A stretch of 62,899 bases of DNA, the filler included, from Sphacelaria rigidula (lineage: Eukaryota), in assembly GCA_964200075.2 (NCBI GenBank). It is 7 parts of 7 records of this genome, joined end to end, with 100 filler letters (N's around TTAATTAATTAA, not from the genome) between each part and the next. Parts side by side here need not be neighbours in the genome. Positions count along the whole stretch, not along the records: positions 54,002 to 62,899 come from CAXNAA020009803.1; 6 more parts are not named here. One strand, given 5' to 3'. Below are positions 1 through 62,899 of the stretch, one piece after another. Below the pieces are notes generated by a model, which was not told the DNA's origin, ran no database searches, and saw nothing but the letters and a program-made list of their open reading frames with translations. The translations under genes were made by a program, and so were the position numbers. Within the stretch, counting starts at the first letter, position 1. Every line of letters starts with the position of its first letter.

Positions 1-1065
1 AAGACCCTCCCCACGCCGTACCGACAAGACCGGTCATGGCCTTCGTCGGAGGACGGGGAACGGAGGACTATTGATGTATTTTCTACGTTCATCTGCACAT
101 TCCTCTATGCCACTAGCTGGTGGTGGAGGCTCGCGTGCAGCAGTATTCATGTGGATGCTGCCGTTTTACATCATCACAGTGTTGTGTGACTACACACCCG
201 TATATATGCATCCCCTTATGACTACCCCTTGCTTCATAACAAGCTCGTCTGCCCAAGGCCCCACATCAAAGAGACAACAATGTGACACCGCATGGTGAGA
301 TTCTGAATGAACCTGCCGGTTTTAGGTTTCTTACTGTGTGTTCTTCCGATTGGATGAGGGCTGATGCCCCATTCTTAGGCCGTGTCTTATCGAGACCAAA
401 AAACGAAGCGAGAAAACGAGCAAGCGCCCAAAACCAGCATGTCAAATAGTCGCCGCAACCGTGGACCCGTCCGGAGATCAATCAAATGCTGCTTCTAGAC
501 GCTTGTTCATTCTCCCATTTTTTTTCCACTCCATAAGACACGGCCTTATCGCCCCCGGAATCACTCGTGAAACGCAGTCATATTTGGTCTAGAAAAGCGT
601 GAGAAGGAAGAAACAATCACATGAGAACGCGATAGAGGCGGACGATCATTGCCACGAGCAGGCAGTTCTGCTCATGGGATGCACAGCGGACTTTCCCATA
701 ATGCGTGTTCAGACCGTATGCTTTGAGGACTGCACCAGAGTTTGAACACCCCGGGACCGCTGGAATCTAATGGGAGCAGGGACCGCGCCCTGAGCACACT
801 GGAGCCGCGTATTTGTCGAGCCGGGGGTAGCGGAGCCAGGCGAGGTGACTGGAGCGACACGGTGACGATGCAGTGTGCCCCGAAAGGGAGAAGAGCAAGG
901 ATTTCAAAACTATACAGATGGGCATTTGGCTACCCCCTGTGGTGACCCTGTAGTGACCTTGTACAGGGCATTTAACCCTGCCAGTGTGGCGTGACAGGAC
1001 CGCGTCGGTATAAATACCTTGACAGGGTTTGACGGTGATCCCTTGTACATTTCGAGGCCTTATTC

Positions 1066-1690
1066 AGGGTAGTGTTTTAATTCCTTGCGGAAGCGTCGAC
1101 CTTGACAGGGTGATGTTCCCATACCCTGGGCAAGCATCCACGTTCCCAAGGTAATGTTCCGACACCTTGAACATTCCGATACCTTCTATAGGGTAGTGTT
1201 TTAATACCTTGCGGGAGCGTCGACCTTGACAGGGTGATGTTCTCATACCCTGGGCAAGCATCCACGTTGCCAAGGTGATGTTCCTACACCTCGAACATTC
1301 CGATACCTTCTACAGGGTAGTGTTTCAATACCTTGCGGGAGCGTCGACCTTGCCAGGTTGATGTTCCCATACCCTGGGCAAGCATCCACATTCCCAAGGT
1401 GATGTTCCGACACCTTGAACATTCCGATACCTTCTACAGGGTAGTGTTTCAATACCTTGCGGAAGGGTCGACCTTGACAGAATGATGTTTTTATACCCTG
1501 GGCAAGCATCCACTTTAGCAAGGCTATGTTTCGACACCTCGTACAATGAGCCACCTCGACCGGGTAATGTTTCGGTACCTTGTGCCAAGGCTTACCTTGA
1601 TAAGGTAGTGTTTCGATACCCTGGGTAAGCACCGATCTCGGCAGGGTACTGTTTCGAAACGTCGCGCGAGGATCCAAGTCGTGCCAAGGC
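1066..1690. repeat. Higher-order tandem repeat: 124-bp unit made of three ~41-bp monomers, about 4 copies, then degenerating
   Basis: AGGGTAGTGTTT starts at 1066, 1190, 1314 and 1438 (period 124). Each unit has three related AGGGT/AAGGT...ACC(C/T)TG monomers. Confidence 0.9.
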
Positions 1691-4600
1691 GTCAACATCC
1701 GCCTAGCCCTCTTTTCAGGCGTAAAATGACGGACAAGGGCCAAAAGGGCAGCTTTGAACAGAAATTTTGAACAGATCCAATTCGAGTCGGTCTAGATCAA
1801 ACCAACGGGTGAGGCCTCTCGGGTTTTCCTCGCTGACATGTCGCAACCAGCTACACACGTTTGTTAGAAAATGTCCGTGAACGGTTTTTTGGCGCGTGGT
1901 CACGAAGGCTGACGCCAGTGGCAGTTCAGCCAAGCGGGCAGATATTCAGCGCTAGGAGTGTAGACAGAATATAGTGTCACAGAGGTACCGCTTGTGGGCA
2001 AGACAGTCCAGAACAACCCGAGGAAGACAAACAAAGGGAGGCTACCGGGCATCTTTCCCACTGGAGACCGAGATATCAGAAGTAGTACCGGCGATTTACA
2101 ATTCTATTCTATCCACCGTTGTACTTGTCCGACGATCGCATACAAAACAACACGTTACGAAGCCTTGACTGAATGAGTTCCAAAGCGATTTTTCCTAACA
2201 ATGTTACACAAGATTTATGATATTACAGGACGGTGAAAACGTACAACTTGACAAAAAGAGCGCCACTCACATGTCGGATGTACAACAATATGACAGATCT
2301 TGCAGCATCTATTTCGTCGAAAATGACCGAGCCCTCAGTTGTGCCGAAGCTCTGTGTAGGCTCGCTATCGCACAAGAATTCTGAGCATTCTTATGACCTA
2401 GCTATGGGGATAGGCCAAGCCGCTGTACGCAGCTAGTTCTCTCCGGCGAATTTCTCCCGAGCGATGACGGTGGGATGAGAGCAGCTGGAGCACAGCGTCA
2501 ACCACAATGTATGCGCATACATGCATGTTTGCGGAAAACAGATGTGTACAGTACGCACCGCTTGTACGAGCAGTACAGTATATAACCGTACAAGCTGCTC
2601 GTGGTCCGAACTGTTGTACGGGCTCACGAAACTTGTTAGGTATACAGCACGCGCATCGCGTGAACTCCAACTGAGCCCGCTGCTGAAAAGCTTCGCCCCT
2701 GTGCGATTGGCAGCATCTTGAAAATTTACCAACCACCATAGGATGCATCCGATACCGGGCTTGACGCGTCCTCATAGAACAAGTCGCGGCACAGTTATAG
2801 GTGCGCCTGACCCCACAAAATGGGCAAAAACGTGTCACAGACCAAAATCACGGGCATATCGACTTTTGGGGCTTATCCAGGCTCTTCGGGTAAAATATGC
2901 CTGATGTCATCGGAAGAGAACGGCATGGATCCAAAATTCCCATTCCAAAATCAGAACCCTGCCGTTACTTCCGTTGTTCGTCATATACTGCATGCCACTG
3001 CCTCGCTTTTCGTCCGCGCTTGCGATGCGCTGGAATGCCTGAAGGCTAGTTGGGTTGACCCAAGCCAACGCACACCGAGAACCCTCGGACAAGAGCAGTA
3101 CACACATTCCCTAAACAAAGTGAGGTCTTGGTAGACCCCAAACCGGCGCCTGTGGCGCCGATTTCAACGAAAACGTTTTCTGCGCACACGAGGAGCACAC
3201 GGCGGGACGGTCAGTCCTACTTGAATTCCGATTCTCGCTGTACACACTCAAATAAAGTAATACCAACCATAAACATTTGGAGACAGACGCCGGATATTGA
3301 AACGAGAACGCTGAACCATTTGTTTTTGGGAACGCGGATCGAATCGGCGAACCACATGTGCTCAACATGCGACAGAGCCATATGTACTGATGAACTTGAA
3401 CGAGGACGGCCCCAACACAGACGAGTGGACTACAGTCGCCGGGTGTGTGATATGGGCTGAGCGAATGTTGGTCGACCTCCTCGTCATGTGTCGAGGTGCT
3501 TGCTTTATCGGATCTCATCGTTCCATAATTTTAGCGGATGAAATACTCGCCTTGTGCAAGTGTATTTGTTGTTCCGTGGGCATGGCTTTTCATTTCATGA
3601 ATATGCAGACTCCAAATATCGTGTTCCAAGAGGGCATGGACTCCAAAGATATTGTATTTCAAGAGGGAATGAAAACAAACCGCCGCCCGTTACCCACCAG
3701 TACAGATATAACAGACGCGTGTCTTAGGACGGGTGGGTGCACTGAAAGACTTAGATGGGGCTTTGGTGCCATGTGGCTTCAGTAAACGTGGGCCGACAAC
3801 TTTATGCTGTCTTTTGTGTCGCCTTGACACAGTATAGTTGACCATTCGGGAGGGCAATTTGGTTCATATTGACTTTAGTGTAGACACCGAAATCCGGATC
3901 TTTCATGAGGGATGTGCTCCTGCCATCCTCCTAGCGTGACCACAACGCGGTTTTGTGTAAACCGGGGCCTGGGGTGCCGATTTGAGGTCTGGCAACGCAC
4001 ACGTCGCCCAGGGGACATGTTGCACCCGCCTTGCCCGAGGTTCTCGGTATGCCTTCGTGGTGGTTAGGGTTAGTGTGAATGTTATAATTTGTTCGCTTCG
4101 CTGCTGCAAGGTCACGAAGATGATTCTTGCTTTCGTTGGTGCGACTCATTATTTTCATGACGACTGTTGGAGTGTGTTTGCCATTGCGGATACTGCTCTC
4201 TCGTCTTCAACGCCAGCTTGCTCTGTGCCTTACTTTTCTCCTTCAGTTCAGAATTGCCCATTCTTGCCGCCAGGTGAGGTTGAATACTAAGCTACGTTAT
4301 TGATGGTGGCGTGGTGATGGCACCGGGTGCAGGAGAACGAGTACTACTCTTGCCACTATCAAGAGCGATGCACAGATAATGTCTCGCAGACACGGAAGCT
4401 TCAAATTCTACACCTGTCGAAGATTCCACACATCAGATGTATCAGCCATCTGCACTATGAAGAGTCATTCATGGGTGTCATCTATTTTAAGGCCGTTAGA
4501 CAGGAGTGAGGTTTTCGCGTTTTGTGGAAACCGGCGAGAGTTGGAGGCGCATGTTTGCAATCATAGCCCAACCTGTTTCAGAAAATACTCATCGCCAAGG

Positions 4601-5154
4601 CCATCGATTGGGATACGACTTTTTGCATCATCTGCGCCAAGACGACAGCTACAATTGGACACGAAAAATGTTTTTATTTCATAAGGATGTGATTATTGCA
4701 ATATATCAAGTGAAAAAATACATGGGTTTTTCTCGATTTTCTCGATCACCGTAACTTCTTTGGTTAAACCATCAGCTTAGATTGTAGCTTCCACAAATAC
4801 ACGCCGGTGAGTAGCCGAGCCACGCCGTGACTCGTACTGCGGAACGAGAAAGCTTCGAAGCTGTGAAATGGAAACCCTACTCAAATCAGAAGTACTTTGA
4901 GGGATTTTACGGCGTGCATAGTCAGGGGATGAACGAGATCTCCGGTCTGTTCGTGCTTTTGGTCGGTGACACTTTTTTGGCTCATTTTGGGGGGTCAGGC
5001 ACCCATATAACCGTAGTAGTAGATTTCATTGTATTGAACTGTATTACGTGTACGAATCGTGCTTTTTGGAGCTGCATAAAATCCAGGGGTCTACGAGCTG
5101 GGGCAGCAGTAAATCCTGCATTCGCTGTCCACACCACAACTTCTCAAGTCCTCC

Positions 5155-5390
5155 ACATCAGCGCGACATGAGCATATATCTGCGAAGTGCAGACCAACCC
5201 GGTAACACACAGCACCGCCGTTGAATGAAGAAAAAGAGTGAAGAAAAATGTACAGCGTAATATATGACCCTAACGACGGATGAAAACAAAAAAGAGAATC
5301 TGTCGGGATTCGAACTCATGACCTCCATATACTCTCCTGTATCACCTGAATTAGAGGAGCGCCACCGTGTCACACGAAAAATGCGATGCC
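5155..5390 (-). mobile_element. Putative tRNA-derived SINE, family A (second copy ~37360-37600)
   Basis: Minus strand has a B-box-like GTTCGAATCC near 5305-5315. It is colinear with 37360-37600 (TGCAGACCAA...GGATTCGAA...TGAATTA). Confidence 0.5.
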
Positions 5391-5620
5391 GCGCCCACTT
5401 GTTGTCGCCGACACTTCACCAGAATGTCTTTGACGCGAGCACCCGTATGTGTTGGAGCCTTGTCGTCGTTATTATCATTTTTGAAGTAAGTGGGCCGCGC
5501 CCCGGTGGTGTAATGATCCGACTGTCGCCATTAGGGTGGAGAGAATGCCAATCGGAGAATCCTGTCCTCTCATATGGGTTGTTGATGATGTCCTTAGTCG
5601 GTGGCTCTGCGTTGCCCACC

Positions 5621-6042
5621 AAGAGCCTGGATCCGTTTTTGAGGTTCAAGATTATAATGAGTTTCAACTCGGAAACAGTGCTTTCTCTGACCTGAAGTCA
5701 TGACCACTGAATTTCATATGGACGACCTCATTCATGCCCCTCGATCTCCTTGGAACTATTTTGGGGGGTTGCCCGTCTTCCGTGCCCCCAAGGTGTATAT
5801 GCAACAATTTTGGACTAAAAACGTCCCGTTTTTCGCCCCGATATGTAGGCGAAAAAGTGCTTTCGCATATACGATTTGGGGGTACGGAAGACGGGCAACT
5901 CCCCAGAATAGTTCCAAGGAAATCGGGGGGCATGAGGTCGTCAATATGAAATTCCTTGGTCATGACTTAAGGTCCGGGAAAGCACTGTCTTCGAGTTGAA
6001 ACTCATCAAAATGTTGAATCTTGACAACGGATCCAGGCTGTT
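5621..6042. mobile_element. Foldback MITE with long (~175 bp) terminal inverted arms
   Basis: Ends are AAGAGCCTGGATCC...GGATCCAGGCTGTT and the arms pair nearly to the centre. Related copies at 11050-11475 and 28942-29071. Confidence 0.85.
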
Positions 6043-6408
6043 CATTGGTGTGTGTCTGCATCTATTCTGCTGCCCTGTTTCCCTTGGGCCTTTTCCTTTT
6101 CTTTTCTTTCCGTCGTTGTATTGTTTTCCTTATTTGATTCGCTCTGTACGTTCCCCTTCTTTGCTTTTTTTCTTGTTTTTTCGGTCGGCCCTTTCTTTCT
6201 GTGCTTTGCTTGTGTTGACTTTTGTTTCATTCTTCTTGTTTTGTTACACGACTTTGCGACGTCGTTCTGTTCGATCCTTTTTTCATTCTTTCATTCCTTC
6301 TTTTTCTCGGAGCGTGTTTCAGTGTCGTTTTTCTTGGGGACGTCTATCATCAGACCACGGCTGGACCCCTGGGGGGTCAGATTAAGTGCGACAATCAGTC
6401 AATCAATG
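6043..6408 (+). mobile_element. Retroposon 3' end with (CAAT)n tail
   Basis: A pyrimidine-rich body is followed by GACGTCTATCAT...CTGGACCCCTGGGGGGTCAG...GACAATCAGTCAATCAAT. The same end occurs at ~46760-46915 (-) and ~49100-49305 (+). Confidence 0.65.
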
Positions 6409-6419
6409 TGTCATGAGCC

Positions 6420-8690
6420 TTTTGCAAGTCCAGAAAGTAACAGTACTTTGTAAACATAGCGTCTTTCCTGCCTTGAATAATCTTACCTAGTGTGTACACA
6501 TGATCTTCGCAACTACGGTTCGGTCTGAAACCTGCTCGTCCCTCTCGCTGATGCTTTCGTCATTTTCTAGCATATTCCCACTCCATCAAACAGAATCGTA
6601 TAAAACGCTTTCCCTACCGTGCTCAGTAGCGTCGTCCCTCTATGGTTCCGTGCCTTGTCTCTTTTTTTGAACATTTTGACTACTGCTCCTTCTCTCCACC
6701 TCTTGGGTGTGTACTCGTTTTCCCAGATCCAGTTATACACCATGACCATCATGGTAGTCATTCCTCCCCCTCAATGCTTCAGAAATTCATTCATTATTCT
6801 GTCTGCCCCTGCTGCCTTTCTGTTCTCAAGTTTAGCTACGCACTCCTTCACTCCATCTCTGGTAAAATGTCTCTGCAATCCTTTTTAGCCTCCATCCTCC
6901 CGTTTTGACGTCTCTACATCTGCTTCTGCCCACTCGTTGATCTCTTTTTCGAATTCCGTGTCAAGCTCCGTGACAGTTTTTGGTGTTTTGAGTTTACGGT
7001 AGTGCTCGACTGGCACTTCTCTCGTACCCTTGGAACTGTTGACCAGTTTACCGTTCTGTGCCCGGAGTATGGCTATCTCCTTGCCTGTCTATCCTGCCTT
7101 GTTTTCCATGATCCCTCCTATCCCTACCTACAGTTGTTTCATCCCGCCATCGAAATCTTCATTTTGTTTATTCCATACATCTTCCCACACTCCCGTCCTA
7201 TCCTTCTACGTCATATTATTTACTTCCTTCCAAGCTTTAGTATACTCGTCTCATTCTACCGTACTTTTGCTCGACACCCATCTCGCGTGGGCCTCTCTCC
7301 TTACTCTTGTAGCTTCTTGTGCTTTCGCATCCCACCATTTTACTGCTCTGTTGTATACGATCATCTTTCCTATGACTTTACTGGCTGTGTTTTTGACCAG
7401 CTGCTTCCATCCTTCTACAATCCTCGCTTCGACCCGATTTCTTTCCATTCCGGTATCAACCGTACCTACGCAATCCAACAGTCCAGAAAAATTCACTGCA
7501 TTTTTGGCCATCGCTTCTTGGAACCCTTCGTGTTTTTCTTCCATACCTCGTTTATCGATTCTCCATTTGTACAACTTCCTACCACGCCTATTTCTTTTGG
7601 CTCTCGTCTGTTGGCGTTCTGTCCATATTAGGCAATGATCTGTGGTTCCCACATCCTCCGCGCATACATATACTTCCATTTCTGTGCGATTTCTATGCTC
7701 TACCACTGCATAGTCAAGAACGGAGCGTTCTCTCTTTTTTCCTTTGCATTCCCTCGTCCATGTTCATTGCGCCCCTCGTTTCAGTACTACATCATTCAGC
7801 GTCTTCATCTCTCGATGCTCAAGGAACTTCAGCATTTCTACCCCATTCGAGTTCTTCTCATCTTGCCCGTACTGCCCAATGATGTCATCCGGTTATCTTG
7901 CTTTTTCTACCTTGTATTTAAATTTCCCACTCACAGTACTTCTCCTTGCCCTTTATATTCATATATATGTGCTGCTATCTCTCCAAACCTACGCTGAATA
8001 TCGTCCACCCCACTCGTCGGTCCTGGGGGCTTGCAGATGTTCCTTACGAAGAAGTCCTTCGCTCCCCGCTCTTGTCGAATTCCGTGTCATCCATCACTTC
8101 GTTAATGTTACACACGTATTCCTTGACTCTATTCCCCCCGCTCCCCTACTCTTGGACTTCCGTTCCTTCCGCTTCTTCCCTATACATGCTTACGCTTCAA
8201 CTTCTTATCCTATTTCCACCCCCTCCTTCTCCCATGACTCTTCGATTCATACTATATCTACGTCATGCCTCCGTACTCGTTCGACTATCTCTGTTTTTTT
8301 GCGCTCGTCTATGGCGAAGCCACACCCGTTTCACGATCCTATTCTCAACTTCCTGTCCGGATTATTAGCTGCTCTCTTGGTTTCTCCTATCCTGTTCCCG
8401 TGCCTTTTACTTCTACTTCACCTCACTTGATTGTTCTGCCCCTTCCCGGTTTGGTCTTTGTCTACTTGCTTCGGGCCGCTATTTCTCCTCCCCTTCCCCT
8501 TCCGGGCATTTACCTGTTTCTGCCTCTCTTTCCCTCCGTTTGCCCGTGCACTAGGTCTTAGGTTTGTTATTTCGTTAGCAGTACATACTCTCCATCCTTT
8601 ACTTCTAACGCCTGCCGACACCCTACGTGTCTCTATCCTTTAACACTCCTTGCTCGCGCTCTGTTTTATTGTGACTCGGAAGTGTTGACG
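6420..8690 (-). mobile_element. Degenerate LINE (APE endonuclease plus RT N-terminal region), 3'-truncated
   Basis: Minus-strand frames give an endonuclease-like start near 8300 (V-R-R-H-D-V-D-I-V...EESWEKEG), VGTTDHCLIW (SDH-like motif), and RT-start KRWREGAVVKMFKK...NHRGTTLLSTVGK. It has many stops and frameshifts and is homologous to 45070-47730. Confidence 0.85.
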
Positions 8691-8902
8691 TTTCCTGTTG
8701 CCAAACAGTCACAGCCACCGTAGGTAAGGTAGGTACCCGGTACCGGTATTTGGGACATCTCATACCCTACAGATACCGACCGAATCCGGTATTTTGAAAT
8801 CTCATGCCTACGATACCTGCGATACCAGGGTATTTCGAGATTTCAATACCTACCCTACCCGTCCAATCCAGTATTTTGAAATCCCATATCTACGATACCT
8901 GC

Positions 8903-9002
8903 NNNNNNNNNNNNNNNNNNNNNNNNNNNNNNNNNNNNNNNNNNNNTTAATTAATTAANNNNNNNNNNNNNNNNNNNNNNNNNNNNNNNNNNNNNNNNNN
9001 NN
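8903..9002. other. Artificial contig linker N44-TTAATTAATTAA-N44
   Basis: 100-bp spacer with a six-frame-stop core. Confidence 0.98.
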
Positions 9003-9519
9003 CCCGGCGCTGTCATGCGGAAGAACGTTCGGGGCCAGCGCTATTTGTAGAGACTCGACCGAGGCAACATTTCAGCTGAAGCCGATACCACTGCGTACGG
9101 CGCGCTCTGAAACATGGCGAGGGACGAGCACGGACGAGTACATGACGGTCGAACCCGCAGGCAACACTGACCGTTACTGCGTTTCGCGCTTTTCGATGCA
9201 TGACTGTGCAGCGGTACAGCATACGGACTACCTCGTGTGGGCTACACCGGGAAACTGGGGTACATTGGCTCGCACATTGGGAAATTTCAGCGTGCGCGTG
9301 TGGCAGCACGCATGGGAAACCTGGGATTGCGGGACTTCATGCTACGAGCACGCGCGACGGACTGACTAACCGCCTCTCATCCGCTCTTCCGCCTCTCATC
9401 CGCTCTTCCGGGCCAGTAGGAGGCAGGCCTTCCACAACGAACCGGACCTTGGCCTGCGCTACGCATAGTAAATTCAAAAGCTCACGGTTAAAAATATTGA
9501 CGAACAGAAACTAAGTAAG

Positions 9520-10370
9520 TAGCTCGTGGTGCAAAAAACAAATTACTCGAGCAAACGAGCCATCGCTCGTGGTGAAAAAAAATGAATAGCTTGAGCAGTC
9601 GAGTCATTGCCGCTCGTGGTTCAAAAATGTTCATGACCTGGGGAAACTAGTCATTGCTCGTGATTCAAAGAATGAACAGCTCGAGCACTCGAGTCATTGC
9701 TCGTGGGAACATTAAAAACAAATCTCGAGTACACGAGGCAGTGCTCGTGGTTCAAAAAATGAACAGCTCCAGTCATTGCTCGTGAGAAACAAATGTTACA
9801 CTCGAGTACACGAGTCACTGCGCGTGGTTAAACAAATCAGTAGCTTGAGCAGTCAAGTCATTACTCGTGGTGAAGAAATAGATGACTCCAGCCCACGCGT
9901 CACCGCTCGTGGTTCAAAAAATGAATGGCGCGAGCACACCAGTCATTGCTTGTGGTTGAAAAAAACAATGACTCAAGCACACGAGTCTGTGCTCGTGATT
10001 GGAAAAGTACATGACTCAAGTATACGAGTAAGTGCTCATGGTTGAAAATTCTCGTGGTCGTAAAAGTGAGATGACTGGTTGAAAAATTAAACGACTCGAG
10101 TAAAAGACTTACGGTTCGTAGTGAAAAAATGAATAGCTCGAGCAAACGGATCAATTCTCGTGGTGAAGAAAATAACTGACTCAAGCACTCGAGTGGCTTC
10201 TTACGGTGAAAACCAAAAATAGCTCGAGCACTCGAGTCCTTGCTCGTGGTGGAAAAATAAATGACTCGAGTGCTCGAGTCGTTGCTCGTGATGAAAAAAA
10301 TGAGTGACTCGAGGAAACGAGTCACGGTCGTTTCTTTCGAAATGAATCACTCAAGCATACGAGTCATCCT
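9520..10370. repeat. Tandem repeat, ~43-bp unit, about 20 copies
   Basis: GCTCGTG recurs at 9522, 9565, 9612, 9656, 9699 and onward. Consensus is close to GCTCGTGGTGAAAAAAATGAATAGCTCGAGCACTCGAGTCATT. Confidence 0.9.
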
Positions 10371-11049
10371 CGGTGTGTAAAAAAAAACAGTAACGAATGC
10401 ACTCGTTTCGACGTCGTCTCGGCCCACGTGCACTAGTATCCTAAACATTCACACCGAGTCAAGAAAGGAGGGGGGGCACTTTTTACATTAGTCCTCCCCC
10501 CCCCAAAAACAACAACAACAACGAAAAGTATCACGAAACAAATTTTCATACAGCGCCTGACGTTTCGCTTATATATATGGGTAACATCAGCAAGAACTAA
10601 TTCAGGCGTGGGAGTTCCCAGCTTCTCGTTGTGCTCGGTTTTGTCATTTCGATTCACCTGAAGATTTTGCCTCCCCAAACCAGGCACTTTTGAGGGGGAG
10701 GCTAGCGAAGAAAGTCTCGGGGACTATCACCGCACTCTACACACGTTCAACCTGAGAAGGGCATCTGGTCGGTCCTCTTCATTCTCCTGCGTCACATTTT
10801 TTGTTTATTCATATTTTTCATCATTTTTTCGGGTGAATTTTGTGGATAGAAAAACGTTGCTCTTGGACCTTACCTCAATCTCTCGAATTGTGATTTTAAC
10901 GAACATGGAGGAGGGCACCGACATCCTGAAAAAAAAGAGCCTCCACCTTCTTTTTGGGAGGGAGGTTCGGGCGTTCTCGGAAACAACGTTTTTTACCATA
11001 CTCAAACGTCCTAGACCAATAAAAATGAAAGAAAAACTGACCCACTTTT

Positions 11050-11475
11050 AACAGTGGATTCTCGAAAATGGGGTTAAAAAAAAATGAGATTCAACTCAAA
11101 AGCCGTGCTTTCCCTCACCTAAATTAATGACAAATGACTTTCATATGGACGGCTTCATCCCTCCCGATCTCCCTACAACTATTTCGGGGGGGTTCTAGTC
11201 TTCCGTTCTCCCACAGGGTATGTGCGAAAGCACACTTTTGCCTCGATTTCGGGGTGAAAAAAAGACATTTTTTGGCCCGACAATCGTGCTTTCGCGCATA
11301 CCCTTTGGGGGAACGGAAGGCTAGAATTCCCCCGAAATAGTTTTTGGCAGGTCGGGAGGGATGGGGTCCTCCATATGAAATTAAGTTTGTCGTGAATTTA
11401 GGTCAGGGAAAGCACGGCTTTTGGGTTGAACATCATTTATTTTTTGTTTCAACCCAATTCCAAGAATCCACTGTT
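11050..11475. mobile_element. Foldback MITE, related to 5621-6042
   Basis: Ends are AACAGTGGATTCT...AGAATCCACTGTT. It shares TTCAACTC, GTGCTTTC and TTTCATATGGACG motifs with the 5621 element. Confidence 0.85.
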
Positions 11476-12619
11476 CTTTCTTGCTTCATGTCCTAGCGAG
11501 GTCCCGCGCAAAATTCCAACACACAAGAACCAAACCTGGGTCGGTAAGTGGCACGCAATATACTGTTCCGAATTTCGATCGGCCCGGTTTTTAAACGGCC
11601 CATCTGCAGCTCAATTGTTTCAGTTAGACCTTCAAATTTGGCATGGACAGCGAATGGATCATGATACAAAAACGCATGCATTGACCCTAATCCTTGTTTT
11701 TCTTTCTTAGTTTTAGACAATAATCAGTTTTCAGGTTAAGTAAAATGCTGTGAATTCATGGAGAAAATGCTTCGGGTCCACGCATACATCTTTTGGATTG
11801 TAGCCTATGCATTGTCCATACCAAATTTTAAGGTCCAACGTGAAATAATAAGCTGCGAATGGGCCTACAATCTATAAATCCGCTTCTAGGCTGGCCCAAC
11901 TCGTATCGAGCACCACATTCAACAACCTAGCATGAATCGACCATTCTTTTTTCTTGAAAGCTATTAAAATCGGGGCATAATACCTACAAAGCAAGCACTG
12001 CTTTCGGTGAGATAAAGAGCATAAAATGACGACTACTCGAGGGTGATTAGGAGAGCCCTACATTGTGCGGCAGCACGAGAAGCTTCATCAGACGCCAGGC
12101 TTACCAAATGCTACCTCCCGAACTGAAAAAGATGGGGGCGCGTGGGTGGAGGGGCTCAGAGGGTATGGCGTGGAAAAACATACGAACTTCATTACCCCAC
12201 ATCAGTATTCCGCTGAAAAGCTTGAAAACCTATTTGTTGCAAATTGTTTGTGGTACCAGAAAAGAGGTTGCACATCTATGAGTACGGTAAAAAACGTTTG
12301 CTTCGATTCTGAAATGTTCGCTACACGGTCGTTTTCAGAGTTTTCGGTTCATTTGTGTCGTATCCACCGTCCTCTTCTTCGGCCACCTAGAGCTATTCCA
12401 CTCGGAAATTAGGCTAAACCTAAGACCGATACATCGCACACATGTACTCACACGGTAACACTCTGACGCCGAACCACAAGGATCAGCGACATTTTATGGG
12501 AGGAAATTGCACTTTACCAGTCACGGACTCACTTTTAGCATTCGCAAAGCTGGTACAAATTTGAAATTTTGCGGTGTGTCGAATTCAATTTTTTTGGTAA
12601 ACGAGAGGCAATCGTGCGT

Positions 12620-12928
12620 CTACTTGTAGCTGAACTCGCCTGGAGGAAGGTCTACAGCCGCAAGGTCTGCAGCAGCCAGGCTGGAGACTCCATCCGGGTC
12701 CGTGGGCGGGTCGATCTTCTCCCCGTTGTGGCCTTCCTCCCAGCTCAGTCTCCACCAACCTATGGCGGCATCGGCCTCTTCTCGTGTCTTGAATTTTTCG
12801 GAGTACACCACACGAGTCGACTTCTTCGTAGTTCGCGTGTAATGCAGCTTGAGCCGCCACTCTCCTCTACGCTTGTCGTGGACAAACTTAGGAACCGTGG
12901 TCTTCACCCACCGCATAGCGCCTGGCAT
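12620..12928 (-). CDS. Short ORF or exon with an AP2-like / integrase arm-type DNA-binding motif
   Basis: HDKRRGEWRLKLHYT...RVVYSEKFKTREEADAA resembles the three-strand + F-x-T-x-x-E-A helix pattern of AP2/Arm-DNA-bind domains. Recognised by eye only. Confidence 0.4.
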   Translation of the reverse strand: MPGAMRWVKTTVPKFVHDKRRGEWRLKLHYTRTTKKSTRVVYSEKFKTREEADAAIGWWRLSWEEGHNGEKIDPPTDPDGVSSLAAADLAAVDLPPGEFSYK

Positions 12929-14519
12929 ACGCGAGGTCAGCAGCGAGCTCTTGCAGGGGAGACACTGCTGTGCTGCTGATGCTGCCGTTCGTGACTGTCA
13001 CTTTCTACAATTGCGCCGCATTTTTTTTCAGGAATTTCACGAAAATGACCGTTTCATGCCTCAATCGCGCCGCGCTATGACGCGCTGTGATTGGCCGATG
13101 ACTCTTCAAGTGCAGAACGTGCTCTATGCAGGATTTGGAGAGCTGTAGCTTCTAGGTGTGACTTCCCCGATTTCAGCGGTGGTTTCGGATTGACCTACAA
13201 CGTAGCAGAAGCAGAGTTATGGCCGTCTGACGGATTGACAGCATCTTGGCCGGCCCAGCTTGTACGGCATTCGAGCGCGAGCAATGATGATATACATTCT
13301 ATATAGATCACGTTGTGAAAAGTGCTGAAAATCTCGTGAGTTTTGGAGTTTTGACGAGTAAATGAGATTGATCACCTCTAGAAGCGTCGAAAAATTGCTG
13401 TTCTAAATCAAGGACATGCATATTTTTTCCTCAGAATGTAACACATGCCTCATATTTTCGCTGTGTGCTTCAACACGATGAAAAAAATGGTATCATACCC
13501 ACTGGTATCACGGTTGTCCCAAGAGACCCCACCAATTAAATCCCATGAATGGCAAAAACACTAGAACTGTGCATTATCTCTGATGAATGCTCTATATATG
13601 GGAGACCGGTCAAGCCGATACATTAAAGAAAATCGTCGAGCACAGTTGACGATTGCGCGAAGCCAAGGCAGCTTGCTGTGCAAGCCCCAATCGCCCCGCC
13701 CCCCGGTTGGCGAGGGACTCCCGCATCAGGCAAAAATATATGAGCGCTTTCGCTTCATCTTTCATCGAAATGTATTCAATCTGCGCCATCTAACCTGATG
13801 TTTCCGCAGCTGAACACGACAACAAATTCACATGACTTCTTACAGCATTGCCGGGATGACCGCACGAGGAGGAAAACTTGCGTGGGGAGGGGGGGCTTCT
13901 GTCTGTTAACAAGAGGGACTGGAAGCCCTCCCCTAAACTTTGGATCTGCCGTCTGCGGGTGGTCGTTCTTGACACACAGCTCGCAGATCGCCAGGTCTTT
14001 GTACTCGACTTCGGCCTACACCCTAAGGCAGCTTCACAGTGCCTTCCCCCAGCTTGTGACCTGTGTGTGGGTTTTGACCTCTTGAGCGCTGACTTGACTA
14101 TAGCAACTTTCATCTCTACTTTGCTTTGCGGAGGTTCACCGCCAGCACGGGCCGCATTCTACGGCAAGTCCTCTTCATCGTCGGAGCTCATTGAGAGCTG
14201 CAGACGTGCGTACTTCTTGTCTGGAGCTGTAATGCAACTCGTCTGTGAGTCTGTGCTGGTGATGGTGCAGAGCGCGCGACTGGCAATAATTCACACCCTG
14301 GATGGTGACAGCGGATTACATGGTACTTACTGTGTACAGTATCGAGCATATGGTGAAGTACAAAAAGCGACAAGTTCGATACTGCACGCCGTGCACTTTT
14401 TGGACACGTAATCCGTTCTCGCTGTCCAGGGCGTCCAATAAACCCCGTTTCCTTCTTCTCAAGAGTTTCTACTCTCTAACTTCCCCCCCTACCCTACCCC
14501 ACTCCACCCCCAAATTATC

Positions 14520-14830
14520 GATGATGGGACACAGACGAAGCAGTGTGTATCTCGTGGCTGTCTCTGTAAGTGCCGATGACGGAAAATGAAGCAACTCATT
14601 ATAGGCTGCCAGCCGTATGCGAGATAACCAGTACGCTTCGGGCCGAACAATCTTGGCAGGATGCGGTCACCTTTTACGCAACTTGCCGGACACATCACAG
14701 CCCTCGGCGCTTGGTGACTGCGAGCCTGGTCCGGCGAGAACCCAGTGTGCTCTGCCCCGGTTTGTAGTGATGCGAGATCAACAGTCTTGCGACGACGGCA
14801 TTCAAAATCATGACCCCCTCCCTTCAAACT
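14520..14830 (-). repeat. Dispersed repeat family B (copies at 34710-34870, 45003-45065, 54002-54068, 62575-62880)
   Basis: Shared core AGACCATTGACCTCGCATC-CTACAA...GGAGCAC-CCGGGTT...CACCAAGCGC; the longer copies also share AATGAGTTGCTTCA and AGAGACAGCCACGA. Confidence 0.8.
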
Positions 14831-15270
14831 ATCGCTTCAACTATCAACTCTCAGTCCGATTTTTCGATGTAAGATACAGGATATATAGTTCGAACGATAG
14901 TATCAAGTGTATCGGTGCCGATGTACACCCCCCCCAAAATGTCTTTTCCCCTCTGCATGCCGGTATCATCTCTCGTCGTTACCCCTCGTGATGAATCGCT
15001 TGTGTCTTTTGGCATTCCTGGGCTTCAGCCTTGGAAATACCCCTATCACCCCTCCCCAAGACCCAAAGCGTGAGATGCTTTTGAAGTACCGGGGGTAGAT
15101 CTTCACGTGACAATCTCATAACGGGCCCAGGAAGAGATACATGATGAATAGAGACGCCCCTGTGAAAAGACCTCGATAGAAATCGTCCGGGAATGACTAC
15201 GCCAGCCTCTCACATATCAACCATCGCTCGTCGTATCACGTGACTTTCAATACTTGGAATTGATGAACAG

Positions 15271-15405
15271 GTGAGCTTGACCATCTGGGACCAAGACACC
15301 GACTCCGTTTTCGAGCTGGCGCTCAAGACCCAACAAGCCTCGGACATGGCGTCTATTATCCTCGACCACATTAATGCTATCATGGCAAATTCTGGTCGGA
15401 ATTAG
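15271..15405 (+). CDS. Terminal exon of a FERM-domain protein (FERM C-lobe end, MyTH4-FERM myosin/KCBP-like)
   Basis: CAG acceptor, then VSLTIWDQDTDSVFELALKTQQASDMASIILDHINAIMANSGRN*. This matches the last strand-helix of FERM-C (T-x-Q-A-x-D-M/I...Y/H-I-N). A long UTR-like region follows. Confidence 0.55.
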   Translation: MSLTIWDQDTDSVFELALKTQQASDMASIILDHINAIMANSGRN

Positions 15406-17832
15406 GGAGTCACCCGTTTGAGAGGGATATATATTTGGGGGGGGGGGGGGGGGCAGAGAAGTGGGCGGCTACCAGCTGAAAGTTGATGGGGGCAAGCGCC
15501 GCAAAGTATGGTGTTCCGCGCAGGTCAACCGTACAGCGGTACCCGTTGCGTTTTGCGAGTATTATGCCAGGGCGCGAAGCTGAAAAATGACAAAATTAAC
15601 GTGTCCCGTCTCTTCGGTGCGTATTCATATGTAGCCGCTGTAAGTTTACTGTTTCGGAAGACGCGGAGGAAAGGAAGGGGGTTCAACGATGAGATGAGAT
15701 TCAGTTGATGTTTCACTGTACCCCACCTGTCCGGTATCTGTTTTGCCATGCAGTCAGAGTAGTACTATGGCAAAATGCGTAGTCATGTGTTGGGACCCTT
15801 TGGGGACTCGACTGAAAATGGGGGAAGACGTATCGTGCGTATTATACCAGTCACGGAAGGAATGGGGAAGACGAGTGCTCGAGAGGGAACAGAAGGGGAA
15901 GTGCCCAAGGCGGCGAACGCGTTGGCCGGTGTGTGTGCCGTGCTGCCTTCGCGCGTGCCTAAGACGTTCAGCGCACGTTGCGGGTTGCTCGATGGTGGAG
16001 TGGTGGGTGGAAAACAAGTGCGCGCTTGATTGTCGGAATTGGGACTAATGTGGTGATGTTGCATCTTGGGCTTTGCGTGGAAAGGGAGAAAGTTTGTGTG
16101 TGTGTGTGTGTCGGGGGGGGGGGGGGCAAGGAGCGGGGCATTAGCTTTCTTATTACCTCTTGGTGTGTTTCCTTCGCGCATGAGGAAAGGCAGACGCAAA
16201 AGTTGCAGTTTCTTTGAGGTGCCTCCGTTGTTTTTCGGCATGTGTCGGGGCGTCGGGGCAGACAGTGAGGGAACAAACGGGCGGAAGGGTGGGATGGGGG
16301 AAGGGAGAGGGTCGCAGTTATTGGGTTGGTGTTTTTTGTCGATGCTTTGTTCCTGTGTTCGAGTTTCTTGTATTTTTGCTCTGCTTCTTGAAATCAACGG
16401 ATTCTTCATGGGAATCGATGGCCAACTACACCGCGTAAGAATTGTCAGTGGTCGAACGTTTCGTTTTTGCGCTCATCTTTAATTCAGTATCTTTACTCCT
16501 CTTTTCTACTATTCTTGGCTGACTGGCTTGCGAGTGCTCGGTTTACTACCCCCCGCCCCCCTCTCTCCTCAATCCGCTACAACTCCATCGGTTATGTGTT
16601 GTTAGAGCGTCGATCGTCCAAGAGATACCTGAACGCTCAGCAGTGCATTGAAATACCTGAAGGAGGTGTTGTCGGTGTTGCATCGTCGGCGTCGAATGTT
16701 GAATCTTGCGATGCCACACACGGTTATTCGAACATGACTCGTGGGAATGAGAGACAGGGGACTATCGGTGTGTTGCGATCAGCAAGATAGGGCCTTCATT
16801 TTTTGTTTTGCAAGTTGTAACGATATTTTTTCCAGGTTGGTGATGGGTTGGGTGCGTCTCTCTCGAATGGATTTGACTTTTGCTCACGTTCGTTGGTAGT
16901 CACACGGCACAAGCGAAGGAGGATTCATTGAAAGACATTATTTTTCGTGTGGCAAAGAACAGTTTGATGACTAATGTAAACGATTCCAACTGAACACTTG
17001 GAGTCTAACGGACGGGAAGATGTATTTGCACTCAGTTATGCATGGATGCACCAAGAAATGCCCAGTATAGCATGATCCTGCCAAGTTTATTCGATATTTA
17101 TCGGAGGGTGCATAATGAGATCGTTGGCTCGAATCTAAACGCATCAACCTTTTCTCCAGATATTTCCCCCTGAAACGGGGCCAGCTCTCTTCATTATGTG
17201 CGAGGCAACTACCCTGTACTACCCCCCCGCCCCTGTTCGCTGATGCCGAGCTCCCAGTAACATGGTTATTCCGAGCCGAGATCTAACACAAATATATCGC
17301 ATGATACACTTTTTTCGAAACCATGGCGCGGGTCTCCTGTCGAAATTTCTCATCTTGACCACCAAAATTTGACACCTCTGAATGAAGAATAGTGGTGACT
17401 TTGAAGTCACAGATGACCGACTATGATGTCTTCATTCGTTTCCGTTGCAGCCATCCGTCAACGGTCGGAGACAAGTCGAACTCGAACGACGGGCTCCGTA
17501 GATCACTCTAGTACGTTCAACACCTGCGCCACCGAGTGCAACAGCCAAACGGAACATCATTCTCAAACTAGAATGAACTCAACGTGGAAAATACACTTGG
17601 CCTATAACTTGTTCAAAACTTTACACATCTCCTTCGTGAAAGCTTCACAGCTTCATCTCGCCAACCAATTCATGAAAAACTAGAAAGAACGCATGACTCG
17701 AACCGCTACTCCTTTGAGGCCGTTAGGGCTGGAAAGGCTTCTACTGATCCTAGATTCAAATTCCTTGAAGGCCCTCAGGGCTAAAAAGGCTTCTACTGAT
17801 CCTAAATTGTTGATAGCACCGCGACTAGTTAA

Positions 17833-17903
17833 CCCTTAGACCGCGAGGTTAGTCTTCTGTTGAATCGGCATCAATTTCAAGTGAAAAAAAGTATGCATGG
17901 TCC
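17833..17903. mobile_element. piggyBac-type MITE cut off by the contig end
   Basis: TTAA then CCCTTAGACCGCGAG; it is the reverse complement of part of 41610-41706. Confidence 0.75.
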
Positions 17904-18003
17904 NNNNNNNNNNNNNNNNNNNNNNNNNNNNNNNNNNNNNNNNNNNNTTAATTAATTAANNNNNNNNNNNNNNNNNNNNNNNNNNNNNNNNNNNNNNNNN
18001 NNN
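17904..18003. other. Artificial contig linker
   Basis: N44-TTAATTAATTAA-N44. Confidence 0.98.
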
Positions 18004-18354
18004 AAAATAGACCCAGATTAAAACTCTCAAAACGCGATACAAGCTAAAGAGGAATAAATGATAGAGAAGAAAGGGAGTACATATGGCTAACCTCAGAAGA
18101 TCCGGTGCCGCAGGTGGCCATTCGGACTTCAGGGGGTGGCACTCGGTTTTTCGACTCGACGCGCGACAACTAGGAATGAACACAGGGTCCGACTACGGGC
18201 GAGGCTCAAGGCCCCAAATACCGCCAACCAAAGAACTAAAGAACTCAGAATCGCAGCGTTCCATCTTGCGGCCTCTCGAGGGACAGCCATACGTACAAAC
18301 ATACCAGGTGTATCAAGACAAGAGCTACATGACATAACGACAGTACTGTACTAA

Positions 18355-18500
18355 AAACAAACACATACATGAGGAGAAAACCTCCTGTGTTGACCTTCCT
18401 CCTGTGTGACCCCGACTGGTGCGCCCACATATACCAAAATGTGAAAAATGTAGACCGGCGTCGAGAATAGATGGGAGGACAACTCACACACAATATCGTA
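18355..18500 (-). repeat. Dispersed SINE-like repeat C (second partial copy 26830-26903, +)
   Basis: Both copies read TTGTC-TCCCAT-TATTCT...TATGTGGG-GCA-CAG; this one continues CGGGGTCACACAGGAGGAAGGTC. Confidence 0.6.
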
Positions 18501-21500
18501 AACACAGCCTCCGGATACCAATCCGGCACAGTAGACAGCGCTGGGCACACAGGCAGGGCACCTCGGCGCCCGCTAGTCATTCACAAGTGCTGGACATGTC
18601 GGTGTCTGGTACAGCACTATCGAGTTGAGACAGTTGAGGGTTGTACTACTACTGTACTGTTGTTGCACTGTCTGTAGACAGTTTTGTATACTTGCGGTAG
18701 GAAGTGTTCTGTACTGTACTGTACTGTACCACTCAGACTGTCTGTAGTACTGTACTACTGTTGTCTGTAGTACAAGTGTGCACATGCCTACGTGTGTCCG
18801 TTTGCATACTTTGAGAAATTACAGTAGCTCTCGATAAAGGTTCACCACACGCAGTAATCCTAGCTGCGTGAAGGCGAGAGGATGAACAGAGAGACACCTG
18901 TCGACCTGGCTAAAGATGACGTGGAAGGGCTGAAGTGGGCCACCCATGCAACCGCTACGGGGATCTCGACAAAATGGCCACCCAACGGTGGTGTAACTGC
19001 GCCAGCTAACGCAAGCTTCACGTTGGGTTGCCATTTCGTCAAGTCCTCATCGCAGCTGCTTGAGCGGCCGACTCCCGCCCTTTCGCATCATCATAAGCCA
19101 CTTCGACTGGTGTCTCGGCTCCCCCGTTCGCCTCCAAGTGTTCCTCGTAGTTTTGGGTCACCCTTGTGAACGAGCTGCCATCACCAGTGCTGTCGCGGGC
19201 GTTCACGACATCCGCCACCGCCTCACTTATGATATTTGTCCTACGGCTGTGTTCTGTAACCTTGGTCGTTATGGGGCAGGGTGTCTAGTTCCGTTTCATA
19301 GCCCTGAGTTTGGCACCAACGCTTTGGGGTGCGTACCAACTCAGGTTTTTTTCGAAAAAATGAAAATGAATCCTGAGTTCCTGCGCATGTCTCTTCTCAG
19401 GGTTCAGGTTTCAGGGTTTACGTAGGGGAATTCGTCATAATATCCTGGCCTTAAATCCCAACTTTCTTACCAATCCCTGAGTTTTTCCTTATCCCTGAGT
19501 TCTGATCTGTGTTTCCGAAACTCTATATTACACCGTCCTCCCTCAGGTTTTGGGAGCCGTTTCAATTGTGTGGATGTAGTTCATAAAAATCAACTCTCTA
19601 GCTTTCACAGGTGTCGCGACTTCGATGCGTTGTTGTACCGTGACCACCTCTGAGCAGACGGGAGTACGTGCGGTAGAGCAACGAAGGTCGCCGTGTACTT
19701 CCGGGACACCCCCTCTTTTCACGAGCAATCGTTGACGATGAATGCCGAGATGGGTCCCGTGCGTGATGTTGCTTTTTACACCTCCGCATACCGCTCGTGA
19801 AGCGAGATTTTGATGCTGGAAGTGCTCACCCCTCTTCCCGTGATGATCTCCACTCTCGGTCTGAGACAATTGAAACTGCGGAATATGACAGTGGAGCAAT
19901 GCTGCGGTAGGGGTTAACGTTTTTCGCAAAAATTGGTCTGGCCCAGGGACTCCTAACGATTCTAGACGCACAAGAATATGGGTCAGGGCATCCTCGTTCG
20001 CAGATGCATTCGGAATATCCCCAGCACATTGGAATAGTAATCCTGGCGTACTCTCGCATATTTTCACAAGTCGTATTTTGGATGAGATGAAGGGCTCCTA
20101 AACATTCTAGCCTCAGAGATTATTTGTGTACCCCTACCGTAGTATCACTCCGTGACTACTATAAGGTAAATATTCTCCACACAAATCCCTCAGTATTATT
20201 GAAAAGGAATAACACTGTTTTTCTGTATCCGAGGTTGACAGTATTTCCTTTGCTCTGTATCCTAGGTATCAGAGTCAGTTTCACGCGTAGGTATGATATT
20301 ATCTCTTCTCGATTACTTGATTCCTTCATCTCAGTGCTCAAATCTCTCTCACTCAATCACTCAAGTCTCACCGTGATGTGAGAGTTTCCTTGGTCGGGAA
20401 GAAGCGAAGTGATCACCAAAAGCGGTCCTATCGGTGATCATCCCTCGCTACACACTAGTTCATACCCGTATCTGATCAACTCTGAACAGACCTGCCGCCT
20501 CAGAATATCCTGAAATGCCATGCAATCTAGCTAGACCCGTCAACGGGTCTGAGGCGGCATGACAACAGCCTAATATGCTCCTCATGACAAGAAGATGATG
20601 TGAGAAGCAACCCGGCTAGCTACCTTGCGGCTTGGCATGACGCGTGTCGATAGACGAAGGGGCGATTGAAATCTTTGGGCACCGCGACAACCAATGGCTG
20701 GGACAAAAAACTCCTCGTTCTCACACATCATTGAATTCAGTCTCGTGTCTTCTACGTACAACCGTGGTTAGGGAACAGTGCACGACGGTCCATCCCTTCA
20801 TGGCAAAATGCTCAAACCTCTTAGCGAGTGGTGAAGAAATCCATGTTGGTTTCCATAGACCCTTTGACTGCAGGGGCGGCTGTGCTTCAAGTTTACACTG
20901 AATTCACCCCACTCACTCTCGCGGGTGCATTAGTTTATGATATTCACTTGGATTATGTTCGAACTCATGCTCGCGTGTGTCCGGTATTGGACGCTTGCAG
21001 GAAGATCGTTCGTCGCTCGTCGCGGCTTCATGTTCACTGGCGTTATCAGCATACGTTTTGTCACGCGCGCATCCCTCGTAACAAGAGATACGTTGATCCA
21101 CAAGATACAACAACCTTTTCATTCATCCTGTATATTTCGTTACAGCATTTACCTGCCCGAACACGCTACATCTCACGTGGAGGCAGGCGACAGCTGCTCG
21201 CACTCATGTTCGCGTTTTGCTGCTACCGTCTCTCTCTCATGCACCGTCCCCAGCTACAAACAAGTCACGACTCTTTTCAACGGCAACAACCGACTGACTC
21301 CGACGTGACAAGCGAATAGGCTCACAATTGGAATACTACACAGTACTATCATTCACGAAATAGTTTTTTCTACTTGGATTCGCCTCGATTCAATTCAACC
21401 ATGACTCAAACGAGTACGACGGAAAATAGAACAAGACAAAAAACGCAGCAAACCTGAATAGGGCGAACAAGTACCTCGACCCCGCTAAACTGAGCGCTGC

Positions 21501-21599
21501 CCAATCTCAACGACAAGAATCATCCCGCGAACCCCCGGACAGTCAATTCACCATCAACTACACATCTCCTTTAGTCACAACTTACACAATTTTTGAAGT

Positions 21600-22070
21600 A
21601 TTATGTGTCAGTTGACGATAAACCCACCCAGCGGTTGTTGCTACACGTATTGCCTGCTACCCTGTCATGCGCGTCTCCCTTTTCTCTGTTGCCTTGGCAC
21701 AAGGTCGCTTCGTGAAACCGGTCCCAAACCTGCTCCTAGTGAATACCGTTCTCATCGCCATCAACCCACAGCCTGCTGCACTCTCATCATATCTCTTGAA
21801 TAACACCATTATTTCTCCTCAATCTTTATTTCAGGAGCGTTGTGATCTACAGCTGACGGGGGTCACGATGAATCTAGCCTAACGTCGAGGAACGCACGCC
21901 AACAACAGAGGTCCTCGTCACACCAAAACAAAGTTCGATTCGACCTTTCGATTGCATTCGACTTTCGTTTTGTGAGAAAAGTGAGAACGATCTTCTCATT
22001 CAATTCTAACCCTTCTGGAACATGAAAATACTTTTGTAACACTTTCCAAAAAACGAAGGTAGATGTCACG
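21600..22070 (-). mobile_element. Possible highly decayed Ty1/copia integrase remnant
   Basis: Minus frame SNAIERSNRTL, then (frameshift) FGVTRT, resembles the copia integrase N-G-x-A-E-R-x-N-R-T-L motif. Confidence 0.35.
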
Positions 22071-22241
22071 AAATATCGTGTACGGCATCCTCGAATATAT
22101 TGATATCAAAAGATGTGTCTTGTCAGTTACGGAATTCAAGGTCCGGTTACCAGGCCTCGGGAAATTATTTCACAAAGTTGACTCATCACGATAGCCAAGT
22201 AAACACAAACGTAGCATGTAAAACGTATACATCAGCTATCA

Positions 22242-22358
22242 ACACACACACACAAAACACGCGCGCACACACACATACACACGTACACGCACGTACGCAC
22301 GCACGCACGCACACGCACACGCACACGCACACGCACACGCACACGTACACGCACACGA
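22242..22358. repeat. Compound (CA)/(CACACG)n microsatellite
   Basis: Seen directly. Confidence 0.95.
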
Positions 22359-25300
22359 CGTTCAAGAACACGCAACACCAAAGATGCCACACCACACACT
22401 CAACGACGACAGCAGCGCTTCGCGCGACCTTCGCGTGTATGACTGTCACAGTGCCAAATGTACCACACCACACTCTCAACACGACGACAGCAGGAAATGC
22501 TTCGCGCAACCTTCTCGTGTATGGCATGTCACAGTGAAATTTCGAATAACACCTTCGCGAAGAAGAAACAGACGTTTCGGACACTCCGAACCTTGAGACA
22601 CATTTTTAAGCCGCCACTCCACCGGCATACGAACGCCATGTCCATCGCCCACGCGTAAAAACATCCCATATAAATTCAACAAGGAAAACTGGTATCATAC
22701 AACAAGGCTTCCTATCGTTGACTCAGATCTTACAATTAAAACTGGTATGATACAAGGCTCCCTATAGTTGACTCAAAGTAAAAAAGTAAAAACGCATGAC
22801 GATCACTTCCCTTCCCTGTACTCCAAGCGTCACACCACCAACACTGTCTTGGTGCGGAGGATATGCTTGATATCTTGTCGGGAAAAATGCACGGAAATGC
22901 ACAAGGGAACAACGAGTAACGCAAGGCACAAGTAGAGCTCGTGAGGATCTTCGAGTACAACCAAGTGCAATGGACGCGGGGGAGCTCGAGCGCATGACGT
23001 TCTCCCGAGCTATGAACAAACGCGGATGCAAGCGAATTCTGTCTTGCATAAGATTCTTCAAACTTCTCAGAAGGTCGCGTGCATACCGTAGGGGCAACTA
23101 CCTTCCGTGTGCATCTCTTCAGCCCAACGGATACAAGTAAGACAGTGCTCGTGAAAAATACTAGTACCACAGCGAAAGAAAATGCCTGGAAACATCGGAT
23201 GACGCATTGGGAAAACCGTAGCCTCCCTTCCCTCTTGTCCCTCTGAAAAAAACGGACAAACATTTCCTCTTCGTGAGATGAGTTTTGTGGAGCATCTCGG
23301 TTCATGCACATAACACAAGAGACAATTAGAGGCGGTGACTACATGTCCAACCTTTTGAACTATCGGCATCATTTGAGGGCACAGACGTACACGTGGATCG
23401 ACGACTACATGCGCAACGATAGGTAACGTACATGTTAACAAATTGCCGTTTACCACTACAGCGCGCCCCGTTTAGAGGCCCACCATCTCCTCGTAGTTCT
23501 CTCCCATGATTGTCTTGACCTCGACCAACTGATCACCTGGTGATGTGCATACACGGCGTTCATTTATAGTGTCCGATGTAAGGCACGCACAAAGTTTCAA
23601 GTGATTCTATTGATCTGGACCTTGATCGTGAAAGCCACGCACATATTGCAATGACCAACAAGCTCTGGACTTTGACGCTTTGATATCGATATCGAATCTC
23701 GGGCGCAATTTCACCGACACTCTTGCACAAGTGAGATGATAGCGATGCCAACCAAAAAGGAGGATCTGACTCGCACAGCCATCAAAATCTCAATCTCTCG
23801 TCAGGCAATACCATTGCACCGGACATAATGACATGAAAAACGATCCAACCACGCTCTACTGCGACCGGGGTGAATTCAATGAGCGTGCAGAGGTGGCATT
23901 TGTCACGGCTCAGCTTTTTAATGTTATTCTCCATGCGTTTTGTGCATCTTTTACTTCGTGTGGTCACGTCTCCACAAGAGTAATGCTACGGTGAGGGTGC
24001 ACTTTTTGCGCAAACTCTTGTCTAATGCAGGGACTTTGAACAATTATAGATGCCCAAAAATATGGGTCAGAGCACCCCCCTTTGCAAATTCATTCGGGAT
24101 ATTTCCCAGCACATTGGATCAGTAATCTAGAGTATTCTCGCACATCTCAATGGTCGTGATTTTGATACGATTGTGGGCTCCTAACAATCTACAACCAGAA
24201 ATGTTTGTGCACCTCTACCGTAGCATCAGACACAATAATTGACCACGTATGCTAGTGCTGGCCTGATTTCACGTCTTCACAACAATTGGCTTACGTATAC
24301 TATAATAGTGCTGGCCCTATCTCACGCCTTCACAGCATTTGACTATGCATGCTAGTGCTGGCCTGATCACCGCTGCAGTTTGAGTACGTCCCACGATGCA
24401 ATGTATCAAAGCTGACAAGGAGCAGCCATCAAGTGTATGGAGGGATACTCCCCAGAAAACAAGAGTCGGTACATGCGGGGCCCAGGGGACAGGTCTCGCA
24501 GAGAGAGGATTGGCCAGGCCTTGAGTCCAGTGTGGTACCAGCAACTCCCTTGACTCTAGTTCACGTTCGGACATAATTGCGCGACTATAGTATAGGGTGC
24601 AAGTCGCCTGACTTGGAATATGTAGGGATCAAAAACCATCCGCGTACGACCAGGACACCTTGAAACTTACTACCTAGTGCCCATTAATATCACCACCAGC
24701 TCAATTGATTGGTAGCCCACGAACGAACTCAGTGGGAAACACTCGTATGTACGATACCGGGGCGTACGTCACCTCCGCGCAGAGGGGGCTACATTTGCAT
24801 AGAAATGCATGTATTCGGTTGACCGCGATTCGGAGAAGGAGGTGAGTGGTTGGCTAGAAGTTTCCTTTCTGACTACCCCTGGCTGGTGGTGGCGTGTGAA
24901 CAACCATGACGCGGATCGCATGCGGTGTAACGGCTCCTCTTCCATGCAGGCGTTGCCTTCGCACTTCGAACCAGAATCAACTCTGCTCCCGCCCACCCCT
25001 CGCAAACTCGACCCTCAAGGGTTGGCGTCCGTTGGCAACGACGCTTCAAAACGCACCACTCGCTGCGAAGGCTAGCTTTGCAACGGGTTTTTGTTTTTTC
25101 CTCGATGGTGCTCTTTTGCGGTAACCATGATGGTGGTCGAGTTCGACGATTTTACTGTGCGGGGTGGAGAACCTCAATTCCGCACACAGGGGATGACTGT
25201 ACTACGTATTATGTCAACGGTGAGCCCCATGAGTCAGAGTAACCCGTTAATGTTTCTGGAAGAAGCACTACTACCAGAAAATACACCAACTTATTCGAGG

Positions 25301-25841
25301 CTGCCATCAATATGCGAGATAGTCACTACCACGCATTACGCCGAACAATCTTCTCAGCAGGATGTAACTCACCCCCCGTGCTACTCGCCGAACACATTAC
25401 GGTGCTTCGCTCGTGGTGATCAACACTTTCTACGATAGCCCCCACCCAAAAAGTGCATTGTTTTAGGAGGCAAAATCTTCACGTAAATCGAAATGGGAAA
25501 AGCCGAGCACAACGAAAAGCTGTGAATTCCCACGCCCCGCTTCGTTTGAGCCAACGTCGCCAATTAAGGTGCTTCATGTAGCCTCAACCCGAACATCAGT
25601 CGCTGTATGGCCATTTTTTTCGTGACACTTTTAGCTGGTTGGGGGGGGGGGCTATCGTAGAAAGTACTGTCGATTGCGAGCCTAGTCCGGCGAAAACCCA
25701 CCGTGCCCCGTCCCGGCTTTAAAGGGGTGCGAGGTCGACGACATGGAAGATCACGAATACACCCCTCCGCGCGCAAAATTTGTTTACTCAGCGCCAAGGC
25801 AATGTACGATGAACAAATAACAATATTGACACGAGCCTCAC

Positions 25842-26073
25842 CGTAGAATGGAGTTCCCTCTTGCATGAGGAAAAAGTTGTCGTCGGTCCTTTTGGCGACC
25901 TTACCGTTCACCGACAGCTCGTCGACGGGACCCTTGCACCCGGTTGCCTGGATCTTCCAGTACCAGGGGTTGCTGCCCTCGAACGTAAAGTCGGGCTTGC
26001 CACCTTTCTCGCACGGCACGAATTGCCATTCGATCTCCCAACGACCATCCCCGCTGGTTCCCCAGTCGAGGTC
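25842..26073 (-). CDS. Internal exon of an expansin-like (EXLX-type DPBB + CBM63-like) protein
   Basis: CCGCAG acceptor and G|GTGAGG donor. Encodes DLDWGTSGDGRWEIEWQFVPC...FEGSNPWYWKIQ...PVDELSVNG...RTDDNFF, which fits the DLD, W-x-x-V-P-C, GSNPWY and R-x-x-x-N-F/Y motifs of expansin-like proteins. Confidence 0.75.
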
Positions 26074-26903
26074 CTGCGGTTTGTGTGGTTTTGTTCGTTG
26101 TACACGGGATAGCAAAATACCTGGTTGAGCCAGATGACTGGACACGACTGGACACGACTGGATGTGACTTCGTGTAGGGTGATGGGATCTTGACGGTTGG
26201 TAGATTGGAACAACCACGAGGAAAATTTCTGTACAAAATTGCACGCAAAACTGAAATCGCCACGTGCGGGAGGTACAGGCAGCCGTGTACTGAGGCGGCA
26301 AACGGTCACTTTGTCGGCCGGTGTAGCATCCATGATAGCACGGTTGCAACAAACGGCACAGGATGATATTGTATGCCTCGACTCAGCAACGTGTGTCGGA
26401 CGGTCAGCTACTGCTGCTGCTGCTGCTGCGCTATTTACTGCGGTTGTCACCGGATTTGAAGGAAAGTACTACTAAAAACTGTGGGTTTTGAAGTTTCTAT
26501 CAATAATAGTGTAGATCGACTGTTTTTTGTGTACTGAGAGTGTGTTATGTTTTCGAGGGGTCCACACGTTACATGTTCACGTTATGGTCACGTTTGTAAA
26601 AATCAAGGTTCACGTTACGTTTATTTTCGCACGTTAAACTTCTTCACGTTACGTTTCGGCGTTTTGCCCTCATCACCTCAGGTTGAAGGAAGGAAACAAT
26701 CTGGAGGGGAGAGGCAAGGAGGGTGAAGATCTGGTCGACCGGTGCCTTGCCAGGGTTGGCCATCGTCGCAGAGCGGTTGAAGCCATCATCGACCCACACC
26801 GCGAACTCCAAATAAAACCGATCCAAGGTGTGTTGTGTGTGTTGTCGTCCCATTTATTCTGGGCACCAGTCTGCACCTTTCGGTGTATGTGGGTGCATCA
26901 GCC

Positions 26904-27003
26904 NNNNNNNNNNNNNNNNNNNNNNNNNNNNNNNNNNNNNNNNNNNNTTAATTAATTAANNNNNNNNNNNNNNNNNNNNNNNNNNNNNNNNNNNNNNNNN
27001 NNN
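26904..27003. other. Artificial contig linker
   Basis: N44-TTAATTAATTAA-N44. Confidence 0.98.
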
Positions 27004-28941
27004 GGCTTTATTTTTTATCACGAGAGGGATTCAGCAGTCCCTTTCCTTCGTCGACCGTTAAGTCGGATTTTGGATGGTACCCGCCGTGGGATGTCATGCA
27101 AGGTAATGGTCCTGAGGTGCGTTACGCTTATTCCTTCTGTAGGTTTCACCGGTGTAGTTACACTCGGCGCGTTTGTCGCTCTCTTACATTGCCCTACCGC
27201 ATCAATATCCAGGTACGTGCTACTGGGACTACTGGCGTTGCCCCTTCTTACTCGTGAGTGGAGGGGTATGAAACGCCGTTCACGGTCACAACACCACCGC
27301 CGACACCCACGGATTATGTAGCCCCCATGAACGAGGAGCCTTTGCTGGTCGGGGTTCTCCTCAGCCAAGTCCTCTATGCGCATCTGGGAGGATTGTCTTT
27401 TCATCCTCGCCGGATACTACTGAGCTATTCATGCACAGGGGGTATCTTGTGTTGTGACCGTTACTGACGCTTCGGGAAATTGCCGCTTTTTGTACGTAGA
27501 GGGAGTGTTCCGAAACCTTCTTTTGATGTGTCGCCGTCGTGTTGTAGCTGTGGGACGTGCGTTCCTGTGTGCCGTGTCCTCACTCCTTTCCTCGGGGAAC
27601 TGTTGACCGTATTGCCTTCTCACCATCTCTGATCCATTGCATGAGTGGTGCACGTTCTGATCGGCTATCCCGGCCGTGTCGGTACAAACGATATGTGGGG
27701 CTACGATAACTCTAAACTGTGGGCTCATCACCAGCTCGGAGCGACGGGTTGAAGCGAGGAAATCTATGACAAGCACAATATCCGAGAATATCAGCAATGG
27801 TAGGGCTCAGCAGTTTCCACACAAGGGCATACTTGTCTCTGTCTCTGCCCCTTTGTCTTCGATTGCCTCTCCGCGCCTATCGATTTTTTTATGCACGTTA
27901 GCCAGATCTCTCGAATCCGTGGTCACAGACGTAGGCCCGTATTTCCAGTACCGTTACCACGTATTATATATATATTTTGAGAAGGAACGCTTATCGGGTT
28001 TGGTGCTTCCTCGTGAGACTCCAAAATCAAACTAGAATAAAATAAACACCAAGAAAGAGACACCAGGGAAACAACAGAAGATAAAGAGCCTCCCCCGAAT
28101 TTGTCGGGGGTGTGGTGCGACCCATTATTGTCGACAATGTTTTTTCGGAGATGTCAGAAAGTTTTTGGACATGTCGGACTCTGCGTTCAGACTTCTCCGG
28201 AAACGAAGCGGCTTGATTTTTCTCCGAAGCTTCATTTTCGAAGGAGTCCGAAGAATTCGGACTGCAGGGTTGCACTTCGGAGAGCTGCCCGGTGTGTACG
28301 CCATGGCACTTGCAAGCATTCGGGAGTAATCACATACCTTTTCAGTCCCGAAAAATTCGGAGATTTCCGAGGGAACAACGTCGACAAAAATGCGCCTGAA
28401 ACAAACAAGAACATCTTCTAACATACATGGTAAAAAAAAACAAATGGATACCACGCGAGAGTCAAACAACATCTATCTCCAGGTACCCACGGAGAGAAAG
28501 AAAAGCATCGAAGTTTCTAGGGAAACGGCAAACGCATTAGCGAGTATACGACGTGATAAGAAATTCGCGGCGTTCCGGCGATCTTCTACAGACAAAATGG
28601 AGGGGATAACTCTGGTGCGATACCAGGTTATAAGTTCATTTGTGCGGCGCGCGTTGGTCTAATTTGCCATGCGCTTTTTTTTAGTTATTAGAGAGTTCGG
28701 AAAAATTATCTCCTTCGTCTACACGACTTCACGAGCTTAGCCAGCAGGAAAAAAGACTCAAACGGCCACAGCCTATGTCATCGACGCAGATTAATTGGAC
28801 AATATAACCCGCACATCTTGCGAATAATAGTGGTCCAATCAAGGGACAGATGCCCATCTATCTCTACTCAACAGCCCGATCTGATGTTTCTCTTCTCGTT
28901 TCGTTGATAAAAATGTTTTTGTCCCTTGGCACTCGTCATTG

Positions 28942-29071
28942 AAGAGCCTGGATGGGGGGCATGAGGTCATCCATATGAAATTCATTGGTCATGACTTTAG
29001 GTCAGGGAAAGCACTGTTTTCGAGTTGAAACTCATTAAAATGTTGAACCTCAAAAAAAGATCCAGGCTCTT
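28942..29071. mobile_element. Internally deleted copy of the 5621-type MITE, with 4-bp TSD ATTG
   Basis: ATTG|AAGAGCCTGGAT...ATCCAGGCTCTT|ATTG; the left arm is reduced to about 12 bp. Confidence 0.85.
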
Positions 29072-29793
29072 ATTGGGAAAAACAGCTTCTGTCTTGAACG
29101 AGAAAAAATAATATATTGTGCCCTTGCGATTCATTATACCACGAGTACCAACTTTCAACGCACAGCATGTGTGTGCTGTATGTCTTCACTACTAGATACA
29201 GCGGCAAGCGACAGTAGAAGTCCGCCATCACTCTCCACCGAACACAGTTCACTGCACGCTGCTGGTGCCTGTGCCCATCATGGTGCTCAACAAGAACACT
29301 ACAGTGTGAAGCTGTGCTGGCAGCACATGAGGGGTCAGGCAGGCGGCGTAGACCACGATCAGAAAACAAAACAAGTTAGACTGCTGCCGAGATAGCCCCC
29401 CCCCGAACCGGCCAAAAAAGCGCACGGAGGCGATGATCGTAAATGGCGTTAGACCTGGTTTCGTGCTGCACGACGCGATTCATTTGGGCGTTATAGCTAA
29501 TTTCGGACTGCTACACGCCTCTCATGTGGGCGAACTTGCTGCGAACGAGCCCAACAGTGGGAGTGCAGCCGGTTTGTCGGACGGTCTCCGGTGCACTTTT
29601 TGTGGGGGGGCAATCTCGGCATTATTATTCGTTATTTGTACCCATGTAATCTATGGCTGATTCCCCACTACTACCAAAATGGTCGTGGGGGTAGACAGCA
29701 AATTAGTCCAATTTCGTCCACCCGAACCGGAACAAAAGGGCTCATTTTAACGACCGTGATTGATTGGTCAGAATGGGCATCCCGCGCCTCTCG

Positions 29794-30238
29794 AACACGG
29801 GATCTTACAAATTGGGGATGGATCTTTTATTAGGGTATGAGAAACCCGGAGGATTAAAATCTTCGTATCCACACCAAATCCTCGACATATGGTTCCATTT
29901 CTTCACCTACTACTGATAGCTATTGACAACTGCTACACGCCATAGAAATTTGTATTTCGATCACCGAAATGTTGGGGTCCCACATGAAAAACCAATTTTG
30001 GGGAATTCCGGGTGTCCGAACGGACGCCAAACTTGTTCCGAAATTGATTTTTCATCTAGGACCCCAACATTTCGGTGATCGAAATCCAAATTTCTATAGC
30101 GTGTAGCAGTCAACAGCCATCAGTGGGTGAAGAAATGGAACCATATTTCGAGGATTTGGTGTGGATACGAAGATTTTAATCCTCCGGGTTTCTCATCCCC
30201 AATGAAAGATCCATCCCCAATTTGTAAGATCCCGTGTT
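29794..30238. mobile_element. Near-complete 445-bp palindromic (foldback) element, with 4-bp TSD CTCG
   Basis: CTCG|AACACGGGATCTTACAAATTGGGGATGG...CCATCCCCAATTTGTAAGATCCCGTGTT|CTCG; arms of about 200 bp. Confidence 0.9.
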
Positions 30239-30251
30239 CTCGGGCCTCGTG

Positions 30252-30324
30252 CACGGCTCAATCGCGGGAAACTTCTAAACACACATGGTTGACTCCGTCA
30301 GCTTGTCCGATGCGCTGCGTACAG

Positions 30325-30364
<40 letters not shown>

Positions 30365-30480
30365 CCCGCGCAGACGCCCCCCAGGCCAGGCACGGCTAAA
30401 TCCCGGGAAACTTTTAAACACACATGGTTGGCTCCGGCAGCTTGGCCGTTGCGCTCCGTACAAACCCCCCCCCCCCCCCT
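30252..30480 (+). repeat. Direct duplication of a ~70-bp motif, each copy followed by poly-C
   Basis: CACGGCT-AATC-CGGGAAACTT-TAAACACACATGGTTG starts at ~30252 and ~30391. Confidence 0.8.
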
Positions 30481-31084
30481 CCGAGCACTGGAACCCCCGG
30501 ATGTGTCAGGAATGTCAGCCTTTAAAACTGTTCTGAGGCGATGCTCGCGGTCAATATTGTCGTGGTGGTATGCCGTTGCTCAAGTCTCTTCCCCACCATC
30601 CGATTCATTTATGTGTTGTTGATGATTATTTATTCCTTTCAGCGTGGGGGAAAGTACCGCCTGCATAGCTCGCCACTGCACTGAGATACCAAAATAAAAC
30701 AATATACTGTACCGTTTTTCAATCACACGCTATATGTAATGATGTGTGCTGTACAGTATACTCATTGCCCCGGAACCTTTCACGTTTCGATCGTGGGTCT
30801 GAATACAGGGGCTATAGCGATGATTAATGAACAGATTATTATACTACACAGGGCACCGCCATCGATAATGGTTGATTGACAACATGGTACGATCCCGGAA
30901 AGAAATACGTAAGGATCTTCTGGAATACCCGGCCCCTTCCAAGAAATAGAATATGAACCGGCAGAGCTCAGCGTGTAAGAATCTACTCTTCGACACGTGT
31001 AACAGTGAGCGACCTGGAGGGGACAACTGCAAGCACCTCTGCTCTCATCGTGGTCGCGCTGAGCCATTCGCGGTAAAGTGAGCG

Positions 31085-31257
31085 ATGATGAAGTTGGCGG
31101 ACAAACAAATGGGGGAGCTGAAGAAACTGTGGATCAACAGGCGACCGGTGGCGTTTCAGGTGCTTAAGCTCGCCATGGTCGTACTCTCTGCTCTTATGAT
31201 GTGGAAGTCGCTCATGGTGGTTACCAACTCCGAGAGTCCTGCCGTCGTCGTCTTGAG
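31085..31257 (+). CDS. SEC11: Signal peptidase complex catalytic subunit SEC11, first coding exon
   Basis: [57 protein letters not shown](S), ending AG|GTAACT. It matches the conserved SALMxWKxLMVVTxSESPxVVVLS motif that precedes GSMEP. Confidence 0.92.
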
Positions 31258-31959
31258 GTAACTCAGACGTGCGTATGAAACTAGACCTATCTATACTACT
31301 GACGGTGGCTTCGTGCGGTGGGCTGGGTGGCTGTTGAATTGAGGGTGCGGTGCGCGCCACACTGTAGTGTTTGTTACACTTACACCACAGACTGAGACAG
31401 CGCATTTTGCATACCGGCACATGGTACTGCAATAGAGGTGCGGGGAATTACAGTACAACAGTAAAAATAGATGCGGACTGACCGCAAAATGCTTGTTGTC
31501 CCGTATTTCATGATGCAGGGATGGTGGGGCAATAGAGGTACTTGTACGGGTAGCTCTTCTTGCTTCTGGACTCAGCTAGAAACAAACGATCATCGAGATT
31601 GAGGATGTAGCCTTTCATCGAGGATGATATCCTGGAAAGTCAAATCATCGTATCCACACCAATTTTAATTTTCCGGGATATCATCCTCAATGCAAAGCTC
31701 CATCCTCAATTTTGAGAATCGGCTGTTTGGACTTCGAAATGGTAGGCGTGCACGAAAGGAGAGCAACAAGAACAGCGAGGAACGTAGTCTTCTCGTCAAG
31801 AGAGAGCTTCCAATCCATGCCACGGTTGAACAACGCTGTGCATCCGCACGACCACGATGCGAAGTTAGATATTGCATCAAAATTTCGAGGTCGTGTTCTG
31901 TAGGGTGGGATTTGTTCACGGTTCGGACGAATCATTGATGGTTCGGATTAGCCGTATCC

Positions 31960-32110
31960 ACGATTTCTTCGGCCTCGTTGCTCAAAAGAGAGAAAAAGGT
32001 CGACCGCTGGTCAGACAGGCCTCGACGCAACTTTTGCGCCATTCCACGTGCCTGGGCTGCACGTGCCTGGCTTGCAACGCTGAAAACAAAGTCTAAGGAT
32101 TGATTCGTAT
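31960..32110. repeat. Dispersed repeat, inverse of 36008-36155
   Basis: TTTCAGCGTTGCAA-CCAGG...GCAGCCCAG-CACGTGGAATG-CGCAAAAG...GAGGCCGAAGAAATCGTG is shared. Confidence 0.75.
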
Positions 32111-32261
32111 GGTACAAATCAATGATACTAAAATCAAGTAAGTTCCAGACGAATCATCAATTCGTCCGACCCTTGGATTTGTTCATACCCGGGGTATTCA
32201 CCTGGGTATTACCCGTACCCGTCAGTTCTGTGAGTACTGTAAGAAACATCATACATACATA

Positions 32262-33112
32262 CAGTAGTGGACATTTGTGTAACTTTGTCGTAGTCGGCGA
32301 TCTACAATGTTTTTTTCGCGTGCTACCGCTCTTCCCAGCGAGCGGTTGATCCCAACGTTTAGAAGTCGGGAGGTACTGAGCATCCGCTTCAAATTCCGAA
32401 ACGAAAATCGCATCTGCGTTCAATATTGAACGACTTACGAGCTGAGTTGACGGGAGGTGTTATTGACCGTTTTTGGCCTAAAACAGATTTCGTTTCGGCT
32501 CTAGCGCAATGAATATGTAAACACAAATAAAGGGTTTGTGAATCATTCATGAGAGTGATCGGAATTGGTTGACCCCTGCACTTCTGGTCTTGGGTACGTT
32601 TCTGAATTTTCTCGCTTGGTATCCATCCTTGGCGCTTGAGAGTCCTAGCGTCGATAGATACTGGGAAGGGAAGCAGGTCGTGCTAGGAACACAATCCTCA
32701 ATTGGTGTAGTCGGGGTGATAAGGAGTAAGTACTTTGTTCGTCAGGGGGTGTTATCGACCGTCACTGGTTAATAAAGGACAGTTCCTCGGCTCGAGCGCA
32801 ATAAATAGGTAGAAATAAAATAAAAAATAAATCATTTGCTCACGAAAACGATTGGGATTAATTCAATTACGTAAAAATACGCAAGGGTCAAAACCGGGGG
32901 CTGGGTAGTCTCAGGACCCCTGAAAACCGGTCAGCCCGTAAGTCGTCCAATAATGAGCGCAAATGTGATCTTATTTCGGAATGTAGAGAAGACGCCTAGT
33001 ATCCCGATTCCCAAACTTTGGGATCAAACGTTCACTGGGATGAACGGTGGCACGCGAAAACACTTTCGAATATTCCCGGCCACGAAAAAACTACGAAAAT
33101 CTCCTACTTCAG
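32262..33112. mobile_element. MITE-like element with long diverged inverted arms
   Basis: 32300-32380 (TTTTCGCGTGCTACCG...CCCAG...TGATCCCAA) pairs with 33000-33065 (TTGGGATCAAA...CTGGGA...CGGTGGCACGCGAAAA). Confidence 0.6.
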
Positions 33113-33296
33113 ATGAAACTACTCTACCCTACCATACAGGACACCATCTTGGATTTTTTATCCCCTCTAAAACCGTTCTCAGCGGAATCCTACAGGGGGT
33201 AGGAAGACCAAAACCAAACCCAAACCCAACTATGCATCGAAGCATGGTTAGGAAATATTCCACGTTTATGTTCTGTTGGGTACGATTATTTTGATA

Positions 33297-33600
33297 CCCA
33301 GAATATTTACCCGGGTATTACCCGTAACCGATAGGTTCTGTGAGTTTTCTAAGCTTCTCAAACCCGTGCTCGACAGTTCTGTAAGTTCTGTAAGCCTCCC
33401 GTACCGGTACCCGACAGCTCTGCACGATCATAATCGATGTTCACCCTTACCCGGGGCGCGGGTATAGCCTTGTAGATATACCCGGTTGCGGTTAAGGTTT
33501 TCTGTACAACCTCTATACCGTACCCGACAGGTTTTGTAAGTTCTGTAAGACTTCCATTCCGGTACCCGACAGTTCTGTAAGGTAAGTGAAAAATCTCATA
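33297..33600. repeat. Degenerate ~43-bp tandem repeat (GTACCCGACAGTTCTGTAAG core); related piece at 32189-32245
   Basis: The core recurs several times. Confidence 0.75.
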
Positions 33601-35903
33601 CCCTCCCGAACATACCCCTGCCCTGCAGAACACAACCTTGATATGGTTGCCTACCGCATACAAGAGTGTCGCAACGGGCGGCATTTCAATAACAGTCGCA
33701 CCAGTCCGCGAAGTTTCCGGAAATGGGCGAGACAGTGAATGATACTGTCCTTGACTAGCTACGAGTGTGGAGGCGGGGGTAGGACATACCCCCATCTGGC
33801 CATCCTATCGGTTCTCGCTTGGCTACTCTACACCGACGTTTCCTGGTGATGTGTTCCCGTACATCGCCCGCGTCGTTTTTGCCTTTGTTGCTTTTTTCTT
33901 CTGTTCATTTTTTGCTCTCCCCCCCCCTTCGCCCATTTGTATTTATTATCGTTTTTCAGTGTACTCTGCTCTATCTTTTTCCTCTCGTCAACTTTCCCCC
34001 TCTCCGAGTTTCCTTTAGCAAGTGCCTCCGTTGTTTCGTTTACCCTGCGTATGTCTCTCATGTGGCATCGGCTGGATTTATCGGGGACCATTTCATGTGA
34101 GAGAGTCAGTCGACCAATCAGTACAGTATAGCCAAACTGCCTAGGGCCGAAGCTCCGAAGAATAGGGCGGCGCGTGCACCGCGTCAAGTTGACTGGGGTT
34201 TTCGGTTGGTTGGACCCCCACACTGCCTTGAGCAAAGCTTGCGAACCCTCGAGGTACCTACCCCACATGACTGCCGCGAGGCAGCCTAGTCGAGTCTCTG
34301 GGTAATCGGCACACGACCCCGCCTACGGGGTCAACGTTGGCTTAGTTTTCATCCTTCCCTCAAAGGGGAAAAATAAGGAGTACATCCAAACAAAAACAAT
34401 AGCGTATTTGCAAGCGAGTACAGCACGGAGCTCACTCGCGCAGACCGGAGGGCTCCAGAAAAACGCGGAATGCACCAGGTTGTTTTAATGCAGCATTGGC
34501 CAGTGCCTTGGTTGCTTGCTCCCTACTGAACTTAATAGCATCACGTGCTATTACGAAGCATTTGGAGCAGAGGATGCACCTTACTATAATACTTGTACGT
34601 GTACTTCGTTTTTGTACAACGAACAGGAGAATACCTATCATTGGAGACACCGCCAGAATACCGTACTCTTTGGATAGTTTTTCTGCTCTAAAGTCGAAAT
34701 TTTCCCGAGGGGAATGCACAACTCATCATCTTGCATGCCGTAGTCACAAGACCATTGACCTCGCATCCCTACAACGCCGGGACGGAGTACACCGGGTTTT
34801 CGCGGGATCAGGCTCACAATCAATCACCAAGCGCGAAGCGCCGTGATTTGTCCGGCAGATCGAATGAAGGTTGTCTCCCGATGGGGGAGGGGGGGTATAC
34901 TGTAGTATCCGATGCTTCAGTCTACGGGTGGTCTTGTCCTTCGCTCTCTCCTTCGTAATCTCCATCTTTTGTTTATTTTCCCCTGTCTTTATCTCGTTTT
35001 GTTCCCGTGTTTTCTCTCGTCGCCTGCAAGGTTCGTCGGCAAGAGTTCCTATCAAAGTAGTGGTTTCGAGGTCACCAATTCTGGCCCCAACTCTAACTCT
35101 GACCCTAACACCAAATGTAGGGGGGGAAAACTGTAGAGTGTCAAGATTGCTCGAGAGTATACAGGATGTGAAACCGAGAGGACACATATTCTTCTGGAGG
35201 AAATCAAGCCCTCTAGGGGATTGCAGAAGACTGCCAATACGCTCGAGTAAGCAACAGCAACCAAAGCAGAGTATTGCGAGATACTCTTGAAGGCTGACAA
35301 TATATTACGCTGGACTGGAACTGATGGCTCACGTGTGCTCCTCATCTGAAGCAATGCGCAGGGGCCTACCATTGATTTTTTTTTTCCCTTCTTCTTATTA
35401 TTGCCTTCTTGGGGGGACCGGTAGTAGACATTGAATTGGAGTTCCCCTAGTTGTTCTATCTCCTTTCCCTTCCTACTTTTTTCAATAAAGTTGCTGAGTA
35501 TTTCCCTCTCTATCTCATTCTCGGGTTTCCTTGATTAAGTGTTCCCGATTATTTCTCTTAGTCACGTGTGTTTGTGATCACTGTTGGATTCGTAGCGGAC
35601 CAGATATTGTGCGAAGATCACCGAACCCATCAGTCAAGAGTTATCTCCAGTATGCAGTGATGAGACATAAGACCGTTCACTATGGCAACCAATCCGTATT
35701 TGTACAAATATGAGGATTTCAGCCCGTCTACAGGCGATTTTCTCCTGTCGATTGATTTTTCGGACCCCGGTCCATTGGGCAATGTTTTTCGGTTAGCTGT
35801 GAGGAAACCAGATCATTTCTCCGATTCTCGGGACGTTGGCTTTTCGCATATCACTTTTCTGCTCAGATGCGGGAGTCCCGCATCTGAGCAGAAAAGTGAT
35901 ATG

Positions 35904-36003
35904 NNNNNNNNNNNNNNNNNNNNNNNNNNNNNNNNNNNNNNNNNNNNTTAATTAATTAANNNNNNNNNNNNNNNNNNNNNNNNNNNNNNNNNNNNNNNNN
36001 NNN
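35904..36003. other. Artificial contig linker
   Basis: N44-TTAATTAATTAA-N44. Confidence 0.98.
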
Positions 36004-39000
36004 GTGACGAATCCATCCCTAGGCTTTATTTCAGCGTTGCAACCCAGGTAGACGCAGCCCAGACACGTGGAATGACGCAAAAGCTGCGTGGATACCGCTT
36101 GGACAAGCGGTCAACGTTTTTCTCCCTTTTGGACCATGAGGCCGAAGAAATCGTGAATTTGATGATTTGGAGTCGTGATGATTTGTTCTAACCGTGAAAA
36201 CTTAATACCCGATGACAGTTAACACTACCAGGAGCACTGCCTCGCGGCGGTTTGATGGCAATCCCGAACGTACAGGCTGGTTCTACTTGTATATCAAAAG
36301 CTTCTACGGCGATTGCGCTTTTGGACGGTTGGGGCCTCAACATTGAAGAGATATGCACATTGCGAATTTGAATGATCATCTATACTGAAAAATATAGTAA
36401 ATACTCTATCGGAGTTATGTTCACTTGGCGGAATTTCCAGATAAGAGGCTTGCTGAGCTCTGGGGTAGAGTACACCTCCGAAAAATACACTGCGACAATG
36501 ATGACCTTGAAAACCTGAATGGACACCTGTTCTCGACGTTTCAGGTCCCAACTCTAAAACCCCGCATGAGAAATCCAACATGTGTACATGTTCCGAGGGC
36601 TTGGAAACCACGTATATGTGGTGGGATATTTCTTGTACCCAATATATCTTTCGGCCGTGACGTTCTGCCGACGATGAATTCGGAGCTCAAACAGGCCTCG
36701 TTTTTGCTCGCTTTAGATGGGTGTCAACTACAACACGCCCATCAACATTCAGCGTGATAGTGTACGAGTCCGGGTATCTTGGTTCTTGAGCCAAACCTTC
36801 CATCAATGGGTACCACAAGCACGCCGCATTCGGTGTCACAGGATGGTGTGACGTGTTGAAAAAAACGCGTCAATGACCGATCAGAACGCGCCGCGCACTC
36901 CAGGTAGGCTATCTAGAAGGATAAAGAAAACCTATATGGTTGTGATACGTTTTGCTGCTGGTTGTCCTAATTGCGCCGTGCACGTTCATCTCGGAAAAGT
37001 AGTGGGATCTTCCTATTTGGAGCTATGGGTTACGCAGAACAGAGGCGGGGACACACGAAATTTGGACAAAGTTGGGGGGGGCTAGACACGTTTCGCTACA
37101 GGAGTTTTTCGGGAAAGTGCACGCTGCTACGGAACCTTCGGCAACTATGCGTGTGACGAAATATAATGATAATGGACTGCGCTGGACTCACAAAATGACG
37201 GGGGAAAGTCAAGACACGTGAATTTTTCATTCATTCATTGATTGGTTGGTTGGTTCGTTGGTTGATTGTATGTCCGTCATTGGCTGATCTTCGAGCAACT
37301 TACGAGCTGGGTCAGCCGTAAAAGGTGCACACGCACATCATACAACAACGTTTCAAATGTCCCGAATCAGCCCGATGTAATCATATCGCTGTGAACTGCA
37401 GACCAATCTGGTCATGCACGATCCGCCGCTGAGAGAAAATATATGCGCTGCACAAAATAGGATCTTAATGACGGAACCAGATTCTCAGAAAAAAACAAGG
37501 ATATGTCAGGATTCGAATTCGTGTTCTCCATAACTGGAGTTTCTCTGTCACTTGAATTACCGGGGCATAGCGGTATCACACAAGAAGTGCCATGCTGGGC
37601 CCAATTTCAGGAATCTTCAGCCAAAATTTCAACAGAATGTCCTACACGCAAGTACACGTATCATCTCCGGGGACCCCGCCCTTTTGTTGTATGTCCACGG
37701 AGTTACGATATTTTTCAATTTTTGCTGAAATTTCAAAGGCTCGAATTCCCTTTCCTTTCTCCATAGCATCCCCAAAAGTGTTGTGCGGGTTCATCATAAA
37801 ATGCCACGTCAAAATTTCAGCGCCCAATTCCTCAAATTGAGCACCGCGTCACCCCATTACCGACGGGAACCACTGTCAGCTGGCCCAGCTCGTAGCCGTG
37901 ATCTCAACACGAAGGTACCCAAGGATAACAACACGGAAATCAATCGCCGTTGTCAAGGACGATCATTTGCACACTTTCTGTGTTCTCTGTTTCCCTTCTT
38001 TTAGGGTAGGCATTAACGTATTCTATCAACACAGTCCGCTTGTGCGGACAGATTTTCATCCATGGAAACATCGGCCGAGATGGTATTCCACGAGGACCAG
38101 AGTGGGGACCCTCCAGTTACAGGAAGACACAAGAAGACAGGTAGAGACAGCATCGCAGCTTTCCGGAATTGAAACCTCGTGCCTACCGTAGTGTACAGGC
38201 CGGCAATTGTAGTGCATTGTACAGGCGGCTGGGCGCGCTACACAACACCACGACAAAAAGCAGATTTTCTCTCCTTCAGCTCACGTCATTCTGCACAGCT
38301 ACGAATGGTGCAACGACGAGTAAAACAGTCAAAATATCACGAGATACCCTTCCCCTCTACGAGTGGGCCCAGGGTGGTCTCGGCGAGCGTATGGCTTCAC
38401 GAAAGTCTTCCTGGACGTCCGATCGGACAAGATGACCCTTGGGCAACATTAAATACTGGGGTCTGAGCACGTCGATGTCAAATGGCATGACTTGCGATCA
38501 CGTTTGAAGACTGAAGTTGGCTGCGGGTCGTTTCACCCACGCCAACACGAAAAAAAGTCAAACCGTTCCTGTTGGTCGGTACGAACAAAGACAGCGCCAG
38601 CGTTGAGTGATTCAAACTCGCCCAGAGGTCCACACACGACAACCATATACTCACAACTAGCAGTCCAGGAACAACTACAGGCTGATTCACGGTTTCGACC
38701 CAAAAATTCACGATTCAGCAAATATCGTTCGATATACCCACTAAATAGCCCCACGGTATTATACTGACCGCCAAAGACAGCTGAAGAGGGTGACAGAGCC
38801 GTAGTTTAGGTCAAGGCCATATCGGTGGCGCTATGGGCGAACAAGTAACTCGACCGCGGCCTTAAAATTGTTGAGAAACTACACATACAAGTTCCTAACC
38901 CAGTTTCTACCCGATTTCCACATATGCTTCAAATCGCAGTGAGCGCCGTCAGCTCAGGAAACTAACGGGATAAAAGAGGTTACTGTGGGGTCGAGTTTGA

Positions 39001-39074
39001 TCCAAAACGTTGGTATTTCGGTGACGTGAGCTTTGGGTGTCGTCAAATTTCCACTCATGATAGAAATTTTGCAA

Positions 39075-39468
39075 AAGTGCCTCACTGGTCCTTCGTCGTT
39101 TTACCCGCTGAAACAGGGTTTCGCGGATTTTTACACCGTGGAATGACTTGCTCTACTCGTTGAGACGGTTCTAGGATACCTTTGCGATTTCCTGTGGCCG
39201 CAGTTTCTTTGTGGTCAACCTTCCACTCTTGTCCAAGGACGGTCGAGTCTACAGAAGAAATCAACAGCTTTCTTTAGATTTTACCGTTCTTGACCGCTCC
39301 TGGACAATAAATCAAGTTGGACCAGAAACAACGCTTTGGCCACAGGAAACCGCGAAGGTTTCCTGCAACCGTCTCAAAAAGTATAGCAAACCATTCTAAC
39401 GTATCTATCATCGGCCTCGCCGTCTGTTAGGGCATTGAACGGCAAAGGAGGACCGAAAAGGCAGCTTC
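39075..39468. repeat. Diverged inverted repeat (~150-bp arms), probable old MITE
   Basis: TTGAGACGGTT...TTTCCTGTGGCC pairs with GGCCACAGGAAA...AACCGTCTCAA. Confidence 0.6.
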
Positions 39469-40121
39469 ACAGTATTTTTTGGGTCGTCATATGAAACGGC
39501 CAAATGGGAAAAAAACGGATGCAACGGAGTCGTTTGGGCGCTTATCGTACACGTCAAGTTGTTTTTCTACTGGAACAAAGTATATGGGAATTTGTACCTT
39601 TCGAGCTCATTTCTTCCTACAAACGCGAAATGCTCATACCGATTCAGGGAATTAGACCCTGAAAAATTGCACACATACACTACGGGGCATTCCGGAACTT
39701 TCGAACGACGGTGATTTTTTGTTTCTTATATTTCACTACTTATCGGTGGTCCCAGATGGGCACATGGAGGCACGTGATTATCCAGGACCCTGGGACCCCC
39801 CGATAACTGGTGAAAATACAAAAAAACACCGTTCTTTGAAACTTGCGGATTGCCCACAAGTACATGTGTGCAAACGTTCAGTCTACCTTCAAGAATCGAC
39901 GTGAGTATTTGCGAATGACTCAATTCTGGCACATGAGCGGGAACCAGCCTGTACACAGCGAACAATGCAAGCATTTTGGCATCGAATAAACCACCAGCGG
40001 ATTGCACGAAAACGACGAGATATTCATCTGAGAAAACATTATGGCAAACATAACATACACACACTCAAAATGACTTTTGACTTCCTCGAGCGGTTTTGTC
40101 CACACCTTCGAAGCAACTCCC

Positions 40122-40222
40122 TCATCCGCCGAAATTCTGGCGGAGAAAGAGTTCGGTTTGGGCGGCGGCTTGTCTCCCAGTACTCCCTTCGTCTTCAATC
40201 GCTCGTACGACGGGAAAATCAA
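40122..40222 (-). CDS. Possible terminal exon of an unknown gene
   Basis: TCGCAG acceptor, then xDFPVVRAIEDEGSTGRQAAAQTELFLRQNFGG*. No family recognised. Confidence 0.25.
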
Positions 40223-41609
40223 CTGCGACAGTCCATTAGCACCATCGGGGGGGGGGGGCGAGTTAATTCAGTCAAGCTGGACAGAGCTTGCTGCTATGAG
40301 GGGGCTGTGTGGGCGGCAAGGATGGTAGCATTTTTGGAAAGTGCAAGATCCATATATTAATAGTACACAAATGGTCGTGCATGCACGGGCTGATACAAAA
40401 GCGTGTGAGTAGTAAGCCTGTTGATGGACTATAACTTTGAGATATTATGGGAACCAATAAATATGAGAAAAGAAAGTGCGGTGAATACACCGATGGATGC
40501 TTTTTGAAAACGAAGACGATGAGTTCCAGACAGCGGTGCCGAGTGTCTGGTGGCCGCAAGGAGAACGGCTGCATTGGGGGGTAGCCATTCCAAAACTCTA
40601 CCGGGCAGTTCGTACTTGCGGCAAGCTGTGTGGGTGTGGCACGATAGCGCCCCTTCTGTATATTTTAGCACCCTTGCCGTAAACGATGCTGAAACAGGGA
40701 CTACAGTTGTGGTCGGTAAGCTGGATGAGCTCTATTTCAAGGAGCGGACGACACATTTTATCTGTAGCCTAAAAATGCGCCATTTTAGAGTCAGAGGATG
40801 CGCGCACATCACAACTACAGCAGAGGCACAATGCTCGTCAAGCCGGGAGGATATGACGTGAAGTATCCGCCAATACCTGCGGGTGCTACAAAGTCGAGGA
40901 TTAAGCAGGGTCTACAGCAATGCTCCTCAGTCATACTCCAGCGATTTGTGCAAATGCAACTGGAATGAAATCAGTACAGCACACGAACCCTAACAAACCT
41001 TTTGCTCGCCCTCGAACAGTGAAACGAACGCGCATCACACGGCAAGGAACATCATGACAGTCCACCAAAACGACCTCGATCAATTTATCAGTAGTAGTAG
41101 CGACCGACCTGAAGCGACCAGCCGGCATTTCACAATACAACATCCACTCGAGCACACCAAATTTCCACACGGGAAGAACAAGAGAGGGGAGCAGCATCTC
41201 CTGTTTTCGCGTCCCTCACATCAACCACAGAAACTTGCCGAAAAACAGCGATCACCTAAATCGCTCAGCACGAATGACTAGCACTACAGATAAAAGCAAG
41301 AACATCGTATCCGAAACATAGGCCAGGTATGTTGCACGCAGAACAACATTAGCACAGAAAAAATCTGAAGAAGAAAACTATATCGCCGCCGCACGGGCAC
41401 CTGTCATGGGGGGACATGAGCCAAGCTTGTCATGCTTGCGGTGATACAAGCTGAGCCACCCCAGAAGCTCACTTTCCTTCAGCCCGCTCTAACTCACAAT
41501 GTATCGCGACTTGTGTCTACCACAGTATGACACATCGTGTTAATCGGCAAATCAACGTGCGTCTATCGATTCCCGTGGCACTGTTGTGATCCGACAAGTT
41601 CTCATTTAA

Positions 41610-41706
41610 CCCTTAGACCGCGAGATTGGTCTTTCTGGATCATGCATACTTTTTTCACTTGAAATTGATGCCGTTTCAACACAAGACTAACCTCGCGGTC
41701 TAAGGG
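41610..41706. mobile_element. 97-bp piggyBac-type MITE
   Basis: TTAA|CCCTTAGACCGCGAG...CTCGCGGTCTAAGGG|TTGA: 15-bp perfect TIR, CCC/GGG termini and a TTAA-type target. Confidence 0.85.
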
Positions 41707-42339
41707 TTGACACAAAATAAAACTGTAGCCACCTGCGAAATGTAGAGAGTCGAGGGTGAGATATGAGGCGAAAATAGAAGAAAAAATGGCCGAAATCAAA
41801 CAATCGGATACAGTCGGCTGTGCCGCGCCGCAAGTCATGGTGCCGCACAAGGTATACTTGTACAACAGTGCATGTCATACTGCAGGTGCGTAGTGTCTGA
41901 GATGGCACGCTGACGAGGCTCCCAGCGCGCCAAGACGTCTGGTAGTGGTGCGCGAACAGATGAGCAGTGGGTGCAGGAAATTTGCAGAGAACGCCAAAGT
42001 TCCGGCTGAGATTGCTATACAGTACTCTCAAAGGAAGTCAACCGGTTTTCGGGAGAAAAACGCGGTTGCGCTGTTCAATTTCAAGTTGATTTTTATGAAA
42101 CTTTTGACACGGTGTACATGAGGTATGTGCAAAACTCCTGCCTTTCCCCCGCACTTTTTTCTTTCTTCGTGAGATATCGGTGATGAAAAATTCGGAACAT
42201 TTTCGGTACAAAATCGTCGATAACTCACAAAAAAAAATTAGGGTCGCAAGGTAGCGTCTTCGCGCATACCCCTTGTACATCGTGTCAAAGTTCCAAGGGC
42301 AGATCGACTAGAGTATACTCAATACTTGGTACTTCTGAA

Positions 42340-43530
42340 AACTCATACCTTCAGTGCCCAAAATTTGAGTAGAGTGTTTGAGGTCGTACCCAGTCTACCT
42401 AAAATTTGAGTAGAGTATTGAAGTCATACTCAAGTGATACTCTATTTTTTCGTCGTCGTGCACTTTGAACCCCTCCCCACTCTCGGGATGAGCCCGTGGT
42501 CTCAAGCGATCAACCCATCTCTCCCCCCGTACACGCCTTGCATTTTGGTCTCACGGGTTGAGTCAGCCCTCCCGCACCGCGTCAATTTACGGCAAACAAA
42601 CTCAGTCGACTACTTTGCTGCCTCACGTTCCCACGCTTTCCACGGTGGAAATCAGATAATACGAAGAAAAAACCCAACGCATCGGGATCGAACCCTCGTT
42701 CTCTCCACCCTCATGGCAGCAGTCCGACCATCACACCTTTGGTCTATACCCAAGTATAACTGAGGGAGCTTACTTAATGTTTGGGTAAAGTAGTTGAACT
42801 CGTACTCCATCTACCCAAAAATTGAGTAAAGCATTTGAGGTCATACTCGATCTGCCCAAAATTAGAGTAGAGTATTCGAGTTGTACTCGATCCTCCCAAA
42901 AATTGAGCAGGGTATTTGAGGCCGTACCTAATCTACCCAAAAAAAAATCGGGTAGAGTATTTGAGTTCAAAACCAAGTGATAGAAGCACTCAAGTGTTGC
43001 ACGGTACTGCTGTACTACTGTACCGTGGACAGTTACGCTGGATGCTGTGGATCTCTAGCGCTGTCTACTGTTGTTGTATACATGTGCTGTTCATACAAGC
43101 TTGTTCACGCTCATCACCCAAAATTGTGTCATCAGTAAATGCCTTTCGCAATACCTATCTAATAGTCGCATACATAATGTCATTCTGACCACCATGAACG
43201 GCTGGAGAGCGTGATATTGCCGGATTTGTGTTAAGGGTCATACTGGTAGCGCTAAGAGCGAAAATGTATTTCGATCAATCAGCGCCCTTCAAATTGTTCT
43301 AAAATTGAAAACATGAATTCCAAGCCCAATTTCCACCTAATCTCCACATGCTTTCAAGTCGTAGTAATTGTAACCAGGTATCGCTAGGAGTGCCTACCCA
43401 ATATTAGGGTAGACTATTCGAGGTGGTACTCGATCTACCCAAAATTTGAGTAGACTACTTGAGGCCGTACCCAATCTACCCAAGCGTTGGGTAAAGTAAA
43501 TACCCGAGTATTTTACCCGAGTATTCAAAA
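42340..43530. repeat. ~41-bp tandem array (CTACCCAAAATTTGAGTAGAGTATTTGAGGTCGTACTCGAT), interrupted by insertions
   Basis: Blocks at ~42340-42435, 42780-42975 and 43390-43530. Confidence 0.8.
42440..42740 (-). mobile_element. tRNA-derived SINE, family D
   Basis: Minus head GGTGTGATGG (A-box)...GGTTCGATCC (B-box). The body shares ATCTGA...GAAAGCGTG...CAAAATGCAAGGCGTGTAC with 62355-62575. Confidence 0.7.
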
Positions 43531-44902
43531 CTGTATACCCTGCTCGACCTGCCCTTGCAAAGTTTCATAGAATACAGCTCGAAATTGAACAGCGCAACCG
43601 CGCTCCAATGTTCCTGTTCGCATCTTGGCTGGTCCATCTCCACACAGACACCGGATTTCGACAGAAAACGAGTCACGATACTCAATTTTTGAGTCGTCTT
43701 GTATGAAATCTTGACAAGTCATACATGAGGTATGTGGGAAGACCCAACCTTTCCCCTTCAATCGTCTTTTCGTGAGCTATCGGCCATGGAACTTTCCGAA
43801 CAGTTTTTCTCGCAACCAAATCACAAACAACCAAGTAGCAAAAACGCGTAGAAGAGCGAAAGTTTGGATCTTTTCACGCTCCTCATGTAAAGCGTGCCAA
43901 AGTTTCAGAGAAAACGAGTCAAAAATTGAGCAAAACAATCGCGGTTCAATATTCCTGTTCGCATCTTTGGCGGTCCAACTTGTACTACGTGGGAGTGTCA
44001 CCGTAGGGGCCTGCCGTAGTGTCATCAACTCTACAAGGCAATGCGATTCCGGTGCCGTGTCAGGTATGCAAAAACGATACGTAACGGGCGACCATCAATC
44101 CTAAGAGATCACCAACTCCCCCTGGATGAGGCTACAAGTTTTGCACATGTACATGCCAAGACGACCCAGCACTGAGTATACTACACCGATACTTGCTCCG
44201 CATAGGTCTGAAATCCCCTGTTCCGGACGTACGTGACGAAGCCCTTGAAATCCGAAACATACTCGTTTCGTGCGTTCTCTCCCAGAGCATCCATCCCGCC
44301 GGTCAACACCTGGTAGGCCTCCTCACTACGGGACCGATGCCGATGGAGTGCGAAGGGCGAAATAATAATTTCGGAACGAAAACGAAACATGATAAAAGGA
44401 GAACATCGTTAGCCAGACATACAGCTGTCCTTCTCGCTTATTTGCGAGGGTGAACTCGAGTAACCAGTGTTCGATGCGTGCATGTCTGTGGGTATCGATC
44501 TCCTCCCGTAGGTCGACACGTGCGTAGCCTGCGCAACGAAGGAGCGACATGAAAAAGCTGCCATCATTGTCACTGAGACGGTAGCTGAAAGGTCCTCCTT
44601 TCAAGCCTTGAACACCTTGAAACGAAGTCATTAGGTAAAGGTAGAATCAACAGCTATAATATTGTACCAACATACCGTGAGGATAACCTCTGACCAAGGT
44701 GCCAGAACTACCAACCAGCCTGTTCGCACAGTCTAACCAGAGAGCAATGACTGACTTCAAAAAGGGCGAATATCCCCGCCTCATGGGCAAACCTCAGGCG
44801 AACCTCATAGAGAGGGGTTATACCATCCAGATGAGGGGGGGGGGGGGGGGGGGGGGCTGCTCCTTTTCTCCCCCCCCCCCCCCCCCCCCCCCAAACCCCC
44901 CC

Positions 44903-45002
44903 NNNNNNNNNNNNNNNNNNNNNNNNNNNNNNNNNNNNNNNNNNNNTTAATTAATTAANNNNNNNNNNNNNNNNNNNNNNNNNNNNNNNNNNNNNNNNNN
45001 NN
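44903..45002. other. Artificial contig linker
   Basis: N44-TTAATTAATTAA-N44. Confidence 0.98.
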
Positions 45003-45069
45003 TAGGGATGCGAGGTCAATGGTCTGATGACTATGTCATGCATGATCATGAGTACACCCCACCCCCTCT

Positions 45070-47730
45070 GACCAAGGGTGAAATGAACATACGAAGGCTA
45101 GATAAAAGTTGGACTATGTAATTAATTAAGACTTTGATGTCGGAATGAAGCAAATGCGAGTGGGTAACGATAAAGGGGATCCTGGGCAGACAGGAAGGAG
45201 AGGCAGGCAAGTTAATAGCCACATGAGGAGCACAGAACGGGAAAATGGTCGGTTGTCCGAAGGGGAGAGAGAAGCTCATGTATACCACTACCGAATACTG
45301 AGGACAGCATCAACTAACAAGATGTTCGACGTGAAATTCGAGAAATAAACCAACGCGTTGGCAGAGGCAAATGTGGAGGCAGCATAACAGGAAGATGGTG
45401 GCCCAAGAGAATTGCAGAGAGAGTTCACGAGAAGGAAGTACGGGAATGTGTATCTATACTTTAAATTGAAGGGCAACAGGGGCAGACGAACAAGTGAATG
45501 AATACATGAAGTACGAGGGAGAGGGGGTGAATAACATGATGGTTATGTGCATAATGGATATGACAAAACGAGCACACATCCAAGAGATGGAGAGAAGGAG
45601 AAGTAGTAAACCTTTTAAAGAAAGGAGTCAAGGCTGACCCAGTGAATTATAGAGGGAAAACGTTACCGAGCACCACAGGAAAAATATTATTTAGTGGGAG
45701 TGATGCTAGAGAAAGGAGAAAAACCAGTGAGGGGCAAGCAGGGTGTAGACCGAAACATAGCTGCGTAGACCATCTGTACGCATCACGTAAGATGAATATA
45801 GGCGGGAAAGACGTGGGGCTACGCACGATTTTTTCCTAAATGTACAGAAGGCCCATGACACAGCATGGAGAAATGGGTTATGGAAAAAGGTGTGGGAAGC
45901 TGGGATCAGAGGAAATATGTGGAGAACGGTGCAAAATGTTTCGTTCATGTCCGAGAAGTGACATGATGCTGTGAAAGATGGAAAATATCAAAATATGTTG
46001 ATATTTTATGAGGGGTTGCACAAAGATGTACGTTTACGTTATCACTCACTCTATTCGAAGTCTTTGTTGATTACACGATGATAGCAGTCGAAGAAGCAAA
46101 AGCAAGGAGTCAAGTTGGAGGAAGATACCGTGTCGGGATGGATCTTCGCGGATGATCACGTGGGGATATCAGAACATAGGAAGGATTGCGGAAACAAATA
46201 GAGAAGGCGCTAAAATGCACTACGAGATGAAGCGTGACAGCGAACGAGAAAAAATCGTCGTAGTTGTATGTACCGCAGGTAAGGAAAACTCGGCAGAGTT
46301 CAAATGGAAGTAGAGAAAAGAGGAATTGCCGATCGTAGACCAGTACACATACCCTCGCGTAGATGTGTAAAATAAAATATGTTTTTGAGGTGTACACATG
46401 AAGAACGTAATGGGAAAGGGTGAGGCACAGATGGGAAAGATGGGCGCGATCCAAAGAGATTTGAATCTCGATACTAGGTTCAAGAAATGTATTCTGATGG
46501 ACGTGATTGTACCAAAGCTAAAATATACAGGAGAAGTATAGGAGGATAACGCGAAGTGGGTGAAGCAGCTGGAAACAGTACAGATGACGGCAGCTAAGAA
46601 GATACTTGAATGCTCGAAAACGACGAGTAATACCAGTGGAGTATCGGGAGCAGAATTGGAAATGTATCCACTTGAAACAAAGACGCGAGAAAATGAAAAG
46701 AAAATAGAGCGTAAGGAGCATGCCACGGAAAAGATGATCAGCCAGAGTTGACAGGGCTGTTTGATTGATCGATTGATTGTCGCACTTCAACTGACCCCCC
46801 AGGGGTCCAGCTGTGGTCTCATGATAGACGTACCTAAGAAAAACGAAACTGAACCACGTTTCAAGGGAGAAAAACAAAAAGGAACAAAAAAAAAGAAAGC
46901 TGTGTGAAAAAAAATGGCCAAAGGACTGGCCGGAATGAGGTGAGATAACGTAGTCGAGAAAGTATGGAAGAGCATAGGAGGAGACGAAGACGAGACAATG
47001 TTCATTGGTAAGAGTGGGCCGCACAAGACGAAAGCAAGAGGTATGACATAAACGAGGGAAAATCTAGAGCTAAGACGCAACGTAGACGAGGAAGAGCACC
47101 TGAAGAGTTACGGGGGGGTTGAAAGGAGGGATGAGGTTGGAAATAGATCTACATGCACCAATAAACTCCGGGAAAAAATTGAAACTGTGATTTCGGGTGG
47201 AGGACCTGAACCTGTCAGAAAGAAGAAGGAGGTACACCAGTAACCGCGTGGAGGAGGAAGTAGATGCACAGAATTTCCCATGTGGCAGAGCAATAGAGAG
47301 TATAACTTAAACAGTGTCAGAATGTGAACTATACAAGGAGGAACGGGACATGCTATTATAGGGGAGGGGAGGAATGCGGGTAGTAAACGAAGGTGGCATG
47401 GATCGTTTCGAACACAAGATAGTAGCGAGAGAACGATCGCTATACTAGGAGATAGGCGGTGACCACAGACGGCGAAACAGGAAGGGGACAAAATATGTAA
47501 AGGGCTATTGTGTCATGCATGTAAGCGACGTAACGAGCGCCCGAATGTTGGGAGGTGTCTCTATTAGGAGTAGGAATTGTGCTCCGTCAATGGTCAAATG
47601 ACGACGGCAAGCAACAAGTGGCTATGCCCCCCCGCCCCCCCCGCGCGCGCCCTCTTTCTCCGTCTCGAAAGGGATGCGTGGTCAATAGTCACATGACTAA
47701 GGCAAGCAACAACTGAGCGCCCCCCCCCCT
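45070..47730 (+). mobile_element. Degenerate LINE (RT through 3' end), with a nested CAAT-tailed insertion at ~46760-46915
   Basis: ADPVNYRGKTLPSTTGK, GQAGCRPKHSCVDHL, FFLNVQKAHDTAWRNGLW and GVAQ are RT motifs. The 3' end reads GAAAGGGATGCGTGGTCAAT...AAGCAACAA...poly-C. Confidence 0.9.
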
Positions 47731-48029
47731 TCCCCCAACGAAACATTAAGAAAAAATAAACATACATTGAAAGAGGCGACAACTTCTCTCTTTAGCTACC
47801 TCACTCATAACGATGGAGAGATGGAGAAACAGCCTCTTCCTTCACGAAAACATCCGAAGCGGGTGAGCTTCCGTGTTGAATGTGTAAGGCATGCATCAAA
47901 TGAGTACGCCCCCCCCCTCCCCCCAACGAAACATTGAGAAAAAAAAAACATATATTAAGAGAGGCAACAACGTGTCTCTTCGGCTACCTCACTCATGACG
48001 GTCGAGAGATGGAGAGAAAGCTTCCTCCT

Positions 48030-48182
48030 TCACGAAAACATTCGAAGCGGGTGAGCTTCCGTGTTGAATGTGTACTCCATGAGATCAATTGCGTGGTCGG
48101 GCTGCATGAGCAGGTACAGGTACTTGAGTGTCTCTCCGGGAAAAAAGGACTCCATGTGATCTTGTGCTTGCCGACTTGGGTC
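48030..48182 (-). CDS. GH47 class I alpha-1,2-mannosidase, last exon
   Basis: [55 protein letters not shown], carrying the canonical [14 protein letters not shown] and FNTEAHP motifs. Confidence 0.95.
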
Positions 48183-50058
48183 CTGCGAACATCGTCATCA
48201 GGTGGAAATAACATCCATAGTATATATATTTTTGAAGGATAACCATAACAACAATAGTGAGAGAAACGTCCATGAAATAACTTCAGTGAGATCAGAAATA
48301 TTCGTCATTTCACGAGGAAAGCAGTAAGGAAACAAAACTGCGTTTTGAGAGCTAGTTCATCTACGCCGGGAATAACGACATGGTCATAAGTAGATCGTGT
48401 TCCGGACACATCCATTCATCGCAACACTTGTGTTGTGCTGACACGACGGAGGAAGGGTGACGGGTTGATGACCTGTATCTTCGGACTCGTAACGGGAAGG
48501 GGGTACAACTTGAACAACCACAAGATAGTGGTTTATAGACTTTTCTGTCCCTATCGGTTGTTGATTTCGACCTTGATCGGTGGTCTTGCGGTGTTCCCTG
48601 GTTTGTGATTTTGTACTCGTTCTACTTCACTGTGCCCTTGGGCTTCAGCACATCTGCAGCTTCCTTCTTCTCTGTGTCTCCTTCTTCCCCCATGTCTCCC
48701 TCTTTTTTTCTATCTCTCCCTCTACGTGCTCTTTCCTCCCGGTGTATGCAAGCCGCAGTTTGGTGGTTGGCTTCCGCGTTTCGTGGATTACAGCCCCATA
48801 CCCCAAATAGTAAGGTCGTAGTAGTTGAGCCGCAGTGTATTCCCACAGCTTTTCGTTTTTTCGATTGGGAATGGATGATGACTATGGGCTTCTGCGCAAG
48901 ACCATTTCCATCGAAGCCATGTCCACCGAAGCAGAGGCTGGCCATTATTTGTTTTTCTTGTCCTTGCCCTTGTTTTCGTTATTTTTTTGTTTAGTTTCTC
49001 GATTTGTCTTTGCTTCATGTTTTCTTCTTTTTCTCTCTTTCTATAGAAATAAATTGAAATTGGAAGCGCCCTGGGCACAGGGCAATCCATGTTTCATGTA
49101 ATCTTCTTTTCCTATTTTTCTATCGTTTCCTTCTTCTTAGTGCACCGTGTTTTATCTGCTCTAGCGTTCTATCGTTCTGTTTTCTCCCCTCTCTTTTCTT
49201 CATCTAGTGTCCCCGTTTTTGCTTCACCTGGGGTACGTCTATCATGTCACCACGGCTGGGATCCCTGAGGGGTCAGTTGATGTTAGACAATCAATCCAAA
49301 TCAAATCAGCGGCGAGTTAAGGAAAAAATTGTTTTCTAGGAACGCGGTCCGAAGATATGAATTTTGAACCACTCGGCCGATAATGACCAGTCGGTGACTC
49401 AAACGAAAGCTGTTGACCACAGGATCGCATAAGTGACCCGTTTCATGGCGTCTGATGGCGTCTGATGCGTCGATCAATACATGCGGCATACATGCACGTT
49501 GAGCAATTAATAAAAATAAGCGCTCGCGATTCATCGACATACTCGCGAAAAAAGTCGGAGTAGGCGACCTGACAAATCCCGCAAATTAGTGGGTCAGGTC
49601 AGCACGGGTAGCGTACCGGCTTGGAGATTTGAGCCTGCGGTTGCGTTCGAGACACTGAAGGTCTGCCTCGTCATACTCCCATGCCCTACAGCAGCGTGAG
49701 CGCGAAGCAGGGCCCCCTCATTGCCAAAGCAAGATATATTCGATCCCTTACTGTTCCCCGCAAAGACCTTATTTATACCGGTTTAGGGGTGCTTGATTGG
49801 CAGAGTTTTCGACATCCTTGCAGAGACGAGTAGCCCAAACATAAGATATATGTACAGTATCTGGCTATAGAAACAGTGTTTCAAGGGTAACAAATGCGGC
49901 ACGCTCATCAGGGACCGAAAATTCCCGTCTCTACACAATGATGTACGTCGGTTGGCGCGCGCGCAGGCGCGCGCGGAGGGGGCGCGATATAAGTACGACC
50001 ACAGAAGGGTATGCAGGATCAAACGATTTGCGATCAAAGGTAAATCAATGAGACTCGC

Positions 50059-50325
50059 CAGCACGTCCGGGTGCGACCCGAAGCCAACCCCCACTCGGCA
50101 GTGCTGGTCGATAGCCCTGAATATCTCCCACCCCCATTCCCGGTACACGGGATCCCTCGTCAATTGGTGGAGAATGAAAAAGCTCTCCAGCGTTTCCGGT
50201 CTCAGCACGTAAAAGTGCGCTCTGTGCTGCGCCTGCATCTTGCCCTCCGAGTGAAACTCTACCGTTTCGGGGGGCAGCCCTGTGGGCATCCGGAGGTACA
50301 TCTGGTAGCAGGTGTAGGCCAGCGC
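50059..50325 (-). CDS. GH47 alpha-1,2-mannosidase, penultimate exon
   Basis: TACAG|ALAYTCYQMY...TGLPPE...YVLRPETLESFFIL...DPVYREWGWEIF...HPDVL; 267 bp, phase 0. Confidence 0.95.
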
Positions 50326-52264
50326 CTGTATGCACGCCGATGATGGTGTGGACAGCCATGTTATTTTCGAAGAGCAGCATGTATACATTTACCGATCACC
50401 GGTACGTGGCACATCACGGTCCCCTGAATACAATAGTACGCCCGTGGGATACACTGATCGATTGTTTAGGCATCATACCAGCAGTTTTCAGTCATGTTTG
50501 CGCTTACGCAAGGTTATCACCCTCTCACATAGATATAGATACCACCCCCGAGTGCTGACGTTTCGAGCCCCAAATCCCCATCATCTGGGGGTCGTATCCG
50601 CCGTCGTCTGCGGCATACTGTTATTATTGACTCGAGGTTCATTTTTGCACTTAGGTTAAGGAGAGAGATCCACACTCTCATTGTGGTACTTGACTGCACT
50701 ATTGCAGTTTTTCGTTTGTCTGTTGTCTACGTGTCGTTGGTGGACAATCGTTTGATGAGGGTATTCTATCTGGATCGGACGCCGTGCTCTTCGCGTTATT
50801 TCGATGTGGCTACATTCTTCGCGTTATCCGCTGGAAATTTCAGAGACTGACTGATTGACTGACATCTGGCGTTTCGGGACTCACGAACAGGAAGAACTTG
50901 AACGAGGCAGTGATGGGCTGTTCTTTTGCAGCCATCTTCCACTCAAAGCCGTTGTTGAGGTATGCAAGAAAAACCCGGTAAAACGCCACGTGACGTCTTG
51001 AAGCGTCCGTCCTACCAATTAAGGCGCCTTTTGAGCGAAACGCGAATTGTTCCTGTTTTTTTGCAATGTACAAAATTATTCCGACTACATGGAAACGGAG
51101 AGCGTGATTCTCGCGAGCTTGCCACGATGAATCCAAAAACACACGCAAATGGTACGAAGCTAAACTCCTGCTAGTCGTATGATATCTAACTGTTCCTTCT
51201 GTCGTAGCAATCATCGAGTTATAATGTGGAATATGGTACTATTCAAAAACGAGGTGTCAAGACCCAACGAATGTCCGTTCTTAGACCGCTTTCCCTCCCA
51301 GGAGGGCCAACTTGAAAGGGATTCCGGGCCCAAAAGCACACGGCATCTTCCAATCAGTAACCAGCTTCGTTCAGTGTTTCAGGCTGAGTTTGGACGCCCA
51401 GGAATATACTCTCAGAGTTATCAACCCTCTCCGCTCCTCGTATTTTGCAGAAGCAAGGGCTACGAACAGTAACTTGAAGCTGAGTAGGAGATGTAAACCT
51501 TGGTTCAAAACGCCGCACGCGGGTACGGGTATAGCCAGACACAACTAGACATTCGGTGAATTACGGAGCAATCTTGTTACGAACAAAAAAAGGGAAGGAA
51601 AAAAAGAGATGTCAAGGAGAGGAATGAATGAGTGCACTAGTGACTACCCTTGCTCTCCAAGTAGATGTTTTCGTTTTGCAAGTAGATGTCGTCGTTAATG
51701 TTCTCAAGCTACCCACAAAACATTCCAAAGCGTAGGCGTTTGATGCCTGAGCACAAATACCGCAACTCGTGCGTAAAATCTTTTCTATGCCCTGCTTGCG
51801 CCACTATACCTTATTCACTTATTCACCTATTTCTTGCTTTGATGCCATGCAACCTATCGAGGACATCGACAGGCTTCCCCCCCGCCTCCCCCCCGTCCTT
51901 CACAGGGCAAGAGGTGCCGAAGATAATCACGAGAGCGGTGAAACAAAGCAGCATGAAAAATCGCACTCTCGAAGTGGAGGGGCGTACTCATTTGTTGTGT
52001 GCCTTAGACGTTTGACCATCGACCACGCATCCCTTCCGAGACGGAGCACAGTTGGAGGGGGAGGGGGAGGAGTTGGTGAAGTCACCTTGGCTTCTGTGAG
52101 ACGACTGAAGCCCACCCCCATAGCCTTACAGCCTCACAGGATGGAGGGTGCGGACGAGAGTAGCGAAGCGAACCAGCACTTCCCCTCACCCTTCTTCCCC
52201 GCCCCTCGCGAGTAAGCAAGCACAAGCCACATGGCACAATACACTACAACACACTACAACATAC

Positions 52265-52417
52265 TTTTCCGGTCTTGAGATCCCTCGCTGCTCGGACGGG
52301 ATCATCCGCAGTCGCGGCGCCCAGGGCCAGATTTCCCGCCACGAAGCACGCGAGGTGATCCATGCGATGTTGGTGCGATTTTCCGTTCCACTCGCTCAGG
52401 TACGTCAGGCCGCCCGT
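52265..52417 (-). CDS. GH47 alpha-1,2-mannosidase, third-last exon
   Basis: TCCAG|TGGLTYLSEWNGKSHQHRMDHLACFVAGNLALGA...KTGK|GTATGT, with the MDHLACF motif. It joins the next exon in frame. Confidence 0.92.
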
Positions 52418-52499
52418 CTGGAAGATATCGCCAATTTGACCGCCCGAAGGAGAGAGGTCGATGGCGATCAGTGTGGGAGAGGGTACAGTACAGGCGAGG

Positions 52500-53901
52500 A
52501 GGGAGAGAGGGGGGGGGGGGCGTACTCAATTGTTGCTTGCCTTAGTCGTTTGACCATTGACCACGGATTCCTTTCGGGAGGGATCACAGTTCCCACTCCC
52601 GCCAGAGGCAGCTACAAAATTCGGACGCTTATTACGCTTCTTGCATACATTTCACGAGAAGATTTTTCACATGTTGTTACCATCCTGCTTCGATCCTATG
52701 GTCACCATCTATCTCCTAGTATGGCCACCATTTTCTCCCTTTTGTCCAATAAATCAAACGATTTCATGCCACCTTCGTTCGCGTCCCGCATTTCACCCTC
52801 TAACACGTCCCGTTCCCCCTTGTTTAGTTCAATTTTGCCACTGTATGAGTTCTACTCGCTATTGCTTTGCCACAGGGGCATTTCTGTGTATTTACATCCC
52901 CGTCCTATCGACTATGGGTATATCTCTTCCTTTTTTCTGGCGGGTACAGGTCCCTCACCCGAAATCGCAGTTTCATTTGTTTTGCGGAGCCCATTGCGCC
53001 GTGCAGATATATTTTCATCTCTATCCTCTTTCTCAACCCCTCGTATATCTTCAGGTGTTCTTCCTCGTCTACTTCGCGTCTTAACGTTTCTTTTCCCGTT
53101 ACTTCTATCATGTCTCTTACTTTTGTCGTGTACCCGCCGCATTCACCTGCGGGCATTGTCTCATCATGGTTTCCTCCTATCTCCTTCCACACTTTCTCGA
53201 CTACTCTATCCCACCTTATTCCAGTCTGCCCTTTCTCCTTTTCGTCGGTTTCTTCCATACAGTCCTATCAACTATGGCTGGCAATCTTTTCCTTGGCATG
53301 CTCCACACTCTATATTGTCACTTCAACTTTCTCATTTCTTTGTTGGTTCGTGTTGGTTCCAAGTAGGTGCATTTCCAATTCTGCTGTCACAAATGCAGTA
53401 CTTGTCGTTATCGAGCATCCGAGTACTTTCTGAGCTGCTATCATTTGTTCTGTTTCCAGCTGCTGCACCAACTTCGCGTTCCCCTGCTGTACTTCTCCCG
53501 CATATTTTACCTTTGGTCTGATCACATTGACAGAATACATCTCTTGATCCTAGTATCTAGGTGCGAATCTCGTAGGATCACGTCCATCTTGCCTATATGT
53601 GCCTCACCCTTTCCTATTAGGTTTTCCATGTGTGCATCCCAAGAACACTTATTTTTCATCATATATCTACGCGAAGGTATGTGCACTGGTCTACCATCGG
53701 CATTCCTTTTTTCTCAACTTCCACTTGAACTCTATCGGGTTTTCCTTACCTTCGTTACACTCAATTTCCGCGCATTTGTTTACGTTCGCTGTCACTCTTC
53801 ATTTCGTAGTGTATTCCAGCACCATCTCTTTTTTCGTTTCTTCAGTATTTCTGTTGTTTCTGGTATCCCTACGAAATCATCCGCGAACATGGAGGGGGGG
53901 G
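52500..53901 (-). mobile_element. Degenerate LINE 3' part, in the GH47 intron; same family as 45070-47730
   Basis: VIRPKVKYAGEV...QLETEQMIAAQKVLGCS and WDRVVEKVWK match the plus-strand copy, and the 3' tail is the same. Confidence 0.85.
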
Positions 53902-54001
53902 NNNNNNNNNNNNNNNNNNNNNNNNNNNNNNNNNNNNNNNNNNNNTTAATTAATTAANNNNNNNNNNNNNNNNNNNNNNNNNNNNNNNNNNNNNNNNNNN
54001 N
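53902..54001. other. Artificial contig linker
   Basis: N44-TTAATTAATTAA-N44. Confidence 0.98.
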
Positions 54002-54084
54002 GCTTTGTAGTGATGCGAGGTCAATGGTCTGATGACTATGGCATGCATGATCATGAGTACACCCCCACCCCCTCCCAATGTGTG

Positions 54085-54345
54085 CATATATATCAGACAG
54101 AAGGGAGGAGAAGATGGCTATACTAGGAGATAGATGATGGCCAGAAATAGGGAAACAGGACGGGGATAGGATACGTGAATGTTTTTGTGTAGTGTATGGA
54201 AGAAACGTAATGAGCGCCGGAATGTCGAAGGTGTCTCTATTAGAGGTAGGACCAGTGCTCCGTCTCGAAAGGGATGCGTGGTCAATGGACAAACGACCAA
54301 ATCAAGCAACAAATGACAACGCCCCCCCCCCCCCCGCCCCCCCCC
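54085..54345 (+). mobile_element. 5'-truncated LINE 3' end
   Basis: GCTATACTAGGAGATAG...CGTCTCGAAAGGGATGCGTGGTCAATGG...AAGCAACAAATGA + poly-C. Confidence 0.85.
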
Positions 54346-54449
54346 TCGTCGTGGGATGACTCGACCGCTGACAACAAACGCGAGCACACACCAACACCGT
54401 TCTAGGTTCGTATAAATAACGGCGTCGGTGTAATAAATGGTGCCATCCA

Positions 54450-57400
54450 TCACGTTTCGGACCCCGGGGGATACGCACTGGACACTCCTAGCTCAAACTT
54501 CACGTTCGGATCCTTCCTTGCCTCTTCAAAAGCCACATCATCAAGTTCGCCCAGATGTCCAGGTACCACTATCGGCGAACTGCAGGTCCGCCCCCTACTT
54601 TCACCATCACTGCTGACGAAGCCACGACCACCACGCGCGCTTGTCCAACGACTCGAAGAGTCAGCAAACTCACGACACTCGCTCATCTCATCGCTACTGT
54701 GAGTGGGAGAAGGGACTGCCACCTCTACCTTCATTCCTGCTCCTGCTTTTGTCCCAAAAGTCACCTTTTCACCTGTCGTCGAAAGTGGGCATCCCGAGAG
54801 CAACGGCGTTCTTACACCGGCATTGCGGCGCCCACCAACAAAGTCGTTTGCAACAGGGCCCGAGAATGCCGCGCGCGTGCGTTTCGTTCCTCGTGAATCA
54901 GCAACGCTTTCTCCACTGGTCTCCGTCGGGCCACGGCCGGGGGCGCCCTCCCCAGTGTTGAGCTTCGCGGTATCAGATATCGCAGCTGTGTTGCGTGCAC
55001 TAGCGTGTTCTCGGCAATACGTCGCCTCATCAACGGTGTGCTCCTTGTGGATAGCCCATTTACAGCACCCCACTTCCACTTCACCGCATCGTTTGCTCCC
55101 CATATTCACCATTACCGCCCTGGGATGCTCAGAGCCGAACTCTGCCTTTGCGCTGCCCGCAACACCGTACGAACGCCTGGTGGAGCACCCCTCGTTGTTG
55201 TAGTTCGTGTTCACCACACCCACAATTTCCATCCTGGCATGCTTGGAGCAGACGTCCGCCTTGTTGCTTCCCACTGAGGCATATGACGCCTGAGTGGAGC
55301 AGCCCTCATAGCCGCACATCTCGTTTACAACACTCACCATTCCCGCCCTGGTATGCTCGAGGCAGAACTTCCCCTTCTTGCTTCCAGCTACTCCGTAAGA
55401 CGCCTTAGTAGAGCAGCCTTTGCAGCCGCCCTTCTTGTTTTTCACGTCCACCATCCCCTCAATGGCATGCTTGGAGCAGAACTCCGCCTTCTTGCTTCCC
55501 ACTACACCAAAAGAGGGACACTTTGAGCAGCCCTCATGGCCGCACATACCAACTCGGACATTCACCATTCCCGCCATGGCATGCTTGGAGCAAAACTCCA
55601 CCTTCTTGCTTCCAGCTACTCCATAAGACGCCTGAGTCGAGCAGCCCTCATGGCCGCACATACCAACTCGGACATTCACCATGTCCGCCATGGCATGCTT
55701 GAAGCAGAACTCTGCCTTCTTGCTTCCCGCTACACCAAAAGAGGGACACTTTGAGCAGCCCTCATGGCCGCACACACCAACTCGGACATTCACCATTCCC
55801 GCAATGGCATGCTTGGAGCAGAACTCCGCCTTCTTGCTTCCCGCTACACCGCGAGACGCCAGAATCAAGCAGCCCTCGTAGCCGCACATACCACCTCGGA
55901 CATGCACCATCCCCGCCATGGCGTGCTTGGAACAAAACTCCGCTTTCTTGCTTCCGATAATACCAAAAGACGCCTGAATGAAGCAGCCCTTGAAGCCGCA
56001 CTTCTTGCTCACCAAATTCACCATCCCCCCCATGGCGTGCTTGGAGCAGAACTCCGCTTTCTTGCTTCCCACTACACCGCAAGACGCCTGAGTCGAGCAG
56101 CCCTCGTAGCCGCACCTCTTGTTAACAACATTCACCATCCCCGCCCTGGCATGCTTGGAGCAGAACTCCGCCTTCTTGCTTCCCATTACACCGAGAGACG
56201 CCTGAATCGAGCAGCCCTCGTAGCCACACATACTAACTCGGACATTCACCATCCCCGTCATGGCATGCTTGGAGCAAAACTCCGCTCTCTTGCTTCCCGC
56301 TACACCAAAAGACGCCTGAATGACGCAGCCCTCGAAGCCGCACGGATTAACTCGGACATTCACCATTCCTGTTATGGCATGCTTGGAGCAGAACTCCGCC
56401 TTCTTGCTCCCCGCTACACCGAAAGACGGATGTTTCGAGCAGCCCTCGTAGCCACACACACTAACTCGGACATTCACCATCCCCGCCATGGCATGCTTGG
56501 AGCAAACCTCCGGTCTCTTGCTTCCCACTACACCAAAAGACGCCTGAAGGGAGCAGCCCTCGAAGCCGCACTTCTTGTTCCCAAGATTCACCATTCCTGT
56601 CCTGGCATGCTCGAAGCAGAATTCCGCCTTCTTGCTGCTCACCAAACCATATGACGCCCGAGTCGAGCAGCCCTCGTTGCAGCACTTTATCCTTACCGCA
56701 TTCACCGTTCCCGCCATGGCATGCTTGGAGCAGAACTCCGCCTTCTTGTTTCCCATTACACTGAAAGAGGGACACTTTGAGCAGCCCTCGTAACCGCACT
56801 TCTTGCTTCTCACGTCTACCATCCCGGCCCTGGCATGCTCACGGCAAAACTCCGCTTTCTTGCTCCCCGCTACACCAAAAGACGGACGTTTCGAGCAGCC
56901 CTCGTAGCCGCACATACCAAGTCGGACATTCACCATCCCCGCCAGGGCATGCTTGGAACAAAACTCCGCTTTCTTACTTCCGATAATACCAAAAGACGCC
57001 TGAATGAAGCAACCCTCGAAGCCGCACTTCTTGCTCACCAAATTCACCATCCCCCCCATGGCGTGCTTGGAGCAGAACTCCGCTTTCTTGCTTCCCACTA
57101 CACCGCAAGACGCCTGAGTCGAGCAGCCCTCGTAGCCGCACCTCTTGTTAACAACATTCACCATCCCCGCCCTGGCATGCTTGGAGCAGAACTCCGCCTT
57201 CTTGCTTCCCATTACACCGAGAGACGCCTGAATCGAGCAGCCCTCGTAGCCACACATACTAACTCGGACATTCACCATCCCCGTCATGGCATGCTTGGAG
57301 CAAAACTCCGCTCTCTTGCTTCCCGCTACACCAAAAGACGCCTGAGTGGAGCAGCCCTCGTAGACGCACCTCTTGTTCCCAAGATTCACCATTCCTGTCC

Positions 57401-57743
57401 TGGCATGCTTGAAGCAGAACTCCGCCTTCTTGCTGCCCACCAAACCATAAGACGCCTGAAGGGAGCAGCCCTCGTAGCCGCATCTCTTTTTCACAACATT
57501 CACCATCCCTGCCGTGGCATGCTTGGAGCAGAACTCCGCCTTCTTGCTTCCGTCTACACCATGAGACGGCTTCGTGAAGCAACCCTCGTAGCAGCATTTT
57601 ATCCTTACCACATCCATGGCTCCCACCATGGCACGCTTGGAGCAGAACTCCGCTCCCTTACTTTCCATCACACCAAACGACGGATACTTCGGGCGGCCCT
57701 CGTCGTCACACCCCTTGTTCGCAACATTCAACATTCCCGCCAT
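54450..57743 (-). CDS. EsV-1-7 cysteine-rich repeat protein, 1097 aa: 23 tandem 38-aa C-x4-C-x16-C-x2-H repeats, one divergent repeat, and a low-complexity tail
   Basis: Uninterrupted ORF with a 114-bp period and consensus CGYEGCSxQASFGVAGSKKAEFCSKHAMAGMVNVxxKx, which is typical of the EsV-1-7 family of brown algae and their viruses. Confidence 0.92.
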   Translation of the reverse strand: MAGMLNVANKGCDDEGRPKYPSFGVMESKGAEFCSKRAMVGAMDVVRIKCCYEGCFTKPSHGVDGSKKAEFCSKHATAGMVNVVKKRCGYEGCSLQASYGLVGSKKAEFCFKHARTGMVNLGNKRCVYEGCSTQASFGVAGSKRAEFCSKHAMTGMVNVRVSMCGYEGCSIQASLGVMGSKKAEFCSKHARAGMVNVVNKRCGYEGCSTQASCGVVGSKKAEFCSKHAMGGMVNLVSKKCGFEGCFIQASFGIIGSKKAEFCSKHALAGMVNVRLGMCGYEGCSKRPSFGVAGSKKAEFCREHARAGMVDVRSKKCGYEGCSKCPSFSVMGNKKAEFCSKHAMAGTVNAVRIKCCNEGCSTRASYGLVSSKKAEFCFEHARTGMVNLGNKKCGFEGCSLQASFGVVGSKRPEVCSKHAMAGMVNVRVSVCGYEGCSKHPSFGVAGSKKAEFCSKHAITGMVNVRVNPCGFEGCVIQASFGVAGSKRAEFCSKHAMTGMVNVRVSMCGYEGCSIQASLGVMGSKKAEFCSKHARAGMVNVVNKRCGYEGCSTQASCGVVGSKKAEFCSKHAMGGMVNLVSKKCGFKGCFIQASFGIIGSKKAEFCSKHAMAGMVHVRGGMCGYEGCLILASRGVAGSKKAEFCSKHAIAGMVNVRVGVCGHEGCSKCPSFGVAGSKKAEFCFKHAMADMVNVRVGMCGHEGCSTQASYGVAGSKKVEFCSKHAMAGMVNVRVGMCGHEGCSKCPSFGVVGSKKAEFCSKHAIEGMVDVKNKKGGCKGCSTKASYGVAGSKKGKFCLEHTRAGMVSVVNEMCGYEGCSTQASYASVGSNKADVCSKHARMEIVGVVNTNYNNEGCSTRRSYGVAGSAKAEFGSEHPRAVMVNMGSKRCGEVEVGCCKWAIHKEHTVDEATYCREHASARNTAAISDTAKLNTGEGAPGRGPTETSGESVADSRGTKRTRAAFSGPVANDFVGGRRNAGVRTPLLSGCPLSTTGEKVTFGTKAGAGMKVEVAVPSPTHSSDEMSECREFADSSSRWTSARGGRGFVSSDGESRGRTCSSPIVVPGHLGELDDVAFEEARKDPNVKFELGVSSAYPPGSET

Positions 57744-58273
57744 GGTACGCTCAAAGCAGAACTCCGCCTTCTATCTTCAAGCTAGAGTGCTCACACGGCA
57801 TTCTTGCTTTCCATTACACCAAAAGAAAGATGCTCTGAGCAGCCCTTGTGTCCACACTTCTTGTTCGCAACGTTTACTATCCCCGCCCTGGCGTGCTCAG
57901 AGCAGAACTCCGCCTTCTTGCTTCCAGCTACTCTTTCAGATGGTCTCTTGGAGCAGCTCTCGTCAACGCACTTGTTCTTCACATTCACCTCTCTCGCCGT
58001 GGCATGTTAGGAGCAGAAGTCCGCCGTGTAGCCCTGTGCACCGTTATGTAAGGGCTCGGACCAGCCCGTGGTTATGCAACTTTCCTCTTCGACGCCGGCT
58101 GTCAGGTCCTTCGCGTCGTGCTTCTTCGAAGACTCCCTGTTCACGGTAGCACAAATGCCAAAAAGGCGGAACGTCTGCTGTGAATCATGCGTGAAAGCGA
58201 GTTGGCACGCTTTCCAGAATAATCTGCACTCTTTTTGGGATACCCTCTCCCGAGAAGAAGACGTTGCCTGCAT
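57744..58273 (-). pseudogene. Disrupted 5' part of the EsV-1-7 gene (N-terminus plus about 3 more repeats)
   Basis: ATG at 58273. An in-frame TAA at 58007-58009 replaces K in FCS[K]HA, and a 32-bp insertion at ~57770-57801 lies inside SKKAEFC. Confidence 0.75.
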
Positions 58274-59354
58274 TTAACTCAGACGACGCTACATGTAAGC
58301 TGACCCTAACAATTGCAGCACCACTTGCAAGAGAGTTCAAGCGAACGGGACATCCTGTACACTATTGCAGTTGGGACCGAAGGCGAATGAAGCGCTACCG
58401 CAGTACAAAAGCAGGGTAATTATGCAGCGGAAAACATGCCGAGGCACAATACCACCACAAAAACCTGCCCGAACTTGAACATGGACGAGACGGTGGATTC
58501 GAATCGAAAGTTATCACAACTACAACATCTGCTGTCATCGTTTCGACGCACACTCCGTCTACACAATGATGTATGATGGATATGTTTCAGCTATCCTAGC
58601 GTATACTAAAAGCTATCCTGGACACACACTATACGTTCTGTTGGGGGTATCAGCAGAGTACGGTAGATCGAAGGCCCGGATCACCGCACCATGATTGGCG
58701 CCTTGACTGTACTGGTAAAGTAGGGCTACTTTTAGTTGTCTAGCGGATCGGAAATATGACAAATAAGGCAAGTAATTTTGACTGCACTATGGTGGGATTC
58801 CCACTGTCAAGAATTAATACAGAGGAAGTCTATCGAAGAACGGGAAAGGATCACTTCGGCCATTTTCAGAAAAGAAATTGTTATTCTCGATGGGATTAAT
58901 GAATGATCAAACTTACCTGCACAGAGCACGTCCTTTTCACAGTCACCCATGAGGGAGAGTATATTAACACACCACGACGCGCTCGCCGGCATGACATGGA
59001 AGTAATTTCAACTGTCGCTTTGAGGAGGGTGCATGCAACACCAAACCAAAGTCCCCCAACGCAAGTAATGTGCGACGTGATAGCATGTGCGATGTGATAG
59101 CATGTGCGATGTGAGTAGATGGAAAACGTCACAGTTCAATCATGAGAAATGTAAGACACTTGCACATAAAATCCGCATCTAAGTTGCGTCTAGTGTTCAC
59201 CACCGACGTTGCATAAAGTGACTGTACTGTTGAGCACACCCACTATGCATTACCACGCCGTGCTGGTCACAAGGAGCAACACATGCCGCCTGTTCGGCAA
59301 GTGCGAGACCGAAGGCCGCGTATCAATCACCTCGACGCATTGCAGTATTGATGG

Positions 59355-60928
59355 CAGGGTTGCATATCGGACCGAGAATAAAGTTCGATAGATATTTTTA
59401 GAATATCGAACCACAACCGTCGATACCGATATTTTTGTCGATATTCCGCAAAAGACACGATACGTATCGGGTATCGATATTCGATACGATACGGCTGTTT
59501 TGGTATGGCCGCAGTGTACAAGACCGAGCAGTACACTGGCACACTGGCACCTTCACTCACTGTTGTAGATCGCTTGAAATACCACATCCCCTGGAAGGAT
59601 TTTCAAAGCTCACCTATTCCTCACCAGAAGCTGAACTGGGCGGCGTTGCAACCATCTCTTCGAGATAAAGTAATCGAGCTTTCAAAATCGCTCCTGAGGG
59701 TGTGGTATCTCAAGCAACCCACGGTAGTCTCCAGTGTACAGCAGTGCACACATGATGTACAGCAGTGCACACATGATGTACAGCAGCGGGTAGTGTGCAA
59801 ATTGACGTCATAGCAGCGGCGACATGCTGTGATACAGCTGTCTTGCGAGTATCTTTCGTCGTCGTGCAAGAGGTGGTTGATCACAGCGGGCCGGGTGTGG
59901 TATTGGTTATAATGTTTTCATTTCTACCGTCACTATTCCGTGTGTTTCGATCGGATGAGCGCATGCTTCGACTCTGCACATTCATTACAGAAGGAAAGGG
60001 TGTCAAACCTCGAACATGCACAAACTCCTATGCGAGCTCTTTTTTCCAACGTTTTTCACTACCAGTAACAGGAAACGTCAACATGCGTCAATTTTTAATT
60101 TTTGGATTCCAAAAAATCCATGTTTGTATGTCACCAACCAAGGAGAACAACGACTAGGCTTGCAACAATTAGAATGCCCCGACTAATGGGTTAGACTTTT
60201 GGAGCCTACACAGGGATTAAACGCCTCCGGAGGGGTGCGCGGCCCTCCAGAGGACATTTTTTGGTTTCCTCCAGAGGGATTACAGGCCTCCGGAGGCTGA
60301 TTTTTGCCCCCGGAGGACTGCGCATACCCCCGAATTCCTTCGGGGGGGTGCCCATCCCTCCGGGTTGGTAGAGTTTGGTTTCCTCCAGAGGGATTGAAGG
60401 CCTCCGGAGGCTTGTTTCCCCCCTGTAGGTCCGCGCATCCCTCTGAAGGCATTTTGAGGTGTAGCCAAATGGCCGCGTGTGTGAAGGAAAGGCGAAGTGA
60501 CAGTATCATCTCCTCATACTCCGAAGGACAGCTATTTTTACTGTCATCTGAAGCTTTGCATTGATCGTGACCTCATATCTACTCCGCCACGCCACCCGTA
60601 TGTTGCCGTTGGTAAACACCCCCGCTGAATCATAGAGCTAAACCCACGAAGCAACAGCGGTTACTCTGTCGCCTCCTATCCTACGAATATGTACTGCATT
60701 CATTTGTACACCGTGCAACCGCTCTACAGCTATACTAGCAAGTGCAACCTGTGAACACTGCGGAAATTGAGCGAATGTGACGAAAAATAAACAAAAATAT
60801 CGAGCATATCGATATTCGATATTGATACATATCACATATATCGGTTTTCTACGCTCCGAAACTGATATGGTATATCACCGATATTTATCGAAATCGTATC
60901 GATTATCGATATCCGATGTGCAACCCTG
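59355..60928. mobile_element. Non-autonomous hAT-type DNA transposon, 1574 bp
   Basis: TIRs CAGGGTTGCATATCGGA / TCCGATGTGCAACCCTG, a perfect 8-bp TSD ATTGATGG (59347-59354 and 60929-60936), and CGATA-rich subterminal repeats at both ends. Confidence 0.92.
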
Positions 60929-62354
60929 ATTGATGGTCGGACGGGCGGCATCGCATTGGTCGCCTTTTCTGTTGACGCGTGCGCTCCCTTAATTTTACAA
61001 AGCAAGCGCGAGAAACAGACATGCTTGTTCCTGCCGCGTGAACAATCAACACTTTCGACAGATGAAAAATAACCCCCTGCTCCAGGTATCTGATATGAAG
61101 CACGTCACGTTTCCCTGGAACAAACGATCCGCCAACCTTTGGAAATAATGCCCGAGACTCGCAGGAAACCACACAGCATTGAAAAAGTTGCTGCAAACTC
61201 ACAGAATACCTGCAAACGTCAGAGAACGTCCTCAACTGGTATGTATCTGAGGATGTCCATATCTGTCTAGATTTTGTTCCGCTTCTTTGCTAGGAATGGA
61301 AAACGGGTATCCCGTGTGCTGGACAGCGATTCATCCGGCGGTTAGAAGCCAGTGATTTGTTTCCTGGTGAAGGAGGCGGTCAGTGTATCTGAAGAGAAAC
61401 ATATCGATATCTGCCGAATCTCATTGAGAGCACGCGCATACGTCGATCTCTAAAGAGAAACAGTGATCAAATATCTTCAGCTTTCTGTGGCAAGTGTGTA
61501 CTTACTTATATTCAAGAAGTACAGCCTGATGCCCGCCGGTCAGTTGTACAACAACAGAGAAATATTGTGGGAGTTGTGTGACCGGTTTGACAGAGAAAAC
61601 GGGGTCACCTAGCGTGTGCTGATAATGGCATGTTTTGGGATCTTCTTATCTTCGTCAAGCATACATAAATGAACATAAACACACAGATATCTCATAACGT
61701 TCAAAAAACGGTAATATGAACTGACAGATAGTCTGACAATACGTCTGACGAAGTCACTCTCAACTCGCGGAAATCTGAAAACGTTCCAAAGAGTTGTGCC
61801 GAAAGAAGAACATGCCTGCATTTGTTTGAAGGAGCCGTCTCTGGGTTCAACAGTTGTTCCACGTGTGCTGGGCCCAACCCTTCTAGGAAGACAGGTGTTG
61901 TGCCCATATCGGCCAAATATTTGTATCAGAGATAAGTCCTTCACGTGGGTCGCTTGCACTTGTTACGAACAAACAGATAGAAACTCACCGCGTGTCACAC
62001 CCGTATGTTTCGAAGTGGACACGTGTTCCGTGTACGCTCGGCAGATGCGTTCTGAAGTGAACCGATATTCCATGTATCGGTCATGTAAAAAACTAGTGCA
62101 TTCGTACGCATTCCAATTCGGGCATCCACGGCATAGTCTGTGCAGACATTCAAACAGTAGTATAACCATGTGCTGCAACTCACTGTCTGTACGGCGCGGT
62201 GCCTTTTCATATAAGCGCGTGCGAACACCGCAGTAGGGGTAGGGGGAGAGGGGGGGGATGCCCAGATTGTAGAGGATGCCGCAGTGCACGACACACGTCA
62301 CAAAAGTGGCGGATGCTCATAGTGAGGAACACATTTTCCCCCCCGCCTCGCCCC

Positions 62355-62575
62355 GGTGGTGTAATGGTATGACTGTTACCGCTATGATGGAGAGTATGTG
62401 AATTCGATTCCTGCCAGACCCCTGGTTATCATGTTCGAAGCATCTGACTTACACCGCAGAAAGCGTGAGTACGTGTGTGAACAAAAAGCAATTGATATGC
62501 GTTTGTTCGACGAGAGTTAACGCCATGCGGGAGTGCTTCACCAATTCACGACACTCAAAATGCAAGGCGTGTACC
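62355..62575 (+). mobile_element. tRNA-derived SINE, family D, truncated by repeat B
   Basis: TGGTGTAATGG A-box and AATTCGATTCC B-box-like motif; the body is homologous to 42440-42740. Confidence 0.65.
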
Positions 62576-62899
62576 GGGGGTTATATTCATGATCATGCAT
62601 GCCATAGTAATAAAATGATTGCCGGGACGGAGCACGCCGGGTTTTTGCCGGACCAGGCGCGCAGTCAATCACCAAGCGCTAAGTGCCGTGGTGTGTTCGG
62701 CTAGTCGCATGAAGGGTGAGCTGCATCCTGCTGAGATTATTCCTCCCGAGGCCTAGTGATTATCTTGCATTTCGATGACAGCCTACAATGAGTTGCTTCA
62801 GTTTCTGGTATCGCCCCTTCCAGAGACAGCCACGACTTACACATTGCCTCATGGGTGTCTCACCATTTAAACACTACGTGGTACGATCATCCCCATTGT

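What the first reader, a model, noticed from the sequence alone, without database searches (positions are those of the whole stretch)
55100..57710. EsV-1-7 array resembles a modular, re-programmable recognition array (fixed scaffold, localised variable residues)
Seen: across 23 exact-length 38-aa repeats the scaffold (CGxEGC, G-S-K-K-A-E-F-C-x-x-H-A, GMVN) is strongly conserved. Variation clusters at the two residues after C-S/F (TQ, IQ, LQ, KR, KC, KH, TR, TK, IL), the next residue (mostly P after Kx, A after xQ), position 12 (F/Y/L/C/H/R), and the linker (VVKKR, LGNKR, VRVSM, LVSKK, VRLGM, VRSKK). Established: EsV-1-7 repeats are putative zinc-binding motifs expanded in brown algae (e.g. Ectocarpus IMM) and shared with phaeoviruses; to my knowledge their ligand is not defined. 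Inference: the architecture parallels TALE, PPR and C2H2-ZF arrays, so each repeat may read one nucleotide or a short motif through a code. That would be an uncharacterised programmable nucleic-acid-binding system, for example for TE or virus surveillance.
Basis: partly seen in the sequence, partly recalled or inferred. Interest (0 to 1): 0.8.

Follow-up and report, generated by a model that had tools for sequence, protein, structure and literature searches.

The report
Very long EsV-1-7 zinc-knuckle array
A brown-alga-type gene carries 23 tandem copies of a known small cysteine-rich, probably zinc-binding motif; it is an unusually long member of a known family, and its variation looks like relaxed constraint, not a TALE-like reading code.

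Summary
Window 55089..57710 (- strand) encodes 23 indel-free 38-aa EsV-1-7 repeats (Pfam PF19114, 24 stretches, E=0) inside a 1097-aa ORF (54450..57743). Variation is uneven, but it covers about 11 of 38 positions: 3, 8, 9, 12, 15, 28, 29 and 35-38.

Variable sites give omega about 0.7-1.0 with no nonsynonymous excess (p 0.63-0.96); scaffold sites give about 0.3-0.4. Positions 8-10 are locked into two motif classes, K-x-P and [TIL]-Q-A. The linker is the most variable part. AlphaFold predicts small strand-rich knuckles with no recognition helix and no fixed inter-repeat geometry (pLDDT 83, pTM 0.38).

The array grows by unequal recombination: a 328-nt tract is duplicated exactly. Three further repeats upstream carry a stop and a 32-nt frameshifting insert. 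The only public model found covers the last 296 aa.

Nucleic-acid binding is still plausible. The array has net charge +67, shares its ligand spacing with SBP zinc finger 1, and has giant-virus relatives that fuse such arrays to a DUF559-like endonuclease.

Verdict: a new, very long member of a known family of unknown function. A programmable code is not supported.

The parts
54450..57743 (-). Longest open frame, 1097 aa (P0001). It runs from an ATG that lies inside a repeat unit to a TGA.
55089..57710 (-). 23 tandem EsV-1-7 repeats of exactly 114 nt / 38 aa. The register is C1-x4-C6-x16-C23-x2-H26. 20 of 23 repeats have all four ligands.
54975..55088 (-). 24th, degenerate repeat (aa 886-923). 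Three Sphacelaria rigidula paralogues conserve it as the array's last unit.
54450..54974 (-). Non-repeat C-terminal tail (aa 924-1097; aa 886-1097 have pI 5.8). The aligned last repeat, degenerate repeat and tail are 51-55% identical to P0064, P0053 and P0054.
54873..54887 (-). Basic cluster T-K-R-T-R within the conserved R-G-T-K-R-[KT]-R-A-A motif. Reading it as a nuclear-localisation signal is an inference from a recalled pattern.
57018..57345 (-). 328-nt tract (repeat 4 codon 8, third base, to repeat 7 codon 3) that is 100% identical to 55992..56319. It is the upstream copy of a recent duplication or conversion.
55992..56319 (-). Second copy of the 328-nt identical tract (repeats 13-16), 1026 nt or 9 repeats away from the first.
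57711..57856 (-). Repeat unit directly upstream of repeat 1. A 32-nt insertion (57773..57804) splits it, shifts the frame and holds a TGA (57791..57793). The ORF's ATG (57741..57743) lies in this unit's second half.
57857..57970 (-). Complete repeat unit upstream, in a different frame from the long ORF (HMM positions 1-38, E 6.2e-18).
57971..58084 (-). Degenerate leading repeat unit with an in-frame TAA at 58007..58009. The outer boundary is approximate.
58010..58273 (-). 88-codon open frame that leads into the decayed repeats and may be a former N-terminus. It has no Pfam match and no relatives were found.
54450..55340 (-). Extent of the only public protein model found for this locus (P0052, 296 aa, identical to aa 802-1097). 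It leaves out 21 of the 23 repeats.

Best explanation
[quoted passage not shown] Its closest named relatives are Sphacelaria rigidula proteins. Its array is exceptionally long: 23 in-frame units plus about 3 decayed ones.

Shown:
- Each unit carries a C-x4-C-x16-C-x2-H ligand set.
- Each unit is predicted with good local confidence as a tiny strand-rich knuckle.
- The units have no confidently fixed geometry relative to each other.
- The array changes length by in-register unequal recombination or gene conversion.
- Scaffold codons are under purifying selection, while about 11 positions and the linker evolve at roughly the neutral rate.

Inferred: the protein is nuclear and binds nucleic acid, DNA more likely than RNA. 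It does so through many near-equivalent basic modules. The conserved face G-S-K-K-A-E-F-C-S-K-H does most of the work, and the number of repeats supplies avidity. At most there is coarse per-repeat preference, from two repeat classes (K-x-P and [TIL]-Q-A), not a one-repeat-one-letter code.

The host protein looks like a nuclease-free counterpart of giant-virus proteins in which the same kind of array precedes a DUF559/Vsr-like endonuclease domain.
For: Family membership: Pfam E=0 with 24 stretches. The nearest Atlas clusters are all PF19114.

Relatives: 6193 relatives at E<=0.001. Paralogues from S. rigidula share the tail.

Array length: 20 strict CCCH units here against at most 11 in the other 191 proteins held.

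Fold: mean pLDDT 83.3, pTM 0.38, only 3-residue helices at C-x-x-H plus short strands. A second model of relative P0016 shows the same pattern.

Recombination: repeats 5/14 and 6/15 are 100% identical, and the identical tract is 328 nt.

Selection:
- Tree-based omega is 0.48 overall, 0.31-0.34 for the scaffold and 0.72-0.90 for the 11 top-entropy sites.
- Ten non-overlapping pairs give 0.39 against 0.74.
- Synonymous differences in codons 16-27 are about as frequent as elsewhere, so that block is held by selection on the protein.

Charge: +67 net and pI 9.29. No repeat is net negative.

DNA link:
- A strict RPD..ExDExQH..NPD motif occurs in 96 of 192 held proteins, and lies after the array in 92 of them.
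- The P0016 model matches BFVD entries named 'Endonuclease' (Faunusvirus E 1.4e-60; cedratvirus; pithoviruses) and a DUF559 protein (E 1.2e-7, TM 0.75 over 126 columns).
- The top PDB rows are mostly PD-(D/E)xK nucleases, though none is significant.
- SBP finger 1 has the same spacing, and the Pfam SBP match is E 4.2e-4.
- A transposase-EsV-1-7 fusion is reported in PMC12477816 (passage).

Nuclear cue: a conserved R-G-T-K-R-[KT]-R motif in the tail.
Against: - No binding of any ligand, and no zinc binding, has been shown for any family member in the passages I read.
- The SBP match is below Pfam's cut-off and occurs in only 5 of 28 scanned sequences.
- Profiles of the repeat find no solved structure (0 hits at E<=10). 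Foldseek gives 0 of 29 PDB hits at E<=0.001 and does not list SBP.
- The window protein itself lacks the nuclease domain, so the fusion argument is by association.
- The 'Endonuclease' names are database labels, not assays.
- The gene may not be intact. Two lesions lie in the upstream repeats, and the public model covers only 296 aa.
- The selection tests use 21 short paralogous units that recombine, so power is low and the tree is approximate.
Confidence: 0.5

Rival explanations
1. Each repeat reads one nucleotide or a short motif through residues 8-9 (plus 10, 12 and the linker), giving a programmable TALE/PPR/C2H2-like array.
For: - The scaffold is fixed and variation is uneven.
- Exact 38-aa spacing is kept over 23 units, while relatives vary from 36 to 41.
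- In 93 other arrays, position 9 is the most variable within an array (2.06 bits), and positions 9-12 have the highest within/total entropy ratios (0.57-0.58).
- The array is basic.
- The ligand spacing is that of SBP finger 1.
- Viral relatives carry nuclease fusions.
Against: - There is no nonsynonymous excess at the proposed sites: omega 0.70-0.85, p=0.95; pN/pS 0.72, p=0.90.
- Even the post hoc best set only reaches 0.98 (p=0.63).
- Positions 8-10 are coupled: K8-P10 in 6 of 6 and Q9-A10 in 12 of 12. They form two classes that largely follow repeat ancestry on the tree.
- About 11 of 38 positions vary, and the linker varies most.
- The model has no recognition helix and pTM is 0.38.
- Paralogue P0053 has TKP in 4 of 5 strict repeats.
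- In other arrays, variation is spread over most non-ligand positions.
Confidence: 0.08
2. The array is a protein-binding or other non-nucleic-acid scaffold. Many small zinc modules would each offer the same conserved surface to a partner, as PHD, B-box, LIM or RanBP2-type finger arrays do.
For: - The weak Foldseek rows for the repeat model include PHD and PZP fingers, B-boxes and hevein-type lectins (none significant).
- The most conserved surface is identical from repeat to repeat, which suits multivalent binding of one repeated ligand.
- IMM is described only as a developmental regulator of unknown biochemical function (passages).
Against: - The strong net positive charge points towards nucleic acid.
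- So do the fusions of such arrays to an endonuclease-like domain and to a transposase.
- No partner is known.
Confidence: 0.2
3. The locus is a decaying or non-functional expansion: a tandem-repeat gene that has lost its 5' end and persists as a long open frame only because the damage is recent.
For: - An in-frame TAA (58007..58009) and a 32-nt frameshifting insert with a TGA (57773..57804) lie in the three upstream units.
- The ORF's ATG lies inside a repeat.
- Edge repeats 1, 21 and 23 have lost ligands.
- The only public model is 296 aa.
- The putative leader has no relatives.
Against: - 1097 codons remain open.
- 20 of 23 units keep all four ligands.
- Scaffold omega is 0.31-0.39.
- The tail is conserved at 51-55% identity with three paralogues.
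- Degenerate edge repeats are usual in tandem arrays (established knowledge).
- Gene predictors often skip masked tandem repeats (inference), which could explain the short model.
Confidence: 0.15

Closest known systems
EsV-1-7 domain family of brown algae (Pfam PF19114), including Ectocarpus IMMEDIATE UPRIGHT (IMM)
   Same: The cysteine-rich repeat is the same, with the same ligand set and roughly 38-aa period. [quoted passage not shown]
   Different: This array has 23-26 units. IMM has five (passage), and the other 191 proteins held have at most 11 strict units. The tail is a subfamily-specific sequence shared with S. rigidula paralogues. I did not fetch IMM itself, so there was no direct alignment.
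Giant-virus (Nucleocytoviricota) proteins with an EsV-1-7 array followed by a DUF559/Vsr-like endonuclease domain (for example P0016; BFVD A0A3G4ZWE6 'Endonuclease', Faunusvirus)
   Same: The repeat family is the same and the arrays are in phase (A2/A3). These proteins score among the best relatives.
   Different: The window protein has no such domain in any frame. Its array is 2-3 times longer, and it ends in a tail with a basic cluster.
SBP (SQUAMOSA promoter-binding) domain, N-terminal zinc finger
   Same: The ligand spacing CX4CX16CX2H is identical (SBP pattern from a bioRxiv 10.1101/2021.08.22.457055 passage). There is a sub-threshold Pfam match over profile positions 1-49.
   Different: The score is below the gathering cut-off. 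The second SBP finger (CX2CX3HX11C) is absent. No sequence or fold match to solved structures was found. SBP is a single domain, not a tandem array.
C2H2 zinc-finger arrays, TALE repeats and PPR repeats (code-bearing arrays)
   Same: All are tandem short modules of fixed length with some positions more variable than others.
   Different: There is no recognition helix or helical hairpin. The linker is variable rather than conserved. The variable sites show no diversifying selection. How these families behave is recalled knowledge, not tested here.
Tandem CCHC zinc-knuckle proteins such as CNBP (recalled, not tested)
   Same: Many small basic zinc knuckles arranged like beads on a string could bind nucleic acid by avidity with low per-module specificity. 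This is the mechanism I favour.
   Different: The ligand spacing and the family are different. No homology was detected or claimed.

Membership tests
EsV-1-7 cysteine-rich repeat family (PF19114) | Match to the Pfam model above its gathering score | tested here: met
   1046.9 bits against a cut-off of 25, 24 stretches, E=0
EsV-1-7 cysteine-rich repeat family (PF19114) | C-x4-C-x16-C-x2-H ligand pattern in each unit | tested here: met
   20 of 23 units are complete; units 1, 21 and 23 each lack one or two ligands. C1, C6, C23 and H26 are invariant in 40 of 40 ungapped family repeats.
EsV-1-7 cysteine-rich repeat family (PF19114) | Tandem units of about 38 aa | tested here: met
   22 of 22 spacings here are 38 aa. 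Relatives range from 36 to 41, with 38 the most common.
EsV-1-7 cysteine-rich repeat family (PF19114) | Zinc binding | not testable with these tools
   Inferred only from the Cys/His pattern. The passages I read call the family a putative zinc finger.
Code-bearing repeat arrays (TALE / PPR / C2H2-ZF type) | A few specificity positions with excess nonsynonymous change in an otherwise constant repeat | tested here: not met
   omega 0.70-0.98 with p 0.63-0.96; pN/pS 0.72-0.74 with p 0.90-0.91; about 11 of 38 positions are variable
Code-bearing repeat arrays (TALE / PPR / C2H2-ZF type) | Helical reading element and regular inter-repeat packing | tested here: not met
   The AlphaFold model has no helix of 4 or more residues, and pTM is 0.38 despite pLDDT 83. 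This is a prediction only. No coordinates were returned and no nucleic-acid co-fold is available.
Code-bearing repeat arrays (TALE / PPR / C2H2-ZF type) | Free combination of specificity residues from repeat to repeat | tested here: not met
   K8-P10 in 6 of 6 (Fisher p 7e-5) and Q9-A10 in 12 of 12 (p 3e-4). 12 of 23 units are [TIL]QA and 6 of 23 are KxP. Shared ancestry inflates these p-values.
Code-bearing repeat arrays (TALE / PPR / C2H2-ZF type) | Sequence-specific nucleic-acid binding that changes when repeats are swapped | not testable with these tools
   Needs SELEX, DAP-seq or RNA Bind-n-Seq.
SBP domain (PF03110) | Pfam gathering score | tested here: not met
   21 bits against 27, E 4.2e-4. 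5 of 28 scanned sequences match at E<=0.1.
SBP domain (PF03110) | First finger CX4CX16CX2[HC] | tested here: met
   The spacing is identical. The SBP pattern comes from a paper passage.
SBP domain (PF03110) | Second finger CX2CX3HX11C | tested here: not met
   H26 is followed 12 residues later by the next unit's C-x4-C, not by C-x2-C-x3-H.
EsV-1-7 array plus DUF559-like endonuclease (giant-virus type) | C-terminal RPD..ExDExQH..NPD domain | tested here: not met
   A profile of the domain gets only scores of 0.8 bits or less in the six-frame translation of the window. The tail shows no similarity to P0002 beyond repeat fragments.

The most novel reading that the evidence does not exclude
EsV-1-7 units are a new class of modular DNA-reading zinc knuckle, distantly related to SBP finger 1. 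The loop-strand segment at positions 8-12 sets a per-unit preference. Giant viruses use arrays of them to aim a DUF559-type endonuclease, making a natural zinc-finger-nuclease architecture. Brown algae have domesticated nuclease-free arrays, and this 23-26-unit protein reads an unusually long or reiterated DNA target.
Probability: 0.1. Interest if true: 0.8.

Novelty: new member of a known kind. Interest (0 to 1): 0.38.

Why it matters
EsV-1-7 proteins make up one of the largest gene-family expansions in brown algae, and the family includes a developmental regulator (IMM). Yet every passage I read leaves their biochemical function open.

This locus adds three things:
- An array about twice as long as any other I retrieved, mostly absent from the public protein model. 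Family censuses built from annotated proteomes may therefore under-count long arrays.
- A sequence-level test showing that the variable positions behave as relaxed sites, not diversifying ones. This steers experiments away from a simple code.
- A family-level clue: half of the best-scoring relatives fuse the array to an endonuclease-like domain. This makes DNA the first ligand to test.

If DNA binding is confirmed, the family becomes a candidate lineage-specific class of chromatin or transcription factors in brown algae.

Tried and rejected
- **Solved relatives by sequence.** A 7-repeat segment gave only HDT1 at E 0.19. A 22-protein family profile gave nothing meaningful. A 51-column repeat profile gave 0 hits at E<=10.
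- **Fold search, repeat model against PDB.** 0 of 29 rows reached E<=0.001.
- **Fold search, P0016 model against PDB.** 0 of at least 500 rows reached E<=0.001. Only the kind of proteins near the top is suggestive.
- **First alignment for folding (A1, sliding six-repeat windows).** MAFFT slid the rows out of register (342 columns), so I dropped it and used A2.
- **Apparent all-nonsynonymous differences between young copies 4, 11 and 13.** The 5 differences between repeats 4 and 13 all lie in codons 2-8, at the edge of the duplicated tract. I read them as a recombination breakpoint, not as selection.
- **The 26-32-nt interruption upstream as an intron.** A GT..AG reading of 26 nt exists, but it would leave a 40-aa unit and is far shorter than the brown-algal introns I recall. 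I treated it as an insertion.
- **Putative N-terminal leader.** No Pfam family and no relatives among longer proteins (the tool calls this weak evidence).
- **Neighbouring genes.** Nothing else on the contig matches Pfam. The GH47 exon is on another contig.
- **Macaisne et al. 2017 (the IMM paper).** It is not held, so I know it only through citing passages and recall.
- **Not run.** The prokaryote-only genome-contig scan was judged irrelevant. Complex prediction was not used because I make no protein-protein claim. I did not open the bioRxiv supplements, including Table S17 of the Phaeoexplorer preprint, which lists EsV-1-7 proteins per species. They could bear on the claim about array length.


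Full report
**What is there**

On the minus strand of the window's last segment there is a 1097-codon open frame, 54450..57743. Tandem Repeats Finder reports a 114-nt period with 22.3 copies, 76% matches and no indels. Pfam places 24 stretches of PF19114 (EsV-1-7 cysteine-rich motif) on the protein, with E=0 and 1046.9 bits against a cut-off of 25.

In register, 23 units of exactly 38 aa fill aa 12-885, which is window 55089..57710. A 24th, degenerate unit (54975..55088) and a 174-aa non-repeat tail follow.

**Corrections to the observation**

Eleven positions exceed 1.6 bits: 36, 37, 38, 9, 12, 3, 15, 8, 29, 28 and 35.
- Two units are exact DNA copies of two others: repeat 5 equals 14, and 6 equals 15. 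They lie inside a 328-nt tract (57018..57345) that is identical to 55992..56319. So there are 21 independent units, and the array is being reshaped by in-register recombination.
- Only 20 of 23 units keep all four ligands. The edge units 1, 21 and 23 are damaged.
- A profile of the repeats finds three more units upstream of the ATG. One is complete (57857..57970). One is split by a 32-nt frameshifting insertion that contains a TGA (57773..57804). A leading degenerate one has an in-frame TAA (58007..58009). The ORF's ATG lies inside a repeat.
- The window is seven contigs of about 8.9 kb joined by N44-TTAATTAATTAA-N44 spacers. True context is therefore only 54002..62899, and nothing else there matches Pfam.

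**Relatives**

An exhaustive HMMER search finds 6193 relatives at E<=0.001 and 909 at E<=1e-30. The only identical public protein is a 296-aa model equal to aa 802-1097 (P0052), so 21 of the 23 units are missing from it.

The closest named proteins are three Sphacelaria rigidula products (P0053, P0054 and P0064). They share the last degenerate unit and the tail at 51-55% identity, including an R-G-T-K-R-[KT]-R-A-A basic cluster. All three models start at the Met of a repeat, which suggests they are truncated too.

Counting strict C-x4-C-x16-C-x2-H units, this protein has 20. The other 191 proteins held have at most 11. The held set is the best 150 plus the 50, less overlaps.

**Test of the code hypothesis**

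Before the selection counts I dropped the duplicate units 14 and 15.

| Site set | Tree-based omega, 21 units | Binomial p for N excess | pN/pS, 10 non-overlapping pairs | p |
|---|---|---|---|---|
| All codons | 0.48 | n/a | 0.51 | 1.000 |
| 27 low-entropy codons (scaffold) | 0.31-0.34 | ~1.0 | 0.39 | 1.000 |
| 11 top-entropy codons | 0.72-0.90 | 0.96 | 0.74 | 0.91 |
| Post hoc best set (8, 9, 15, 35-38) | 0.98 | 0.63 | not run | n/a |

- Pairwise Nei-Gojobori values average pS 0.41 and pN 0.22.
- The tree method was FastTree plus Fitch counting.
- The pair test left out units 4, 14 and 15.

Power is limited: the units are short and they recombine.

Other evidence points the same way:

- Positions 8-10 are not free. 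K8 goes with P10 in 6 of 6 units and Q9 with A10 in 12 of 12. This gives two classes, [TIL]QA in 12 units and KxP in 6, and they largely follow the repeat tree.
- K-x-P is also the commoner state in the family (K8 22/40, P10 27/40, which used only the 40 ungapped repeats of 313).
- In 93 other arrays with at least 6 strict units, within-array variation is spread over most non-ligand positions. Position 9 is highest at 2.06 bits. The within/total ratio is only slightly raised at positions 9-12 (0.57-0.58, against 0.28-0.55 elsewhere).
- Paralogue P0053 has TKP in 4 of 5 strict units.

**Structure**

AlphaFold2 on repeats 7-12, with a 28-row alignment, gives mean pLDDT 83.3 but pTM 0.38. It shows short strands at positions 12-14, 22 and 31-33, a 3-residue helical turn at C-x-x-H, and no helix of 4 or more residues. 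I read this as well-defined mini-domains with no confident mutual arrangement.

Foldseek finds no significant PDB match (0 of 29 at E<=0.001). Sequence and profile searches of the PDB also find none. No coordinates were returned, so the question of whether the variable residues line one face could not be tested.

**What the array probably binds**

The array carries a net charge of +67 (pI 9.29) and no unit is net negative. The block G16-A27, with K18, K19 and K25, is conserved at the protein level while its synonymous sites vary as much as elsewhere. The conserved basic face is therefore what selection holds.

The ligand spacing equals SBP finger 1 (CX4CX16CX2H; passage). Pfam gives a sub-threshold SBP match (E 4.2e-4, 21 bits against 27; 5 of 28 sequences at E<=0.1). 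This is a lead, not membership.

The stronger clue comes from relatives:

- 96 of 192 held proteins carry a strict RPD..ExDExQH..NPD motif, and in 92 of them it lies after the array.
- The AlphaFold model of one such protein (P0016; pLDDT 77) shows an alpha-beta-beta-alpha-beta-alpha-beta-beta C-terminal domain.
- That model matches BFVD entries labelled 'Endonuclease' (Faunusvirus E 1.4e-60; cedratvirus; several pithoviruses) and a DUF559 protein (E 1.2e-7, TM 0.75). It also matches EsV-1-7 itself (E 5e-22).
- PDB rows for the same model are non-significant but are dominated by PD-(D/E)xK nucleases.
- A Tc1/mariner transposase with an N-terminal EsV-1-7 domain is reported in Ectocarpus (PMC12477816, passage).

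The window protein lacks the nuclease domain in all frames.

**Literature**

The term 'EsV-1-7' occurs in 11 held papers, of which 9 were listed. None of the listed papers has it in the title or abstract. The passages I read describe:

- a large brown-algal expansion, with 2018 proteins identified in total and up to 335 per species;
- a possible novel zinc finger;
- a viral affinity;
- IMM as a developmental regulator of unknown biochemical function.

I found no statement of a ligand or of a recognition code in these passages or in the searches. The original IMM paper was not held, and I did not open the supplements.

**Conclusion**

This is a new and unusually long member of a known family. 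The most likely mechanism is multivalent, low-specificity nucleic-acid (probably DNA) binding in the nucleus by many near-equivalent zinc knuckles, with array length set by unequal recombination. This mechanism is inferred, not shown. The programmable-code reading is not excluded, but it fails every sequence-level test available here. The integrity of the gene's 5' end is an open question.

Noticed in passing
window 8903-9002, 17904-18003, 26904-27003, 35904-36003, 44903-45002, 53902-54001: The window is seven segments of 8898-8902 nt joined by N44-TTAATTAATTAA-N44 spacers. The contig length recorded for the window's own protein (8898) equals the last segment. Features in different segments are therefore not shown to be neighbours.
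   Followed up: yes
window 54450-55340 (-): The only identical public protein (P0052, 296 aa) starts at aa 802 of the ORF and omits 21 of the 23 repeats. Three S. rigidula paralogue models also begin at the Met inside a repeat ('MVNV...'). Long arrays may be systematically truncated in annotation.
   Followed up: partly
proteins P0004-P0046 and others (relatives, not in the window): Half of the best-scoring relatives (96 of 192 held) are EsV-1-7 arrays followed by a conserved RPD..ExDExQH..CExxRM..IRxNPDxY domain. Its model matches giant-virus 'Endonuclease' and DUF559 entries. This is a zinc-knuckle-array-plus-nuclease architecture.
   Followed up: partly
window 57773-57804 and 58007-58009 (-): A 32-nt insertion (with a TGA) and an in-frame TAA interrupt the three repeat units upstream of the ORF's ATG. 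The 5' end is either decayed or wrongly delimited.
   Followed up: partly
window 55764-56654 (+) and 56835-57785 (+): Antisense open frames of 296 and 316 codons run across the array. They are most likely by-products of the stop-poor repeat, not genes.
   Followed up: no
window 49786-50388 (-): An open frame matches Glyco_hydro_47 profile positions 308-407 (E 2.5e-24). It is probably one exon of an ordinary eukaryotic mannosidase gene, and it lies on a different contig from the array.
   Followed up: no
window 54022-54066 and 62577-62621: A 45-nt inverted repeat, 82% complementary, lies close to both ends of the 8.9-kb contig. Its core is itself palindromic, so it may simply be two copies of a short element. 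I did not examine a transposon-boundary reading.
   Followed up: no
window 60197-60417: Three copies of a 44-nt unit at spacings of 63 and 114 nt lie upstream of the gene, the best pair 91% identical. Short tandem repeats lie at 59068-59114 (17 nt) and 59735-59786 (21 nt).
   Followed up: no
window 6001-8430 and 52124-53521 (+): These regions are strongly strand-skewed and low in complexity (GC skew -0.30 and AT skew -0.39 at 6001-8000). They hold long open frames with no Pfam match and lie on other contigs.
   Followed up: no
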